From the IMG/VR virus record IMGVR_UViG_3300038345_000251, positions 183,248-247,247 of that record: 64,000 bases of DNA; one strand, 5' to 3'. The number at the start of each line of letters is the position of its first letter. The stretch's first letter is position 1. The notes under the pieces were generated by a model. That model saw only the letters and a program-made list of their open reading frames with translations. It did not search any database and was not told the DNA's origin. This DNA is from a virus. Lineage: Duplodnaviria > Heunggongvirae > Uroviricota > Caudoviricetes. Made by a program: the position numbers and the translations under genes. Of the stretch, positions 1-64,000 are shown piece by piece.

Positions 1-1
1 T

Positions 2-3000
2 CCAGATGTTATATTAGGAAATGATAGTAGTCTTAGTGTTGGATATGATGTAGAACAATTTATGTCTACATTTGATATATTTAATGGTTTAACATATGAA
101 AATGAAGAACATGAAGGTAAAAAATTTGGTTTGCTAGAAATTCAAGAAGTCGATTTTACTAAGTCAGGTAGAACACAAAATACTGATGCAACAGGTACTG
201 AAACAGGTGGTAAACCTGAAGATGTAAAAGAAACATTTAATGTTTCAGGCGGTTCACGTTGGGAAAAAGATGAAAATAATGAAGATATATTTATTGAAGA
301 AAAATATGGTAGTTATTCTTATACAATAAAAGAAAATGGACCGAAAAAACCTGAAGAAAGTGCTACTGAACAAGAAAAGGAAACATATAAGAAATTAACA
401 ACTCCTTATACAATCGAACTTAATACAATTGATGATATAACAAATATTACATTACCTGATAGTATTAGTTACAGAATAGATACAGGTGCTAATGGAATTA
501 GGTTTGTTAAAGATACAAATGATAGAAATACATATTATCTTGTAAAAGCTAATACGCCACTTGATGTTAAAGGATATGTTTATACTGTTGATGAAAATAA
601 TAGTAAACGTTATTTCCTTGCTTGTGTATTTGGACCGTTATCAGATAAAAAATTAAAAGCAACATATAAAGACCCTGATGAAAATGATACAGTACAATAT
701 GTTAATAAACCAGGTGATTATGTTTTTGTCGAAGTTTATAGAGGAATTGCTTTATATGGGTTAAAAATCCCTTATTACGATTCTAATAGAGCAGAGACAA
801 AGAAATATAAAAACATAGTTAAAGGTTATTCTGATTCATTGACAGCAACTACTGATAATCCAGATGATTTTTGGAAACTTTATAATAGATTAACAGAAGA
901 TTTTGACATTACGCCATTGTTTACGTTTGATTGGAAAGATACTTCAGTAAAAGCAGTTGATGTATATAATACAATTAAAGATTTAAGCACAACTAAATGT
1001 AAAATAGACTTTACTGATGTTATTACTGATGATGATATTGACATCGAAATAGTTCAAAAAGGTGACGAAAATCGTGAACTTTTTGTTTGGGATAATGTTA
1101 AAGATTTTTACGTAGTTGGTTTTGAAACATTTGATAAAGATAATAGTAGGGATGCTGATTGTTTTGAAAAGAATGTAAATGGTATGGGTAGTACTACTAT
1201 CTATAGAATTTATGACGGTAAAAATCTCAAACAACTTCCAAACTACGATAGTGGTGCTATAGACCCTTACTTGTATATTGTACCAAGTGGTATAACAGGT
1301 ATTTATCCACACCCTGACCAAGATGTTCCTGAACCTGAAGAAAGTGCATTTGTTTGGAATGACAGTCAGGCAGATAGGTTAACTATAGGTGAAGACCCTC
1401 AAATTCTTGCAACAGAACAAAGTAGAAGTAATATTGGATATAGTGTTACTGGTTATACTAATTTAAGAGGTGAAGCCAATAATGATTGGATAGAAACAGT
1501 TATATTAAGAGGTGGTAATTGTACAGTAAGTTTCAAGAAGAATGTTAATAATGGTGAGCAAACTCAGCCAAGAACAGGTACTGTAAGTATATTCTGTGAT
1601 GAAGTTACTAATTCTATTGGTACACTTACGATTATACAACAAGGTGATGAAGGTAATAGATTCTATTGGGGTACTGAAGGTGAAGAAACAACAACAGGTA
1701 CTACAGCAGAAACACAAGGACAATCAGTAACGTTAGATTATAGAGTTACAGGTTATACGAATTTACAAGGCGCACCTGCTGATTCTTGGGTGAAAGATAT
1801 AGTATTCAACAATGGTGTATGTACTTTTACTGTTGAAGCAAATGAAGGTGATAGTGGAGAAAGAGATACAACTATTACAGTTAATAGTACACAACGTAAT
1901 GGTATAGGAACAGTTAATGTACATCAAGACGGTGGTTCATATTTCTACTTTATTGAAGGTGAAACTAAATTAACAACATCTGGCTGTGATGTATCTAATG
2001 CTACAACAACAGTAACAGGTAGTTATGATAGTACTTATGAAACATTAACATCTGCAACAACAAGTGATTGGATAACAGGTATTGTCTTTAATGATGATAC
2101 ATATACTGTAACATTTAATGATTATCTTTGGCCAGATGATGGAAGTTTATTACGCCCAGTGAGAACAGGAACTATAGAAATATACGGTGATGGAAGTGAA
2201 GAACCTGTTGGAACGTTTACTGTAGAACAAGGCTTTACGTTAGAGTTTTATGTAAACGGTGATTGGGAAGATGCTGCACCTGATTATGAGTTTGATACAT
2301 ATACACAACAAACCGTTGAATTACAATATCGTTATAAACATTTAACAGGATTAAATGTTAATGCGGTTGTTGTAAATGAAGATGATGAAGATGTACCTTG
2401 TGATTGGATTACAAATCTTTCAATGGATGGTGAGTATATTAGGTTTACCGTTGCTGAAAATACAACTCAGGATGAACGTGAATGTTTCATTTTAATCAAT
2501 TGTAACGAAGAAGAAGAAATTGATAGTATTATTGTTACACAACCAGGTGTACCGACAAGAACAGTAAGAGTTTCGTTTAATAACAATACGTGGAATATTA
2601 CAAATATGTCAACACGAGTAACAGCACTTGAAACTGAAATTGGCTGTAATATAACCGCACAAGGCGGTACAGGTTCTGCTGTTGGTAGAACATCACCAAT
2701 GACAGAACAGGGTGGTAGTTATGATTTTACTTTTAATGGTATGTTAGAATATACAGATGTTGTAACAGGACAAACAACGTTATATATGACACTTGTTTTC
2801 GAATCATCAAATGTAAGAAATATTCAAATTGTACCTACTGAAAACTGGGCTAAATATGGTAATTATGGTACATATGTATTTAATGATGCAAGTAGTGGAG
2901 AAGGTAGTGAAGTAACAATACAAATGCATGTTAACGTACCACAAGGACTTAATGATACAACAATAACAATAACAAGAGTTGATTGGGACTTGGAAGATAG

Positions 3001-3010
3001 ACAAAATTAA
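2..3010 (+). CDS. Large virion structural protein with C-terminal BACON-like Ig repeats (5'-truncated by window edge)
   Basis: The frame is open from base 2, so ATG 62 is internal. The C-terminal half has ~95-aa repeats of the form F.W...Y...DW(I/V)...N...R.GTI.......Q, typical of BACON domains. Confidence 0.7.
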   Translation, partial: PDVILGNDSSLSVGYDVEQFMSTFDIFNGLTYENEEHEGKKFGLLEIQEVDFTKSGRTQNTDATGTETGGKPEDVKETFNVSGGSRWEKDENNEDIFIEEKYGSYSYTIKENGPKKPEESATEQEKETYKKLTTPYTIELNTIDDITNITLPDSISYRIDTGANGIRFVKDTNDRNTYYLVKANTPLDVKGYVYTVDENNSKRYFLACVFGPLSDKKLKATYKDPDENDTVQYVNKPGDYVFVEVYRGIALYGLKIPYYDSNRAETKKYKNIVKGYSDSLTATTDNPDDFWKLYNRLTEDFDITPLFTFDWKDTSVKAVDVYNTIKDLSTTKCKIDFTDVITDDDIDIEIVQKGDENRELFVWDNVKDFYVVGFETFDKDNSRDADCFEKNVNGMGSTTIYRIYDGKNLKQLPNYDSGAIDPYLYIVPSGITGIYPHPDQDVPEPEESAFVWNDSQADRLTIGEDPQILATEQSRSNIGYSVTGYTNLRGEANNDWIETVILRGGNCTVSFKKNVNNGEQTQPRTGTVSIFCDEVTNSIGTLTIIQQGDEGNRFYWGTEGEETTTGTTAETQGQSVTLDYRVTGYTNLQGAPADSWVKDIVFNNGVCTFTVEANEGDSGERDTTITVNSTQRNGIGTVNVHQDGGSYFYFIEGETKLTTSGCDVSNATTTVTGSYDSTYETLTSATTSDWITGIVFNDDTYTVTFNDYLWPDDGSLLRPVRTGTIEIYGDGSEEPVGTFTVEQGFTLEFYVNGDWEDAAPDYEFDTYTQQTVELQYRYKHLTGLNVNAVVVNEDDEDVPCDWITNLSMDGEYIRFTVAENTTQDERECFILINCNEEEEIDSIIVTQPGVPTRTVRVSFNNNTWNITNMSTRVTALETEIGCNITAQGGTGSAVGRTSPMTEQGGSYDFTFNGMLEYTDVVTGQTTLYMTLVFESSNVRNIQIVPTENWAKYGNYGTYVFNDASSGEGSEVTIQMHVNVPQGLNDTTITITRVDWDLEDRQN

Positions 3011-3012
3011 AT

Positions 3013-5133
3013 ATGGGTGAAATTATACTGACATCAAATAGTGGAACTACCTTTTTAAGAACAGGTGGTGAAAACAATATTAAAATAAAAAGTAATATTG
3101 CTTGGACTTTTTATATATTACCGTTAAACGATGAAAATTTAATTATGACAGATGACGGTAAAGAGGTAGTTGGTATTTGCACAGCAATGACAGAAGATGA
3201 AGAAATACTATCAACGTTATCAGGCACAGGAACAACTACGGAAAATATTAGTTGGATTAATGTAATTAATGATTTAGGTGATAAAAATTATGTTGTTGAT
3301 ATAAATGGTCTTTTTGACGGAAAAAACAAGGGTATTACAGGACAAGGTACAACGTATTTAACAATTAGAGCAGATGAAAATTATACAGGTAAAGATTTGT
3401 TTGCTGTTGGTTTTGCTTCAGGAATTACTGAACCATTATGTGACTTTACTGTGTTTGAACAATATGGTAAAAATTACTACTTTATGTATTTTGACTATGA
3501 TGAACAAGTTTCAGGACAAACAATACATACACCAGGCTCATCTTCTTCTACTGTAACAAATGAAACAATAAGTTTAGGTATAGATAGTAATGTTACAGAG
3601 ATACCAGTTGAAATGTATACAAATACAAAATGTAAAGTAACAATACATGGTTTTAGTGGTATTAATAGTGATATAGGCGAAGAATTTGTAATTGGACCAG
3701 GTGTTACAAGAACAGGCTATCCTGATGAAGAATTCGTTTTTAAATTTCATGTACCCGAAAATAAAACATCAGAAAATGTTGTATATACATTAAGAGCAAC
3801 ATCAGAAGATGACCCAAGATATACTGAAGAATGGTATGTTGTTCATAAAGGAGTAACACCTGAGATTGTATTATATCCAGAAACACAACAAATAACTTCA
3901 AATACAACAGCGTTTACTGTAAATTATCAAATTAAACCACTTACATTGTCAGTTGATTTAGGTATTTTTAAAGAAGGTGTGTTACTTGAAACAAAACATA
4001 TTAGTAATTCAAGTAGTGTTAGTCAAGATGGATATTATAGAGGTGCTATTACATATGAATGTGGTGAAAACTTAAACAAAGGAAATGGATATACCTTATA
4101 TGAAATATCTGGAGAAACTGTTGGAAAGACATTTCAAGTACAATCAAATATCGCACGTATAGAACATTTGTATGAAAGTTGGTACTTTGAATTGATTTAT
4201 GGTAGTCAACATGGATATAGCGTAGATGTATATAATGTTGATGGTGATTCTGGTGGTAAGTATGATGTTGCTGTACATACAAATTATAGTTATACAGAAT
4301 TTAATCTTTCATCAAATGGTAGTTTAATACATGATTGTTCAATAATCCCTGTATCAGAAGATTATTTTAATGTACAGTTTAATGTTGAAATAAATAAAGA
4401 ATCTTCCAGAAGTGGAAGTATTACTGTCAGTAGAAGTGGTGGACCAAGTGGTACTATTAATGTTAATCAAAATGGTGGTTCTGAACCACCATCACCAACA
4501 TATACATTTTATTGGAATTATGATGGTGATGCTTGGAACGGTGATGCTGGTTCATTCAGTGATGGCGGTGAAACTAGAAATGTTACATATCACTCTACAT
4601 ATCCTGGTGGGTTAACGTTTAGAAATCTTGGGTATAATTGGATAAGTGGTTCTGATAGAGGTGGTTATTTTTCGGTAACTGTTAGTGCTAATGATACAGG
4701 TGGTGATAGAACAGGTTCATTTGGTGTTCGATATAACGGAACTGATATTGGTTTTTGTACTGTAAGTCAAGGTAGTCAAACTATTTCTTGGAAATATCAA
4801 TTTAAGTTTAATTACAGTTGTAATAATATTTTGGAAGTTGGTGATATAGCATATATAACATCAGTAACAATTAAAGACAACCAAATTGGTGTATATGCGG
4901 TACCAGATACACCGTTACAAATAGACCCAACTCAATATACACCTTATGAATCAGATGCAGATGTTTACACGACATATGAAGGTGGAACACATGTTTTTGA
5001 AATAAAGATACAATGGAATATTAGCGGAGTTCAACAAAGTGACTATATTGATGAAGTTACTGAGGTATTACCAACAACAGGTGGTAATGTAGAAATAAAT
5101 TTTGGATGGATAGATTTACCAGTACAATATTAA
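3013..5133 (+). CDS. BACON-like repeat virion/tail protein
   Basis: 706 aa with IKSNIAW, NWISGS...ANDTGGDRTG...VSQG motifs; co-oriented in the structural operon. Confidence 0.7.
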   Translation: MGEIILTSNSGTTFLRTGGENNIKIKSNIAWTFYILPLNDENLIMTDDGKEVVGICTAMTEDEEILSTLSGTGTTTENISWINVINDLGDKNYVVDINGLFDGKNKGITGQGTTYLTIRADENYTGKDLFAVGFASGITEPLCDFTVFEQYGKNYYFMYFDYDEQVSGQTIHTPGSSSSTVTNETISLGIDSNVTEIPVEMYTNTKCKVTIHGFSGINSDIGEEFVIGPGVTRTGYPDEEFVFKFHVPENKTSENVVYTLRATSEDDPRYTEEWYVVHKGVTPEIVLYPETQQITSNTTAFTVNYQIKPLTLSVDLGIFKEGVLLETKHISNSSSVSQDGYYRGAITYECGENLNKGNGYTLYEISGETVGKTFQVQSNIARIEHLYESWYFELIYGSQHGYSVDVYNVDGDSGGKYDVAVHTNYSYTEFNLSSNGSLIHDCSIIPVSEDYFNVQFNVEINKESSRSGSITVSRSGGPSGTINVNQNGGSEPPSPTYTFYWNYDGDAWNGDAGSFSDGGETRNVTYHSTYPGGLTFRNLGYNWISGSDRGGYFSVTVSANDTGGDRTGSFGVRYNGTDIGFCTVSQGSQTISWKYQFKFNYSCNNILEVGDIAYITSVTIKDNQIGVYAVPDTPLQIDPTQYTPYESDADVYTTYEGGTHVFEIKIQWNISGVQQSDYIDEVTEVLPTTGGNVEINFGWIDLPVQY

Positions 5134-5136
5134 CAG

Positions 5137-7878
5137 ATGCTTATTATGGAACAGAAGATATTTTTAGAAAAAAATAGAAGTAAGTATTCAGTAAATACTA
5201 ATAATTATTTAAATCTTGATTTGACTGGTCAATCAAGATTATTACCATTTAATGACATTTCAGATACATTAAATCTGAATCAGTTGTATATGGACGAAAG
5301 AGATAACAGTAATAAATATCGAATGATTTTTACTGTTAACCCAATTTGTTCAAACATATTGTTTAATATGAAAACTGAAGTTATGAAAAAAGAAGGTTCT
5401 AATGATTGTACAGTATTGTTTGATAATGAATCTGGTAATACGGAATCTGATTATATGATTAATACTAATCCGTTAACTTTAAGACAGGCAATTAAAGATA
5501 CTGAGTATACACACCCAGATTTGTTTAATGATGGTGTTCCATATGTATATCATTGTGGTGTTGATATATTTAATAATCATATGCTTAGAAATAATGATTT
5601 TATTTATGTTAATAGAACAACAAGTGATGGTTCAGATGTATTTAATACAATTGAAGACCTTGTTCGTACTGTTTCAGGAAATCAAGTAAAGAATGTGCAG
5701 GAAGATGTTACACCTGGTTATGCAACACAAACAAAGAAAGACATACATATGTATCAATATGATACAATATTATCTATGTATAATGCTTTTATTGAAAGAT
5801 TAAAAGAAAAAGATGGGTGGTATGGTTTCAATAATTCAACAAATATTGCAATACCAAATGTTATAATTGGTAGTGGTGATGATGAAAAGGAAGTTTCAAT
5901 AAATAAAGTAATGAATAATAATAAGGCTTGTGAATTTATTGATATGTATCCAGACCGTTCATTATATTCATTTATTCCGAAGGTAAATAAGTATAAAAGA
6001 CGTATCGAAAAGAATTGGGATTACTGTATAACTTATCCTTATGCCAAAGATATTGAAAAGTTAAACGAAATTTGTGGAACTAACGAAGTGGAAGGTAATT
6101 GTGTGCTCAAAATAGTTGAAGCAAAACGTACTTATAGTAGTAGCGCAAATAATATTGTAAGAATGAAAACATTATTTAGACATAATTTTCAAATTGGTGA
6201 TTATATTAAATTATATTATAAAGATGGTGAAGATTTAACATTATTTAATAAGAGAATCAGAATTGTCAATGTTGGAGATTATGAAGGAAATGAAAAAAAT
6301 AGATATTTTACCATTGCTTTTAGTGATATTAGCAGTAGGTTTACTATTGATGAAACAGATAGTGACAATAAAGATTTAATTATTGATGGAAATAATAATA
6401 TTGTACAATTTTATTATAAAAAAGATGTTAATGGTATAGAATGTCAGTATTATTTTAGAAAATTTAAAGCAATCACTAAAGAAGATTCACAATGGCTTGA
6501 TAGTGATGTAAATAAACTTGCTTATGGTGAGAATATTTATGGTGATAGAGTAGCACAAGTTGTGTTTACTGATGATATTGATATTGAAGGATTGGTTGAC
6601 CATAGAGGAAGACCTTTAACAGAAGTATTCTTTACCGTTGTTAAACGTAATGCAGGACATACTGAATGGTATGAAAATAATATTTTTAGAGAATCTGACT
6701 TATCAGAAGAAGAACGGAACAATGGAAAAACAATAGAATTTTCACATTGTTTTGGTAAGGTGACTACTGGTATTGATTTACCAATGGATGAAACTAAATT
6801 TAATGTGAGAAAAATTCATAATGTGAATGTTGATAGTGTTGAAGATAATACATTGATATTTAATGATGATTTAAAAGATGCTTATAATGCTTTTATTGAA
6901 GACGATATAACGATTGATAGTTATAAAGAAGGTGTTATTGCTGATATTGTAGAATATAATCCATATACAGATGTTGAAACAGTATTAGATGTTGTTCAGC
7001 ATAGATTTAATACAGCGCAAAGAGAAACATTAAATCAAAAATATTCTGATATTTGGTATGATGATTTAGTTTCAGATGATTATGATTTTAAATATAAAGG
7101 CCTTGATTCAGATAAACAAGGTAATGGAGATTTAAATGGTTTTATTGTTTCTTCATATATTATAAATAATAGTGTTATGATAGACGAACAAGATACCATA
7201 TTAGAGAAAAAGAATCATGGTAATGTTAATCCTGAAGGATATTTTTATAACCCATATTCAAGGATTTTACTTAAAGAATTAGGAAATGATATTGAAAAGG
7301 TGAAAGGTACTGTCATATCATTTAATTATAATAATGTTGGTAGTGGTACAATTACTTTAAATGGTGGAGAAACTTTTAATAGTGTTACATTTGAAACAAT
7401 TATACCAAGTAAATTAATAAAAAATGATGTATTAGGAATTTATAATAATGAAACTAAAGTACTTAAGTGGGGAATTGTTTATAATGTAGAAGATAATTTG
7501 GTTACATTGTTGGTAGAAGATGAAATTAATCTTGATGAAACATACTCTATTATATCAACGTCTGATGGTGTACCTGCTTATGCAACATATTTACCAACGT
7601 CACATAGTTTCGTTTGGAGACCAACACTTAAAATGTCTGAATTAGAAAATAATAGTGTTATTTTAAATATGCCATTTTCTAATGGTAGACATTACATACA
7701 TCAAAATATAACATTTTATTTAAGAAGACAAGACCCTAATGGTGAGTTTGGATTGTTTGCTTTTGATAAAAATGCACAATATAAGAGTAGATTGAGTAGT
7801 TATAGAATTCCTGGTTGGGAACATATAGACTTATCAATTGATAGATATAATAATGGTATTGGAGCAATTTGTTATTAA
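5137..7878 (+). CDS. Putative virion structural protein (tail/baseplate region), function unknown
   Basis: 913-aa ORF tightly packed in the structural operon; start may be ATG 5146. Confidence 0.55.
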   Translation: MLIMEQKIFLEKNRSKYSVNTNNYLNLDLTGQSRLLPFNDISDTLNLNQLYMDERDNSNKYRMIFTVNPICSNILFNMKTEVMKKEGSNDCTVLFDNESGNTESDYMINTNPLTLRQAIKDTEYTHPDLFNDGVPYVYHCGVDIFNNHMLRNNDFIYVNRTTSDGSDVFNTIEDLVRTVSGNQVKNVQEDVTPGYATQTKKDIHMYQYDTILSMYNAFIERLKEKDGWYGFNNSTNIAIPNVIIGSGDDEKEVSINKVMNNNKACEFIDMYPDRSLYSFIPKVNKYKRRIEKNWDYCITYPYAKDIEKLNEICGTNEVEGNCVLKIVEAKRTYSSSANNIVRMKTLFRHNFQIGDYIKLYYKDGEDLTLFNKRIRIVNVGDYEGNEKNRYFTIAFSDISSRFTIDETDSDNKDLIIDGNNNIVQFYYKKDVNGIECQYYFRKFKAITKEDSQWLDSDVNKLAYGENIYGDRVAQVVFTDDIDIEGLVDHRGRPLTEVFFTVVKRNAGHTEWYENNIFRESDLSEEERNNGKTIEFSHCFGKVTTGIDLPMDETKFNVRKIHNVNVDSVEDNTLIFNDDLKDAYNAFIEDDITIDSYKEGVIADIVEYNPYTDVETVLDVVQHRFNTAQRETLNQKYSDIWYDDLVSDDYDFKYKGLDSDKQGNGDLNGFIVSSYIINNSVMIDEQDTILEKKNHGNVNPEGYFYNPYSRILLKELGNDIEKVKGTVISFNYNNVGSGTITLNGGETFNSVTFETIIPSKLIKNDVLGIYNNETKVLKWGIVYNVEDNLVTLLVEDEINLDETYSIISTSDGVPAYATYLPTSHSFVWRPTLKMSELENNSVILNMPFSNGRHYIHQNITFYLRRQDPNGEFGLFAFDKNAQYKSRLSSYRIPGWEHIDLSIDRYNNGIGAICY

Positions 7879-7882
7879 AATT

Positions 7883-9769
7883 ATGGATAAAGTAAAAATT
7901 TGTTTAACAACACAAAAATATGAAGATACTTCATTGGAAATTGAAAGTATGATAGAAAAAGATGGAATCTTAACTATTATGCTTAAAAATTATCATGCTG
8001 ATATAAATGAAAATACAATTGTTTCATTTATACGTTGTGCATTATATGAAGATGAAACCGTCCCAACATTAATAAAAAGATATGATGCTAATGTTTTGTC
8101 TGTACGTACTGATTTTATTGATGAAACTTTGAAAAAAACAATCATTACAATTCAAGCACCAAGTAATTATAGATTAAATGTTTCTGCTGTAACTGAAATA
8201 GGTGATTTATATCAAATTGATTTGGTTGATAATCATTATCTTTTTCCACAAGACATATTATCACTTGATAGTGGTATGAGTTTTTATTATAGGGATGTAA
8301 ATACAGGTGTTGAAGAAGAAATTTTTAAACTTGGGAACATTAGTTTTTATGATTATGATAAAGTAATAGGACACATTATAGAACCAAAACACGCATTGTT
8401 TAATATGAGTATGGTCAATACCTTTAATCAATGTGACCCAAAAGATTATATATATGAATTAACACCAAATTATTATTATATTGACAATTCTGTTGAACGA
8501 AAAACGTTTTATACTAATTCATTATTAGTTGATTCAGTAAAGTTATTTAATGAAGTATTTGCACCGTATAATTTATATTATTATAAAGATGATGAAGGTA
8601 ATTGTCATTTATGGGAAGATTTTGATAAATACGATGAAATAGGTAATTCAATATCAGACATTAGTGGTACTTCAGTAGAATATCTTTCAGGAACAAAAGA
8701 ATATGTTTATAGTTTTGCTGATTTCGTTAAAGATGATAGTAGTTTAAAAATCAGTTTTGGGTTTGCACAAAACGTAGATTATAAACATCTTTATCAAGAG
8801 AATCTTTTAACTAGTGTATTTGCACAAAAAGTTAAGGAAGCGGTTGTTGATGGTGCACCTGTCATTGATATGGAAAAGGTTAAATTTGCACCATATTATG
8901 AATCAGGCGATACAGAAGTATCAGCATTAACAGCATCAGCATTAACATTTAATTTACATTTTAGATGTAGAGAAGATTTAGAAGAATCTTGGAGATATAC
9001 ATCTAGTGATACGCCTATTTGGAACACAATTGACAATTATCCTAATATTACAGCAAACAATGAAGAAGTTGGTAAATCAGATATGTTGTATTATTTAGGT
9101 TTTACTGATAGTGATGTACAGAATCAAAAGGCTAAAATAAGAAAGTCATTTTTAAGATTATCATTTTATGATAGTAAAGACCCTTTGACACAAAAATTGT
9201 TATATTATTCAACTATTTTTATGGATTCTAGTGAATTGTTTGGTAAATATGTGAAAGCAAGAGAAGAACTTAGAAAAGCAGGTGAATCTACAAATAACAT
9301 TGTTCTCGTCTCAAAAGATTCAGAGAAAAATAGACTTGATTGTAGGTTTACTGTTCGTGATGAATATTATACTGAAAAATGTAGTGAAGGATTCAATATT
9401 TACTACTTTCCAAGTGATGTAATAAATAGTAGTATTATTTATGATGAAAATACTGTAGAAAACTCGGCAAAAACTATTTATATGAAAGTAGAGTTTAACC
9501 ATGCTGGCTTTGGTAGAACAATACCATTTATTGCATGTAAAATGGAACAAAATAAGTTTTCTTTAGAAGAATATAGGGATAACCTTTACATTGAACTTAA
9601 ACTTAAGTATCTTAAAAAAGGTGATGAATATAAATATACTTATTTTGTAACAGACAAAAATAAAACAATTGATATAGATGAAAAAAACGCAACAATAACA
9701 TTTAATTTGTTTGAACCAAAATTAATTACATCAGAAGAATTTGAAGATAAGATAAATGGAAATTATTAG
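7883..9769 (+). CDS. Putative virion structural protein
   Basis: Long ORF; first ATG after the upstream stop is 7883 (MDKVKICL); overlaps the next gene. Confidence 0.55.
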   Translation: MDKVKICLTTQKYEDTSLEIESMIEKDGILTIMLKNYHADINENTIVSFIRCALYEDETVPTLIKRYDANVLSVRTDFIDETLKKTIITIQAPSNYRLNVSAVTEIGDLYQIDLVDNHYLFPQDILSLDSGMSFYYRDVNTGVEEEIFKLGNISFYDYDKVIGHIIEPKHALFNMSMVNTFNQCDPKDYIYELTPNYYYIDNSVERKTFYTNSLLVDSVKLFNEVFAPYNLYYYKDDEGNCHLWEDFDKYDEIGNSISDISGTSVEYLSGTKEYVYSFADFVKDDSSLKISFGFAQNVDYKHLYQENLLTSVFAQKVKEAVVDGAPVIDMEKVKFAPYYESGDTEVSALTASALTFNLHFRCREDLEESWRYTSSDTPIWNTIDNYPNITANNEEVGKSDMLYYLGFTDSDVQNQKAKIRKSFLRLSFYDSKDPLTQKLLYYSTIFMDSSELFGKYVKAREELRKAGESTNNIVLVSKDSEKNRLDCRFTVRDEYYTEKCSEGFNIYYFPSDVINSSIIYDENTVENSAKTIYMKVEFNHAGFGRTIPFIACKMEQNKFSLEEYRDNLYIELKLKYLKKGDEYKYTYFVTDKNKTIDIDEKNATITFNLFEPKLITSEEFEDKINGNY

Positions 9770-11867
9770 AAAAACAATATGTTTGGAAAAAAGTAAGTCA
9801 CGTGTTAATAGTGGTTTACCATACATTGAATGTAATGGAAGCGGAGAAATATTAACTTGTGATACTGTAACTATTGTTAATAGGGAACATGATGTTATTG
9901 TTGAAAAAGAATATCATACAAACAATTTTGGTAATTTTCAGTGTGATATAGATATAACTAATCCATTGTTTAATGACATTATAAGTGCAACAACAACTTT
10001 ACAAGTACCAGGCGAAGATTATATCAGAACAACAAATTTATTTAAACGTTATAATGAACTTTTAGAAACTTTAAGAACTTCTTTACATTTGAAGCATATA
10101 AAAAATGAAGGTTGTGAAGATACAGGTACACATTCAGATACATATTTAACTGATTTCAAATATAGTGGTACAAATGGTGATACTACATATTATTTTTTAA
10201 GAGAGGCTGAAGTTGTTCCTATGTTTGATGAAGAGGGAAACGAAAATTTTGTTAATTTAGGTAATGGTTTATATGAAGGGTATTATGAAAATGATTATGA
10301 TTATGTAATTGTTATTAATGATTATGATAGTTTTCAAGAAGATGGTGGTAAAGAATTAATATTACTTGTTGATAGTTTTCTTGTTAATCCAGATACAGGA
10401 ACAAGTATATCAAATACTGATGGTTTTATTGCACCATATGTTTCAATACCATTATTATTAACACAAAATAAAGATAGTTTAGGTATAATGACACCATATG
10501 TTGATGAATATAATGAGTTTATTTATAGTGGGACAGTTTCTTATGATGTGGCAATGAAATATAATCATGATATTGATAATAATGCAAGCATTTATGATAA
10601 TGTTGATGAATGTGTTAGTGATTGTTCAAAAGAAGAAAGATGTTGGGTGTTACAACCGACATCAATAGAAGAACTTAGTGGCATTACAGAAGATATTACT
10701 GTTGAATCAAGGTTAACATCTTTAAGAGTTCAAAAATACTTTAAATCAGATGATGATGAACTATTACCTGGTTTATTTGTTGATTTCCCACATAATGGTG
10801 TTGGGCCGTTTTTCCTATGTACATATCATACAAGTGTTGATAATCCAGAACATCCAGAAAATAGAATAAAGGGTAAACATTATTATACAAAAGTTGATAT
10901 TAGTGAAGAAACATATGAAAAGGGTAGTTTAGTTAAAACTGAAGTAATAAAACCATATGAAGAAGAAGCTCATTATGCTATTATTGAATATGTACCTTAC
11001 GGTGATGAACAGTTAGGTGATGAACATCTTGAAACTGTTGATGGTGTTGAATATGTGGTAGTAGATTTTGAACAAGATTTTCAATGGTGGGAAATAGATA
11101 ACATTGAGGAAACAGAGTGGAATAATTTGAAATGTGCTGATGGAGAACCAATTAAATGGGGTTCAAATGATAAATATCAAACGTTAACAGTTTTTAATAG
11201 TTTACTCTATTATACAGTTAATTCATATAATTTACATGACAGAAGTTTTTATCATTTCTTAGTTAAATATGATAATTCAGAAAATTCTCCAATGGTAGTT
11301 CCTTATATTGTTGGTGAAGTTGTAAACAAGAGTTTTAATGAATTTGATAGTGCGTATACAGGTGATTACGTAATTAGTATGGAAGAAAATGATGATGAAA
11401 TCACATTTGAATATGTGGTTGGTGCTCATTTTGACAGTGGTTATACGACACCTGTTAGTGATACAGGAATATATTATAAAGAAACATACCCATATTATAC
11501 ATCTATTTCTGCAACAACAACATTAGATAAAGTAAAAGATACTATTTATTGGTATAATGAAATAGATTTTAATAGTGAAAGTAAAGTTGTATATAGCGAA
11601 GACTTGAATTTAACAAGAACAGCTGTAACAACAACTGTTGGCTCAATACAATTAGGTGATGTGTGGAAGTGTGAGGATGGTAGTGTTATAAACACACCGT
11701 TGATTAAAGAAGAATATTTAATGTCAGCATCAATGGATGCTGTAACAGATATTGATGTGGCAATTGATAGAGGAAACGCAACAGCGTTTGAAAGACATTT
11801 AATTCTTTCAGAATGTAATACGTTTGAAGATATAGAAAACTATAGAAATAATTTTTATAATTTATAA
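9756..11867 (+). CDS. Putative virion structural protein
   Basis: 703-aa acidic ORF coupled to its neighbours. Confidence 0.55.
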   Translation: MEIIRKTICLEKSKSRVNSGLPYIECNGSGEILTCDTVTIVNREHDVIVEKEYHTNNFGNFQCDIDITNPLFNDIISATTTLQVPGEDYIRTTNLFKRYNELLETLRTSLHLKHIKNEGCEDTGTHSDTYLTDFKYSGTNGDTTYYFLREAEVVPMFDEEGNENFVNLGNGLYEGYYENDYDYVIVINDYDSFQEDGGKELILLVDSFLVNPDTGTSISNTDGFIAPYVSIPLLLTQNKDSLGIMTPYVDEYNEFIYSGTVSYDVAMKYNHDIDNNASIYDNVDECVSDCSKEERCWVLQPTSIEELSGITEDITVESRLTSLRVQKYFKSDDDELLPGLFVDFPHNGVGPFFLCTYHTSVDNPEHPENRIKGKHYYTKVDISEETYEKGSLVKTEVIKPYEEEAHYAIIEYVPYGDEQLGDEHLETVDGVEYVVVDFEQDFQWWEIDNIEETEWNNLKCADGEPIKWGSNDKYQTLTVFNSLLYYTVNSYNLHDRSFYHFLVKYDNSENSPMVVPYIVGEVVNKSFNEFDSAYTGDYVISMEENDDEITFEYVVGAHFDSGYTTPVSDTGIYYKETYPYYTSISATTTLDKVKDTIYWYNEIDFNSESKVVYSEDLNLTRTAVTTTVGSIQLGDVWKCEDGSVINTPLIKEEYLMSASMDAVTDIDVAIDRGNATAFERHLILSECNTFEDIENYRNNFYNL

Positions 11868-11877
11868 ATAACTAATT

Positions 11878-12762
11878 ATGAGTGGGTTATACGGAACAAT
11901 ACGACCAAGTAACATTGATATAAATATAGATGTTGAAATGTTTTATCATTATAGACCAACAAGAGGTAGTGATGATGAGGATTTTTATAGTGGTTTTAAA
12001 AAACTTGATAATGTTAATTTAGTTAAGGCTAAATTAGGAGAAGGTGAAAAAAGTGGTACGGATATTTTAGGTTTATTTGAACTTAGATTACCTTTAGACA
12101 AGTTTAGTAGAAAAGGTTTTTATACTGTTTATATTAGACCAAAAGAAAACAATGTAAGGATTACAGATGTTAGTGTTTTAGCAGCATTTCCTGATGTAAA
12201 GGGTGTTGTTTTTAATTTAACTGATTTTTCTGGTTTAACAGATTTAACTGGATATAGAATTGATTATTATGATGCTAATAATAACAGAACAGATGTAAGT
12301 ACAATTATAACATCTTGTAATAGATGTGAACCTGTTTTGGTTACTGTATCAGATAGTTATCCTAAAGCAACACGTTACAGACTTACAGATACTGCATCAA
12401 ATCTTGTTTTCTGTACAGTAACACCATCAACAGCAAGTAGTTTTAAACCAGATGTTACACCTTTTATTGGTACACCTGGTGGTGAAGTTGTTGTTTCAAA
12501 TACAAAGTTTGACCCTAAAGTAATTGAAATTGAAATGGTTGAACATGATGCAGATACTCTTACATATATGGTTGAAGGAGACCAAGTGAGAAATCGTGAT
12601 AATGCTATTATTACAACATTTAATGAAGACCATGAAATTTATAAACAACAGGATTACTATACAGTAAAAGATGAACTTGGTAAAGCACATGTTGATGTTA
12701 AGAGAAACAGAGAATATATTGACCCAACACAAAGTTATGATAATACAATAGATAATGTTTAA
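11878..12762 (+). CDS. Putative virion structural protein
   Basis: 294-aa ORF in the structural operon; no motif recognised. Confidence 0.5.
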   Translation: MSGLYGTIRPSNIDINIDVEMFYHYRPTRGSDDEDFYSGFKKLDNVNLVKAKLGEGEKSGTDILGLFELRLPLDKFSRKGFYTVYIRPKENNVRITDVSVLAAFPDVKGVVFNLTDFSGLTDLTGYRIDYYDANNNRTDVSTIITSCNRCEPVLVTVSDSYPKATRYRLTDTASNLVFCTVTPSTASSFKPDVTPFIGTPGGEVVVSNTKFDPKVIEIEMVEHDADTLTYMVEGDQVRNRDNAIITTFNEDHEIYKQQDYYTVKDELGKAHVDVKRNREYIDPTQSYDNTIDNV

Positions 12763-12764
12763 TT

Positions 12765-15700
12765 ATGGCAAAATATAAAGTAAAATCAGATTATATTGCA
12801 CTTAATAAGGCTAAACAAAAAACAGCTAAAGGTGAGATTTTCGAAAGGGATATTATGACAATAAATCCCTTAGAAGATTTATTTACACCTGGTCAGGATG
12901 TCATACATTCTGATTCAAATTTTAAATTTAGTGTTAGAACTGACCAAGATAAATCAAAGAAACATACTAAAAACAGTTGGTTGTTAAACCCTGATGATGA
13001 AGAGGTATGGACACTTAGTGATGTTGATAGTTCACCTGTTTCTGATGAAACAGAAGTTAGAATTAAGCCTGATTATAGTTCATTAAGAGATTTTGCTTAT
13101 TATGGTTCTGCTGTTGAAATGATTAGAGCAACAGTAAATCATGTGATTAAATATTTCCCTGCTGAATTGTATTTTACTGGAGAAAAATTTGAAGAATTTG
13201 AAGGTGAAGGAGATTATTATCTTGTATCTAATCAGTTTGATATTGTTGTAGATGTTGATTATATTGATGAAACTAAAGTTGACAATCCATACAGATTTCT
13301 TTGTTTACATGCTGGTAATTATGATGTTTACAAAGATGGAAAGTATCAAATGAGTGGTACAACTAAAGGTAATTTTTCAGAAAATAAAGAATATGTTTGT
13401 GGAAATGGTATACTTGGAACTGTAACAATTACAGGTGGTACAGGTGGAAAAGTGTTTTCACTTACACAATATATGTACGAAGGTAAAAAATATCTTTTAT
13501 ATACAGATACAAGTTATAATGGATATAGTATTAGACCTTGTGATATTATTGTTAATGAATATTTTGGAACAATAGATGAGTTTGAATTTATTTTATTAAA
13601 TAGAAAAACAAAACCATTGTATAAAGCAGTGTTTGAAACACCTTTTGAAACAGATGAAGGTAATAAATATACAATGGAATCATATATATGGCCAAGTATT
13701 AATGATTGGAATCCATTGATTGATGGTATATCATATGAATCATATATTAACGCTTTGGTTAATTTAGCAATTTTCCACGATGAATATGATTCTAATATTA
13801 TATGGAGAATGCTCACCCATGAAGCAATTAAAAACTTGGATTGGACATTCTTAAGAAAAAATGAAGATACGGTTGAAGACCTTTCACAAATTGATTCATC
13901 AAAAATTGAAGCATTTATTCAGTTATATGGTAGACAGTTTGATGGTTTAAAACGATATATTGACACAATTAAATCAGTTAACAATGTTTCTTATGATGAG
14001 AAAAATAATTTACCTAATTATATGTTAACCGATGTTGTTGAATTAGGTGGTTTTGATGCTGTGTTACCAATAGCAATAGGTAAAACAGATGTTATGTCTG
14101 AACCATTATATAGTGCAAGAACAGAAGGATATTCGGAAGTTGATGCTAATAATTATTACATGAGAGTTTTAAAAATTAATGAACATTATCTTAATTCTAT
14201 TAAAGGAACACGTTTTGGTGTTGAGACAATTTTAAGGCTTCTTGGTATTAAACAAAATGAATATCAAATAAATGAATATGTTGCAGTGGCAAGTGGTGCA
14301 ACTAAATGTGAATTCAGTGATGAATTATCATTGGGTGATGCTTTTTATCCAAGAGCCACAAACTCAAAATATCCATCAGCAAAAGACGTTATTTCAATTA
14401 ATTTAAACAAAAGTGAAGCAACAATTGAAGAATATGATACATATTTTGATGGAATTGCAGTAAAAGCATTTAAAAGTATGTCTGAATCAGCAGTAACAGA
14501 TTATAATCCGTTAGGGGAATATTATTATGCAATTCCTTGGTATGAGAACGGAAAACACTACGATGGTGATTGGTATTTTCAATCAAAAGGTGGATGGGGA
14601 AAAACAGACAAAAAGAAAATAGAAAATAAAATATATCCAAGATTTGAAGTATATGATAGACAGACGTTAGAAAGTATTGGAAATGTTTGTTATAACACAC
14701 GTGATGAAGCATTAGAACATGTAACAGATGAAAGCACACAGAGTGTTCGTGAATGTAAAGTTGTTATTGACGGTGTTCCATTTATTTACGATGAATCAGA
14801 ATCATATCTCAAATTTGCAGAAAGTGTACAAGAATTAAAAGGATTTTTTAAATCTGAAGTTTATACTGATATGATATGTTATGTTACTGATATAACTGAT
14901 GTTGAAGAAACAGCAGATACTTCACATTATTTTGTCTTAATGAATGATGATAATATTGGCGTGATTGGTGATGAAGGATGGAAAAATATACCGATTTCTG
15001 AAATTAGAGAAGGAACAACTGATTTAGCAAAGAAAGTTCTTTATCTTGAAAATATTGTTGAAACAACCGAAGGTAATAATCCGCACATTAGTAATGGTTT
15101 TTATGATGATGGTATTGATTATCTTGAACATATGAATCAGATATTTAAATATCAACTTGAACAGGGTGATGAAGGACTTGTTAGATTTTCAGATACAGAT
15201 AAAAAGAAAATATCAGATTGTTATATTTTTGGAATCAGTAATAAATATGAAGATTTAATAAGGGATAATAGAAAATGTGACTATTATTATAATCCATTAA
15301 TAGTACCAAGTAGTGCAATTACTTTATGTTCAGGTACTACATCTGGAAGTTCTGTAGTAAATGAACAACAAAAGATAAAACAAGGGTTAATTTCAGATGT
15401 TTATAGTGCTGATACAACGGACGTTAAAATATATGATAACATTTCTGGAGAAACAGATAATAGTTATTATTCAGGTATAACATATGCGATAAATCCTGAA
15501 AAATCTAGTGGTGGAGAAAATGATGAACCAGCAGCAAATTCTGTTATTAATGTTAAGAACGTTGAAATTAAGTTTATAAATAAACCTAAAATTAAAAAGA
15601 AGGATGGAACATTTGTTAATACAGATTCTTTGAGCGATTATTGGCAAACATATATTACTGATGTTGTTATGAACTATGTGAAACAAATGTTACCATCAAC

Positions 15701-15884
15701 AACAATCTTTAAATGGTGGTTTACTGATAAATTAGGTATTAATGATGCACCAGATACACCAGTAGAAAATAAATATATTTACTTTAACCCAAGTAATAAG
15801 CATGTTAATGCTAATGATACATTTGCAGATACAACACTTTATACTAATTATACTAATTATGATATTATAAAAGATTGGGAATAA
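12765..15884 (+). CDS. Putative baseplate wedge/tail protein
   Basis: 1039 aa; LNSIKGTRFGVETILRLLG resembles the KGT..G/SI motif of P2 gpI-like baseplate proteins; ends in half of a BACON-like repeat. Confidence 0.5.
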   Translation: MAKYKVKSDYIALNKAKQKTAKGEIFERDIMTINPLEDLFTPGQDVIHSDSNFKFSVRTDQDKSKKHTKNSWLLNPDDEEVWTLSDVDSSPVSDETEVRIKPDYSSLRDFAYYGSAVEMIRATVNHVIKYFPAELYFTGEKFEEFEGEGDYYLVSNQFDIVVDVDYIDETKVDNPYRFLCLHAGNYDVYKDGKYQMSGTTKGNFSENKEYVCGNGILGTVTITGGTGGKVFSLTQYMYEGKKYLLYTDTSYNGYSIRPCDIIVNEYFGTIDEFEFILLNRKTKPLYKAVFETPFETDEGNKYTMESYIWPSINDWNPLIDGISYESYINALVNLAIFHDEYDSNIIWRMLTHEAIKNLDWTFLRKNEDTVEDLSQIDSSKIEAFIQLYGRQFDGLKRYIDTIKSVNNVSYDEKNNLPNYMLTDVVELGGFDAVLPIAIGKTDVMSEPLYSARTEGYSEVDANNYYMRVLKINEHYLNSIKGTRFGVETILRLLGIKQNEYQINEYVAVASGATKCEFSDELSLGDAFYPRATNSKYPSAKDVISINLNKSEATIEEYDTYFDGIAVKAFKSMSESAVTDYNPLGEYYYAIPWYENGKHYDGDWYFQSKGGWGKTDKKKIENKIYPRFEVYDRQTLESIGNVCYNTRDEALEHVTDESTQSVRECKVVIDGVPFIYDESESYLKFAESVQELKGFFKSEVYTDMICYVTDITDVEETADTSHYFVLMNDDNIGVIGDEGWKNIPISEIREGTTDLAKKVLYLENIVETTEGNNPHISNGFYDDGIDYLEHMNQIFKYQLEQGDEGLVRFSDTDKKKISDCYIFGISNKYEDLIRDNRKCDYYYNPLIVPSSAITLCSGTTSGSSVVNEQQKIKQGLISDVYSADTTDVKIYDNISGETDNSYYSGITYAINPEKSSGGENDEPAANSVINVKNVEIKFINKPKIKKKDGTFVNTDSLSDYWQTYITDVVMNYVKQMLPSTTIFKWWFTDKLGINDAPDTPVENKYIYFNPSNKHVNANDTFADTTLYTNYTNYDIIKDWE

Positions 15885-15885
15885 T

Positions 15886-18800
15886 ATGAAGAATTTTAGA
15901 TTTAGATTTCCTGTTAATACAAGTGATAGTGCAATAACACGTTATGTAAGTGCTGTCACAACAGATAATATTGCTGTATTTACTATCATTCAGGCTGAAG
16001 CACCACAAAAAGATTTTAAGTGGAATAGTAGCAATAGTAGCGCAATAACAGAAAACATTGCTTATAATATTAGACGTATTGAAGAACATTATACAATTAA
16101 TGGATATAGACTTTCTGAATTAACTATTACTTGTGATACGGCTGGTTGTACAGGTAGATTTGATTCATTAGGTGAGTTTCTTGCAACGGTACCAGTAAAT
16201 AACAGTACAGAAGAAACAAAAACCATTAATTATGAAATAAAATATAGTGATACAGTTATTGCAACATTAACAGTTGAACAAGGTAAAAGACCTGAAGCAA
16301 AATATTTTTGGATTGTTTCATCTGGAAATACAGCATATACTTCTGACTTACTTGAAGCAAATGTAACTTCTTGTACTGTTCCATATTTATCAAATTATAA
16401 TGCAACTGATTTAAACAATTTAACAAGTGCTGCTTCTCAAACATGGATAACTTCTATTAGTATTAATGATGGAAATGTTACTGTAACAATTAATCCCAAT
16501 AATACAACAGTAGATAGAAATGGTTATGTTAATATCAAAAGTGGTATTACAACAATTGCTAAAATAACAGTTAAACAGAAAGGTATTGGTAAAAGTTTTA
16601 TTTGGAATTCTAATAATAGTGATATACTTACTGTTACAGCAACTACACCAACCGTTAGTGAGGCATATACTACAAATTATACTAACTTAACAGTTATGTA
16701 CACTAATAAAGTAAGTAGTGCACAACTTTCAGCAACACAAGGTAGTGGTACTGCAACTGCAATAATGAATGAAAATACTGAGAGTGGTGTTGTAGAATCT
16801 TATCTTACTGTATTAAGTAATGGTACACAATGTGGATTGTTAAGAATTATACAAAATGCAGGGGAAACCAAATATTTTTACTTTAATACCAATAGTGCAA
16901 CAACAATTGATTTACCAGAATTCATTGCAAATGCATCGTATACTACAAGTTCACCTTTTGAAGTGACAGTATATACAAATTATACAACAAGTGAACTTAG
17001 ATGTGATATTGGTGGATTTGTTGATAGTGCTACTATTAGTAATATTAGTGGTAATCAAGGAAAAGTACAAATAACTTTTGGTGTAAATACAGGTGTTGAA
17101 AGAAACGGTATTGTTAAAGTATATAAAAACGGAACAGATACAGTTTTAGGTACAATAAATCTTAAACAGAAAGGTGTTACTGCTAAGTATTTTTATTGGA
17201 TTGATGGAACAAATAGTGCTACAACAATTATGATTGAAGAAACAGCAGCGACAGCAACAGCACATGACGTAACATATATAACAAATTATCCTGAACTTTC
17301 ATTGACTTCTGAATATTTCGGAAGTGTTGTAACAGGTTTTACGCCAACATCGTTAACTGAAACAGAAGTTGTACAAACATTACACATTGAATTTACTCCA
17401 AATGTTAGTATAACAATAAATCAAACAGATACAATTTATGTTAAGGATGGAAACAATGTTGTCGGTATGATTAACTTGTTACAATATCCAAAAGGTTCTA
17501 CAAATGATTGGTTTAAATGGGTTATTAACGGTGAAAACGTATATAATCTACCAGGTTATGTATCTAAAGATGGTTATGACATAGAATTTGAATATGAAAC
17601 AAATGTTGAAGGATTATCATTCTATTGTGACCATCAGGATTGGTTTGATGAAGGTGAAACACCACATATAAAAGAAGATGGTGGGAAATATTATTGTAAG
17701 GCTAAACTTACACAAAATGCAGAGGAAGATGTACGTAATGTTGTTATTTTAGCACAAAAAGGTTCTGAAACTGTTGGTAGATTGACAATGAAACAAGATG
17801 TGACTGTTGCTGAACCATATATTTGGATTGTTTCAACAGGAAATACAGGTGCAACGTATGAATCACCATATACTGCTAACTCATCAGGCTTTACTATTTT
17901 AACAAATTATAATCAAAGTAAATTGAATAGTTTAAGTGTTGTTAAAATAGATGATGTTAATTGGATAACTAATGTTAATCTCTCAAAGGGTACACCACCA
18001 GCAGGTGGATTAAGATTTAACATACTTAGAAATGATGATAAAGATAATGGAAGAACAGGCATTATTTCTGTTTTAAGTCCTGAAGATGTTGAATTGTTAA
18101 GGGTTACAATAAACCAAGAAGCAAATAACGATAAAGACTTTAAATGGACAGCAGGTTCAATTACTGCTAATACAGCAACAACAATGACTTCTGATTCAGG
18201 TGAAAGTAATGTAACTGTTACATATGAAACTGATTATGAAAATCTTAGTGTTACTGTAGATGAAGCATATCCTTGGGTTAAAAATGCTACTGTAGATACT
18301 GCAAATAATGCTGTTACATATCATTTGGATGTTTATAGTGACCCATCATATAACCCATTACGAGGTGTTGATGCAATTAAGTTATATAGTGGTACTAAAC
18401 TTATTGGTAGAATAACAGTTGTACAAGAACCTGCACCTGAACCAGATAAATACTTTAGATTTAAATATAACGGTGAAGAAACAGAGGCATCAACACTTGA
18501 AATTAGTAATGTTCCTGCAACACTTACTGACCAAACAAGACAGTTTACCGTAAGTGCTTTAACTAACTATGCAGCATCTATCTTTAATCTTGAAGTTGAT
18601 AGTAGTTTAGGTAGTGGTTGGTTAACAAATGTAAATAAAGGTAATGTAGATACAACAGGATTTACAATTACTTTTGATGTTGGAAATAATACAGGTGATG
18701 AAAGAACTGGTTATATTTATCTTAAGAAAAATGGTTCTGTATATCGTACTATTAAAGTCATACAAAGAGAAATGACATATGAGTTCAGTTGGGTACAAGG

Positions 18801-21800
18801 TTCTATTGAAACAAGTAAGTCTATTGGCCCAGTTGGTACAGGTGCAACAAGTGAAACAGTACCTTTTTACAGCACATATCCAAATATAACAATTGATAAT
18901 CCAAGTCAGAATGGTATTAGTTGTTATATGAATGGCACAAGTGCTGTACGTTATTCAACAACACAACGTGGAGCAACTGAATATGATATTAGGTCAGCAA
19001 CTTTTAATTTAATGAGTAATGGAAGAACAATTGGTACGTTAACCGTTAGACAAGAAGGACAAGTTGCACCTCTTAAATTTCAATGGGATAATGGTACTAA
19101 TTATAAAGAAATTACTATAGATTATAACAGAGAAACATTAAATGAGGCTTATACACGTGAACCAAATGATAATACTTATTTACTTGGACTTTTTGCTGAT
19201 ACAAACAATCCACAAGGTATGGCAGGAACGATGCATTTATGGTCAACAGATGTTAGTATATCAATTAATGAATTTTCTGCTGAAGCAAGTCAAAATAGAA
19301 GAGCAGTATTTTATGTAAAAGCAAGTGATAGTGGTGAACCAACAATGGACTCACCAACGTATGGTACACTTGTTGTTAATCAAACACCAAAGCCATATTT
19401 CTATTGGGGTACAGGTACTGAAACAGCAACAACAATGACAATACCAGTAACAGGTGCATTAGGAACAGGACAAAGTGTTACTTTTAGAACAAATTATACA
19501 TCTTTAACGGCTGATGATGTACAAAATAATATTTTCTTAGGAAGAAGTTTAAATCTTGGTACTAAAAAGTTTTCTGTTATAGCGAATCCGAATGAAACTA
19601 TTGCAGAAAAAAGTCAAACTTTTAAGATATATAATAATGGTAATGAAGTTGGTAGAATTGCAGTTACTCAAACAGGTGCTGACCCTGTATTTAAATGGAC
19701 AAGTGGTGGTGGTGTAACAGGTGGAACAGCAACAACTATTAGTAATCTTGCTGTTGGTGGTGCATCAGTTAATGCTGCATACATGAACAATTATCTTAAT
19801 GTACAACTTGTTACAGCAGGAACACCATCTTGGATAACCAATGCTAAAGTAAATTCAACAACAGGTAATAGTGAGTTTAGTTGTACTATTGGAAGCAGTG
19901 ATGAAATAACAGCAAGAACATATACATTTACAATTTGTGGACAAACGAACAATTATTCAACTTCAAGACAAGTAATTGGTAATATTACTGTTTCACAAAC
20001 AGCAGCAGCACCTCGTTTCAAATGGGTTAATTCACAACAAGTTAATGATTCTGGTTCAACAACCGATACAGGTATTTCTTGGAGTACTGAATATTATTAC
20101 GATACAAACTATAGTGGAATAACTTGTTCAGTTAGTTCAGACCCTAATACTTTAGTTAGTAGTGCTTCAGTAAGTAGAAGTGATGGTAGTGGTTATTTGC
20201 ATATTTTAACAAAAACAAATGATACACAAAATTCTAAAGTTTGTATTATAGATATTAAATCAAATGGTTCAACGCTTGGACAATTCTCATTTGAACAAGC
20301 AGCACCTTCTCCTTATTTCCATTGGGGTACAGGGACACAAACAAATAGTGGTGCTACTATTGCTGCAACAGCCACCACTATATCTACACTTGGTATTAGA
20401 TATGAGACAAATTATACAGATTTAAGTTTAGTTTTAACAGGTGGTACTGATTTTATAACCAATTATAGTTTTGGAACTATTAGTTATTTTAATATTACTG
20501 CAACAACAAATACTGGTTCAGAAACACCACGTGAAGGAAGATATGATGTATATGGTAAATGGAATGGAACTAATACAAAAATAGGTACTTTTACACTTAC
20601 ACAAAGTGCAGATAAAGTTTTTAAATGGAATGCTAATAATAGTGACACATATTCAATAGAACTTGATTGGGATGATACAAATATTAGTGAAGCATATACA
20701 AATACATACTCATTAAGAAGTACAGTATATTCTTCAGCAACAGCAACTTGGATTTCTGGTAAAAATTTATCATCACTAACAGGTAATGGTACTTTTAGTG
20801 CAACAATAACAGAAAACACTACAGGTGCTGACAGAACTGTTGAATTATATATAAGAACTGCTACAACAGCATTTTCAACTGTTGGTACACTTAGAGTTAC
20901 ACAAAAGAAACAAACAGTTTCAGATTCATTTTCATGGAATTCATCAACTGTTGTTACAGCAACAACAGGTACAAATATTACTACAGCAGGTACACAACAA
21001 ACACAGAATTATTATGTTACAGGTTATTCACCATCAAATTTAACAGTTAGTGATAGTGAAAGTTGGTTATGGTGTAGTATTGATAGTACTAAAGTTAGTT
21101 ATAGTGCACAAACACAAAGTGAAGGAGCTGCAAGTAGAACAGGTACAATTACAGTTAAAAATGGTTCAACAACCATAGGTGTATTGACAGTTACACAGGA
21201 TGCTAGGTCACAATCATGGGCATTATCAGTATCTCCAACAACATCAACTGTAGATACTACAGGTGGAACTGTTTCAATATCAGTAACATCTAATCAGTCA
21301 TGGACAGGTAATAGTAATCAATCATGGGCAACAATATCTCCAACAACAGGTTCTAATAATGGTTCAGTAACAGTTACAGTTACAGCAAATACAGGAAGTG
21401 AAAGAACAGCAAAAATTACATTTACAGGTGCTCATGGACAAACAGCAAGTGTAACAATAACACAAAATGAATATGTAGAACCTAAATACTTTAGATGGCG
21501 TAGTAATAACACTACAGCAATGACTGCAAGTACTGTTGAATTTTTAGGTGGTGATATTAGTGAATCTTTTGAAACTAATTATTCACTTAGTGCAACAACA
21601 GCGGCTACTTGGGTAACCAGTAGAAATTTAACTACAACATCGTTCAGTGCTGTGATAGATGAAAATAATAGTACTACAGGTACAGGTAGGACAACAACAG
21701 TATCAATTAGAACTGGAAGTACATCAACAAGTGAAGTTGGTAGGTTAACCATTAATCAGGAAAAAAGACCATCAGCATATGTTGTAATTGTTTCTTCACA

Positions 21801-22140
21801 AAATTATTTTAATATTACATGTTCTGAAGGTGATGCTGCCTTGGTTATGCTTAAAAAAGTAGATTTTGTATGTGATAGTACTACAGCTGAAACAATTAAT
21901 TTAAATGAAGAAATTTCTATAGGTGAGACAACACAACCAATATATCTTAAGAATCCGAATGATACATTGTTTACTTTTAGTACAAATCCAAATAATAAAA
22001 CAATAAAAGCAATTCTTACTTATACAGTTGATAATGTACAAAGAACATTAGAACTATCAACAACAATAACAACATCTACAACTAATAGAACATTTGAATA
22101 TCATCCTGATAATTTTGAATTTAAAGCTTATCTTAATTAA
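15886..22140 (+). CDS. Giant tandem BACON-like repeat protein (fibre/adhesin)
   Basis: 2084 aa, Thr/Ser-rich, about 20 divergent ~95-100-aa repeats (F.W...Y.TNY...W...N....R......G.I.V.Q), including a canonical SVTSNQSW...SWATISP...ANTGSERTAKITF unit. Confidence 0.8.
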   Translation: MKNFRFRFPVNTSDSAITRYVSAVTTDNIAVFTIIQAEAPQKDFKWNSSNSSAITENIAYNIRRIEEHYTINGYRLSELTITCDTAGCTGRFDSLGEFLATVPVNNSTEETKTINYEIKYSDTVIATLTVEQGKRPEAKYFWIVSSGNTAYTSDLLEANVTSCTVPYLSNYNATDLNNLTSAASQTWITSISINDGNVTVTINPNNTTVDRNGYVNIKSGITTIAKITVKQKGIGKSFIWNSNNSDILTVTATTPTVSEAYTTNYTNLTVMYTNKVSSAQLSATQGSGTATAIMNENTESGVVESYLTVLSNGTQCGLLRIIQNAGETKYFYFNTNSATTIDLPEFIANASYTTSSPFEVTVYTNYTTSELRCDIGGFVDSATISNISGNQGKVQITFGVNTGVERNGIVKVYKNGTDTVLGTINLKQKGVTAKYFYWIDGTNSATTIMIEETAATATAHDVTYITNYPELSLTSEYFGSVVTGFTPTSLTETEVVQTLHIEFTPNVSITINQTDTIYVKDGNNVVGMINLLQYPKGSTNDWFKWVINGENVYNLPGYVSKDGYDIEFEYETNVEGLSFYCDHQDWFDEGETPHIKEDGGKYYCKAKLTQNAEEDVRNVVILAQKGSETVGRLTMKQDVTVAEPYIWIVSTGNTGATYESPYTANSSGFTILTNYNQSKLNSLSVVKIDDVNWITNVNLSKGTPPAGGLRFNILRNDDKDNGRTGIISVLSPEDVELLRVTINQEANNDKDFKWTAGSITANTATTMTSDSGESNVTVTYETDYENLSVTVDEAYPWVKNATVDTANNAVTYHLDVYSDPSYNPLRGVDAIKLYSGTKLIGRITVVQEPAPEPDKYFRFKYNGEETEASTLEISNVPATLTDQTRQFTVSALTNYAASIFNLEVDSSLGSGWLTNVNKGNVDTTGFTITFDVGNNTGDERTGYIYLKKNGSVYRTIKVIQREMTYEFSWVQGSIETSKSIGPVGTGATSETVPFYSTYPNITIDNPSQNGISCYMNGTSAVRYSTTQRGATEYDIRSATFNLMSNGRTIGTLTVRQEGQVAPLKFQWDNGTNYKEITIDYNRETLNEAYTREPNDNTYLLGLFADTNNPQGMAGTMHLWSTDVSISINEFSAEASQNRRAVFYVKASDSGEPTMDSPTYGTLVVNQTPKPYFYWGTGTETATTMTIPVTGALGTGQSVTFRTNYTSLTADDVQNNIFLGRSLNLGTKKFSVIANPNETIAEKSQTFKIYNNGNEVGRIAVTQTGADPVFKWTSGGGVTGGTATTISNLAVGGASVNAAYMNNYLNVQLVTAGTPSWITNAKVNSTTGNSEFSCTIGSSDEITARTYTFTICGQTNNYSTSRQVIGNITVSQTAAAPRFKWVNSQQVNDSGSTTDTGISWSTEYYYDTNYSGITCSVSSDPNTLVSSASVSRSDGSGYLHILTKTNDTQNSKVCIIDIKSNGSTLGQFSFEQAAPSPYFHWGTGTQTNSGATIAATATTISTLGIRYETNYTDLSLVLTGGTDFITNYSFGTISYFNITATTNTGSETPREGRYDVYGKWNGTNTKIGTFTLTQSADKVFKWNANNSDTYSIELDWDDTNISEAYTNTYSLRSTVYSSATATWISGKNLSSLTGNGTFSATITENTTGADRTVELYIRTATTAFSTVGTLRVTQKKQTVSDSFSWNSSTVVTATTGTNITTAGTQQTQNYYVTGYSPSNLTVSDSESWLWCSIDSTKVSYSAQTQSEGAASRTGTITVKNGSTTIGVLTVTQDARSQSWALSVSPTTSTVDTTGGTVSISVTSNQSWTGNSNQSWATISPTTGSNNGSVTVTVTANTGSERTAKITFTGAHGQTASVTITQNEYVEPKYFRWRSNNTTAMTASTVEFLGGDISESFETNYSLSATTAATWVTSRNLTTTSFSAVIDENNSTTGTGRTTTVSIRTGSTSTSEVGRLTINQEKRPSAYVVIVSSQNYFNITCSEGDAALVMLKKVDFVCDSTTAETINLNEEISIGETTQPIYLKNPNDTLFTFSTNPNNKTIKAILTYTVDNVQRTLELSTTITTSTTNRTFEYHPDNFEFKAYLN

Positions 22141-22141
22141 T

Positions 22142-22171
22142 AAAAAGGTGAGTAGTTTTACTCACCTTTTT
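22142..22171. terminator. Bidirectional intrinsic terminator
   Basis: aaaaaggtgagta-gttt-tactcaccttttt perfect hairpin between convergent genes. Confidence 0.85.
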
Positions 22172-22637
22172 GTTTCTTACATTTCTTAAGTGCTTTTTCA
22201 GCCTTTTGTCTTTCTTTTTCTTCTCGTTTCTTATCTTCAATTTGTTGAATTGTCAATTGTCCAAGAAGTGCTGTATCAATTGCAACTTTTTCATATTTCT
22301 GATAAAATCCTACAGGTACGGAAATCATTGGGCATCCGATAAGGATTTTATCTTTTTCTGAATCGAATGATACCTGGTCAAGTGCCATACTAAGCCACAT
22401 ATATTTAGTCTTATCATCAACTAAATCAAATGCTTCTGCATAGATAAAAACAAGAATCAAATCATCACGATTACTAAGATACTCAGCGATTGCTGATGCT
22501 TTTGAAATTGTTACAACTTCTTTTGCTTTTGCAACATAGAGTGCTTCAAACTCCATAAACTGGTCAAGACCACGTTCTGATGCAATGTCACGTACCATAT
22601 TTTGTACATCATCTTCACATCTACTATATTTTGCCAT
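22158..22637 (-). CDS. Hypothetical protein, weakly like putative phage metallopeptidase fold
   Basis: 159 aa; no intact HExxH. Confidence 0.4.
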   Translation of the reverse strand: MAKYSRCEDDVQNMVRDIASERGLDQFMEFEALYVAKAKEVVTISKASAIAEYLSNRDDLILVFIYAEAFDLVDDKTKYMWLSMALDQVSFDSEKDKILIGCPMISVPVGFYQKYEKVAIDTALLGQLTIQQIEDKKREEKERQKAEKALKKCKKQKGE

Positions 22638-22651
22638 ATTATATAAATTAT

Positions 22652-22927
22652 TTAAAACGTTATTGTTCCTTCAATATCACCCCAAGTACTTTGTTCTATA
22701 TATCCACCATATTGTGAATACATATGCTTTTTTATTGCTTCTTCTGCTTGTTCTGGTGTATCATAATATCCAATACAAGTATCAGTTGGGTAAGCACCGT
22801 GTGGATTAATCCAAGCAATGTACACAGTTTTCCAAGGGTCATGTTTTGTTGCAGTATATGCAACTGATTCTTCAGGTTGCCATTCTAATGGTGATTTACC
22901 TGGTATTTCTTTAATTACTTTTTTCAT
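22652..22927 (-). CDS. Hypothetical protein
   Basis: 91-aa ORF overlapping the upstream gene in a minus-strand operon. Confidence 0.55.
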   Translation of the reverse strand: MKKVIKEIPGKSPLEWQPEESVAYTATKHDPWKTVYIAWINPHGAYPTDTCIGYYDTPEQAEEAIKKHMYSQYGGYIEQSTWGDIEGTITF

Positions 22928-23273
22928 AATATGTTATGTATTTAAATCCACGAAATCCGTTACAAGGAATTGGTTGTTTTAGATAATGGAATGGTCCACT
23001 TCTTTGTATAAAACCACCTTTCCAATCTTTTCCTGTTGTTGTGCAAGTAAATTCTCCTTTATATATACCAACAAATGTTTGCCATCCAATAATTTGTCCA
23101 TTATAACAAAGATATACTCTATTTCCTTTACTTAATTTTGTTGGAACATTTGCTACTTTGAAATTCATTACTTGTGACCAATCAGCAACAGCATCAAGTT
23201 CTTTTTTATACTCTTCCCAATCAGTTGTTTTTGGGATAGTTATAACGATACCTGTCTTTGCTATTTTTCCCAT
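22911..23273 (-). CDS. Hypothetical protein, possible ASCH/PUA-like domain
   Basis: G.RVYLC..GQIIG core and PIP..GFRGF.Y tail resemble ASCH/EVE proteins. Confidence 0.4.
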   Translation of the reverse strand: MGKIAKTGIVITIPKTTDWEEYKKELDAVADWSQVMNFKVANVPTKLSKGNRVYLCYNGQIIGWQTFVGIYKGEFTCTTTGKDWKGGFIQRSGPFHYLKQPIPCNGFRGFKYITYYEKSN

Positions 23274-23298
23274 ATTTTTAATGTATTTTATTTTAAAA

Positions 23299-23341
23299 AC
23301 TATTTATTACAAAAGTATAAATAATTTTTTAAAAAATCAAG
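23299..23341. promoter_or_regulatory. Overlapping divergent promoters: ACTATTTATT (+) and Bacteroidota-type CTTG-N20-TACTTTTG (-)
   Basis: actatttatt at 23299-23308; caaaagta at 23310-23317 and caag at 23338-23341. Confidence 0.55.
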
Positions 23342-23342
23342 T

Positions 23343-24443
23343 ATGGTCAGTAAATTTAAATTACCAACACCTGAAGAAATTGCTGCTGAAGAAAAAGAAG
23401 CAGCAGAACTTGGTATAAGTATATTTCAACTTAGGCATAGAAAAAAGATGCATGAAACAATTGTTGAAAGACGTAAGAAAGCACAAGATAAAAGAAAAAA
23501 AGCAACTGCTAAAAAGAAACAGTTAGAAAAAGAACGTGCAGCACGTAAGAGAGAAAAGGAAAAGTTGAAAAAACAAAAAGAAAAAGAACTTGAAAAGGAA
23601 AAGAAGAAAATAAAAGAACAAAAGAAAAAAGAAAAGATTCTTTCTCAGCCAAAGAAACGTAGAGTTGGTAGACCGAGTAAGAGGGGACCAAAGATTAATT
23701 ATTATAAAAGGAAAAAGAAAAGACTTGAATTAGAAAAGAAAAAGAATGAGCCAAAGAAGAAAGTTTCTTGGAATTATAAAATTGTCGCTTGTAAAAATGG
23801 TAAACAAATAAAGTATATTGATAGGTTTATAACCTTAGATGATGCATATATAAAGATTAATGAATTGTTAGCACAACCAGTTATTTTTCCTAAAAAAATA
23901 GAGCATAGGAAAAAGTTTACAACCGCTAACTTTGAATATTTAATTTTAGAGCATAAAACAGGCGAAACTTCGTATTTAAGGAACGAATATGGTAAACTTG
24001 TTGAACAGGTGACAAACAGCGAAAAATGGAGTGTTTTAGACAAGTTTCCATATGAAGTAGAAGAAACATTTTGGGTTTGGGGATTTAATAATAATACAGA
24101 TAGGAAAACATTTCAATGGATATATGATAATATATTAGTTGGAACTATTAAAAATGCTTATGATATTCGTAGAATTGTATTGTTTAAGAATAAAATTATT
24201 TTTATGCATGATGATGATTTTATTGATATAATTTTTACTAAATCAGAAGGTGAAGCGATTAGATTTTATAATAAATTAGAAGAATTTATTGAAAGAGATA
24301 AAGTAAAACAAGTGTTTTTTATTGGTTCGTTTAATGCATTAGGTGATAAAAGACGTAATTTAGAAGAATTGATAATGAAGACAACAGGATGGGGAAAAAA
24401 TAAAGTTCAATTATCTTCCACTTTTAAGCATTTAGGAAATTAA
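23343..24443 (+). CDS. Hypothetical protein with highly basic Lys/Arg-rich N-terminal half
   Basis: 366 aa; K/E coiled coil, RVGRP AT-hook-like motif, globular C-terminal half. Confidence 0.6.
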   Translation: MVSKFKLPTPEEIAAEEKEAAELGISIFQLRHRKKMHETIVERRKKAQDKRKKATAKKKQLEKERAARKREKEKLKKQKEKELEKEKKKIKEQKKKEKILSQPKKRRVGRPSKRGPKINYYKRKKKRLELEKKKNEPKKKVSWNYKIVACKNGKQIKYIDRFITLDDAYIKINELLAQPVIFPKKIEHRKKFTTANFEYLILEHKTGETSYLRNEYGKLVEQVTNSEKWSVLDKFPYEVEETFWVWGFNNNTDRKTFQWIYDNILVGTIKNAYDIRRIVLFKNKIIFMHDDDFIDIIFTKSEGEAIRFYNKLEEFIERDKVKQVFFIGSFNALGDKRRNLEELIMKTTGWGKNKVQLSSTFKHLGN

Positions 24444-24444
24444 A

Positions 24445-24454
24445 ACTATTTATT
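24445..24454 (+). promoter_or_regulatory. Putative phage late promoter (ACTATTTAT motif)
   Basis: actatttatt 33 nt before ATG 24488; the same motif recurs upstream of many genes. Confidence 0.55.
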
Positions 24455-24487
24455 ATAAAAAAATAATCTATAAATATCATATATAAA

Positions 24488-27205
24488 ATGGGTAGACAAA
24501 AATTAATACATTTGAATACCACCAAACAAGGTGAAGAGTTTCTTTCAGCAGTAGTTGAAAATGCTGAATATAATGAAATTGTGATACAGCATCTTGCAAG
24601 TGGCGAAGGTGAAACAGCGTTATGGACACTTGAAAAAATTAATGGCGAAAAAGTTCCTGTAAAATTCCCTAGTGAAGAAGGTATACAAAACATTGTTAAT
24701 TTAGAAGCTGAACGTGCAATGTCAGCTGAAACAATGCTTGCAGAAGCAATTGAAGGCATTGAAATTGTTAAACTTGATGAATCTGAACTTACAGCAAATG
24801 AACAAGCAGCATATGTTCTTCATGTTGACAATGAACAAAAAGGTGCAAGAATTAGTATTCCTAAAGATAATGCACTTTATAGCGTTTATGTAGGACATGT
24901 TGATGATACACTTGTTAGTCCTTATGACCCTACAGTTGTTGATGGTACAGGTAATACTGCACTTTGCTTTATTTATCAATTATCAGATAATGAATATAAA
25001 TTAGTTACTGTTAATATTGAAGATTTTCTTGATGAAAACGAATTTGCTGATGGTTTAACAGTTAATAATCATATTGTTAAAGTTTTGATTGACCCTACCT
25101 CTGAATCATATTTAACTGTTTCAGAAAATGGTGTTAAATTAGAAGGAATTGATGATGAACTTAACACTCTTGATAGTAAAATTGATGATGAAACTGAACG
25201 TGCAATGTCAGCTGAAACAATGCTTGCAGAAGCAATTGATGATGAAACTGAACGTGCAATGTCAGCTGAAACTGCAATTCAAACTAATCTTGATGCTGAA
25301 GTAGAACGTGCACAAGAAGCAGAACAAACACTTGATAGTAAAATTGATAATGAAATAGAACGTGCAACAGATACAGAAACAGTTCTTCGTCAAGATATTG
25401 ATGAACTTGAAGAAAAAATTGATAATATTCATATTCACCCAGCAGCAGATGTTGAAGTAGGCCAACCTTCAGTATTACATATGCAAGTTGAAGGGGACAT
25501 AGACAGCCAGCGTTTCACAATAATGCCAAAATTAGGTAAGATTGAAGAAGCAACTGAATGGAGTGTTGGTCTTGTCCCATCAGGTAAAACTGGTCTTGTT
25601 GATGCTTGGGATGCTAAACAATACATTGGAAGTCAAATCAGCCAAGTTGCATCAGATATGATTGAATATGTAAACCAAGAAATTGAATATGTAATATCAG
25701 CTGAAACAGAACTTCAAGAGGAAATTGACAGTATCGAAATTGTTAAACTTGATGATTCAGAACTTACAGCAAATGAACAAGCAGCATATGAACTTCATAT
25801 TGATGGTGAACAAAAAGGTGCAAGAATTAGTATTCCTAAAGATAGTTCACTTTATAGAACATATCTTGGTCATGTAGACGATTCATTAACTTCAGCAAAT
25901 GACCCTACAGTTGTTGATGGTACAGGTGATACTGCACTTTGCTTTATCTATCAATTATCAGACAACACTTACGAATTAGTTGCAGTTAATGTTTCACAGT
26001 TCCTTGAAGAAAATGAATTTGCTGATGGTTTAACTGTTGATAACCATGTTGTTAAAGTTCTTGTTGACCCTACATCAGAATCATATTTAACAGTAAGTTC
26101 TGACGGTATTAAATTAGAAGGTATTGACGATGAACTTAACACTCTTGATGCTAAAATTGATGATGAAACTGAACGTGCAATAAGTGCTGAAACTGCAATT
26201 CAAACTAATGTTGATGCACTTGAACAAATGGTTTACGAAGTAAGTGATAACCTTAATGCTGAAATTAATAGAGCAACAAATGCTGAACAATCAATTCAAG
26301 ATAATGTTGTTATTCTTACACAAACAATTGAAGATGTAAGTGAAAGTGTTACTAACGAAGTTACAAGAGCAACAGAAGCAGAGCAACTTATTCAAACTAA
26401 TGTTGATACACTTGAACAAATGGTTTACGAAGTAAGTGATAACCTTAATGCTGAAATTGACAGAGCAACAAGTGCTGAAACTGCAATTCAAACTAATCTT
26501 AATAGTGAAGTAGAACGTGCAACAAGTGCTGAAACTGTACTTAGAGAATCAATTGATAGTATTGAAATTGTTAAGATAGATAATCCATCAGAACTTTCTA
26601 CTAATGAAAGAGAAGCATATCTTCTTAAAGTTGACAATGCAACTAAAGGTGCAAGAATTAGCATCTATAAAGATAGTTCACTTTATAGAACATATCTTGG
26701 TCATGTAGATGATTCACTTGTATCAGAAGATTCTCCTGCTGTTAATTATGGTGGTGGTGATGAAGCACTTTGTTTCATTTATTACACAATGGAAGGTAAA
26801 TATCAATTAGTTACAATTAATGTTGAGACTTTCCTTTCTGAAAACGAATTCCTTGATGGTTTAACTGTATTCCAAGACCATTCAATTAAAGTTAAGATTG
26901 ACCCTACATCTGAAAAATATAATGGATTTGACTTGTTAACAGTAAGTACAGAAGGTGTTAAACTTAATGGTGTACAAAATATTGTTTCAGCAATGGTTCA
27001 AACAGTTGATGTTAAAGTTGAAATAGGTGCTAATTCTTACGATTACCTTGAATCAACACAAGTAACTCCACCAAATAAGTATTTTAAGATTGATGCTAAA
27101 ACAATAGATATTGAAGATGCAGATTCAAGTAATACAGGTCTTCTTGATGCTTATAATGTTAAAAATTATATTGATAACCTTATTATTGATTGTGGTACAT
27201 ATTAA
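24488..27205 (+). CDS. Repetitive acidic fibre-like virion protein
   Basis: 905 aa; three copies of a ~130-aa domain (IEIVK...KGARISI.KD..LY..Y.GHVDD...ALCFIY...DPTSE) separated by E.ERA.SAET coiled-coil repeats; ends IIDCGTY. Confidence 0.65.
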   Translation: MGRQKLIHLNTTKQGEEFLSAVVENAEYNEIVIQHLASGEGETALWTLEKINGEKVPVKFPSEEGIQNIVNLEAERAMSAETMLAEAIEGIEIVKLDESELTANEQAAYVLHVDNEQKGARISIPKDNALYSVYVGHVDDTLVSPYDPTVVDGTGNTALCFIYQLSDNEYKLVTVNIEDFLDENEFADGLTVNNHIVKVLIDPTSESYLTVSENGVKLEGIDDELNTLDSKIDDETERAMSAETMLAEAIDDETERAMSAETAIQTNLDAEVERAQEAEQTLDSKIDNEIERATDTETVLRQDIDELEEKIDNIHIHPAADVEVGQPSVLHMQVEGDIDSQRFTIMPKLGKIEEATEWSVGLVPSGKTGLVDAWDAKQYIGSQISQVASDMIEYVNQEIEYVISAETELQEEIDSIEIVKLDDSELTANEQAAYELHIDGEQKGARISIPKDSSLYRTYLGHVDDSLTSANDPTVVDGTGDTALCFIYQLSDNTYELVAVNVSQFLEENEFADGLTVDNHVVKVLVDPTSESYLTVSSDGIKLEGIDDELNTLDAKIDDETERAISAETAIQTNVDALEQMVYEVSDNLNAEINRATNAEQSIQDNVVILTQTIEDVSESVTNEVTRATEAEQLIQTNVDTLEQMVYEVSDNLNAEIDRATSAETAIQTNLNSEVERATSAETVLRESIDSIEIVKIDNPSELSTNEREAYLLKVDNATKGARISIYKDSSLYRTYLGHVDDSLVSEDSPAVNYGGGDEALCFIYYTMEGKYQLVTINVETFLSENEFLDGLTVFQDHSIKVKIDPTSEKYNGFDLLTVSTEGVKLNGVQNIVSAMVQTVDVKVEIGANSYDYLESTQVTPPNKYFKIDAKTIDIEDADSSNTGLLDAYNVKNYIDNLIIDCGTY

Positions 27206-27227
27206 TAGTGGTTATGTTTTTCTGAAT

Positions 27228-27259
27228 AAAACCTATCTCAGTAATGAGGTAGGTTTTTT
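27228..27259 (+). terminator. Intrinsic terminator
   Basis: aaaacctatctca-gtaa-tgaggtaggtttttt. Confidence 0.85.
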
Positions 27260-27267
27260 CTTATAAA

Positions 27268-27277
27268 ACTATTTATA
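27268..27277 (+). promoter_or_regulatory. Putative phage late promoter ACTATTTATA
   Basis: Lies right after the terminator, 12 nt before ATG 27290. Confidence 0.65.
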
Positions 27278-27289
27278 GTAAAAATAGAA

Positions 27290-27625
27290 ATGAAAAGAGT
27301 TATTATTGGATTATTAATGCTAATTAGTTTAGTATGTTGTTTTAGTTGCGGAAAACGAAATATACACAGTAGTGAAGGAACTTCATCAATGTATGCATAT
27401 GAAAGTCTTATAACATTAAGACAATTAGATTCAATATGTATTGCTGATACTTTATTAACAATGGATAATTGGATTAAAACAACATTTTATGATTATGAAA
27501 CAAATGAAAAATATGTGAAATATATGTTTATTAAAGATTTAGATAATGATAGAGAAATAACATATATTATAACAGAACAAGATACTGTTTTTAGACTAAT
27601 AAAACGAATTGGTAAAACTGAATAA
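27290..27625 (+). CDS. Predicted lipoprotein
   Basis: MKR + hydrophobic stretch + FSC lipobox-like Cys followed by GKR. Confidence 0.65.
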   Translation: MKRVIIGLLMLISLVCCFSCGKRNIHSSEGTSSMYAYESLITLRQLDSICIADTLLTMDNWIKTTFYDYETNEKYVKYMFIKDLDNDREITYIITEQDTVFRLIKRIGKTE

Positions 27626-27627
27626 TT

Positions 27628-28263
27628 ATGGGAAAAAGGATTAAGATTTCAGGTTTTAAGCCATCAAGAATAGATGGTACTGAACGTATTTTTGGGGTTT
27701 CTATGGAAAGTATTGCATGCCCAAAGCAATATTCATATGTTAAATATTTACCAGATGTTCTAAATCAAGGAGAAAATCCAATTTGTGTTCCTTGTTCAAT
27801 TTCAAGTTACTTGAATTGGAAAGAAAACCTAAAAGATGGTAGTCATAAAGATAATAAAATAAATTATTTTGAGATTTATAATACCAAAACAACTGAAGGT
27901 GATGGAATGACATTTAAAGAAGCGTTTAGTTATTTAAAGCATCATGGGGTTTCTTCTAAATCAGGTATAATGAGAATAAGGGGATATGCGTTAATTAGGT
28001 CTCTTGCATCATTAAGAACAGCATTACTTATGAATGGTCCATGTTTTGGTGCATTACCTGTATATAATTATTCAAATCAATTCTGGAAAAGGAAAAATGG
28101 AGATATGCTTCTTGGTTATCATGCAATATCAATTGTTGGTTATGAAAAGGATGGTTTTATAATTAGAAACAGTTGGGGAAGTAGTTTTGCTAACAATGGA
28201 TATACAAAAATATCTTTTGAAGATGCAAATAATTTTATAGAAATATGGACAGTGTTGGAATAA
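27628..28263 (+). CDS. Papain-family (C1) cysteine peptidase
   Basis: NQG...ICVPCS (oxyanion Gln and catalytic Cys), GYHAISIVGY (His), IIRNSWG (Asn). Confidence 0.85.
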   Translation: MGKRIKISGFKPSRIDGTERIFGVSMESIACPKQYSYVKYLPDVLNQGENPICVPCSISSYLNWKENLKDGSHKDNKINYFEIYNTKTTEGDGMTFKEAFSYLKHHGVSSKSGIMRIRGYALIRSLASLRTALLMNGPCFGALPVYNYSNQFWKRKNGDMLLGYHAISIVGYEKDGFIIRNSWGSSFANNGYTKISFEDANNFIEIWTVLE

Positions 28264-28267
28264 TAAG

Positions 28268-28296
28268 AAAGCCTTAGAAAAATCTAAGGCTTTTTT
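28268..28296. terminator. Bidirectional intrinsic terminator
   Basis: aaagccttaga-aaaa-tctaaggctttttt between convergent genes. Confidence 0.85.
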
Positions 28297-28299
28297 GTT

Positions 28300-28977
28300 T
28301 TAAAACATTTTGTAAACTTTCAACCCGACATCGTATTGGGGAATTTCTGCACTTCTTGGCACTTTTGGATTCGGATTAAAGTAGTAATTACCTTGTATCG
28401 CAACACCAAATGATTGGTTAAAGAATAAACCTGCTTCAGCATTTGCAGATGGGAATGTTGTTATACCAGCACCCACAAAAGGTAATACTTCTCTTTTACT
28501 TTCAATATAAATAGTTTGTTGTTTATAAACAGGATTAAAAGTATAATTAAGATTTGCAATTCTGTTATATTGTACTGTTGCATCAATTGTACATTTTCCA
28601 ACTGTATCAATATCAAACAACGTTTCAGTATATTCACGCTTACTTGCCCAATCAATCATTATTTTAGTTGAATCTTGTTTAGTAAATTGTGTAGTATCTG
28701 TTAAATAAATAACTTTTTCAGGAAATAACTCTTGATATATACCATCTTTAACACATTGTGCTATTAAATTGGCGGTATCAACAGGTTCAGTTACATAATA
28801 AGGAACAGGATATGGAATACTGTCATAAATAGGTTCTCCTGGTAAGTATTCGGTAATAGTTTTTTCAATTACAGTTGAATGTTTTTTACCGATATATAAA
28901 CCAGAAAGGAAAAGGAGGATTGCAATAGCGGCAATACCTCCTATTTTCCACCAGTTTCTTTGAATAACTTCACTCAT
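28300..28977 (-). CDS. Membrane-anchored protein with C-terminal amphipathic beta strands (possible spanin-like lysis accessory)
   Basis: N-terminal TM helix; C-terminal FVGAG...AEAGLFF..FGVAIQGNYY...VGLKVYKMF outer-membrane-like strands ending in Phe. Confidence 0.45.
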   Translation of the reverse strand: MSEVIQRNWWKIGGIAAIAILLFLSGLYIGKKHSTVIEKTITEYLPGEPIYDSIPYPVPYYVTEPVDTANLIAQCVKDGIYQELFPEKVIYLTDTTQFTKQDSTKIMIDWASKREYTETLFDIDTVGKCTIDATVQYNRIANLNYTFNPVYKQQTIYIESKREVLPFVGAGITTFPSANAEAGLFFNQSFGVAIQGNYYFNPNPKVPRSAEIPQYDVGLKVYKMF

Positions 28978-28980
28978 TCG

Positions 28981-29526
28981 TTAAAATGAACCACTGTTAA
29001 TTATTTCATTTCTAATAGCATCAACAACATCATCAGTTAATGCGCTGTTAAGAGATTCACCGTTTTGTCTAAGGGTTTCAATAAGATTATTGAAATTAAC
29101 AGTACCACCTGAAGTACTTGCTTCAATTGCGTCTTTAAGAACTTCAGCATTAATCTCTAAACTATTAGCCATTGTTTCTGTATGTGCTGCCATGTATTCC
29201 TGTGTTTCGTTATTTTCTCTCTGAACCATTTCATAGAATGTTTCACCGTCCATATCACCTTTATCTGTTGTGAAAATATTCTTAAATGTTTTAGCAAGAG
29301 CACCAAACAAACCAGTTAATGAATTTCTTGTTTCAGCTTGTTCTTGTTTTAATGCAACAGAATCCTGATGCTGAACAATTGTTTGAGTTTCAATTGCTTC
29401 AGTTTGTGCTTTTAATGTTTCAGTTTGTGTATCAACTGAAACTTGTGTATCTTTTAATGCATCAACTATTTGTTTAGGAATTCCAATGAATCCACTATCT
29501 GGGCGATAACCATAAGTATTTAACAT
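28981..29526 (-). CDS. Hypothetical coiled-coil protein (late-motif promoter upstream)
   Basis: 181 aa; TATTTATA on the minus strand at 29564-29571. Confidence 0.55.
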   Translation of the reverse strand: MLNTYGYRPDSGFIGIPKQIVDALKDTQVSVDTQTETLKAQTEAIETQTIVQHQDSVALKQEQAETRNSLTGLFGALAKTFKNIFTTDKGDMDGETFYEMVQRENNETQEYMAAHTETMANSLEINAEVLKDAIEASTSGGTVNFNNLIETLRQNGESLNSALTDDVVDAIRNEIINSGSF

Positions 29527-29609
29527 AGTATTACAATTTTTTTTCTAACTATTATATTTTATATATAAATATCTTGATTTTTTCAAAAATAATTTTATCT
29601 TAATAAAAA

Positions 29610-30293
29610 ATGAAAATTATGGTTACGTATGTTGATGAAATAATTGAAAAACTTAAAGAAGTTAGTTTAGAAACAAGTGCAATTAACATTGCGAGAGGTT
29701 TAAGAAGTATGCTTGGTGATGAAAAAATAGGTAAATTGTTTAGAGAAATGTTAGAAAGTAACAATACCATATCATCAGATGAAAGAGTAAAAAACGGTGA
29801 CGAATACAATTACTATTGGCTTGCTGTTAAGTTAAAAGAAATTGATGAAGCAGAAGAAGCAGAAGATGGATTAAAATACCCTTCTCACGGTTGGATTAAT
29901 GGAGAAATGTGGGAAGCATTGGATAATGTTTCAAAACAACTTAATACATTAAATGGTGTTTATGCTAGTAAAGGTGTTGTTTATCCTGAAGGTAGTTGTT
30001 ATAGAAGCAAAGGCTTTTGGACAATAGATTTTGATACAATCGAAGATTTCAATCATTTCTTATGGGCTGGTTGTTATAGGTATTTACCACTTGCAAAATC
30101 AGAAAAATGGAGAATATTACCAAATTTAGGAGACCCAGATTATAGAGAAAAGAAGCTTAGATTTGAACTTCATTATATGAAATTAAATGCGAATAAATCT
30201 GATATGGAAAAGGATTTTGCTGATATGGCAAAATGCATTGAAGATTATTCAAATGATGAGAATGAAATAAAAAATAAACTTGAAAAACGATAA
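29610..30293 (+). CDS. Hypothetical protein
   Basis: 227-aa ORF starting a + operon. Confidence 0.6.
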   Translation: MKIMVTYVDEIIEKLKEVSLETSAINIARGLRSMLGDEKIGKLFREMLESNNTISSDERVKNGDEYNYYWLAVKLKEIDEAEEAEDGLKYPSHGWINGEMWEALDNVSKQLNTLNGVYASKGVVYPEGSCYRSKGFWTIDFDTIEDFNHFLWAGCYRYLPLAKSEKWRILPNLGDPDYREKKLRFELHYMKLNANKSDMEKDFADMAKCIEDYSNDENEIKNKLEKR

Positions 30294-30295
30294 TT

Positions 30296-30487
30296 ATGGT
30301 AATTTTAGATAAACTTTTAATTTTTGTTTTTATATTTTGCTGTTTAGTTACCGTTAAAGAAATCTTTAATTTTGTTAAAGGTGTTATTAATGGTAAATAT
30401 GAAATTTCGACAAAAAGATTGATTATTTTAGGAGTTTCATTATCTTTTATATTGACAGTATTAATAACAGGGTTTACATTATTATAA
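30296..30487 (+). CDS. Small two-TM membrane protein
   Basis: 63 aa with two hydrophobic helices; coupled to its neighbours. Confidence 0.55.
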   Translation: MVILDKLLIFVFIFCCLVTVKEIFNFVKGVINGKYEISTKRLIILGVSLSFILTVLITGFTLL

Positions 30488-30490
30488 AAT

Positions 30491-30961
30491 ATGGATGTAA
30501 AAGAAAGAATAGAAAAAGTTAAACCTTATTTCCGAGGAATGCAGGTAGAAAATGTTGATGAACAAAGTATTATTTATGTCATTGTTCAATTTCCACCTAA
30601 ATGGATTATAGATGAAGAAATACCAAATAAATATGGTGTTTCAATCGCACAAGGTAATAGTCCAGGCGAATTTTATTTTTGTGTTGAAATGGAAAAAGGT
30701 TTTGATGTTGTGTTTGATGCTGTTGAAAGTAATATAACTAAAATGCTTACAGCACAAGAAAGAGCACAACTTTTGAGACAAAAAGTAACTGAGTTACAAG
30801 AATTGTTTATGGATGAAACCATATCAATAGAAACATTAAGAACATTGGAATTTTCTTATAAAACACCTAAAGTGCGTAAGAAAATGGAGAAAAAAGATAT
30901 GGTAAAAGAAGTTATTGAAGAAGTAAATAATGATTTAAATATTGGGGAAGATGGTGAGTAA
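30491..30961 (+). CDS. Hypothetical protein
   Basis: 156-aa ORF. Confidence 0.6.
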   Translation: MDVKERIEKVKPYFRGMQVENVDEQSIIYVIVQFPPKWIIDEEIPNKYGVSIAQGNSPGEFYFCVEMEKGFDVVFDAVESNITKMLTAQERAQLLRQKVTELQELFMDETISIETLRTLEFSYKTPKVRKKMEKKDMVKEVIEEVNNDLNIGEDGE

Positions 30962-31370
30962 TGGTTTAATTATATTTTTATATTGTATAGTAGCATATGG
31001 ATTATCTAATATGGTAGTATTTTCTTCTGGACCGTTTAGAATTTTTGAGAGAATCAGAGATTTATCAAATAGAATATCAGAACATTTTGGACAACTTTTT
31101 CAATGTATGATATGTTTTCCTGCTAATGTAGGATGGGTTTTAAGTTTAATTAATTGGTTCTTTATACCTTTCCCATTTACACCATTTAATTTGATTTTAA
31201 TAGATACTAATTTATGGTGGTTAGCAATGATAGGTGACTGCTGTTTTACAAGTGGTATCGTTTGGATTATACATAATATTGAATCATTTTTTGAAAGCAT
31301 TGCAGAAGGAAAACATGCTGAAGAGTATGAAGAAGTTGAAGATAATGATGTAGTTAACTTAAATGATTAA
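30951..31370 (+). CDS. Membrane protein, DUF1360-like
   Basis: TM helices plus GPFRIFERIR and GQLFQCMICF (CxxC) motifs; ATG 30951 preferred over TTG 30942. Confidence 0.5.
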   Translation: MVSNGLIIFLYCIVAYGLSNMVVFSSGPFRIFERIRDLSNRISEHFGQLFQCMICFPANVGWVLSLINWFFIPFPFTPFNLILIDTNLWWLAMIGDCCFTSGIVWIIHNIESFFESIAEGKHAEEYEEVEDNDVVNLND

Positions 31371-31647
31371 TATGGAAACAGTAGAAGATTTGAAAAACGA
31401 TATAGCAAAAACTAATGCCACAGTAAAATTTGAACAAAAAAGATTACAAAAAGAAATTGAGAATGGTTTATTCGATAGTGCTAATGAAATTTTGTCTAAC
31501 CCAGAAACAAATAATTATTATCAAAAAGCATTAGAAGAATTAAATAAGGAAACACTGGAAATACCAGATAAAACTTCAAAAAAAGAGAATGAGAAAACTT
31601 TGTGGAAGAAATTTAAAGAAAACTTAAAAAAAATCATTTTACAATGA
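31363..31647 (+). CDS. Hypothetical protein
   Basis: 94-aa ORF overlapping the upstream stop. Confidence 0.5.
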   Translation: MINMETVEDLKNDIAKTNATVKFEQKRLQKEIENGLFDSANEILSNPETNNYYQKALEELNKETLEIPDKTSKKENEKTLWKKFKENLKKIILQ

Positions 31648-31648
31648 C

Positions 31649-31680
31649 AAAAAAGAGAAGGTTAATTCCTTCTCTTTTTT
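31649..31680. terminator. Bidirectional intrinsic terminator
   Basis: aaaaaagagaagg-ttaatt-ccttctctttttt between convergent genes. Confidence 0.85.
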
Positions 31681-32152
31681 ATGCATCAACAATAGTATTA
31701 TCAGGTAAATCTAATTTTTCATGCAACCATTTTATCATTTCTTTAGGAAAATCTTTTCTTATTTTTTCTAAAATCATAGGTATAAATTTCTTATCAATGT
31801 CTTCTATGATTTCTAACAAATCATCACCGTCAAGTTGATTGAATAAGTAACTTAATGCAGTTGTTCTGTCAACACTAAAAAGATGGTCAAGAATGTAATC
31901 AACAATGTCACGTGGGTCCATGTCATCCAGAACTAAATTTTGATTACCATTATCAATCACATTTTGAATGCAAGCGTCCTCATCAAGTTCACAGTTAAAT
32001 CCACATTCTTCACGTGTTGATTCATAGTCTTCGCTTGTTTGATTCATGACTAAATAGTTAATTAAATCAGACTTATCCCAAGATGAAAGATTGTCAATAG
32101 CATCAATAATAGGCTTAACATCTTTCTTAAATTTAATCATTTCTGTACTCAT
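31679..32152 (-). CDS. Hypothetical acidic protein
   Basis: 157-aa ORF. Confidence 0.55.
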   Translation of the reverse strand: MSTEMIKFKKDVKPIIDAIDNLSSWDKSDLINYLVMNQTSEDYESTREECGFNCELDEDACIQNVIDNGNQNLVLDDMDPRDIVDYILDHLFSVDRTTALSYLFNQLDGDDLLEIIEDIDKKFIPMILEKIRKDFPKEMIKWLHEKLDLPDNTIVDA

Positions 32153-32160
32153 GTTATTCT

Positions 32161-33150
32161 TTATTTTATTGTTATTGTTTCAGGTGGTATTGTTGTTTCT
32201 TGATTATCATAATAAAGGGAAGCAGTTCTTCCAATATTTTTAATTAATTGATTTAAAAGAAATTTAGTTTTCCTTGAAAGTTCTTTCTTAAATGCTTCAG
32301 TTGAATTTCCATATGGATTTAAATGAATATTATATATATTAAAAATATCTTTTATGCCTTTAATATTTTCATCATTTATTTGTTTATATAAATCTCTAAA
32401 GTTTTTTGAAATAAGTTTATAAATATAATATGCTTGCGTTTTTTTGATGTCTTCATGAAAGTTTTCTCTTTTAGAATCAAAACCTTCTAAATCACCATAT
32501 ACACTTGCAACTAATGCATTGAATTCTGTTTCTGAAAACAATCTATATAAAATCAAATTGAATAAATTATTATAGTTAGGGTCAGAAAATATATTAGAGA
32601 TTACATTACTCTTAATAAGTTGATTCTTGTATCTTTTATAATAACCATTTTTCATTAAATCATTATATGCCTCATAATAATGATTGATTTCATGATAAAG
32701 AGAATTGTAAAAAGTCCTACCAATAATACTACCTTTATATGCATAAGCAAAAAGAGATATTTTACCAGAATTTAATTTTCCATCAATAATTGTATCATCT
32801 ACTAAATTAAAAGTAGCCTCTCCACCACCACTCCAGTTAAAAATTGATTTATCACGAGTATTTTTAATAGTAACTTTAATTTCCAAGTTTTTTATGAAAT
32901 TAATCTTTTCAGTTAATTCCTTTGGTATTTTAATACTTCTTTCTTTAAATAATGGTGATAAACTATGACAATATTGTTCAACAAAATAATAAATTTCATT
33001 GATTTGTGGTGCATAAGGATTACCTGCAACACCTCTTTCTTCAACAAGCCTGATAACCTTATTTTCTAATTCAATAATGTCTTTAGGTGGAAGATTAATC
33101 TGTTCCATCCTCTCCATTAAATCTTTGATTTCTTCTATTTTAACTCCCAT
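32161..33150 (-). CDS. Putative zincin-like metallopeptidase (HExxH)
   Basis: LYHEINHYYE plus downstream ETEFNALVA motif. Confidence 0.55.
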   Translation of the reverse strand: MGVKIEEIKDLMERMEQINLPPKDIIELENKVIRLVEERGVAGNPYAPQINEIYYFVEQYCHSLSPLFKERSIKIPKELTEKINFIKNLEIKVTIKNTRDKSIFNWSGGGEATFNLVDDTIIDGKLNSGKISLFAYAYKGSIIGRTFYNSLYHEINHYYEAYNDLMKNGYYKRYKNQLIKSNVISNIFSDPNYNNLFNLILYRLFSETEFNALVASVYGDLEGFDSKRENFHEDIKKTQAYYIYKLISKNFRDLYKQINDENIKGIKDIFNIYNIHLNPYGNSTEAFKKELSRKTKFLLNQLIKNIGRTASLYYDNQETTIPPETITIK

Positions 33151-33389
33151 ATTTTATGTTCTAAATCAGTATTTGTATATTCATCTAATAACTTGAAATA
33201 ATCGGTTTTATTAGCAATTTTATCATCTTTTTGAAAAACATAAAATGATGATGTATATTTTCTTGCATGACATTGTTTCTTTATCTTAGTTTTCGAAATA
33301 AGACGTGCTTTTGCTTCAAGGTAAAATTTATCAATTGTATATAAACCAAGTTTATTAGCACACATAAATGAAAATTCTTCTGTACTCAT
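33135..33389 (-). pseudogene. Displaced duplicate C-terminal fragment of the DNA methyltransferase at 34457-35215
   Basis: STEEFSFM...IDKFYLEAKARLIS...QCHARKYTSSFYVFQKD aligns with NTEEFSFM...IDKFTLLAKARLIS...QKHSRSYTSQFLIFKKD. Confidence 0.75.
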
Positions 33390-33392
33390 AAT

Positions 33393-34397
33393 TTATTTTT
33401 TTCTTTTGTTTAATCTATTAATTTCCCATTGAGGTGTTTTAACAATATCTTTAATAAAGTTTTCTCTGTTTGAAACATTATTTGGAACAAATACTATTTT
33501 TTTACATTTTGGTATTTGTGGATATGCTATTGAATATTCATTGTTTTTATATTTAACATAATCGTCATAATAACAACATTTATAAAGTTTGCCAACATTA
33601 AGTATTAAAAAATGTTTTAAAGAAACAATATTATTACAACTTGATTTAATATTACAATATTGTTTTGCTTCTATTTTAGTTTTGCATACATGTATTAAAT
33701 TAAGGTTTTTGTCTAATATTGCAATTTTTTCAGGTTCATTTGATAATATTTTTTTATCTAATTTTAAATTGTTATTTTCCCAAACATCTTTATAGATAAA
33801 TCTATATCCGTTACAAACCCTGTTAAAATTTCTTAAAGCAATTAATAAGTTACTATATTTTATATTAAACTTTTCACATGCTTCCTTTTTTGTACAAATA
33901 TGTTCTAAATTTCCTTCACTATTAAAACAACAAATTTTTCGTGTTGCTTCATGCATAGGACAACCAAGACTTCCTGCTTTTACTTTGTTTAAGAGTTTCC
34001 ATCCGTTGTTTTTATAAAAATTTATGTAATATGCTTCTTTTGCACCAGCACTATAATATTCAACATCTTTTTCTAAAATTTTAGGTTCAAAAAAAGAAAT
34101 GTTGTGTTCTTTAGTAAAATTAAAAACAGTTCCTTTTCTATGATGGTCAATATCTCTTTTTTTAATATCAAAAGTTAAACCGACATAAACTGAGTTATAT
34201 TTTTTAAATTCATAAGAATATATTGTTCTTAAATAGTCACCACCTTCTTTTGGCAGATTATCTATCAGTTCATTCCATTTGTTTCTGTGTATGGCTACGT
34301 AAACTTGGTAATTGTTAATTCTTAACTCTTTTAGAGTTTTATATTTTTTAACTATTTTTTCACAAAATTCATAAGTATAGATTGTTTTTTTCTTCAT
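33393..34397 (-). CDS. Free-standing GIY-YIG homing endonuclease with NUMOD-like DNA-binding modules
   Basis: TIYSYEF...VYVGLT...R...H...KEAYYI...LLN core; C-terminal KICCFNSEGNL...KEACEKF and KIAILDKNLNLI...IEAKQY NUMOD1-like repeats. Confidence 0.75.
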   Translation of the reverse strand: MKKKTIYTYEFCEKIVKKYKTLKELRINNYQVYVAIHRNKWNELIDNLPKEGGDYLRTIYSYEFKKYNSVYVGLTFDIKKRDIDHHRKGTVFNFTKEHNISFFEPKILEKDVEYYSAGAKEAYYINFYKNNGWKLLNKVKAGSLGCPMHEATRKICCFNSEGNLEHICTKKEACEKFNIKYSNLLIALRNFNRVCNGYRFIYKDVWENNNLKLDKKILSNEPEKIAILDKNLNLIHVCKTKIEAKQYCNIKSSCNNIVSLKHFLILNVGKLYKCCYYDDYVKYKNNEYSIAYPQIPKCKKIVFVPNNVSNRENFIKDIVKTPQWEINRLNKRKK

Positions 34398-34411
34398 ATT
34401 AATATTTTTAA

Positions 34412-34421
34412 TATAAATAGT
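34412..34421 (-). promoter_or_regulatory. Putative phage late promoter ACTATTTATA
   Basis: tataaatagt on +, 14 nt upstream of the endonuclease ATG. Confidence 0.6.
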
Positions 34422-34456
34422 ATAAAATGGAAAAAAAACAATATATTGGCATTTTT

Positions 34457-35215
34457 TTATTTTTCAACAATATCAATATATCCACTATGTTCTTTTACTT
34501 CACATAAATCAAGGAGTTGTTCAAAAACAAAATCTTTAGATGAAAATTTTGTGTCTTTTTTAAATATTAAAAATTGACTTGTATAACTTCTTGAATGTTT
34601 CTGTCCATTTTTATATCTATTTGAAGAAATAAGTCTAGCTTTTGCTAGTAAAGTAAATTTATCAATCATTTTAAATCCAATACGTTGAGCAGCCATAAAA
34701 CTAAACTCTTCAGTGTTGTGTCTAATACCTCCAGATATACAACTTTGACATTTAAATATACAAATACCGTTTTTTTTCAAAACTCTGAAGCATTCTGATA
34801 GCCAATGGTAGTAACTGTAATAAAGATTGTCTACAGGATAATAACCATTAAATCTTTTGTATATTAAACAACTTCCTTCTTTTATCTCTTTAGTGGCTGA
34901 AGGTGAATTGGCTGGTGATACTACAAACGGTAAATCAACCACAATAGATGAAACACTTTCATTTTCAAGTGGTAGTTTTCCCCATTTGTCAATTTGAAAA
35001 ATATCGTCTCTTTGTGGATAAACATCCATTAAAATTTTAGGTTCAGGAATTTCATAATTATCACCCTTTGTTTTTTTATAAAATTTTAATTCTGATGCTG
35101 TTATATCACATTCAAAAGGTTCACCATTATTATATAATTGCATTATGTTATATAAAATCTCACTTTGGTCAAAAGATATGTTTCTTATAACATTATCATT
35201 AGTTATTTCTCTCAT
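34457..35215 (-). CDS. Phage amino-DNA methyltransferase (N6-A/N4-C type)
   Basis: CDIT SAM-binding-like motif, LPLENESVSSIVVDLPF (DPPF-like catalytic motif), ECFRVLKKNGICIFKCQ. Confidence 0.75.
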   Translation of the reverse strand: MREITNDNVIRNISFDQSEILYNIMQLYNNGEPFECDITASELKFYKKTKGDNYEIPEPKILMDVYPQRDDIFQIDKWGKLPLENESVSSIVVDLPFVVSPANSPSATKEIKEGSCLIYKRFNGYYPVDNLYYSYYHWLSECFRVLKKNGICIFKCQSCISGGIRHNTEEFSFMAAQRIGFKMIDKFTLLAKARLISSNRYKNGQKHSRSYTSQFLIFKKDTKFSSKDFVFEQLLDLCEVKEHSGYIDIVEK

Positions 35216-35412
35216 ACACTAAGTCTGTTAATTCCAATTATGTTTTCTAAGTCTTCTTCGTTTTTATTTGTTACTTCCCAATAATCTTTATTTACGATAA
35301 TTTTTGTGCCTGATGGATAGTATCGTAAAAGTATCTCTTGAAGCGTTTTAACCGCTTTATCTGTCATATCTGTTCTAAGACGCTCTAATGCTTCTAAATC
35401 TGAATTTCTCAT
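35212..35412 (-). CDS. Hypothetical protein
   Basis: 66 aa with 4-nt overlap to the MTase; directly behind a Bacteroidota-type promoter. Confidence 0.5.
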   Translation of the reverse strand: MRNSDLEALERLRTDMTDKAVKTLQEILLRYYPSGTKIIVNKDYWEVTNKNEEDLENIIGINRLSV

Positions 35413-35427
35413 AACATTATTTTTTTA

Positions 35428-35458
35428 CAAATATATAAAAAAAACTTGAATAATCAAA
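35428..35458 (-). promoter_or_regulatory. Bacteroidota sigma-A-type promoter
   Basis: TTTG (35455-35458)-N19-TATATTTG (35428-35435) on the minus strand. Confidence 0.6.
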
Positions 35459-35461
35459 AAG

Positions 35462-36142
35462 TTATTCAAGTTCTTTCCATTTATCTTCACTAAAACTATT
35501 ATGAAGTTTGTTAATCCACCATTTAGTTTTAATTTTTACTTTAGGTAAACGTTGCCCTTTAAGTAAAGTACTTCGTTTAACAACAACACCTTCTTTAACA
35601 GTAGGGTATTGACAGTTTTCTTCATTCCAATCATTGTTCTGTATTGAAGAAATGAATTCTTGTGTCAATTTGCCACGATAAATGACTTCTGGCACTTCCA
35701 AACCTTCTTTGTTATAGAACAACTCATAAAAACTTTTTGGCTCAATATAGCCTTTCTTTTTGAGAAATACATCAATTAATGCTAAATGTAATTCATCACC
35801 TTCTTGATGGAATCCAGCAAATGAATTTTCTCCATACCATTCAAAAAAGAATGTTATTTCGTCAACACCATTAAATATTTGTTTTTTACCTCTATTGGTT
35901 GCAATAATATTTGTAAGAATTTCAGGTATTTTACTATTTTTAAAATATTTAACAGTATTTCCAAATTGGTCATCAGTTTCATCAACTTCACGTTTCCTAC
36001 TACCAAACCCAGTAAACTGTTTATGTTTTGGTATGTATTTAACGCAAAAATTTTGTCCGTCCAATTTGTTAAATGCCCATACTTCTTCTCCTAATAGTGT
36101 ACCATCATCTTGGATTCTATTTATACTATCGTAATGTTTCAT
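35462..36142 (-). CDS. RNA ligase (Rnl2-like adenylyltransferase domain)
   Basis: Nucleotidyltransferase motifs I KLDGQN, III FEWYG, IIIa IDVF, IV EGVVVK, V KVKIKT. Confidence 0.8.
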   Translation of the reverse strand: MKHYDSINRIQDDGTLLGEEVWAFNKLDGQNFCVKYIPKHKQFTGFGSRKREVDETDDQFGNTVKYFKNSKIPEILTNIIATNRGKKQIFNGVDEITFFFEWYGENSFAGFHQEGDELHLALIDVFLKKKGYIEPKSFYELFYNKEGLEVPEVIYRGKLTQEFISSIQNNDWNEENCQYPTVKEGVVVKRSTLLKGQRLPKVKIKTKWWINKLHNSFSEDKWKELE

Positions 36143-36144
36143 AA

Positions 36145-36330
36145 TTAAAAAATAAAATCATCAATTTTAATTTTTTCTTCAAATAAGTTTAACTCTTTTT
36201 CTATTGGAAAATCGTCATTTTTATCTAAAAACATTGATATTGAATTATTGTATGAGACATAATCACCATATTCTTTGAAAAAATCGGGTGAATTTTCAAC
36301 TAATGGTGATTCACTTGCGGTCATAAGCAA
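36145..36330 (-). CDS. Hypothetical small protein
   Basis: 61-aa ORF filling the gap in the operon. Confidence 0.35.
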   Translation of the reverse strand: MLMTASESPLVENSPDFFKEYGDYVSYNNSISMFLDKNDDFPIEKELNLFEEKIKIDDFIF

Positions 36331-37675
36331 TAGTACGTGCTTCTTTTAACAAGTTATTTACATATTCATAATCAATTTTTTCAGGAAGATTGGTTGTTTC
36401 AACTGCTTTGTCAAACTTAGCCTTAAGTTCTTCGGCTTCTTGCATAATTTCTTCGTAAGACATCACATGATGACGAATATCAAGAAGGTGTTTTACATCA
36501 TCACCAACACGTCTTACGTTAAAGCCTTTACCTTCAGCAATTTCAACACCCATTTCCATAAGTCTGATGGTATGCATAAGGTTTTTACTGTCATAGTTAT
36601 GACCTCTGTTATTTTCATAACGAACAGGGTTTCTTTCCTTCTTCCACTTTATCCAATCCTTATAATCGGTACAATGACTTTGATAAGCATCTTTATTGTA
36701 AGTCATAAAACAGATAGGCACTTCACCCTTTGGAATAGAAGAAAGTCTTACGCTGTTAGATTCACGTTCTTTACCTGTTTCGTCACCGTCTTCAACACCA
36801 TAGTTGTAAAGAGTAGTAGTACTACCATCTTCGTTAGTAACAGTTACGTTAGGATGTACAATACCCTTATAATGGAAAAATTCTTTATTTATAACACGAT
36901 TATAAGTCTTTACCACATAATCGTAATTCATAAATTTATCATATGCAACTGTACGATACCTCATATCAAAGCACCAATTCTGAAATGATTCTTCGGTTAA
37001 AAGTACTTTATCTTTTTCATCAGGATTAAGTGTCCAATCGTCTGATTTGTCGAATACTTCAAATTTGAAATATGATGCAAAGTCATAATAAACACCAAAC
37101 GTATCTTTCATATTTGGAATGTTTACAAGACCGCAATATTTCTGGTCAAGATTGTTATCTGCAAGAAAATCTTTAATTGGCTGACTACCCTGATTCTTGA
37201 AAGTATAACAGAAATCAAGAACTTCTCTTCTTTGAAAGTTTTCAGGGATGTTAATTTTCTTGTTAAGACCTTTAGCCTTTTTAATCTGGTTAAAAGAATA
37301 ACCAAGCAAAGGGTCAAGACATTGTTTAGTCAGGAACTTTTCTTTGTTATCAAGAATGTACTGAACGGCAGGATGTACTTTACCAATAACACAATCTTTA
37401 GGAATAAAGAGTGATTCAAGCGCAGTAGGGTTAGATTTCATAAGAAGTTCAACCCATCTACCAAGTTCATAATATACAGTATCATGTTTTTCATCATCAA
37501 CTTGTTCGACATAGTTACCACGTAAACCAAAAAGAGTGTCTTCTGAACAAATATATACACCACCAATATCCTGGTCTGAACCTTCGACATTAGTACCATA
37601 GGCATGACTACCACGAATATATTCATAAGCAATCATTCCGTGTTCTCTAAGATACTCAATAGTTAATTTTTTCAT
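36311..37675 (-). CDS. RlaP-like (Pol-beta superfamily) nucleotidyltransferase
   Basis: IRGSHAYGT...SDQDIGGVY, ELLMKSNPTALESLF, YDSKNLMHTIRL. Confidence 0.85.
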   Translation of the reverse strand: MKKLTIEYLREHGMIAYEYIRGSHAYGTNVEGSDQDIGGVYICSEDTLFGLRGNYVEQVDDEKHDTVYYELGRWVELLMKSNPTALESLFIPKDCVIGKVHPAVQYILDNKEKFLTKQCLDPLLGYSFNQIKKAKGLNKKINIPENFQRREVLDFCYTFKNQGSQPIKDFLADNNLDQKYCGLVNIPNMKDTFGVYYDFASYFKFEVFDKSDDWTLNPDEKDKVLLTEESFQNWCFDMRYRTVAYDKFMNYDYVVKTYNRVINKEFFHYKGIVHPNVTVTNEDGSTTTLYNYGVEDGDETGKERESNSVRLSSIPKGEVPICFMTYNKDAYQSHCTDYKDWIKWKKERNPVRYENNRGHNYDSKNLMHTIRLMEMGVEIAEGKGFNVRRVGDDVKHLLDIRHHVMSYEEIMQEAEELKAKFDKAVETTNLPEKIDYEYVNNLLKEARTIAYDRK

Positions 37676-37687
37676 ATGTTTCTTTTT

Positions 37688-38068
37688 TTAATTTTCGTAT
37701 AAAAATGGGGTTTCTCTATCAATATATTCACATCCATCTTCATATACTTTATTAGTATACATAGACATAGAACTATCAGTAAAACACGTCCACTCACCAA
37801 AATCTCTGCTATCACGTATACCATCAGCACCAATATGAAATTCCTGTACTTCAAGATTATATTTTTTACAAAACTGAATTACTTCATCAACAATTTTTTT
37901 ATGAAGTTCTCCAAATGCTTTATGAAGTTCTGGATTACGGTTTTTCTCAGATTCAAAGATAAATTCCCAGTATTCACGTGAACCAACCCAATTTTTAGGT
38001 TTATTATCGTATTTTGGGAATTGTTCAAGAATCTTCCTATCTTCTTCGTTTAAATTAATAAGTGCCAT
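37688..38068 (-). CDS. Hypothetical protein
   Basis: 126-aa ORF in the operon. Confidence 0.55.
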   Translation of the reverse strand: MALINLNEEDRKILEQFPKYDNKPKNWVGSREYWEFIFESEKNRNPELHKAFGELHKKIVDEVIQFCKKYNLEVQEFHIGADGIRDSRDFGEWTCFTDSSMSMYTNKVYEDGCEYIDRETPFLYEN

Positions 38069-38070
38069 AA

Positions 38071-38388
38071 TTATTTTTCAAATTCTTTTTCAATAACAAA
38101 TCTATAAGTATAACAATATTCTTTCATGAATTCACTTCTTACAGTTTTACCATAAATAACCTTTCCTGTAGGCCAAAATTTATAAATTTCTTCAGGAACA
38201 AATTCAACATCAAAATAAATGCCAAACTCTCTTATTATTTCACTTTTTTCAATGTATATCTGAGCATCAGAATATTCATCAACTCTTTTAATAGCATCTT
38301 CTTTATTGGTAAATAAATCAACAGAAATGGTTTCACTTCCGTTAAAATTATCTTCGTGTAATGTAAACACTAAATATGCTTTTTCCAT
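38071..38388 (-). CDS. Hypothetical protein
   Basis: 105-aa ORF right behind a promoter. Confidence 0.55.
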   Translation of the reverse strand: MEKAYLVFTLHEDNFNGSETISVDLFTNKEDAIKRVDEYSDAQIYIEKSEIIREFGIYFDVEFVPEEIYKFWPTGKVIYGKTVRSEFMKEYCYTYRFVIEKEFEK

Positions 38389-38407
38389 GTCTTTTTTAAT
38401 TACAGCG

Positions 38408-38439
38408 CAAAGATACGTAAAAAATTTTATATATCCAAA
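38408..38439 (-). promoter_or_regulatory. Bacteroidota sigma-A-type promoter
   Basis: TTTG (38436-38439)-N20-TATCTTTG (38408-38415). Confidence 0.75.
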
Positions 38440-39054
38440 TTAAATTTTAACAAAATTAAAAAAATTGCTTAATTCAATATATTCTTTATGTTTATATTGA
38501 TTATCAAATTCCTTTGCTGTTGCCCAATCCATAGATGCTTTTGCTTTTTTAATATAAAAGTCAACAATTTTATCTGGATTTTTTACATTTATAAGATAGC
38601 GGTCGTTACCAAATTGTAAATAATAATCAACATTTTTACTTATACTTGTTTCAACGACAGGATTTCCCATTTCTGCATAAAATGTCGCAGTAACAAGTTT
38701 CTTATTTGATTTTTCTAATAGTGCTTTATACATTGCACATTGAAGCACACATGCTTCAAAATACCATTGTTCAGGTGTTTCCCTTATTGATTTAACTTCA
38801 ATTATTTGATTATCACATACAATATCATTTGAAAAGTTAATCCAAATATTATCTTCATTGTAAGTGCCACGCATTTCTTCGCCAATTACATTTTCAGTAT
38901 TTAAAGCAATTTGATGTTGGAACGAAACACCTTCATTTACATTAATATTTGGTTTAGGTCTTAGTTCAGGATGTTCAGTAAACATTTTAATTTGCATACA
39001 AGACCTTGAACATAAATCTTTTGCTGAAAATGTTTTAATATTCTCCGAATTCAT
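38440..39054 (-). CDS. PD-(D/E)xK nuclease-like protein (RecB/Cas4-like fold)
   Basis: G..F.H, SNDIV...IIEVKS, LQCAMY motifs. Confidence 0.55.
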   Translation of the reverse strand: MNSENIKTFSAKDLCSRSCMQIKMFTEHPELRPKPNINVNEGVSFQHQIALNTENVIGEEMRGTYNEDNIWINFSNDIVCDNQIIEVKSIRETPEQWYFEACVLQCAMYKALLEKSNKKLVTATFYAEMGNPVVETSISKNVDYYLQFGNDRYLINVKNPDKIVDFYIKKAKASMDWATAKEFDNQYKHKEYIELSNFFNFVKI

Positions 39055-40402
39055 CTTTACACTTTTTAAGATATTTCACATAATCAAGACAATCTTCTCT
39101 TTTATGCTTACTTGGATTTACACAAACAAAATTAAATGTTTTATTTAAAATTTCTTTGATTTCTGGTGAAGGTTTAATATCAAATATTTTCATCACATCA
39201 TTTCCATCAATAGGAAGTTTATAATCATAAAACATTCTATCAATATTATCAAAGTCTTCAAAAACAGTATAATTCCATTCTGTATCATGAAAAGTATTCT
39301 TAACTCTTTTAGAACCAATAATTGTTGTCAACAAGAACGTTTGTTTATTTCCACATTGGTTCATGATTTTCCTAATTGCATAATTCTTTTCTTCTATTGC
39401 AATACAAATATCTTTACACATTGATTCCAGTTCATATGCTTTTTCAATTAAGAAAATAACATTGTTAATAACATCATTAGGATATTTTAAAACTTCAGAA
39501 AGATAATATTTTATACCTTCCTTATGAACAAAATCATACACATTATACAATAAGTTTGCAAGAATAGGAGTAATTTCAGGAATATCAAAATAATCTATAT
39601 AATCTTCATAAAACCTAATTAAACTATTAACAACTTTTACTTTTACTTCTGTTGTTGCTTTTTCAAAGTTAGGTATAATAAAACGATATGCATTAATATC
39701 CCACAATAAACAAATTGCTTTTACAGCCGATTTATTAGAAAAAGTTAACATCTTGGTAAATTCATCAGTGATTCTTTCTTTACTGATAATTTCAAGTCTG
39801 TCAACAAATTTCTTAGCACATTCAAAAGTCTCATTTTCAATGTTAAAATCAAATCTTGAAGCAAAACGAATCATTCTCAAAATCCTAAGAGGGTCTTGGT
39901 CAAATATAATTTCAGGCTCACCACAAGTACGGATAACTTTGTTTTCAATGTCTTGTGTACCTCTATCTTCAAAGTCAATAATCTCTTGATTTGTAATGTC
40001 GAAGTACATTGCATTGATGGTAAAGTCACGTCTTTCCCAATCTTGTTTAATAGTACCAAACGAAGTTTCAGGATTTCTGGTTTTTGCATCGTGATAACAT
40101 TCACTTCTTGTCTGTACTGCTTCAAGTTCAACATCAGGGAATTCTTTAAGATGGAACATAGCAGTACCAAAGTTTTCGTAAGTCACCACAGAACCTTTAG
40201 TAAATCCATTTTCTTCAAGCCATTTAGCAAAGTTAATACCACCTGAAGGTAAGTCAATCACCAAGTCAATGTCTTTGATTTCCCTGTTCATATAACAATC
40301 ACGAACACATCCACCAACGGTGAATACGTGATTTTCCCATTCAGTACCAAGTATGATATTTCTAATAGCACATACAATATCAAGATATTTTTTATCAGTC
40401 AT
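39035..40402 (-). CDS. cca: Class II tRNA nucleotidyltransferase (CCA-adding enzyme)/poly(A) polymerase family
   Basis: VGGCVRD, KDIDL, FGTA, QDWERRDFTINAM, DPLRILRMIRFASR. Confidence 0.9.
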   Translation of the reverse strand: MTDKKYLDIVCAIRNIILGTEWENHVFTVGGCVRDCYMNREIKDIDLVIDLPSGGINFAKWLEENGFTKGSVVTYENFGTAMFHLKEFPDVELEAVQTRSECYHDAKTRNPETSFGTIKQDWERRDFTINAMYFDITNQEIIDFEDRGTQDIENKVIRTCGEPEIIFDQDPLRILRMIRFASRFDFNIENETFECAKKFVDRLEIISKERITDEFTKMLTFSNKSAVKAICLLWDINAYRFIIPNFEKATTEVKVKVVNSLIRFYEDYIDYFDIPEITPILANLLYNVYDFVHKEGIKYYLSEVLKYPNDVINNVIFLIEKAYELESMCKDICIAIEEKNYAIRKIMNQCGNKQTFLLTTIIGSKRVKNTFHDTEWNYTVFEDFDNIDRMFYDYKLPIDGNDVMKIFDIKPSPEIKEILNKTFNFVCVNPSKHKREDCLDYVKYLKKCKDEFGEY

Positions 40403-40403
40403 A

Positions 40404-40832
40404 TTAATTGTTTTTGTTTTTAATTATTGTTAACGGCCTAAATACATCAAGTTTACCTGAAATATAAAAATCTTCAGGAAGTTTATACCAATTGGTAATG
40501 TTATTACTTTCTACAGGTTTTGCATCAGGTGCTGTAGCAACTGTAATATGTGAATATTTATTCTGTGTAACATAGTCTGCAACACCTAAAGCAATTGCTC
40601 TATCAGACACACCGATACTGTCAATTCTAAGAGATTGGGAATTACCAAGAAAATTGTCTAACCATTCAGCCAATTCTTGTTTTTCTTGGCTTTTGTCATT
40701 AAAAACAATCGTCATATGATGGCAAAAGATTTTCCAATTATCTGGAATCGCTTCATATTCTTTTGCTAAATTAAGCAATGCTCTTTGAGAAGTCTCTGAG
40801 AAAAATACACCGTAATAAATCCAATTTTTCAT
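40404..40832 (-). CDS. 2H phosphoesterase (cyclic phosphodiesterase-like)
   Basis: Two H-x-T motifs (HHMTI, SHITVA) and KPVESN; ATG 40832 preferred because ATG 40853 lies in a hairpin. Confidence 0.75.
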   Translation of the reverse strand: MKNWIYYGVFFSETSQRALLNLAKEYEAIPDNWKIFCHHMTIVFNDKSQEKQELAEWLDNFLGNSQSLRIDSIGVSDRAIALGVADYVTQNKYSHITVATAPDAKPVESNNITNWYKLPEDFYISGKLDVFRPLTIIKNKNN

Positions 40833-40844
40833 ATAAAAATATTT

Positions 40845-40875
40845 AAATGGCATATGTACAAAACATATGCCATTT
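40845..40875. terminator. Hairpin (terminator or processing site)
   Basis: aaatggcatatgt-acaaa-acatatgccattt perfect 13-bp stem. Confidence 0.6.
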
Positions 40876-40876
40876 G

Positions 40877-42205
40877 TTAATTTTGTACTAAAAAGAAATC
40901 ATCATATTCATTAAATTCAGGCCATTCAAGTGACATTGTACAGGCTTCAAGTTCTTGTCTTGTCATTTGTCCATCACGTCTTTCAACGTTTTTTTCAAAT
41001 TCACTTGCTTCAATGTAAACGTATGTGATATGAAGATTGTAGTTTGAGAGAAATCTTGAAATTTCTTCACGGTATTGTTTTTTCAAGTTAGTGTTATTAA
41101 CTATGATTGTTTTACCTTCAGAAGCGGCTTCAGCAAGTTCTTCTTTAATTGCTTTACTTACTTCTTCTTCATCTTTTTTACTACATACAACTTTTTCGTT
41201 TTCTTTGCAAAAACCAAGTTTTACACGCATTTCATCACGACATACAATGTAAACATTGTCTTTTTTAACCCTATACAAAGTAGGTGAAGGTTTAGGACAA
41301 TTTGATATATCACGTAAACAGATATAATCTTTTTCTTCTTTGTTTGTCATGAGTAATTGTTCATTGATAAACGTATCTTTTCCTGCACCTGGTATTCCGA
41401 TTAAGAAAATGAGTTCAAGAGGTTTTTTATAGCATTTATCAAGATAATGTTGACTACCTTTAATTCTATCATAGAAAACACTAGGTGTTAACTTAGGAAT
41501 AGAAGAATAACGTCTAATTTCTTTAGTAATACTTATAATTTCATCAAGAATTTTTTTATCTCTTGTTTTTAATATTTCATCTTTTTGAATAGAGCCTTCC
41601 AAATCACACTGTTTAAGTGCAAGTAAAAGTTCCCAAGAAGGAATATTATATGAAATACGAATTATTTCTTCAATATAGTTTTTCCTTTCATATAAATGAA
41701 GTGGAAGCATATGATATTTAACAAGAGAACAAACATCCTCTCTACGTTTTAAAGGAAAATCCCACAAAAGTTTTCGTGTAATTTTTTCACCTTTGTTTTC
41801 ATGGTCATATGAATGCCAATTACCGTCTTTACCTTTAACAGTTGTTACGCCTTTACCAATATCATGGAAAAGTGCACTTAAAAGAAGAGTTAATGCAATA
41901 TCAAAACATTCTACATCAAGAAAACCTGTTTCATAATCATCAAAGTTTCTTGCTATATTATGTATACCGTATTCTGTGTCTTTTACACTTGCATAGTTTT
42001 TAACCCATTGTACAGCATATTTACACACAAGTTTGGTATGTATCATTGCATTACCTTCACTGTGCCATTTTGGATTTTGTTCACACAGTTCCAAAATGGC
42101 AAATTCAGGTATTTTTTCTATGTTATTCCATCTAAATTCGATACTTCTGTATCTATTATTAGATGGATGTGGTTTTATTTTAAATAATTTGTCAAGTGTT
42201 ACCAT
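40877..42205 (-). CDS. HD-domain phosphohydrolase fused to P-loop polynucleotide kinase (Pnkp-like)
   Basis: QNPKWHSEG..MIHT, ALFHDIGK, HE..G, YHM, CD.EG; C-terminal LIGIPGAGKDT Walker A, CRDEMR, NNTNLKKQYR. Confidence 0.85.
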   Translation of the reverse strand: MVTLDKLFKIKPHPSNNRYRSIEFRWNNIEKIPEFAILELCEQNPKWHSEGNAMIHTKLVCKYAVQWVKNYASVKDTEYGIHNIARNFDDYETGFLDVECFDIALTLLLSALFHDIGKGVTTVKGKDGNWHSYDHENKGEKITRKLLWDFPLKRREDVCSLVKYHMLPLHLYERKNYIEEIIRISYNIPSWELLLALKQCDLEGSIQKDEILKTRDKKILDEIISITKEIRRYSSIPKLTPSVFYDRIKGSQHYLDKCYKKPLELIFLIGIPGAGKDTFINEQLLMTNKEEKDYICLRDISNCPKPSPTLYRVKKDNVYIVCRDEMRVKLGFCKENEKVVCSKKDEEEVSKAIKEELAEAASEGKTIIVNNTNLKKQYREEISRFLSNYNLHITYVYIEASEFEKNVERRDGQMTRQELEACTMSLEWPEFNEYDDFFLVQN

Positions 42206-43062
42206 TAGGCTGCTTCTTTGATATAAGAATTTGCAAGATTAAACAAATCCCTATTAATTTGAATATCTTTTACAATACTGGTAATTTTTCTCATTTTACG
42301 AGACTTTTTGTTCTGTTCTGCATAATTAAAATTACCCTTAATAATCTTTTCCTGTACCACATTAAACACATTCCAAAGGGAATTACCTTCATCTTCATCC
42401 CTTACAGGCGCAAGAATGTCTTTAATGGTATTTTCACTGATTTCCACCTTTGCATTGTCTTCATATCCCTTACGAAGTTTGATTGCACTGATTGCAAACT
42501 TTACTTTTTCTTCTTCAGTAAGAACTTTCTTTCTCATGGAATTAAGAACCATAATCTTTTCAGGAAGTTTTTCCAGAGAAGCTGCAACGGTTTTACGAAG
42601 TTCCTCAAAATTGTAATGAATATGCCTGATACTCATATTTTCAAATTCTTCATCAGCAACAACAAGTCCGTTACTACACACTAAACGGAACAGTCCAACC
42701 ATAAATTTAAATGAACTGAAACCATCATGACTGTTTGTCAGGATAATTCTAGGAAATGCTTCAGTTTCATTCTTTTCGTTAAGTACCTTAATATTAGGAT
42801 TCTGAAAAGCCAACATATGGTAACTCCTAATACCCTTAGAGTTTTTCTTGTTCCTGCACTGTTTAGCAATCACAGGAAACCAACCAAGTTTAGCCATATC
42901 ATGTACAACATCAATAGTGGTTGCCTGAATATATTTGTCAGAAACATCAGGATTAGAAGGGTTAGTCATAAATGCGAAAGGACACGTCTTACGAATATCC
43001 TCTTCAGTAAGGAAATTAGTACTCAGTGAATTGTCACGAAAACCAATCATCGTATCTGCCAT
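42205..43062 (-). CDS. DUF932/DUF945 family protein
   Basis: IILTNSHDG.SSF...GLFRLVCSNGLV, IRHI, LWNVFNVVQE. Confidence 0.85.
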   Translation of the reverse strand: MADTMIGFRDNSLSTNFLTEEDIRKTCPFAFMTNPSNPDVSDKYIQATTIDVVHDMAKLGWFPVIAKQCRNKKNSKGIRSYHMLAFQNPNIKVLNEKNETEAFPRIILTNSHDGFSSFKFMVGLFRLVCSNGLVVADEEFENMSIRHIHYNFEELRKTVAASLEKLPEKIMVLNSMRKKVLTEEEKVKFAISAIKLRKGYEDNAKVEISENTIKDILAPVRDEDEGNSLWNVFNVVQEKIIKGNFNYAEQNKKSRKMRKITSIVKDIQINRDLFNLANSYIKEAA

Positions 43063-43111
43063 AATTTCTTTTGTTTTTTAGTTGTTAATGTTTGTTTTTA
43101 ATTTCTGACCG

Positions 43112-43143
43112 CAAAGATAAGTCAAATTTTTTTAATTTCCAAA
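43112..43143 (-). promoter_or_regulatory. Bacteroidota sigma-A-type promoter
   Basis: TTTG (43140-43143)-N20-TATCTTTG (43112-43119). Confidence 0.75.
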
Positions 43144-44502
43144 TTTTTTTACTTTAGCAATAAGTTCGTCCCTCATTTCCTTTAGTTGTTTGTTACTAAT
43201 TCCAAATTTATTAAGATGAAAATTTCTATGATTTTCTTTAGACAATAAAACCAAGTTATCTGGTTCACTATTTCCACCATCAGCAAAAGCTTTTATATGA
43301 TGTGCGTGCATTTCAGAAAGTTCGTAATGTTTATTGTCAAGTGGGTCAATTCCTCCTTGTTTACTATACATTTCTGCTTTATCATCTGGAGTAAAAGAAC
43401 GTAAACAAAGATAGTCATGAATTTCGTTTTCATTTTCACCACGAATTACCCATTCATAAATTCCTTTTGAATCATAAAAAGTTCTTGTGGGAACAAAACT
43501 TACAAGTTGTTTACAACGTTCAGTAATATGTATTTTTTCTTCTTCAGTAAATTCTTTATTAGAATATTCAGTAAACAATTTACCCCAATCTTGTGATTGA
43601 ATTGATTGCCATGTTTTAGGTTTATAATTATGAAGGAATATATCATTTACCCAATCAATAACTTTTTTATAATGGTTAATAAGTTCATTTGCATCAGCGT
43701 CTTTTTGATGTTTAGCCATATAACAGCATATCCTATTATCTTCATGTTCTTTCCCACGAAGTTCTGGATAATCATAGTAACTTTTCCAATCTAATGCAAG
43801 TTCAAGATATTCAGCACGTTCAATACATCTATTTTTGCTATATTTAAGTGTACAATATTTATAGTCTTTATTTTTCAGTTTATTTTTACTATGACTAGTT
43901 GTAGCACTAAAGTATTTTTTTGCATCTTCAAGCCATTCACCACGATAAATGGCATTACGAATTTCTTGTGGTACAAGAATGGCATTTGGTTGGTTAATTC
44001 TACGAAACCATGCAATACGAGCATCTTCATCACCAATACAATAAGTAATATCAAGTGGATAATTAAGAAGTTTTTCTCGTTTCTCTATAGTAAGATTTTC
44101 AAAATGATGTTTATCACCATTAATCATAATTTCGAAATCACCATTTACAAAATCACAAATAGTTTTAATTCTTTGTTGTCCATCAAGTACTTCAAGAAAA
44201 CCACTAATACCTTTAGGGTCATTTATATCTACACCAAGATAAATACGATTAATGGGAAATCCACAAATAATAGAGTTAATAAGGTTTTCTCTCCAATTTT
44301 TAGTTAAATCAGCAATATATGCTCTCTGATATTTAGGACGTATGTTCAAACGTCCATTCATTGAAGAAATCCCACCAATATCATTTTCAGAATTATCAAC
44401 ATATCCTTCTATAATGTCACGAATAAGAAGTGTAGCATTGATGGGAGTCATTTTAATTGTAGAAAAGTCGGTAAAAGCTTTTGTACTGTTTTTTTTTGCC
44501 AT
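43132..44502 (-). CDS. DUF262 (ParB/GmrS-like) + HNH restriction-type endonuclease
   Basis: RPKYQR, LINSII.GFP, VLDGQQR, WFRRIN (DUF262); C-terminal HAHHIKAFADGG...NLVLL...NH (HNH). Confidence 0.85.
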   Translation of the reverse strand: MAKKNSTKAFTDFSTIKMTPINATLLIRDIIEGYVDNSENDIGGISSMNGRLNIRPKYQRAYIADLTKNWRENLINSIICGFPINRIYLGVDINDPKGISGFLEVLDGQQRIKTICDFVNGDFEIMINGDKHHFENLTIEKREKLLNYPLDITYCIGDEDARIAWFRRINQPNAILVPQEIRNAIYRGEWLEDAKKYFSATTSHSKNKLKNKDYKYCTLKYSKNRCIERAEYLELALDWKSYYDYPELRGKEHEDNRICCYMAKHQKDADANELINHYKKVIDWVNDIFLHNYKPKTWQSIQSQDWGKLFTEYSNKEFTEEEKIHITERCKQLVSFVPTRTFYDSKGIYEWVIRGENENEIHDYLCLRSFTPDDKAEMYSKQGGIDPLDNKHYELSEMHAHHIKAFADGGNSEPDNLVLLSKENHRNFHLNKFGISNKQLKEMRDELIAKVKKFGN

Positions 44503-44618
44503 AATTTTTATTAATTTAAAATTTTAAAATAAGTTAACAAATGTTTTTAAAATTAGTATTCAAATTTTATACCAAATCATAAAAAATTAAACTTTTATAA
44601 TGTTTTTTTAGTCTAAAA

Positions 44619-44638
44619 TACTCAATTCCAAATTATTG
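44619..44638 (+). repeat. Left copy of 20-bp perfect inverted repeat
   Basis: tactcaattccaaattattg; exact reverse complement at 44848-44867. Confidence 0.95.
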
Positions 44639-44763
44639 ATGCAAGAGATATTGGATTAAATGAAAAACAAAAAAATAAATCCACATATCTTATTAAAGAT
44701 GCTGATTCAGCAATTAATGGTAAACCCACTTATGCAAGAATCTGTATTAAAAAATTTTTTTAA
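44620..44763 (+). other. Silent alternative C-terminal cassette of the EcoRI-family methyltransferase
   Basis: Start-less open frame TQFQIIDARDIGLNEKQKNKSTYLIKDADSAINGKPTYARICIKKFF*. It begins with the same TQFQII as the expressed tail and ends in an ING...Y.R..IKK.F motif. Confidence 0.85.
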
Positions 44764-45781
44764 TTAGAACTCTATTATAAATTTTTTGTCCATTAATAAT
44801 TGTGAGACAAGGAAAATCACCAATGTATCTAACATTATTAGCAATTCCAATAATTTGGAATTGAGTAGGATTATATTTACCAAGGAAAGTAATAGGTACA
44901 CCCATAACACCATCATAATCCATAGGAATGTTTTCTACCCTACTTACTTCAATAGCATCATAGTTATCATACTTAGGATAATCAGTAGAATTATATTCTT
45001 TGTATAAATCCAGTATTTCACTTCTTTTTCTATGTTCAATGTTAGTAAACCAGCAAATATTTCCAAAACTTCTCCAGTTTGTTCCATTTTCATCTTTCCA
45101 ACTTCTTGTTTCTCTTGTTTCATAATTATTAGGAACAACAAAAGACATGTCACCAATACCTTTTGTACCAAGCCAAAGCTGGTTATTTTTAATATAGGGA
45201 AATATTTCCTTATAGGTAATAGCATTTTGGTTTCCAATAATAATGAATTTCTTATTGAAGTCCATTAGTTGTTTTACATATTCTCTAAACAGAGAGAAAG
45301 GAGGATTAGTGACAACTACATCTGCTTGTTTGAGATATTCAATAACATTTCTACTACGAAAATCACCACATCCATAAATACCTTTTGCCCAACATTTTTC
45401 TTTTTCTTCAAAATTGAAATCTTTATCATCTACAAGAATGGTTCTACTTGCACCACTTTCACGAATTATTCTAATATCTTCTTCACTAATAATACCATCA
45501 CCATTCATATCTTCACCTTGGTATTCAAAAGCAAAGGCTATTTTTTCATTATTTACATCATAAAAAGTACAAATCAATTTTTTGAGTTTCAAACTTTTAA
45601 ATTTAAGTATAAAATACTTAGTAAAATTACTTTCAAGAGGGTCATCACAATTACAGAAAACAACTTTATTTTCAAAATACTCTTTGTAATATTTCATTTC
45701 TTTCTCAATGTCTTCATACTGAGTGTAGAATTCATCTTTTTTTTCTGTTTTAGCATTGTGAAGGTTATTATTTTTTCCCAT
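44747..45781 (-). CDS. Adenine-specific DNA methyltransferase, EcoRI-methylase family
   Basis: LHNAK..KKDEFYT, VFCNCDDP, GDFRS, VVVTNPPFSLFREY, YPKYDNYDAIEV, MGVPITFL; likely ATG 45781. Confidence 0.9.
   Translation of the reverse strand: MGKNNNLHNAKTEKKDEFYTQYEDIEKEMKYYKEYFENKVVFCNCDDPLESNFTKYFILKFKSLKLKKLICTFYDVNNEKIAFAFEYQGEDMNGDGIISEEDIRIIRESGASRTILVDDKDFNFEEKEKCWAKGIYGCGDFRSRNVIEYLKQADVVVTNPPFSLFREYVKQLMDFNKKFIIIGNQNAITYKEIFPYIKNNQLWLGTKGIGDMSFVVPNNYETRETRSWKDENGTNWRSFGNICWFTNIEHRKRSEILDLYKEYNSTDYPKYDNYDAIEVSRVENIPMDYDGVMGVPITFLGKYNPTQFQIIGIANNVRYIGDFPCLTIINGQKIYNRVLIKKIF
44848..44867 (-). repeat. Right copy of 20-bp perfect inverted repeat (inside MTase CDS)
   Basis: caataatttggaattgagta on +; encodes (P)TQFQII(G) on the minus strand. 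Confidence 0.95.
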
Positions 45782-45859
45782 TTTGTTTTTTTTTTTAATA
45801 AATATATGAAAATTATTTTTATATATAGCACTATTATCAATAATCATGCCACAAAATAG

Positions 45860-45894
45860 AAAAGGGGAAAACTTTATTGATTTTCCCCTTTTTT
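45860..45894. terminator. Intrinsic terminator hairpin
   Basis: aaaaggggaaaa...ttttcccctttttt just after the stop of 45910-46632. Confidence 0.75.
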
Positions 45895-45909
45895 CATCAA
45901 AAGACAAAA

Positions 45910-46632
45910 TTACTTTTCATCAAAATCAAGGAACTTCTGCTTGTAAGCATCAATATCAACAGGTTCATCAGAATCTTTTTCAAGGTGGTAAACCTTATTC
46001 TTGACATAGTTTGCATTTTCCTGTTCCTCTGCTTTCGTCTTGAATTCAGTAACGAGGTCGTTAAGACGGAGGTCAATATTACTTACGTTCTTAATTGAAA
46101 TTGCCTGTGCAATCATCATAGAAACTTCAGCTTTCTTCATAGCATACTTTGCATTAAAGGTTTCAATTTCACGTTCAAGATGTGCGTCTTTTTCTTCAAG
46201 ACTGTTTTTAATTTCTTCCATACGGTTAATCATATCAGAAATACGTTCATACTGATAAACCAAAGAAGCACCATTAGCAACATCAGGATTTGTTGTGTTC
46301 TTAAGTTTAACAATCTGTTTCTTTACGTTAGCACGTGAAAGTTCAGAATTTGCAATTTCTTCATTGATAATTCGTTTAGAACTTGAAATCTGATTCTTTG
46401 AATCAATAAACTGATTAACCTTCACAGCCTTATACTCTTCAATAACTTCCAAGAGTTCGTCTTTGACTGTATTAATGTTACGTTCATTAATAGAACGGAC
46501 AAGACGGTTAAACTTTTTAACAATCTTAGATTCAGAAAGACTGATTTGGTCAGAATTGTTAGAACCAACCACAATGCGGTACGCAATAATTGCAACAACG
46601 GCAATAACAATAGCACTAATTAAGATAAACAT
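45910..46632 (-). CDS. Membrane-anchored coiled-coil protein (PspA/IM30-like)
   Basis: N-terminal TM followed by a long heptad coiled coil. Confidence 0.5.
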   Translation of the reverse strand: MFILISAIVIAVVAIIAYRIVVGSNNSDQISLSESKIVKKFNRLVRSINERNINTVKDELLEVIEEYKAVKVNQFIDSKNQISSSKRIINEEIANSELSRANVKKQIVKLKNTTNPDVANGASLVYQYERISDMINRMEEIKNSLEEKDAHLEREIETFNAKYAMKKAEVSMMIAQAISIKNVSNIDLRLNDLVTEFKTKAEEQENANYVKNKVYHLEKDSDEPVDIDAYKQKFLDFDEK

Positions 46633-46679
46633 GTTTTTAATTTTTTTTAGTTATTAATTTTTTTACAAATATATAATTA

Positions 46680-47237
46680 TTATTTATTTTTTTCAACTTT
46701 TTTTGTCTTAAAATCATAAACCCAATAAGGAATGTTTTCATGAACTTTAGTTATCTGTTCTTTCTTAACATTTGCGTTAATTTCATACATATTGTTCATT
46801 CTACTCCATGATATTGCAGTTGTAATTAAACATGTTGCAATCATAAAAGGAAACACTATTTTACTAAAAAACGCTTTTTTTACTGGATTTACTACACAAT
46901 TAAAAGGAATAAGTAAGAAAATAATACACGCAAGAATAATAAAAAAGGAAAGATAATACAAATGAGTTAAAATAAAAGTCAATACACAAACAATTGAACA
47001 AAACAAAAGAATATATCCAAATTTTTCGGCAATATCAAAATCCTTTTCTTTTTTCTTATTGTATTTGATGATGAGTTTACCGTTTTTACTTTCATAACTG
47101 TATTTTGAATTAGAAACAGCATTATTCGTGGATTTTAAAATTTCACGAATAGATTCATCTAATCGTTTGTCAATGGTAGGTTGTGTGTTTTCTTTCATCC
47201 TGTTAAACCATTCTGGAGATTTATCAATATTTTTCAT
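46680..47237 (-). CDS. Membrane protein (about 3 TM)
   Basis: Hydrophobic helices in the C-terminal half; ATG 47237 lies downstream of a hairpin. Confidence 0.55.
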   Translation of the reverse strand: MKNIDKSPEWFNRMKENTQPTIDKRLDESIREILKSTNNAVSNSKYSYESKNGKLIIKYNKKKEKDFDIAEKFGYILLFCSIVCVLTFILTHLYYLSFFIILACIIFLLIPFNCVVNPVKKAFFSKIVFPFMIATCLITTAISWSRMNNMYEINANVKKEQITKVHENIPYWVYDFKTKKVEKNK

Positions 47238-47246
47238 AATTATATA

Positions 47247-47278
47247 AATGGGTGACAACGTGACAATTGTCACCCATT
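47247..47278. terminator. Hairpin/terminator after RNA ligase
   Basis: aatgggtgacaa-N8-ttgtcacccatt. Confidence 0.7.
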
Positions 47279-47284
47279 ATTAAT

Positions 47285-48895
47285 TTAAGCATTTTCTTCA
47301 TCAAAACCTGCTAACTCTTCAATATCAACTTCGCCAGAATCATGCTGAAGTGCTTCATACATATAGTGACGGTTACACTTTACTTTGAAAGCTTCTGCAC
47401 GAGGGTCATCATCAATTCTAATAACAACACCTTCGTGTGGTGCTCTCATGTTTTCCCACTTCTCATATTCTTTCTTAAGTTTAGCGATAGTTTTCTTTGC
47501 CTGTTTTTCAGAAACAGCCTTTTCATACAATTCCTTTGCAGCAACTGCTTCAGGCTCATACAAATGGCAAAGATGTTCAGTTTCTTCCATGTAGAAACGT
47601 TCCTTATCATTCTTCAATGCCTGAAGAAAGTTTTCGTGCCAATGCATTGTTTCATCAAGTTCAGGGAAAATATCACCGCAACGACCATGATAAAGAATTT
47701 CAAGGAAAAGAACTTTATCAGCAAGTTCTGGATGTTCTTCAACAAGTTTATGTGTCCAAGCATCAACTTGTTCAACATTCCATTCAGTAGTATTACCAAG
47801 TTCATCAGTTACCGTAATACGATAAGGCATAAACTTCCACTGTCCAACCTTACATCCATAATCGTGAACTTTCTGAATCATTTTGTCAGAACCTTCAAGA
47901 TAACCAGCAACTTCACCATAAACAGTCATACCTTTTTCAAGATAAGGTGCAAAATCACGGTTTACACAACCCCAAATGTCAACACCGTAAAAATCATGCC
48001 CTTTACCTGGGTTCACATAACGGTTTTTAATTACTGAACGAGAAGAATAAACATTACCATATTCAGTAAGTTGAACTTTTGCACCAAAGAATTTCTTGAT
48101 TTTCTCCCAAACAGAAAGTTTCCTATTAACAAGAATATTGGCAAGAATGATAGAAGTACCGTGTACCTTAGTGGTAATAGTTACCATAGAATCAGGGTTA
48201 AGGAACTTTGCAATGTTAGCACCTTCAAGTTTAACAGTATCATAATGGAAAGCAAACTGATTTTCCACAAGTCTGTCAAATTTCTTGACCTTCTTCATTC
48301 TTTTATTGAAATGTTTCTGAGAATTTCTTTCAGGATGTTCCTTTACAGGAGGAATATATTTCCAACAAAATTCTTCATCACCAATATGGTTAAACTGAGT
48401 ATCAACAAGTGATTCCCAATCAATATTTGCAAGGTCTTTATCGTAATTTACCAAAGACTTAACACTTGCAACAAAACCATTGGATGCAATACCTTTAAGG
48501 GTAACGATTCTAACACGATTTCTCTTGTTAAAATAGCCAACCATAGATTTTGCTTCTTTATAAAGTTCGTCTGCTTTTTCAGCATTACCTGCTGCTTTTG
48601 CTTCCTCAACTTTATTAAGGAGTTCACCAACCTCAACGTGGTTAGCGTTACGCTCCCACTCAGAAATTTCGTAAAGGTTGTTAGCAGCAAGGAAACCATC
48701 ACAGATTGCAGTTTCTACAGGAACGTAAACCACAATGTCACCTTCCTTGGTATCTTTACCAACAACAATGTCATAACCATTTACAATAGTTCTACAAATT
48801 TTGTCAGCACCTTCAATTGGGTGTATTTCTCCAACCCTACAAATGGTTGCCACATAATTTGGATTTGAATTTTCTTTGATATAGAATTTTTTCAT
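47285..48895 (-). CDS. RNA ligase, DRB0094-like (N-terminal OB/tRNA-binding module + adenylyltransferase)
   Basis: ATICRVGEIHPIEGADKI...GDIVVYVP N-terminus; TTKVHGTS (motif I), YSSRS, VYGEV, EGVVIR, AFKVK; likely ATG 48895. Confidence 0.8.
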   Translation of the reverse strand: MKKFYIKENSNPNYVATICRVGEIHPIEGADKICRTIVNGYDIVVGKDTKEGDIVVYVPVETAICDGFLAANNLYEISEWERNANHVEVGELLNKVEEAKAAGNAEKADELYKEAKSMVGYFNKRNRVRIVTLKGIASNGFVASVKSLVNYDKDLANIDWESLVDTQFNHIGDEEFCWKYIPPVKEHPERNSQKHFNKRMKKVKKFDRLVENQFAFHYDTVKLEGANIAKFLNPDSMVTITTKVHGTSIILANILVNRKLSVWEKIKKFFGAKVQLTEYGNVYSSRSVIKNRYVNPGKGHDFYGVDIWGCVNRDFAPYLEKGMTVYGEVAGYLEGSDKMIQKVHDYGCKVGQWKFMPYRITVTDELGNTTEWNVEQVDAWTHKLVEEHPELADKVLFLEILYHGRCGDIFPELDETMHWHENFLQALKNDKERFYMEETEHLCHLYEPEAVAAKELYEKAVSEKQAKKTIAKLKKEYEKWENMRAPHEGVVIRIDDDPRAEAFKVKCNRHYMYEALQHDSGEVDIEELAGFDEENA

Positions 48896-48914
48896 AATAT
48901 TATTATGTTTTTGT

Positions 48915-49562
48915 TTATTTATTAACAATTGGTATGTCATTTCTGTCATCGTGATAACCTTTATCACCAACTAATGTTGCAAGTGACCCATGAAGATATG
49001 GAAACAATTCAGGATGGAAAAGAAGTGTTCTTGCAAACATTATAGATGCAGAAGCAGAATTACCTGAATGACCATCGTTCCATTCGTCATAACCATCTTC
49101 TATAATGTTTTTTGTAAACTCATAATTAGTATAATAACTTCCATCATCTTTTTGAGCATATTTGTCCCAAGTTTCTATTGTTGTTTGGTCAAGTTCTTCA
49201 CTTTTTTTTACAATAAAATTAGCAAGACTTTCTGCTTGATTAATCACACTCATTTCATAGAGATACAATGGTGACGGTGAATCTGGTTCTTCTTTAAGAA
49301 GTTGATTAAGTTCATCAATCTTTAGTTCAAACTCACAGGTTACGTCATTATAACTTTCCCATCTTTTTTCCTTAAAGTCTTCAAAATTGGCAAACCCATG
49401 TTTTTGTGCTGTTTCATCAGATTTAGATTTCCACACTTTCATTTTAGTGTCATATTCTTCTTTCATTACTTTAGGCTCATCTTCAAAACTATAACCAAGG
49501 TCTCTCAGCCAAAAATTATTGAATCGTTCAATTCTTTTTTCTATAAGTTCTTTAAAGTTCAT
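48915..49562 (-). CDS. Hypothetical protein
   Basis: 215 aa with a DGHSGNS motif. Confidence 0.6.
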   Translation of the reverse strand: MNFKELIEKRIERFNNFWLRDLGYSFEDEPKVMKEEYDTKMKVWKSKSDETAQKHGFANFEDFKEKRWESYNDVTCEFELKIDELNQLLKEEPDSPSPLYLYEMSVINQAESLANFIVKKSEELDQTTIETWDKYAQKDDGSYYTNYEFTKNIIEDGYDEWNDGHSGNSASASIMFARTLLFHPELFPYLHGSLATLVGDKGYHDDRNDIPIVNK

Positions 49563-49626
49563 AATATTATATTGTATTTTTCGTTTATCTCAGTATTATC
49601 AATATCTATGCCAAAGTTTAATGTCT

Positions 49627-49809
49627 CTAATTATTTTTTTCATTTAAATAAGGTGTTTTTAAACCTTTGGCATATGCTGTATAATATAATATTTGATTAT
49701 CTGTCAGATTTTTAAACCACTCTTCAAAAAGGTGATAATATTTAGGAAGAGTATTATATTTCCATTCGTTCCAAAGATATTCTTTTAACATATTATTTAA
49801 TATTATCAA
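49627..49809 (-). CDS. Hypothetical small protein
   Basis: About 55-60-aa ORF in the operon; exact start uncertain. Confidence 0.45.
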   Translation of the reverse strand: MIILNNMLKEYLWNEWKYNTLPKYYHLFEEWFKNLTDNQILYYTAYAKGLKTPYLNEKNN

Positions 49810-50104
49810 TTAAAACATTAGTAATTGTATCTAAATTCATTTTAATTTGGTCATATATATCCCATTTTTCGGATTCTTTTTGACAAGGCCAATCCATTAA
49901 TATAATTTCATATTCGCATCTTGACCAAAACTGATACATAGATTCTTTTTCAATAAAACTTTGAAGTTCTTTGTATGTTTTAGGTTTTTCTTCAAGTTTT
50001 TCATACACATTTACCAAGTATGGTATAATATCATAACTGATAAATTTTTTTCTATTACAATCATAATTTATAACATTAAAATGTTTTATAGGTTTCTTTC
50101 TCAT
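49793..50104 (-). CDS. Hypothetical phage protein
   Basis: 103 aa with YQFWSRCEYEIIL...DIYDQI motif; directly behind a promoter. Confidence 0.6.
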   Translation of the reverse strand: MRKKPIKHFNVINYDCNRKKFISYDIIPYLVNVYEKLEEKPKTYKELQSFIEKESMYQFWSRCEYEIILMDWPCQKESEKWDIYDQIKMNLDTITNVLIDNIK

Positions 50105-50138
50105 ATATTGATTTTTTTAACAAAATTATATACTTTTA

Positions 50139-50170
50139 CAAAGATACGAATTATTTTTGTAATAAACAAA
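50139..50170 (-). promoter_or_regulatory. Bacteroidota sigma-A-type promoter
   Basis: TTTG (50167-50170)-N20-TATCTTTG (50139-50146). Confidence 0.75.
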
Positions 50171-50199
50171 TATTTAATAAGGTATTTTGAGATTAACTA

Positions 50200-50209
50200 A
50201 CTATTTATA
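50200..50209 (+). promoter_or_regulatory. Putative phage late promoter ACTATTTATA
   Basis: 22 nt before ATG 50232. Confidence 0.65.
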
Positions 50210-50231
50210 GGTGAATAAATAGAATTTAGTT

Positions 50232-50483
50232 ATGGCAAGTAAAAAAATAATATTAAAAGAATCACAATATGAACAGTTAATGATTAATTCAATTTTAACT
50301 GAAAGTACTGTTGATGACATACTTAAAAGTCGTGAATTTGAAAAGAAAATCAAGGACACGATAGCTGCTGCCATAAAGAATGATAAAACAATAGAAAGGA
50401 AAATACGTGAAATAGTAAATAAAACAATTAGTGAATTGTTTAAAGTATTATGGATGCGTAGAGATTTCTATAAAGACGTTTAA
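50232..50483 (+). CDS. Small late protein, possible head-internal protein
   Basis: KKIILKESQYEQL...ILTES motif. Confidence 0.55.
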   Translation: MASKKIILKESQYEQLMINSILTESTVDDILKSREFEKKIKDTIAAAIKNDKTIERKIREIVNKTISELFKVLWMRRDFYKDV

Positions 50484-50487
50484 AAAA

Positions 50488-51408
50488 ATGCCAAAAAAAT
50501 TAACCACAGAACAATTTATAGAGAAAGCAAGAGAAATTCACGGAGATAAATATGATTATTCAAAAGTTAATTATGTAGGCTCTATTTCCAGAGTTTGCAT
50601 CATATGTCCTGAACATGGAGAATTTTGGCAAACGCCTAATGTTCATTTAAGTAATCATGGGTGTCCAATATGTTTTTTTGAAAAAATGAAAAAAGATAAT
50701 GCAACTTTTTCAAATCAAATAAAGAAAATACACGGTGAAAATATTTCTATAAACGAAAACGAATACTCAGGAAGAAGAAAGAAAATAAAAGTAAAATGTA
50801 ATGTTTGTGGAAACACATGGCAAACAAGACCTGATGTAATATTAAGTGGATGTGGATGTCAAAGATGTTTTAGAGAAAAAAGAAAATTAACAACTGAAGA
50901 ATTTATAGATAAAGCAAGAGCCGTTCATGGTGATAAATATAATTATTCAAAAATAGAATATATTGATTCACACACTAAAGTATCTATAATATGTCCAGAG
51001 CACGGAGAATTCTGGCAAACACCAAATAACCATATATCAAATAAACAAGGTTGTCCAAAATGTATTGAATATAAATTAGAAAAAGAAATAAAAGATTTAT
51101 TACTTGATAATAAAATAAATTTTGAAACTCAAAAAACGTTTAGTTGGTTAAAAAATAAAAAAAGTTTAAGACTTGATTTTTATTTACCTGATTATAACAT
51201 AGCTATTGAATGTCAAGGTGAGCAGCATTTTAAACCTATTGAACCTTGGGGTGGTGAAGAAACTTATGAGTATACAATAAACAATGATTTACTAAAAAAA
51301 GAATTTTGTAAAAAGCATAATATAGAAATTATTTATTACGGAAAAAATAGTGAATTTTGTTGTACTAATACTGAAACAGTTTTAAAGAATATTTTTAGAA
51401 ATTATTAA
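50488..51408 (+). CDS. Free-standing endonuclease: zinc-binding repeats + Vsr/DUF559-like PD-(D/E)xK domain
   Basis: Repeats FI.KAR..HGDKY.YSK..Y...CPEHGEFWQTP..H....GCP.C; C-terminal LRLDFYLPDYNIAIECQGEQHF. Confidence 0.8.
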   Translation: MPKKLTTEQFIEKAREIHGDKYDYSKVNYVGSISRVCIICPEHGEFWQTPNVHLSNHGCPICFFEKMKKDNATFSNQIKKIHGENISINENEYSGRRKKIKVKCNVCGNTWQTRPDVILSGCGCQRCFREKRKLTTEEFIDKARAVHGDKYNYSKIEYIDSHTKVSIICPEHGEFWQTPNNHISNKQGCPKCIEYKLEKEIKDLLLDNKINFETQKTFSWLKNKKSLRLDFYLPDYNIAIECQGEQHFKPIEPWGGEETYEYTINNDLLKKEFCKKHNIEIIYYGKNSEFCCTNTETVLKNIFRNY

Positions 51409-51415
51409 TAGTTTA

Positions 51416-52447
51416 TTATTTTGGGAAAAAATTATTAAGCCAACCATTTTTCCAAGCACAAGTATATGCTCCATTGCTACCTTTTTGAAATTGTGTTTTT
51501 GTTTTATATTTTTGTGCTTCTTGGAAACAAGTTTCGTAATTCCAGTAGCCTATTAATCTTATAAACCATGTATAGTCATCTAACCATTTATTTTTTAATG
51601 CAACTTGGTAAGCACTTTCATTTTTTGTTTTAAATTCACTTCTTGACTGATATTTTTGTGCTTCTTTAAAACAAGTTTCGTAATTCCACTTAACATGTCC
51701 ATCAACAAACCAGTCATAATCATTTAACCATTTATTTTTCCAAGCACATTTATAAGCACCATTACTTTTTTTAATAAATTCGTGTTTTGTTTTGTATTTT
51801 TGTGCTTCATTATAACAGGATTCTTTTGTCCATCCATTATTACCACCAACCGAACCACCTTTAACCTTATTTAAAACGTTTATATTCATATTTTTATATT
51901 TTTCAATATAAAAACATTCTAATAATTTAGCGTTTTTTTCTGTTAAATTTTTTTCTCTAATTAAAGGTTGTGGCAATTCTTTGTTTAATTTTGTAAAAAA
52001 GGTTTTAACTACATCATATATTATTTTTCCATTTTTTTTAGTACCATGCTTATGTTGATAATGACGTTCTTTAATATGATATGTTATTCCAACATAAACA
52101 CTATTAGAATCATTATCCCAATATTCATAAAGACAATATAATCTATTTAAATTAGATTTTAAAAACCAAGTATAATCATCAAGCCATCCGTTCTTAAGAG
52201 CTGATGAATATGCACCATTATTACCTTTACGAAATTCATTTCTTGATTGATATTTTTGTGCTTCTTGGAAACAAGTTTCGTAATTCCACTTAATATGATG
52301 CCCGTCAATAAACCAGTCATAATCATTAATCCATCCGTTTTTTAATACTTTATTGTATACTGTTCGGTTTTTTTTATTTAGTTCATTTCTTGTTTTACAA
52401 TCTTTAGCAATATTGTAACAATTTTTGTATGACCACTTGTTTTTCAT
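51416..52447 (-). CDS. GIY-YIG homing endonuclease flanked by ~45-aa helical repeats
   Basis: CLYEY...VYVGITY..KERH..H, LECFYI, VLN; five W.YE.C..EA.KY..R.EF.....AY..A.KN.WL repeats; likely ATG 52447. Confidence 0.75.
   Translation of the reverse strand: MKNKWSYKNCYNIAKDCKTRNELNKKNRTVYNKVLKNGWINDYDWFIDGHHIKWNYETCFQEAQKYQSRNEFRKGNNGAYSSALKNGWLDDYTWFLKSNLNRLYCLYEYWDNDSNSVYVGITYHIKERHYQHKHGTKKNGKIIYDVVKTFFTKLNKELPQPLIREKNLTEKNAKLLECFYIEKYKNMNINVLNKVKGGSVGGNNGWTKESCYNEAQKYKTKHEFIKKSNGAYKCAWKNKWLNDYDWFVDGHVKWNYETCFKEAQKYQSRSEFKTKNESAYQVALKNKWLDDYTWFIRLIGYWNYETCFQEAQKYKTKTQFQKGSNGAYTCAWKNGWLNNFFPK
51506..52288. repeat. 39-bp exact direct repeat within the endonuclease gene
   Basis: atatttttgtgcttcttggaaacaagtttcgtaattcca at 51506-51544 and 52250-52288; variant copy near 51650-51688. 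Confidence 0.8.
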
Positions 52448-52639
52448 ATATTTTTTTATAAAATAAAAAATAATTAATTTAATTATGTCGTATATTATAT
52501 TTAATAACATTTGTAAAAATTTTAATTTTTATTTTTTTTCCACTATAAAGTGTTTTTAAAAGAAATATTTTTTTTTACAAATGTGGCTTTTTATCAAACA
52601 AAAAATATACCAAATTATTTATATTATTGACAATTAAAT

Positions 52640-52649
52640 ACTATTTATA
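52640..52649 (+). promoter_or_regulatory. Putative phage late promoter ACTATTTATA
   Basis: 28 nt before ATG 52678. Confidence 0.65.
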
Positions 52650-52677
52650 TATAAAAATAATAAAATATGATTTAATT

Positions 52678-53934
52678 ATGGGATATAAAAAATTACAATT
52701 AGAAAGTTATTTTCCTGATGAGGAAATTACGAGATATGGTTTCATATCCCATATGGAAGATTATATCAAACAACTCTTAAAAAATCCTGAAACAGCAAAA
52801 GTTGATGATTACCTTACAAAGTTTGGTATTGGTAGTCCACAAGCACTTATGGCTTTAGTTAAAAGAAGTGACCCTTCAGATGAAAATAGTGCTGTTTTAA
52901 TTAGAACCGAAAAAATTAAACCTGATGAAGAAAATGCTGTAGAAGGAGCAATTGTAAAAGATAAATTTTATATTAAATATAAATTACCAAGAAAAGATTA
53001 TATGAAAAAAATGCGTAATCTTTTCATCAAAATGTTTGAAAATCATATTGTTGATAATAATCAGTTAAACGAAGGTGCTTGGGGTAAAGGCATTCTTGAT
53101 AATGATGCGGCACTTGATTATCAATCAACATTTGGTAAGGAAATTCTCAATAAATTTGTTATAGATATTCAAGGATGTACCGATTCTGGTAATCTTTGGG
53201 CAAAACTTGGTGTACTTATTGACTTTTTAAAGAAATATAAAGATGATGAATTGCAAGTAACAGATGAATATACTTCAACTGTTATGTTTGCAAGACAAAA
53301 ACTTGACCAATTATATAGAGATAAAAACTTTATTAATAGTTGGGAAAATTCAAATGAAATGGAATCAAAACTTAAACATCTTGATAAACAGTTATCTGAT
53401 TTTCTTTATGAGAAAAACATCTTAAATGTTCCTCAACAAGTTCCTCACACAAGTGTTCCACAACAACAACCAACGTTTGAATCTAAACTTAATGAAGAAG
53501 AAAATTGTTATGAAAGACCGTTATCTTCTTGTGCAAACATGATGGGTATGGTTACACCTGGTGGGCAATATGCAGAAATTTTAGATAAATGGTGTGAAGG
53601 TGTCAATAATAATGAAAAGGGTTATAAACAACATATTATTGACGAAGATGGTGAAGGTGGTGGAGAAGGTGGCACTATGGCAGGAATGGGTGGTGCAACC
53701 ACTTGTGGTGCTTCTTCAGGACAGTTTGTTCAACCTTTATTTGGCAAACCAATCAAAAAGAAAACCGTTTATTTAACACAGGAACAAGTAGATTATCTTA
53801 AAGAAGAAGCGGAATTAGATACAAGATTTGGTGACTTTGGTTATGATGTTCCTTTTGGAAACGGAAAACTTCAGAAAAAAGACCCAGCATATAATCATAA
53901 AAACATAATGAAAAAAAGTTTTGAAGGAGAATAA
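52678..53934 (+). CDS. Late multi-segment protein containing a DUF4259-like domain; possible head-internal protein
   Basis: LNE|GAWGKGILDNDAALD resembles the DUF4259 N-terminus; segments are separated by LNE/IDE/LKE sites. Confidence 0.5.
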   Translation: MGYKKLQLESYFPDEEITRYGFISHMEDYIKQLLKNPETAKVDDYLTKFGIGSPQALMALVKRSDPSDENSAVLIRTEKIKPDEENAVEGAIVKDKFYIKYKLPRKDYMKKMRNLFIKMFENHIVDNNQLNEGAWGKGILDNDAALDYQSTFGKEILNKFVIDIQGCTDSGNLWAKLGVLIDFLKKYKDDELQVTDEYTSTVMFARQKLDQLYRDKNFINSWENSNEMESKLKHLDKQLSDFLYEKNILNVPQQVPHTSVPQQQPTFESKLNEEENCYERPLSSCANMMGMVTPGGQYAEILDKWCEGVNNNEKGYKQHIIDEDGEGGGEGGTMAGMGGATTCGASSGQFVQPLFGKPIKKKTVYLTQEQVDYLKEEAELDTRFGDFGYDVPFGNGKLQKKDPAYNHKNIMKKSFEGE

Positions 53935-53936
53935 AA

Positions 53937-54146
53937 ATGTACACAAGTAATTTTTTATATGGCTCACAGTTTAATCCACAAGTTTTGAAAGATTTGAAAA
54001 AAATTAATGATGAACTTGAAGATGAAAAATCACAGGCTGAACCAGATAATGAGAAAATTTTAAAATTAAGAGAGAAACAATTAATGAGAGGAATGGAACT
54101 TCAAAGTACATATTTTAATAATTTTAGAAGAAACATTCCTTGGTAA
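53937..54146 (+). CDS. Hypothetical protein
   Basis: 69-aa ORF coupled to the upstream gene. Confidence 0.5.
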   Translation: MYTSNFLYGSQFNPQVLKDLKKINDELEDEKSQAEPDNEKILKLREKQLMRGMELQSTYFNNFRRNIPW

Positions 54147-54173
54147 TAATAAATTAAACAAAATTATTTTATA

Positions 54174-55058
54174 ATGGAAAGAATAATCACAGTTGGCGAA
54201 ATGAAAAAAATTATTGCGGAAAGTTCAAACGAATTCAAGGCTAAACTTGGACCAGGTGTTGAAAGCAAGGAAAAAGAAATCAACGGCAAGGCTATCAGTG
54301 ATGAAAAGAAAAGAGTAAAAGATTTTGACGGAGGTCTTTCAAAAGAAGTTGGTGAAGACAAAGCCAAATATGAAAAGACTGATGATAACAGAACAACTCT
54401 TGACTATGAGCCAGAAAATGCAACACCTGAATATAGAAGTCGTGTCCATGCACAAGCACTTGGATATGCATCTGAAAAAGAAATGAACAATGGAATTGAA
54501 AAATCAGGCGATTTTTCAGATAATGAAAACATCTACAAAGAATTCAAGAAATCTGGTGAAGAACATCAGGCTAATGTTAAATTAGCAAAAACTTCTGGTT
54601 TAGTTGGTAGGGAGTTACCTGAAAAAACTTTTGATAAAGACAATATGTACGAAAGTAAAGATGGTTTTGATATGAGACAAATGATGGACCGTCTTTCAAC
54701 TAATACTACAAAAAACTTTGTATCTGAAAATCAAATTAAAACTATTCATTTTAAAAAGACTGAATTTCTTAGTGAAAGACATATGATTAGTAAAATTCCT
54801 GATGATTTTAAAGTCGAAGGAACATCATTCAGAATGAAAGATAAAAATGCAAATGAATATCTTGTTGAATGGAAAAACAATAGAGCATATGTCGTAAATC
54901 ACATTTGTAAAGACCAATTAAATGAAGAAATGAATCGTATGAGACAACTTATGGGTTATAAATCATCTGATTCAATGACTACAAGTAGTAGTCGAAGTGG
55001 TGTGAACGATGAATCATATCGTTCAACATTAAATAAAATAAGAGATATTAAAGGATAA
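54174..55058 (+). CDS. Late protein, possible head-internal/scaffold-like
   Basis: 294 aa, highly charged; MKKIIAES and LNEEMNRMRQLMGY motifs. Confidence 0.5.
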   Translation: MERIITVGEMKKIIAESSNEFKAKLGPGVESKEKEINGKAISDEKKRVKDFDGGLSKEVGEDKAKYEKTDDNRTTLDYEPENATPEYRSRVHAQALGYASEKEMNNGIEKSGDFSDNENIYKEFKKSGEEHQANVKLAKTSGLVGRELPEKTFDKDNMYESKDGFDMRQMMDRLSTNTTKNFVSENQIKTIHFKKTEFLSERHMISKIPDDFKVEGTSFRMKDKNANEYLVEWKNNRAYVVNHICKDQLNEEMNRMRQLMGYKSSDSMTTSSSRSGVNDESYRSTLNKIRDIKG

Positions 55059-55065
55059 AAGTATT

Positions 55066-55797
55066 ATGTCAGAAGATAAAAGAAAATTAACAGAAGATAT
55101 GAAAACATCCCCAGATGAACTTAGTGGTGTTGTTGGCTTAATGGAAAGAGTACACAGGTTTATCAGTAGAAATGGTTTAAAGGGAACATTTACTTCTTTG
55201 TTAACATTATTTATTGCAGCAGTAGTGGGATTCTTTATCTTAAATCCTGGTGCTTTCTTTGAAAAATTCCAAGATTTCACACAAACAAAACACGAAGAAG
55301 CAATTAAACAAAGATTAGAAAACGACCCTAAAATTAGAACAGCATTGGCTTATTTTAGAGCAGAAACTGGTGGTGACAGAGCATATGTTTTGGAAGCACA
55401 TAATGGTGGTGGTAATTTAAACAACTTACCATTCCTTTACGCAGACTTAACATATCTTGAACCAAAAGGGTTATATAACTATGTAGAAGCAGAATATAAA
55501 AACTTCAGATTGTCAAGATACCCTTGGGCTTCTTATGTAATAGAACAGGGAATATGGTTTGGTCCAATTGAAGATTGTAAAGAGTTAGACCCTGAATTAT
55601 ATTACAGACTTAAAAATGAAGATGTTGCTTATATGGGGATGTATGTTATGCATGGAAAATCAGGATTACCTTCAGCATGTTTAGGAATTGTATTTAATTA
55701 TAATGAAAATGGTGAAGTACCTGATAAAAAGCAAATGGTAAAATCAATGCAAAAATACGCAAATTTAATTAATCCGTATTTAATTACAAATGAATAA
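55066..55797 (+). CDS. Putative holin-like protein (single TM + GAF-like domain, T4 T architecture)
   Basis: One TM near residues 42-60, then DRAYVLEAHNG...LGIVF GAF-like pattern. Confidence 0.45.
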   Translation: MSEDKRKLTEDMKTSPDELSGVVGLMERVHRFISRNGLKGTFTSLLTLFIAAVVGFFILNPGAFFEKFQDFTQTKHEEAIKQRLENDPKIRTALAYFRAETGGDRAYVLEAHNGGGNLNNLPFLYADLTYLEPKGLYNYVEAEYKNFRLSRYPWASYVIEQGIWFGPIEDCKELDPELYYRLKNEDVAYMGMYVMHGKSGLPSACLGIVFNYNENGEVPDKKQMVKSMQKYANLINPYLITNE

Positions 55798-55960
55798 AAA
55801 ATATATTCCACCTGCAATACTTAAAGAAGTAACGCTTAATGTTTCACATGATTTATTATCTTCGTCAGTAGTTACAAGTAATACAGAAGTTGAATCAATG
55901 GGACAAGAAGTTGTAGATTATGATTTTTCTTCATATGGTTGGAATTTGGATTGGGAATAA
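55790..55960 (+). CDS. 56-aa peptide with MxKKYxPP leader (not in ORF track)
   Basis: MNKKYIPPAILKEVTLNVSHDLLSSSVVTSNTEVESMGQEVVDYDFSSYGWNLDWE*; overlaps the upstream stop and exactly fills the gap to a terminator. Confidence 0.65.
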   Translation: MNKKYIPPAILKEVTLNVSHDLLSSSVVTSNTEVESMGQEVVDYDFSSYGWNLDWE

Positions 55961-55962
55961 AT

Positions 55963-55996
55963 GAAAAAGGCGAGTTATTTAACTCACCTTTCTTTT
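55963..55996. terminator. Bidirectional intrinsic terminator
   Basis: aaaggcgagtt-attt-aactcaccttt between convergent genes; similar to the 22142 hairpin. Confidence 0.7.
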
Positions 55997-56428
55997 TATA
56001 ATTTCACTTACAGATTTGCCATCAAATCTACCTGCATATTTTTCATTCATTACCTTCATAACTTTACCCATATCTTTCATTCCAGTTACATTAAGTTCGG
56101 TAATTAAACTTTCTACAATACTTGTAATTTCTTCATTAGTAAGTGCTTTAGGTATATATTCTTCAAGAATTAGTCTTTCAGACTGTTCTTTATCAGCAAG
56201 TTCGTTTCTATCCGCTTGACGATAAATCTCTTCAGATTCAATTCTTTGTTTGATTTGTTTCTGAATGATTTTTGTTACGTCAGCATCAGTTAGTTCATGA
56301 TAAGAACCTGTTGTCTTTTCGTTTTGAATTGCAGTTTTTACTGCACGAAGTGCTGCAAGTTTTGTTTCATTCTTTGCTTTCATTGCAACACCAATTTCTT
56401 TACTAATTTTTTCTTCTAACTTTTCCAT
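55979..56428 (-). CDS. yqeY: GatB/YqeY domain protein
   Basis: AMKAK....L.ALRAVKTAI.NE, KQIKQR.ES.E.Y....R.ELA.KE, GMKDMGKVM. Confidence 0.9.
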   Translation of the reverse strand: MEKLEEKISKEIGVAMKAKNETKLAALRAVKTAIQNEKTTGSYHELTDADVTKIIQKQIKQRIESEEIYRQADRNELADKEQSERLILEEYIPKALTNEEITSIVESLITELNVTGMKDMGKVMKVMNEKYAGRFDGKSVSEIIKRKVS

Positions 56429-56429
56429 A

Positions 56430-56732
56430 TTAAATTGTTTTAATATCCCAAAATGATTCATCAATTGCTTTGCTAATTTCTTCAGAAAGTTTTGAAAAGT
56501 CTGGTTTTGGACTTAACGATTTTATTAACGTTTTTGTTAAATCATTATTTGCTTTTTTTAAATGATAATATTTAAAGAATCTTCTCCATTTTACCCTTTG
56601 TCTTTTATTTTTGAATGGAATTGGAGAATAAGCAAGTTTTTCAAGTTTCTTAAATAAATTACTTTGATGATATGAAATAATCTTAATCTTCTTCTCCGTC
56701 CTCCAACTCATCATCTGTATCGTCTTCCCCAT
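56430..56732 (-). CDS. Hypothetical basic protein
   Basis: 100-aa ORF overlapping the upstream gene; start uncertain. Confidence 0.4.
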   Translation of the reverse strand: MGKTIQMMSWRTEKKIKIISYHQSNLFKKLEKLAYSPIPFKNKRQRVKWRRFFKYYHLKKANNDLTKTLIKSLSPKPDFSKLSEEISKAIDESFWDIKTI

Positions 56733-57111
56733 CGTTTAAAATTTCTTCAGTATTTCTAAACTCTCTATACATTTCCATTGTTTCAGACATTTCAGCATCA
56801 TATTGATTCTTTAATATTGTTTCAGGTAATTCAAGTTCAAACCCTAATGCTTCTTTTGCCTTAATTAAATTGGCAAATGAATTAAATAAAAAGTTTTCAG
56901 TACGAGACAATTTTTCATATGTTTCATCACTAACTTCTTCATTATCCGTGTCTTCAACAATTTTAATAGTGTTACCATCTTCGTCTGTAATAATATTATC
57001 ACCAGCTGCAATCATCATTTTTTCTGTTAAAATATTAATCATTCTAGCGAATAATGGTGATATTAATTTAACGTTCTTTTCTAATAAATTTAAAATATCT
57101 TCTATTTTCAT
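56683..57111 (-). CDS. Hypothetical acidic protein
   Basis: Likely ATG 57111; Bacteroidota-type -7 element TATTTTTG at 57127-57134. Confidence 0.55.
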   Translation of the reverse strand: MKIEDILNLLEKNVKLISPLFARMINILTEKMMIAAGDNIITDEDGNTIKIVEDTDNEEVSDETYEKLSRTENFLFNSFANLIKAKEALGFELELPETILKNQYDAEMSETMEMYREFRNTEEILNDGEDDTDDELEDGEED

Positions 57112-57140
57112 AAGCGTAATTTTTAACAAAAATACAAAAA

Positions 57141-57917
57141 CTATTCTTTAAAAACAAGTTTTTTAGTATCAGGATTCAGTTCAAGTTTTAGAAATCCCAT
57201 ATCACTATTATCATACCAAGGATAATAACTTTCAGAAACAAAAGATGCGTTTGCCATCCAAGTATCATCAACACATTCAAGTAAATGATTTCCACTATGA
57301 ATATGCCCACAAAAAGAAAGATATGGCTTCTTTTCTCTTACAGCATCAGCAAGTATAACGTTACCTGCGTTAACACCAGATTGAAAACCTGAATTAATCA
57401 TACCTAAACCGTTAATATCAGGTGCATCGTGACTAATCAAAATGTCACAGTTTTCAGGAATTTTACTAAATTTTTCTTTAAGTTTCTCATTGGAAACCAT
57501 AAATGCCCAATTACCAAATATCTTACAATAAGGTGTACCAAATATCTTTAATATGTTAATACCATTACTATCCAAAAATTCCCAATTGTATTCTTCATTT
57601 TTGAGAACAATGATTCTGTTATTGGTTTTCTTATAAAACTCTGTTAAACTATCTTTGTTGATTCTTTCACCAACAAAGTCATGATTACCCCAAGTCATCA
57701 CCACTTTACAGAAAGATTCACGCAATGGGTCAGCAGGAAGTGGAAGATGATTAATCCAATCTGCAAAATCATTCATAAACCAATCTAACTGCCAAGAGAA
57801 ATAATGGTCGTGTACAGGACATATGTCACCACAAATCAATAATAAATCAAACGGTTCTTTCACTTCTGGAAGATAACCGTGTAAATCCGATGTTACAAAT
57901 ATTTTTATATTTTCCAT
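57141..57917 (-). CDS. Calcineurin-like metallophosphoesterase
   Basis: SDLHG, CGDI, WGNHD, ILISH, CGHIH. Confidence 0.9.
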   Translation of the reverse strand: MENIKIFVTSDLHGYLPEVKEPFDLLLICGDICPVHDHYFSWQLDWFMNDFADWINHLPLPADPLRESFCKVVMTWGNHDFVGERINKDSLTEFYKKTNNRIIVLKNEEYNWEFLDSNGINILKIFGTPYCKIFGNWAFMVSNEKLKEKFSKIPENCDILISHDAPDINGLGMINSGFQSGVNAGNVILADAVREKKPYLSFCGHIHSGNHLLECVDDTWMANASFVSESYYPWYDNSDMGFLKLELNPDTKKLVFKE

Positions 57918-57920
57918 ATC

Positions 57921-58865
57921 TTATTCTATTAATTTTAATGGTTCTTTAAATACAGCAAGTTGGTCTTCAAAGAAGAACGTTTTATCCATTTCGTTAATTT
58001 CAAGTCCCTTATAGAGTTTCCAAATCTGGGGAAAGAACGTAGTAGAGGCTTTCTTTAACGTTTCTACGCCTGTATAAACGTTTTTTCTGATATAAGCATC
58101 TACTTTATTACCATTAGAATTAACGATGTTTAAACGGCTAATTTGTACCAATTCTGCACGAACTTCGATACCAAGAGTTTCTTTAACCTGTTTTTCAAGT
58201 AACTCTAACATTGTTTGTGTAGGCATATTGATAAGTGTGCCTATTTTATATACAATTTCATCACTATTCAAAGAATAAAGTTGAAAAGTAAATAAATCAT
58301 TAATAAAAAGTTGAGAGAAAAGTTTATGAATCTGATAAATCAGATATTTTTCAACCTTAATCTGACGTTTTGGATTAAGTTTACCAAAGATTACCTGTCG
58401 AAGATACTTGGAATCAGCGAAGTAATCAGTACCGTTATTTCTATGAATGAAATCTTTATAAGTTTCATCTTTCAAAACACCGACATACTTTAAAGCCTGG
58501 AAGTTTGCTTTCTTCAAGTCAATAGACAAGAATATTCCACCTTCACTTTCTTCATTATACAAACTATGTTCACCGACACCAAGGTTAGGAATGTCATATT
58601 TTGACAAATCAGACTGATTAAATTCTTTGTATTCCTCACTGTTTTCAAGACTAAAAATAATATTATCCCTAATCTTTGCATAGTGTGCCAACCATTCATC
58701 AACGTTATCGTTAAATAACTTGATTTCGTTATTCATTCGATATTCAGCATCAAATGGCCAAAATTCTTTATACAAATCTCTATAATAAGAAAACATTTCC
58801 TCATTAAAAATATTAATAGGAAGATTGTAATCTTTAGTAAAACGTAAATTCTTTTTATTACTCAT
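57921..58865 (-). CDS. Hypothetical protein with polymerase palm-like motifs
   Basis: FLSIDLKKANF, RQVIFGKL, LNSDEIVY. Confidence 0.45.
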   Translation of the reverse strand: MSNKKNLRFTKDYNLPINIFNEEMFSYYRDLYKEFWPFDAEYRMNNEIKLFNDNVDEWLAHYAKIRDNIIFSLENSEEYKEFNQSDLSKYDIPNLGVGEHSLYNEESEGGIFLSIDLKKANFQALKYVGVLKDETYKDFIHRNNGTDYFADSKYLRQVIFGKLNPKRQIKVEKYLIYQIHKLFSQLFINDLFTFQLYSLNSDEIVYKIGTLINMPTQTMLELLEKQVKETLGIEVRAELVQISRLNIVNSNGNKVDAYIRKNVYTGVETLKKASTTFFPQIWKLYKGLEINEMDKTFFFEDQLAVFKEPLKLIE

Positions 58866-59190
58866 ATTGATTTAAATATTTTTTAATTTCAAATATATGT
58901 TTATTTTTGGTTGTATAAACCTTTACATCATCACCAACTTTTAATGAGTTATAACAGTCATAAGTTGTTTCAAATGTTTTTTGATTTTTACAAGAATCAA
59001 TTACAACAACGTAATAATCACAATTAAATTCTTCACGTTGATTAGTTCTTCCATGTATTTGCATTTTTTTACTATCAAATACAAAACCAGTAACAACACA
59101 TTCTGGCTCAAATACCTTTTTTTCAAAGATATATGAACAAGAACTAGTTAAAATCATAAATAGGAACAAAAATAAAATTATTCGTTTCAT
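58858..59190 (-). CDS. Predicted lipoprotein
   Basis: MKR + hydrophobic + LTSSC lipobox; YNSLKVGD OB-like tail. Confidence 0.6.
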   Translation of the reverse strand: MKRIILFLFLFMILTSSCSYIFEKKVFEPECVVTGFVFDSKKMQIHGRTNQREEFNCDYYVVVIDSCKNQKTFETTYDCYNSLKVGDDVKVYTTKNKHIFEIKKYLNQYE

Positions 59191-59193
59191 AAA

Positions 59194-59424
59194 TTATTCA
59201 ATTACAGTACAAAAAATTCCATAAGTATAATATAATCTGTCTTGAAGGTCTTCTACGTTTTTACAGTAGTATTCTTCAAGGTATTTATTGACATTCTCAG
59301 GGTAGATTCTCATAATACCATTTTGTTTGTCAATAATATCTTTTCGATGTGTAATTTCCTGTTTAAAGTCAGGATTATTATTAACCATGTCTTTAAAATC
59401 ATCTAATGATAAAACTTTTCCCAT
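59194..59424 (-). CDS. Hypothetical protein
   Basis: Likely ATG 59424, behind the promoter at 59450-59480. Confidence 0.5.
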   Translation of the reverse strand: MGKVLSLDDFKDMVNNNPDFKQEITHRKDIIDKQNGIMRIYPENVNKYLEEYYCKNVEDLQDRLYYTYGIFCTVIE

Positions 59425-59449
59425 AATTTTATTAATTAATACCTTTTTA

Positions 59450-59489
59450 CAAAAGTACAAATTTAATACCAAATTTCAAACTATTTATA
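59450..59489. promoter_or_regulatory. Back-to-back promoters: TTTG-N19-TACTTTTG (-) overlapping ACTATTTATA (+)
   Basis: caaaagta 59450-59457, caaa 59477-59480, actatttata 59480-59489. Confidence 0.7.
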
Positions 59490-59505
59490 TAAAAATGTGT
59501 TTATT

Positions 59506-60690
59506 ATGCTTTTAGAAGAGGAAAAAGATTTATTAAAGGAAGAATTTATATTCACGAATGTCAATCCTGGGTATCGTGGATATTTTTTAAAGCCTGATGG
59601 TACAAAAAGATGGGTAAGTTTTGAAGAAGCTGAAAAACTTGTATCATATAAAAGAATGGAAAAACTTGCACAAGAAAAAAGCAAGGCAGCAGTCTTTGCT
59701 TTAAAAAACAGCATAATGTTTACATCAGATAAGTCAAATATTGACGATATAACAGCAAAACTTGAATGGTTAGGTAATGATTCTTGGTATGATGAAAATA
59801 ACTTTTTCTTTGTTAAAGATTTTCCTAAATTTGAAGGAAAGACAATCGCTTTTCAAATAAGAGTTTCTGACCATAAATTAGTACCAAGTAGATGGTATTT
59901 TTCACATGTAAAAAGATTTATGGATGTTCATAATCAAAAAGATGCACAATATAGTCAATTTGCTTTTAATATTATTATTGATGAAAATAACCGTTTTTCT
60001 AAAGAAGAAACTGAAAGAATAATGAGATATTCTAAAAGCGAAGGTATTTTTGTAATTAATTGTAATTTTGATGAAGAAGAAAAGTCACCTGAACAAAACC
60101 TTAAAATTGCGGATTTTATTAAAAAAATTATAACGGGACAACGTCCAACAATGTCTTATAATGAATTGTATCAATTATTCGGTAAAAACGATGGAACAGG
60201 ATGGGAAGAAAAAGAATATGGTAGTGGATATAATGATATTAATTTCACTCAAAGAAATAACATTGCTCCAAGATTTTCAAGAAAATTTAATTTCATTAAT
60301 TCAGGTGATGAAGAAGTCAAACAACCAATTACATCTATAACATTTACTGAATTAGAAAAAATAATGTCTGATAATACAATAAAAAAATCTAATGTATATT
60401 TAGATGAAAAAAACAATGTTGTATCAAAAGATGTATATGATAATTTAAAGGATAAAAGTAATATTAAACAAGGTATCGTTTTTAATTATAATGGATTTCC
60501 TTATTTCTATTATGATGATAAAATGGAAGTATATAGAGTTAAAAGCAAAGACGGTAAATTATATTTTAATGGTAAAAATTTAATACCTGTTACTGTGATA
60601 ATGGAACATAAACTATATTTAACATATAACGATATGTATAATATGATTAATGAATGCGTTAAACGAATAATAAAAAAGAGACTTAATTAA
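59506..60690 (+). CDS. Late protein of unknown function, possible head-internal protein
   Basis: QIRVSDH motif; C-terminal KLYLTYNDMYNMINECVKRII. Confidence 0.55.
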   Translation: MLLEEEKDLLKEEFIFTNVNPGYRGYFLKPDGTKRWVSFEEAEKLVSYKRMEKLAQEKSKAAVFALKNSIMFTSDKSNIDDITAKLEWLGNDSWYDENNFFFVKDFPKFEGKTIAFQIRVSDHKLVPSRWYFSHVKRFMDVHNQKDAQYSQFAFNIIIDENNRFSKEETERIMRYSKSEGIFVINCNFDEEEKSPEQNLKIADFIKKIITGQRPTMSYNELYQLFGKNDGTGWEEKEYGSGYNDINFTQRNNIAPRFSRKFNFINSGDEEVKQPITSITFTELEKIMSDNTIKKSNVYLDEKNNVVSKDVYDNLKDKSNIKQGIVFNYNGFPYFYYDDKMEVYRVKSKDGKLYFNGKNLIPVTVIMEHKLYLTYNDMYNMINECVKRIIKKRLN

Positions 60691-60703
60691 GCCTCTTTTT
60701 TTT
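60672..60703. terminator. Bidirectional terminator over overlapping convergent stops
   Basis: aaaaaagagactt-aatt-aagcctctttttttt. Confidence 0.65.
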
Positions 60704-61031
60704 CAATCATAAACTCGTAAAAACCAGTTTCATAAAATATCCCAAAACAAATGATATTGTTTCTTTCAAGAAACTCAATAGCCTTGTCAATAAACTTTGC
60801 ATAATCAGTTTCATATATACGACCAGGTTCATCTTCACCGTATTCTGTATATATAGCGTTTATTTCATCGTTATGAGAAACATTTACAAAGTCAAATCCA
60901 TAAATTTTATGAATTCTATTATAGAAATATTTTAAATACCTTTTAACAAGTTTTAAATCGTTATAGGTTTTCTTTTTACTCTGAACACCATAAAAACGGT
61001 CAGTGATAGTAAGTTCGTACATATTCTTCAT
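60687..61031 (-). CDS. Hypothetical protein
   Basis: 114 aa behind a Bacteroidota-type promoter. Confidence 0.55.
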   Translation of the reverse strand: MKNMYELTITDRFYGVQSKKKTYNDLKLVKRYLKYFYNRIHKIYGFDFVNVSHNDEINAIYTEYGEDEPGRIYETDYAKFIDKAIEFLERNNIICFGIFYETGFYEFMIEKKEA

Positions 61032-61064
61032 TTTTTAAAAGTTACTGTTTTTTGTTTTACGATG

Positions 61065-61095
61065 CAAAGATAGTAAATTTTTTTGAATCTACAAA
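61065..61095 (-). promoter_or_regulatory. Bacteroidota sigma-A-type promoter
   Basis: TTTG (61092-61095)-N19-TATCTTTG (61065-61072). Confidence 0.7.
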
Positions 61096-61142
61096 ATTTT
61101 TTTATATTTTTTTTTTGGAAATTATATACCTGTTGTCCAAAG

Positions 61143-61331
61143 TTATTCTATTTCAATTAGGTCATCAGTGAGTTTAATATCTAAAAAATTAGATTGTAAC
61201 TTACTGAAAATGCCTTTTTTAAGAATACCAAGCATAATATTAAAGTCATCACCAACAGTGATACACATACCTGTTCCTTCCCATTCTGGCTTGATATAAT
61301 ATTTACCATATTGTATATCAGTGATTCTCAT
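61143..61331 (-). CDS. Hypothetical small protein
   Basis: 62-aa ORF. Confidence 0.4.
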   Translation of the reverse strand: MRITDIQYGKYYIKPEWEGTGMCITVGDDFNIMLGILKKGIFSKLQSNFLDIKLTDDLIEIE

Positions 61332-61423
61332 ACAGTTACATATTATTTGTAGACAATTGATATATAGTTCTTTTTTTTTCGTTTTTACGAATCAGAATAA
61401 TATCAAATTTAATGCCAAAATAT

Positions 61424-62563
61424 TTAGTTAGAATAATTATTGAAATAATTCTTTACTAATACAAATGGAGTACCTTTATCACCACTACCTGAAGTTAAAT
61501 CCATTAACGAACCAAGTAAATCAGTATATTTACGTGGAGTAGTACCCTGTGAAGCCATATTACCTACAAGACTTTTTTCTTTTTCTTTAATTTCTCCCTT
61601 AATAGCGTCTTCAAGTTCTTTACCATTTAGATTTTTATATTTATCATCAGCAAATGCTTTGATTTTGATTTCATTAGGTGAACCTTCCAAACCTTTGGTA
61701 TATGCAGGAGAAACAACAGGGTCTGCAAATTCCCAAATACTACTACCAGGTTTTCCATTAGAAGGACTATGGAAACAACCGTCACCAAACACACATACTT
61801 CTATTTTTTTACCTGTTTCTTTAAGTATTCTTTTCTGAATGTCTTCAACAAGGTTTTGTGCTTTAGCATCATGTGGAAATAACTTAAGTTTTTCTTCGGT
61901 TGCCTTATTAGAACCAAGTAAGCCATATTTAGATTTATTTGCACAAATATCTGCAAGTGTAAGATAATATTTGTTTAAACATAAAGTTGCATTCGTCCAT
62001 TTCCATTCGTTATAATCGTGTAATCCACAATATAAAAAACCAATATTACTATTAGTGTTTAACCAAGAATCACCATTGAAAAAATATGTGTCTTCTATAC
62101 TTCTATAAACAACAACGTTTTTCCCTTCATTTGAACAAATATCCATATAATAGTTTTCCATATCAACGCCAGTCCAAGGATTTTCACCACGTGGATTACC
62201 AACTTCATCAAAATCAGGCATTACAATAACAATACGTTTTTCTGCTGCTCTTGCAATTGCCTTTAATATCATTGAAAATCTATTTCTTGAATAAATTGGA
62301 TTAATGACAACAATTGTTTCAGGATTATTAAATTTTGTTTTAATTTCTTCGGATATTTCATCAAGCGTTACATAATTGCCTTGATTACGTGCTACAATTG
62401 ATTCTGTAATACCAAGTACATCTTTATCGTTCAGGTCATACTTATTAGTGTGTCCATTCCAAGTTGCTTGAAGTACTGATTTAACAACAATGTCTGCAAG
62501 GTCATCACCTTCACGAACAATGGGTGCTTTGATACCCATACTAATTACACCAATTTTTTCCAT
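61424..62563 (-). CDS. Coenzyme F420-0:L-glutamate ligase (CofE)-like protein
   Basis: GIKAPIVREGDDLADIVV, GITESIVAR.QGN, GDGCF, WEFADPVVSP, GTTPR.YTDL.GSL.DLTSGSGDKGTP; likely ATG 62563. Confidence 0.85.
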   Translation of the reverse strand: MEKIGVISMGIKAPIVREGDDLADIVVKSVLQATWNGHTNKYDLNDKDVLGITESIVARNQGNYVTLDEISEEIKTKFNNPETIVVINPIYSRNRFSMILKAIARAAEKRIVIVMPDFDEVGNPRGENPWTGVDMENYYMDICSNEGKNVVVYRSIEDTYFFNGDSWLNTNSNIGFLYCGLHDYNEWKWTNATLCLNKYYLTLADICANKSKYGLLGSNKATEEKLKLFPHDAKAQNLVEDIQKRILKETGKKIEVCVFGDGCFHSPSNGKPGSSIWEFADPVVSPAYTKGLEGSPNEIKIKAFADDKYKNLNGKELEDAIKGEIKEKEKSLVGNMASQGTTPRKYTDLLGSLMDLTSGSGDKGTPFVLVKNYFNNYSN

Positions 62564-62589
62564 ATTTTTATAATTTTTAATCACATATA

Positions 62590-62630
62590 CAAAAATACAA
62601 TTTTTCTTTGTCTTAAACAAACTATTTATA
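62590..62630. promoter_or_regulatory. Back-to-back promoters: TTTG-N20-TATTTTTG (-) overlapping ACTATTTATA (+)
   Basis: caaaaata 62590-62597, caaa 62618-62621, actatttata 62621-62630. Confidence 0.7.
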
Positions 62631-62650
62631 TAAAAATATACGTATATAAT

Positions 62651-64000
62651 ATGGCTATTAATAAAAAATTAAAAAAGTTTGATAATAATGGAACTTATCG
62701 TAACTTTTTAACAACAAGTGATTTTCAATGTCCTGATGTTTCAAGTATTGGTGAAAGTAACGTTCCTCAAAACTTAGATGTTGAATATAATCCATGTTCA
62801 ATGCTTTTTCTTAACGCAAAAGCACGTTTATTTCCAACTGCAACAAAGATTAATTTTGTAATTGATACTATTGTTGATGGAACTGTTGGTTGTTGGTATC
62901 ATGCTTCTACAGGAGGTACAGTAACAAAACTTAGTCAAACAGATTTAACATTTACTTCTGCATATACACAAAATAGAATTTCTAATTTAACGTTTAATAC
63001 TATTGGTGAATCTAATTTAAGTGATGAATACAATACCGTATATATATTATCTGCAAGAAGTGCTGATGGAAATTCGACAGCAACAGATGAGTGTGTTCAA
63101 AGAGGCCACATTCATTTGTTAGGCGAAGTATTGGAATCATCTGGTGGAAGTAAACCATATCAAATAAAAACAGCACCAGGAAATCCTTGGAAGATAACAA
63201 ATACAAACAGTTGGCTTACATTTGATACTTTAACAGGTGTTGGACCAACAGAAATTATAGTTACAGCAACTGAATGGACAAACACAAATAATCAAAGAGT
63301 TGGTTATGTAACAATTGAATATACCGATATGGCTTATTCAGTACAAGCAGGTATTGTTCAAGATAAACTTGAAAGATATTTTTATGTTGGTAACACACTT
63401 GCTGAAGCAACAACAACAGCTTGCACATATCCATCAATCATTGGTTCTGCTGATACTTCTGATAAGTATGTGTATTATAAAATGACAGGTTATACATTAA
63501 CAAACTTGACATTGAGTGCAAGTACAATGTTTAATTCTGTTTCATTTAATGGAACAACACAAATTAAGTTTAATTTAACAGAAAACCCAGATGCAGTTAA
63601 TAAAACAGGTACAATATGGATTAAATCGGGTTCAACTGTTATATCACAAATAATGGCTTCACAACAAGCAAAAAGAATACCTTATTTTTATGTTGGCAAT
63701 ACACTTGCTGAAGCAACAACAACAGCTTGCACATATCCATCAATTATTGGTTCTGCTGATACTTCTGATAAGTATGTGTATTATAATACTAATTTAACAA
63801 ATGAAGAAATAGCAACCCTTACTTTCGAAAAAAGTAATATTATTGATGATGTTAGTTTTGTTACAGCAACTACCCAAATTAAATTTAATTGTGTCGAAAA
63901 TGAAGAAGATGATTATTTTGTATTTCCTGATGTTGGTACAAACGTAAGAGAATCTGTATGGAAAGCATCAAGAACATTTTGGCATTATCCATATGAAACA
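62651..64000 (+). CDS. BACON-like repeat virion protein (3'-truncated; absent from ORF track)
   Basis: ATG 62651 (MAINKKLKKFDN...) appears open to the window end; contains GNPWKITNTNSWLTF...NNQRVGYVTI and later FNLTENPDAVNKTGTI repeats. Confidence 0.75.
   Translation, partial: MAINKKLKKFDNNGTYRNFLTTSDFQCPDVSSIGESNVPQNLDVEYNPCSMLFLNAKARLFPTATKINFVIDTIVDGTVGCWYHASTGGTVTKLSQTDLTFTSAYTQNRISNLTFNTIGESNLSDEYNTVYILSARSADGNSTATDECVQRGHIHLLGEVLESSGGSKPYQIKTAPGNPWKITNTNSWLTFDTLTGVGPTEIIVTATEWTNTNNQRVGYVTIEYTDMAYSVQAGIVQDKLERYFYVGNTLAEATTTACTYPSIIGSADTSDKYVYYKMTGYTLTNLTLSASTMFNSVSFNGTTQIKFNLTENPDAVNKTGTIWIKSGSTVISQIMASQQAKRIPYFYVGNTLAEATTTACTYPSIIGSADTSDKYVYYNTNLTNEEIATLTFEKSNIIDDVSFVTATTQIKFNCVENEEDDYFVFPDVGTNVRESVWKASRTFWHYPYET
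63377..63786 (+). repeat. 104-bp near-identical direct repeat (63377-63480 and 63683-63786)
   Basis: Offset 306 nt; 3 mismatches, all synonymous; encodes YFYVGNTLAEATTTACTYPSIIGSADTSDKYVYY. Confidence 0.9.

Follow-up and report, generated by a model that had tools for sequence, protein, structure and literature searches.

In the window analyzed here (the whole stretch of 64,000 nucleotides, positions 183,248 to 247,247 of virus record IMGVR_UViG_3300038345_000251), the gene for a DNA methylase ends inside a 249-bp segment that is bounded by a 20-bp inverted repeat and that carries a second possible gene end on its other strand. The locus raises the question of whether this segment inverts in nature and, if it does, what the inversion changes and what carries it out. 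The first part can be answered by observation, as both orientations occur in natural samples. For the whole, the reading that we prefer, at a probability of roughly 0.55, is that the segment holds two interchangeable methylase ends found in nature in both orientations, that a flip likely changes the methylated sequence, and that flipping likely proceeds by homology-dependent recombination and not by a dedicated invertase.

A methylase gene with two alternative ends

The initial annotation assigned the methylase to the EcoRI family, and the assignment holds: the protein matches Pfam PF13651 at E = 9.7e-122 (407 bits against a curated cut-off of 26.4), and its NPPF motif occupies residues 159–162, where N159-P160-P161-F162 is invariant across 65 homologues. 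The repeat, described as perfect, has arms that are complementary at 20 of 20 positions. Across 200 simulated sequences of 10 kb, inverted repeats within 1 kb reached 15 bp at most, and the arm sequence has no further copy at three or fewer mismatches in the 392,823-bp virus record.

One arm of the repeat thus lies within the gene, and a silent partial gene stands in register with it, the left arm opening a start-less plus-strand frame of 47 codons. The expressed minus-strand tail and the start-less plus-strand tail both read as the annotation had given them, and the near-palindromic 17-bp overlap at their ends is present (Table 1). Inverting the segment in silico yields an open methylase frame that ends in tail B, so that the predicted second full-length methylase is indeed encoded. 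The tails had further been said to share their ends and to differ in the middle. This part stood and could be refined, in that the variable part is the loop between the QFxI motif and the terminal Y.R, with both flanks conserved.

Table 1. Features of the methylase locus in window coordinates (X, metagenome runs; P and L, homologues and loci used for comparison)
Feature	Position	Strand	Evidence
DUF262 (GmrSD_N)-HNH nuclease, partner gene of the methylase	43132-44502	-	Pfam PF03235 and PF01844; PADLOC REase_II, E 1.2e-54
Bipartite element TTAAACYWT-N15-GTCTAA, promoter-like	44587-44616	+	Sequence conservation, just outside the outer arm
Outer arm of the inverted repeat	44619-44638		Sequence; contig breaks, 40-bp connectors and joints map there
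Invertible segment, 249 bp	44619-44867		Separate 249-bp contig in X3 and X4; wholly flipped within a 430-bp contig of X5
Tail B, start-less spare tail, DAR...LIKDAD-type loop	44620-44763	+	Near-identical tail in P0003 and L102
Tail-to-tail overlap, 17 near-palindromic bases	44747-44763		Each stop codon is antisense to the last codons of the other tail
Tail A, in-gene tail in the window's orientation, ANNVR-type loop	44747-44866	-	Loop type ends many full-length homologues
EcoRI-family adenine DNA methyltransferase, 344 aa, ATG at 45781	44747-45781	-	Pfam PF13651; PADLOC MTase_II
In-gene arm of the 20-bp inverted repeat, codes for TQFQII	44848-44867		Sequence; flipped joints of X5, X6 and X7 map there

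Both orientations occur in gut metagenomes

Eight metagenome runs were compared across the cassette, all of them as assembled contigs of mixed populations. Six runs from two independent studies (X2 to X7) were informative, and X1 and X9 held no informative pieces; the labeled ones among the runs containing this stretch are metagenomes from bovine and goat gut. The fullest picture comes from X4, which contains all four junctions at a reference-to-flipped ratio of about 40:60. There, the left flank has a depth of 19.1, the 249-bp cassette of 16, and the right flank of 17.2; two 40-bp connectors in the window's orientation have depths of 8.6 and 5.0, and two 10-base loose ends that correspond to the flipped junctions have depths of about 11.6 and 9.1 (back-calculated from depth bins). 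In X5 the entire flipped cassette lies within one 430-bp contig, X6 contains both flipped joints, and X7 contains one; these three runs show flipped junctions only, at a low depth of 3–5. Contigs break exactly at the arms in X3, and in X2 a break at the arms is accompanied by a flipped loose end.

Two features of these data bear on their interpretation. The connectors consist of 10 + 20 + 10 bases, so the assembly word was longer than the arm, and every junction therefore needs real reads. At position 45014, the window, which is in the reference orientation, has T, and X4 has C with both orientations, and thus orientation is not tied to one haplotype. The annotation had itself allowed that deep data might contain a single orientation or that the repeat might be an artefact of assembly. 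Flipped junctions in X4, X5, X6, and X7 speak against the former, reciprocal junctions and connectors longer than the arm speak against the latter, and the claim of inversion survives both. The two orientations coexist in one population (that of X4, a metagenome sample and not a clone), and the segment very probably flips in natural populations.

The design recurs in related viruses

Related loci were gathered with the methylase protein and its alignment. Of 97 viral loci, a few of them fetched twice, 6 have at the QF arm an inverted repeat that measures 13 bp or more; none of 78 genome loci and none of 69 metagenome loci has one. All six have a spare tail on the opposite strand, arms of 17–21 bp, spans of 208–359 bp, and overlapping tail ends, the overlap measuring 4–20 bp in each of seven cassettes examined. 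A pattern scan of viral contigs for QFxI codons together with a 30-bp element that flanks the outer arm (see below) added two more. The total is nine cassettes in eight virus records, with none in the 147 bacterial or metagenome loci, and the arms are perfectly identical within each of the nine. The annotation's proposal that homologous methylase loci be searched for extra cassettes was thus fruitful, as the eight beyond the window have an identical design and come from related virus records. A quick tree of 101 cores, built without L086 and L279, places all seven cassette methylases included in a 29-row set (support 98) that contains no bacterial genome locus.

Individual records have their own peculiarities. 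One phage, on a 222-kb contig, carries two methylases about 11 kb apart (L056/L280 and L278), each with its own invertible two-tail cassette and with nearly identical arms, as well as a third, tail-less methylase elsewhere (L317). In L279 (1974–2943 after reversal) the methylase gene is split by a frameshift, with cassette and element intact. The L086/L310 record reads through TGA, giving an open 347-aa methylase under table 4, which the other cassette records do not. Many close homologues (P0076, P0077, P0097, P0098, P0104, and others) end in LSSAN, LS, or VS; such ends match those of overlapping cassette tails, hinting that many more cassettes may exist.

The variable loop as a candidate specificity determinant

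If the segment flips, what does the exchange of ends alter? The methylase core (residues 17–250) has a class I methylase (Rossmann) fold resembling folds of the TaqI/MmeI/KsgA type, with TaqI and MmeI among its fold neighbors at Z scores of 9.0–9.1 (for MmeI, Z 9.1, rmsd 4.2, 201 aligned). For the PF13651 family, neither sequence search nor Foldseek at E ≤ 0.001 returned a solved structure. Residues 250–344 are modeled with a pLDDT of 87.5 and have no clear solved match (best Z 3.0 among 48,161 chains); in the model, strands 308–314 and 337–342 surround a loop of lower confidence. Homologues keep the QFxI motif and the terminal Y.R strand, and the intervening loop varies. In methylases of the gamma class the recognition domain follows the catalytic core on its C-terminal side, and the variable loop of this methylase likewise lies C-terminal of the core.

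Both loops of the window terminate full-length methylases elsewhere, bacterial genome loci included; a tail nearly identical to tail B ends both the best full-length homologue (P0003) and a genome locus (L102). Loops were typed by alignment, regex typing having left 100 of 158 typed loci as "other," and in this comparison loops at least 70% identical occur on cores that are 46–50% identical. An example is the loop that phage cassette L027 shares with the Bacteroidales loci L124 and L101. The same loop may also be in use in one phage and in reserve in another, as with the LDRYVE loop, which is in-gene in L024 and L027 and spare in L048 and L056.

Inversion may not be the only means of exchanging this loop. 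A simple repeat lies behind the QF motif in 16 loci, 14 of which have tail motifs in two to three frames, and these repeat-bearing loci look like a slippage-driven second way to switch the same loop. In eight PF13651 loci (L106, L130, L169, L189, L009, L073, L255, and L134), GA, AGAAG, poly-G, or CAGA repeats about 75–110 bases behind QF precede tail motifs that occupy each of the three reading frames. In yet other loci (L003/L032, L011, L118, L120, L129, and L252), additional tail modules follow the methylase as arrays on the same strand or as tandems in frame.

EcoRI-like methylases are known to differ in target, which is RTCAGG for M.BanLI (PMC3990576) and CTAT for MPN198 (PMC3536716). Together with the sharing of loop types across distant cores, the exchange of loops between in-gene and spare positions, and the second switching device, these differing targets make it likely that the loop sets the target. 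From such comparisons we consider the 22–30-residue loop between the two constant strands to be quite probably the specificity determinant.

The partner nuclease

The locus was annotated as one of restriction and modification, and the MTase_II gene of family PF13651 does adjoin a REase_II gene of the DUF262-HNH type; both a methylase and a nuclease gene are present in 164 of 260 loci examined. This pairing poses a difficulty for any switch of specificity, since a switchable methylase next to a nuclease of fixed specificity would leave the phage unprotected. One way out is for the nuclease to follow the specificity of the methylase, so that a single flip would retarget both. On sequence grounds we lean slightly toward this possibility.

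The covariation of the two genes can be read in several ways. Among 141 loci, 25 of 33 pairs with nucleases 85–95% identical have unrelated loops. Loop similarity does rise somewhat with nuclease identity, loops being related in the other 8 of the 33 pairs and in about 2% of pairs below 65% identity. Unrelated loops with near-identical nucleases fit a split Type IIL-like enzyme, a loop without a role in specificity, or a weakly active nuclease. A predicted methylase–nuclease complex scored 0.00, which counts neither way. The nuclease of the window is itself unusual, with 456 aa against a family norm of about 365 aa and without several cysteines that are nearly invariant in its homologues.

A conserved element beside the outer arm

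Just outside the outer arm is a 30-bp bipartite element that has a single exact copy in the phage genome. The window has it in this place, as do four of the six cassette loci; it is exact in L019, L024, L056, and L086 and has no match within one mismatch in the other, non-cassette loci compared. The scan of viral contigs for the element plus QFxI codons returned six stretches, all of them methylase cassettes and two of them new; a looser pattern returned nine, the additions being three non-methylase stretches only. This degree of conservation suggests that some protein may bind beside the arm. From its shape, which resembles that of sigmaE promoters, the element may be an ECF-sigma promoter pointing into the spare tail. 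A sigma-70 scan gave nine sites against 10.9 expected, with none at the element. Just downstream of the element, L024, L048, L056, and L278 have TGGCA...TTGC motifs that are presumably sigma-54-like. A near-palindromic −30/−10 promoter motif linked to antisense RNAs has been described in Bacteroides thetaiotaomicron (PMC7366714).

The element was also considered as a marker of host invertons and was rejected in this role. In one bacterial order it occurs in 14 of 401 genomes, fewer than the reversed control, with 11 of the 14 copies intergenic and the longest adjacent inverted repeat 11 bp. One of these bacterial copies precedes an ECF sigma gene by 86 bp.

How the segment may be flipped

From the absence of a recombinase in the window, the initial annotation concluded that one must be encoded elsewhere or by the host. 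The absence is confirmed and extends to the whole genome and to most relatives, but the conclusion is too narrow, as an invertase encoded in trans is only one of two mechanisms. The phage's own genome has no match to PF00589, PF00239, PF07508, PF01548, or PF01797 (tyrosine, serine, large-serine, DEDD, and Y1 recombinases), and Pfam scans of its 245 ORFs of 140–800 aa, which exclude shorter and longer ORFs and six that cross stretch ends, detected no recombinase. Among related records, several of them fragments, PF00589 is absent from seven of seven, and PF00239 is found in one of five, beside a TnpB-like gene far from the cassette. Four TnpB-like genes (G000, L261, L272, and L276) were noted along the way, and no Y1 or serine transposase was found in the genome.

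The arms themselves are more informative. Between cassettes they differ at 1–6 of 14 core bases. Because arms are identical within a cassette and differ between phages, it is identity and not sequence that appears to matter, and this favors homology-driven flipping. In such a mechanism, homology-dependent recombination between the 20-bp arms would flip the segment with no dedicated invertase. The phage encodes RecA-like, gp32, and Rad50-hook proteins, and, on balance, we favor by a little the possibility that T4-type recombination proteins (RecA/UvsX-like, gp32, and Rad50-like) or template switching carry out the inversion, possibly with the aid of transcription that starts at the flanking element. 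An arm of 20 bp is short for RecA-type recombination. As to purpose, the switch could serve as bet-hedging against hosts with different alleles of the same restriction-modification family.

Alternative explanations

The most serious competitor to homology-dependent flipping retains the switch of specificity and has the segment flipped in trans by a site-specific recombinase for which the 30-bp element would serve as an accessory site. The enzyme could be an invertase of the Bacteroidales host or a phage protein that went unrecognised. An efficient site-specific enzyme would suit the high flipped fraction, the clean reciprocal junctions, and the 40:60 mix as well as homologous recombination does. 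The arms also have a loosely palindromic core in common, but this core is simply the outcome of the QF(E/Q)I codons, and arm sequences vary from phage to phage. Similarly, the element recurs next to the outer arm with its spacing exactly conserved, but its distance to the QF codons varies from 5 to 11 bp and the L027 cassette lacks it entirely. Candidate enzymes could be found in the host, as B. thetaiotaomicron encodes 56 invertases (PMC10028968), or in the phage, where a divergent enzyme is possible among ORFs that are unannotated or, at less than 140 or more than 800 aa, outside the scans. Against a host system, however, the element is rarer in bacterial genomes than its reversed control and has no long inverted repeat beside it, and the copy upstream of the ECF sigma gene fits a promoter. 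Recombination in trans therefore seems unlikely to us, without being far-fetched.

Other explanations question how often the segment flips, what the flip does, or whether it occurs at all. Strains fixed in either orientation could simply co-occur, inversion being rare or historical and the spare tail a reservoir on evolutionary time scales instead of a fast switch. The runs with flipped junctions only, all at a depth of 3–5, agree with this, and all of the data are contigs from mixed populations and not clonal reads. But in X2, X3, and X4, which belong to one study, the orientations are mixed or the contigs break at the arms. Moreover, either base at 45014 is found with the reference orientation, the flipped form is also present in X4, and the arms stay perfectly identical in nine of nine cassettes; we regard this explanation as improbable. 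Alternatively, the flip may be real and the tail may alter activity level, partner binding, or stability, and not the target sequence. An unchanged target would also explain why the nuclease does not covary tightly with the loop, and the C-terminal domain has no structural match to a known recognition domain. It would leave unexplained, however, why loops fall into many discrete types, with each type conserved on distantly related cores, why inversion and simple repeats, two separate switching devices, converge on the loop, and why the loop occupies the place of the recognition domain in gamma-class methylases. This makes a non-target role a long shot. As for an assembly or library artefact, inverted repeats can generally give fold-back chimeras, and contigs were compared here instead of raw reads; with connectors that need real reads, junctions that are reciprocal at 40:60, runs that hold the flipped form only, and two tails that are both intact natural alleles, this possibility is hardly credible. 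Thus, homology-dependent inversion that exchanges the specificity loop remains our preferred reading.

Relation to known systems

Programmed inversions of restriction-modification genes are known; new is the variant on the PF13651 tail in giant phages, with evidence for both orientations. In Mu (Gin), P1 (Cin), and the R64 shufflon, the recombinase is encoded next to the segment, and adsorption proteins are varied. The phage cassette has in common with these a constant N terminus and invertible alternative C termini in a mobile element, but it varies DNA marking instead. It works like a two-state shufflon and is not one in the strict sense, because no cognate recombinase of the families searched was found in the phage genome.

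Closer in function are bacterial systems, where it is established that programmed inversions rearrange Type I hsdS as well as DISARM-, Cj0031-, and PglX-like genes of Type II (Milman et al. 2023, PMC9881135). The DISARM DrmMI-like, Cj0031-like, and BREX PglX inversions described there resemble the phage cassette in having an arm within the coding sequence, an in-register silent partial gene, exchange of the methylase C terminus, and coexisting variants. They concern large enzymes in bacterial genomes, whereas here a unit of about 35–45 residues with overlapping tails is swapped in a giant T4-like phage in which no invertase was recognised; the main text and one supplement of that report make no mention of EcoRI, DUF262, or HNH. 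With the Type I hsdS invertons of Streptococcus pneumoniae (Huang et al. 2020, PMC7672463), the cassette shares the exchange by inversion of the specificity part of a restriction-modification system, but the phage locus has no HsdR, HsdM, or HsdS genes and no invertase, and a loop is exchanged instead of a whole recognition domain.

For the methylase–nuclease pair, the nearest parallel is BanLI of Bifidobacterium animalis subsp. lactis, likened here by description and not by sequence, which also pairs an M.EcoRI-alignable methylase with a putative nuclease (43.5 kDa). BanLI has an asymmetric site, RTCAGG, and restricts weakly, with an efficiency of plaquing of about 0.1; the account of it that we consulted describes no switchable tail (PMC3990576). 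MmeI-family Type IIL enzymes (PMC2731913) would be comparable in operation, provided that a single recognition module serves both methylation and cutting. MmeI, however, is one polypeptide with its own nuclease domain, whereas the methylase and the DUF262-HNH nuclease are two separate ORFs. Further literature for comparison is given in PMC7248222, PMC7826278, PMC12596196, PMC12707154, and PMC11868660. Outside subscription journals and REBASE, the literature yielded no account of a tail that is invertible or switched by repeats, either in the PF13651 family or in a phage methylase.

Inversions have thus been known to switch restriction-modification specificity in bacteria and host range in phages, and here a restriction-modification switch encoded by a phage is seen in both states in natural samples. 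The locus amounts to a natural swap experiment, in that alleles differing only in their last 33–41 residues would locate specificity within a very widespread methylase family, and the same pair would test whether the methylase guides the DUF262-HNH nuclease. Methylase engineering could also profit from short loop types that retarget one core. Should flipping proceed without an invertase, arms of 17–21 bp would suffice for high-frequency switching in T4-like giant phages.

A more ambitious picture, which we hold only tentatively and think doubtful as a whole, is that of a giant gut phage clade with an invertase-free epigenetic switch, in which a host-read promoter next to the outer arm opens the DNA, phage recombination flips the 250-bp two-tail cassette, and a 25-residue loop retargets the methylase and a subordinate nuclease. 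If it were true, PF13651/DUF262-HNH pairs would form a split restriction-modification class with plug-in specificity and a loop library traded between phages and hosts; phages would switch the loop by inversion, and bacteria by slippage at repeats.

The carrier phage

The carrier is a T4-like giant phage of 392,823 bp, for which Pfam matches among the 245 ORFs include gp23 capsid, T4 portal, gp19 tail tube, gp32, and RecA-like proteins, together with a Rad50 zinc hook and two sigma factors. Its host may belong to the Bacteroidota, to judge by BACON domains and by homologues named as Prevotellaceae. On either side of the methylase locus (window positions 35462–42205 and 47285–48970), the phage also carries an RNA-repair cluster that comprises an RNA ligase, an RlaP-like polymerase, a poly(A) polymerase/CCA-type enzyme, a phosphodiesterase, and an HD-kinase.
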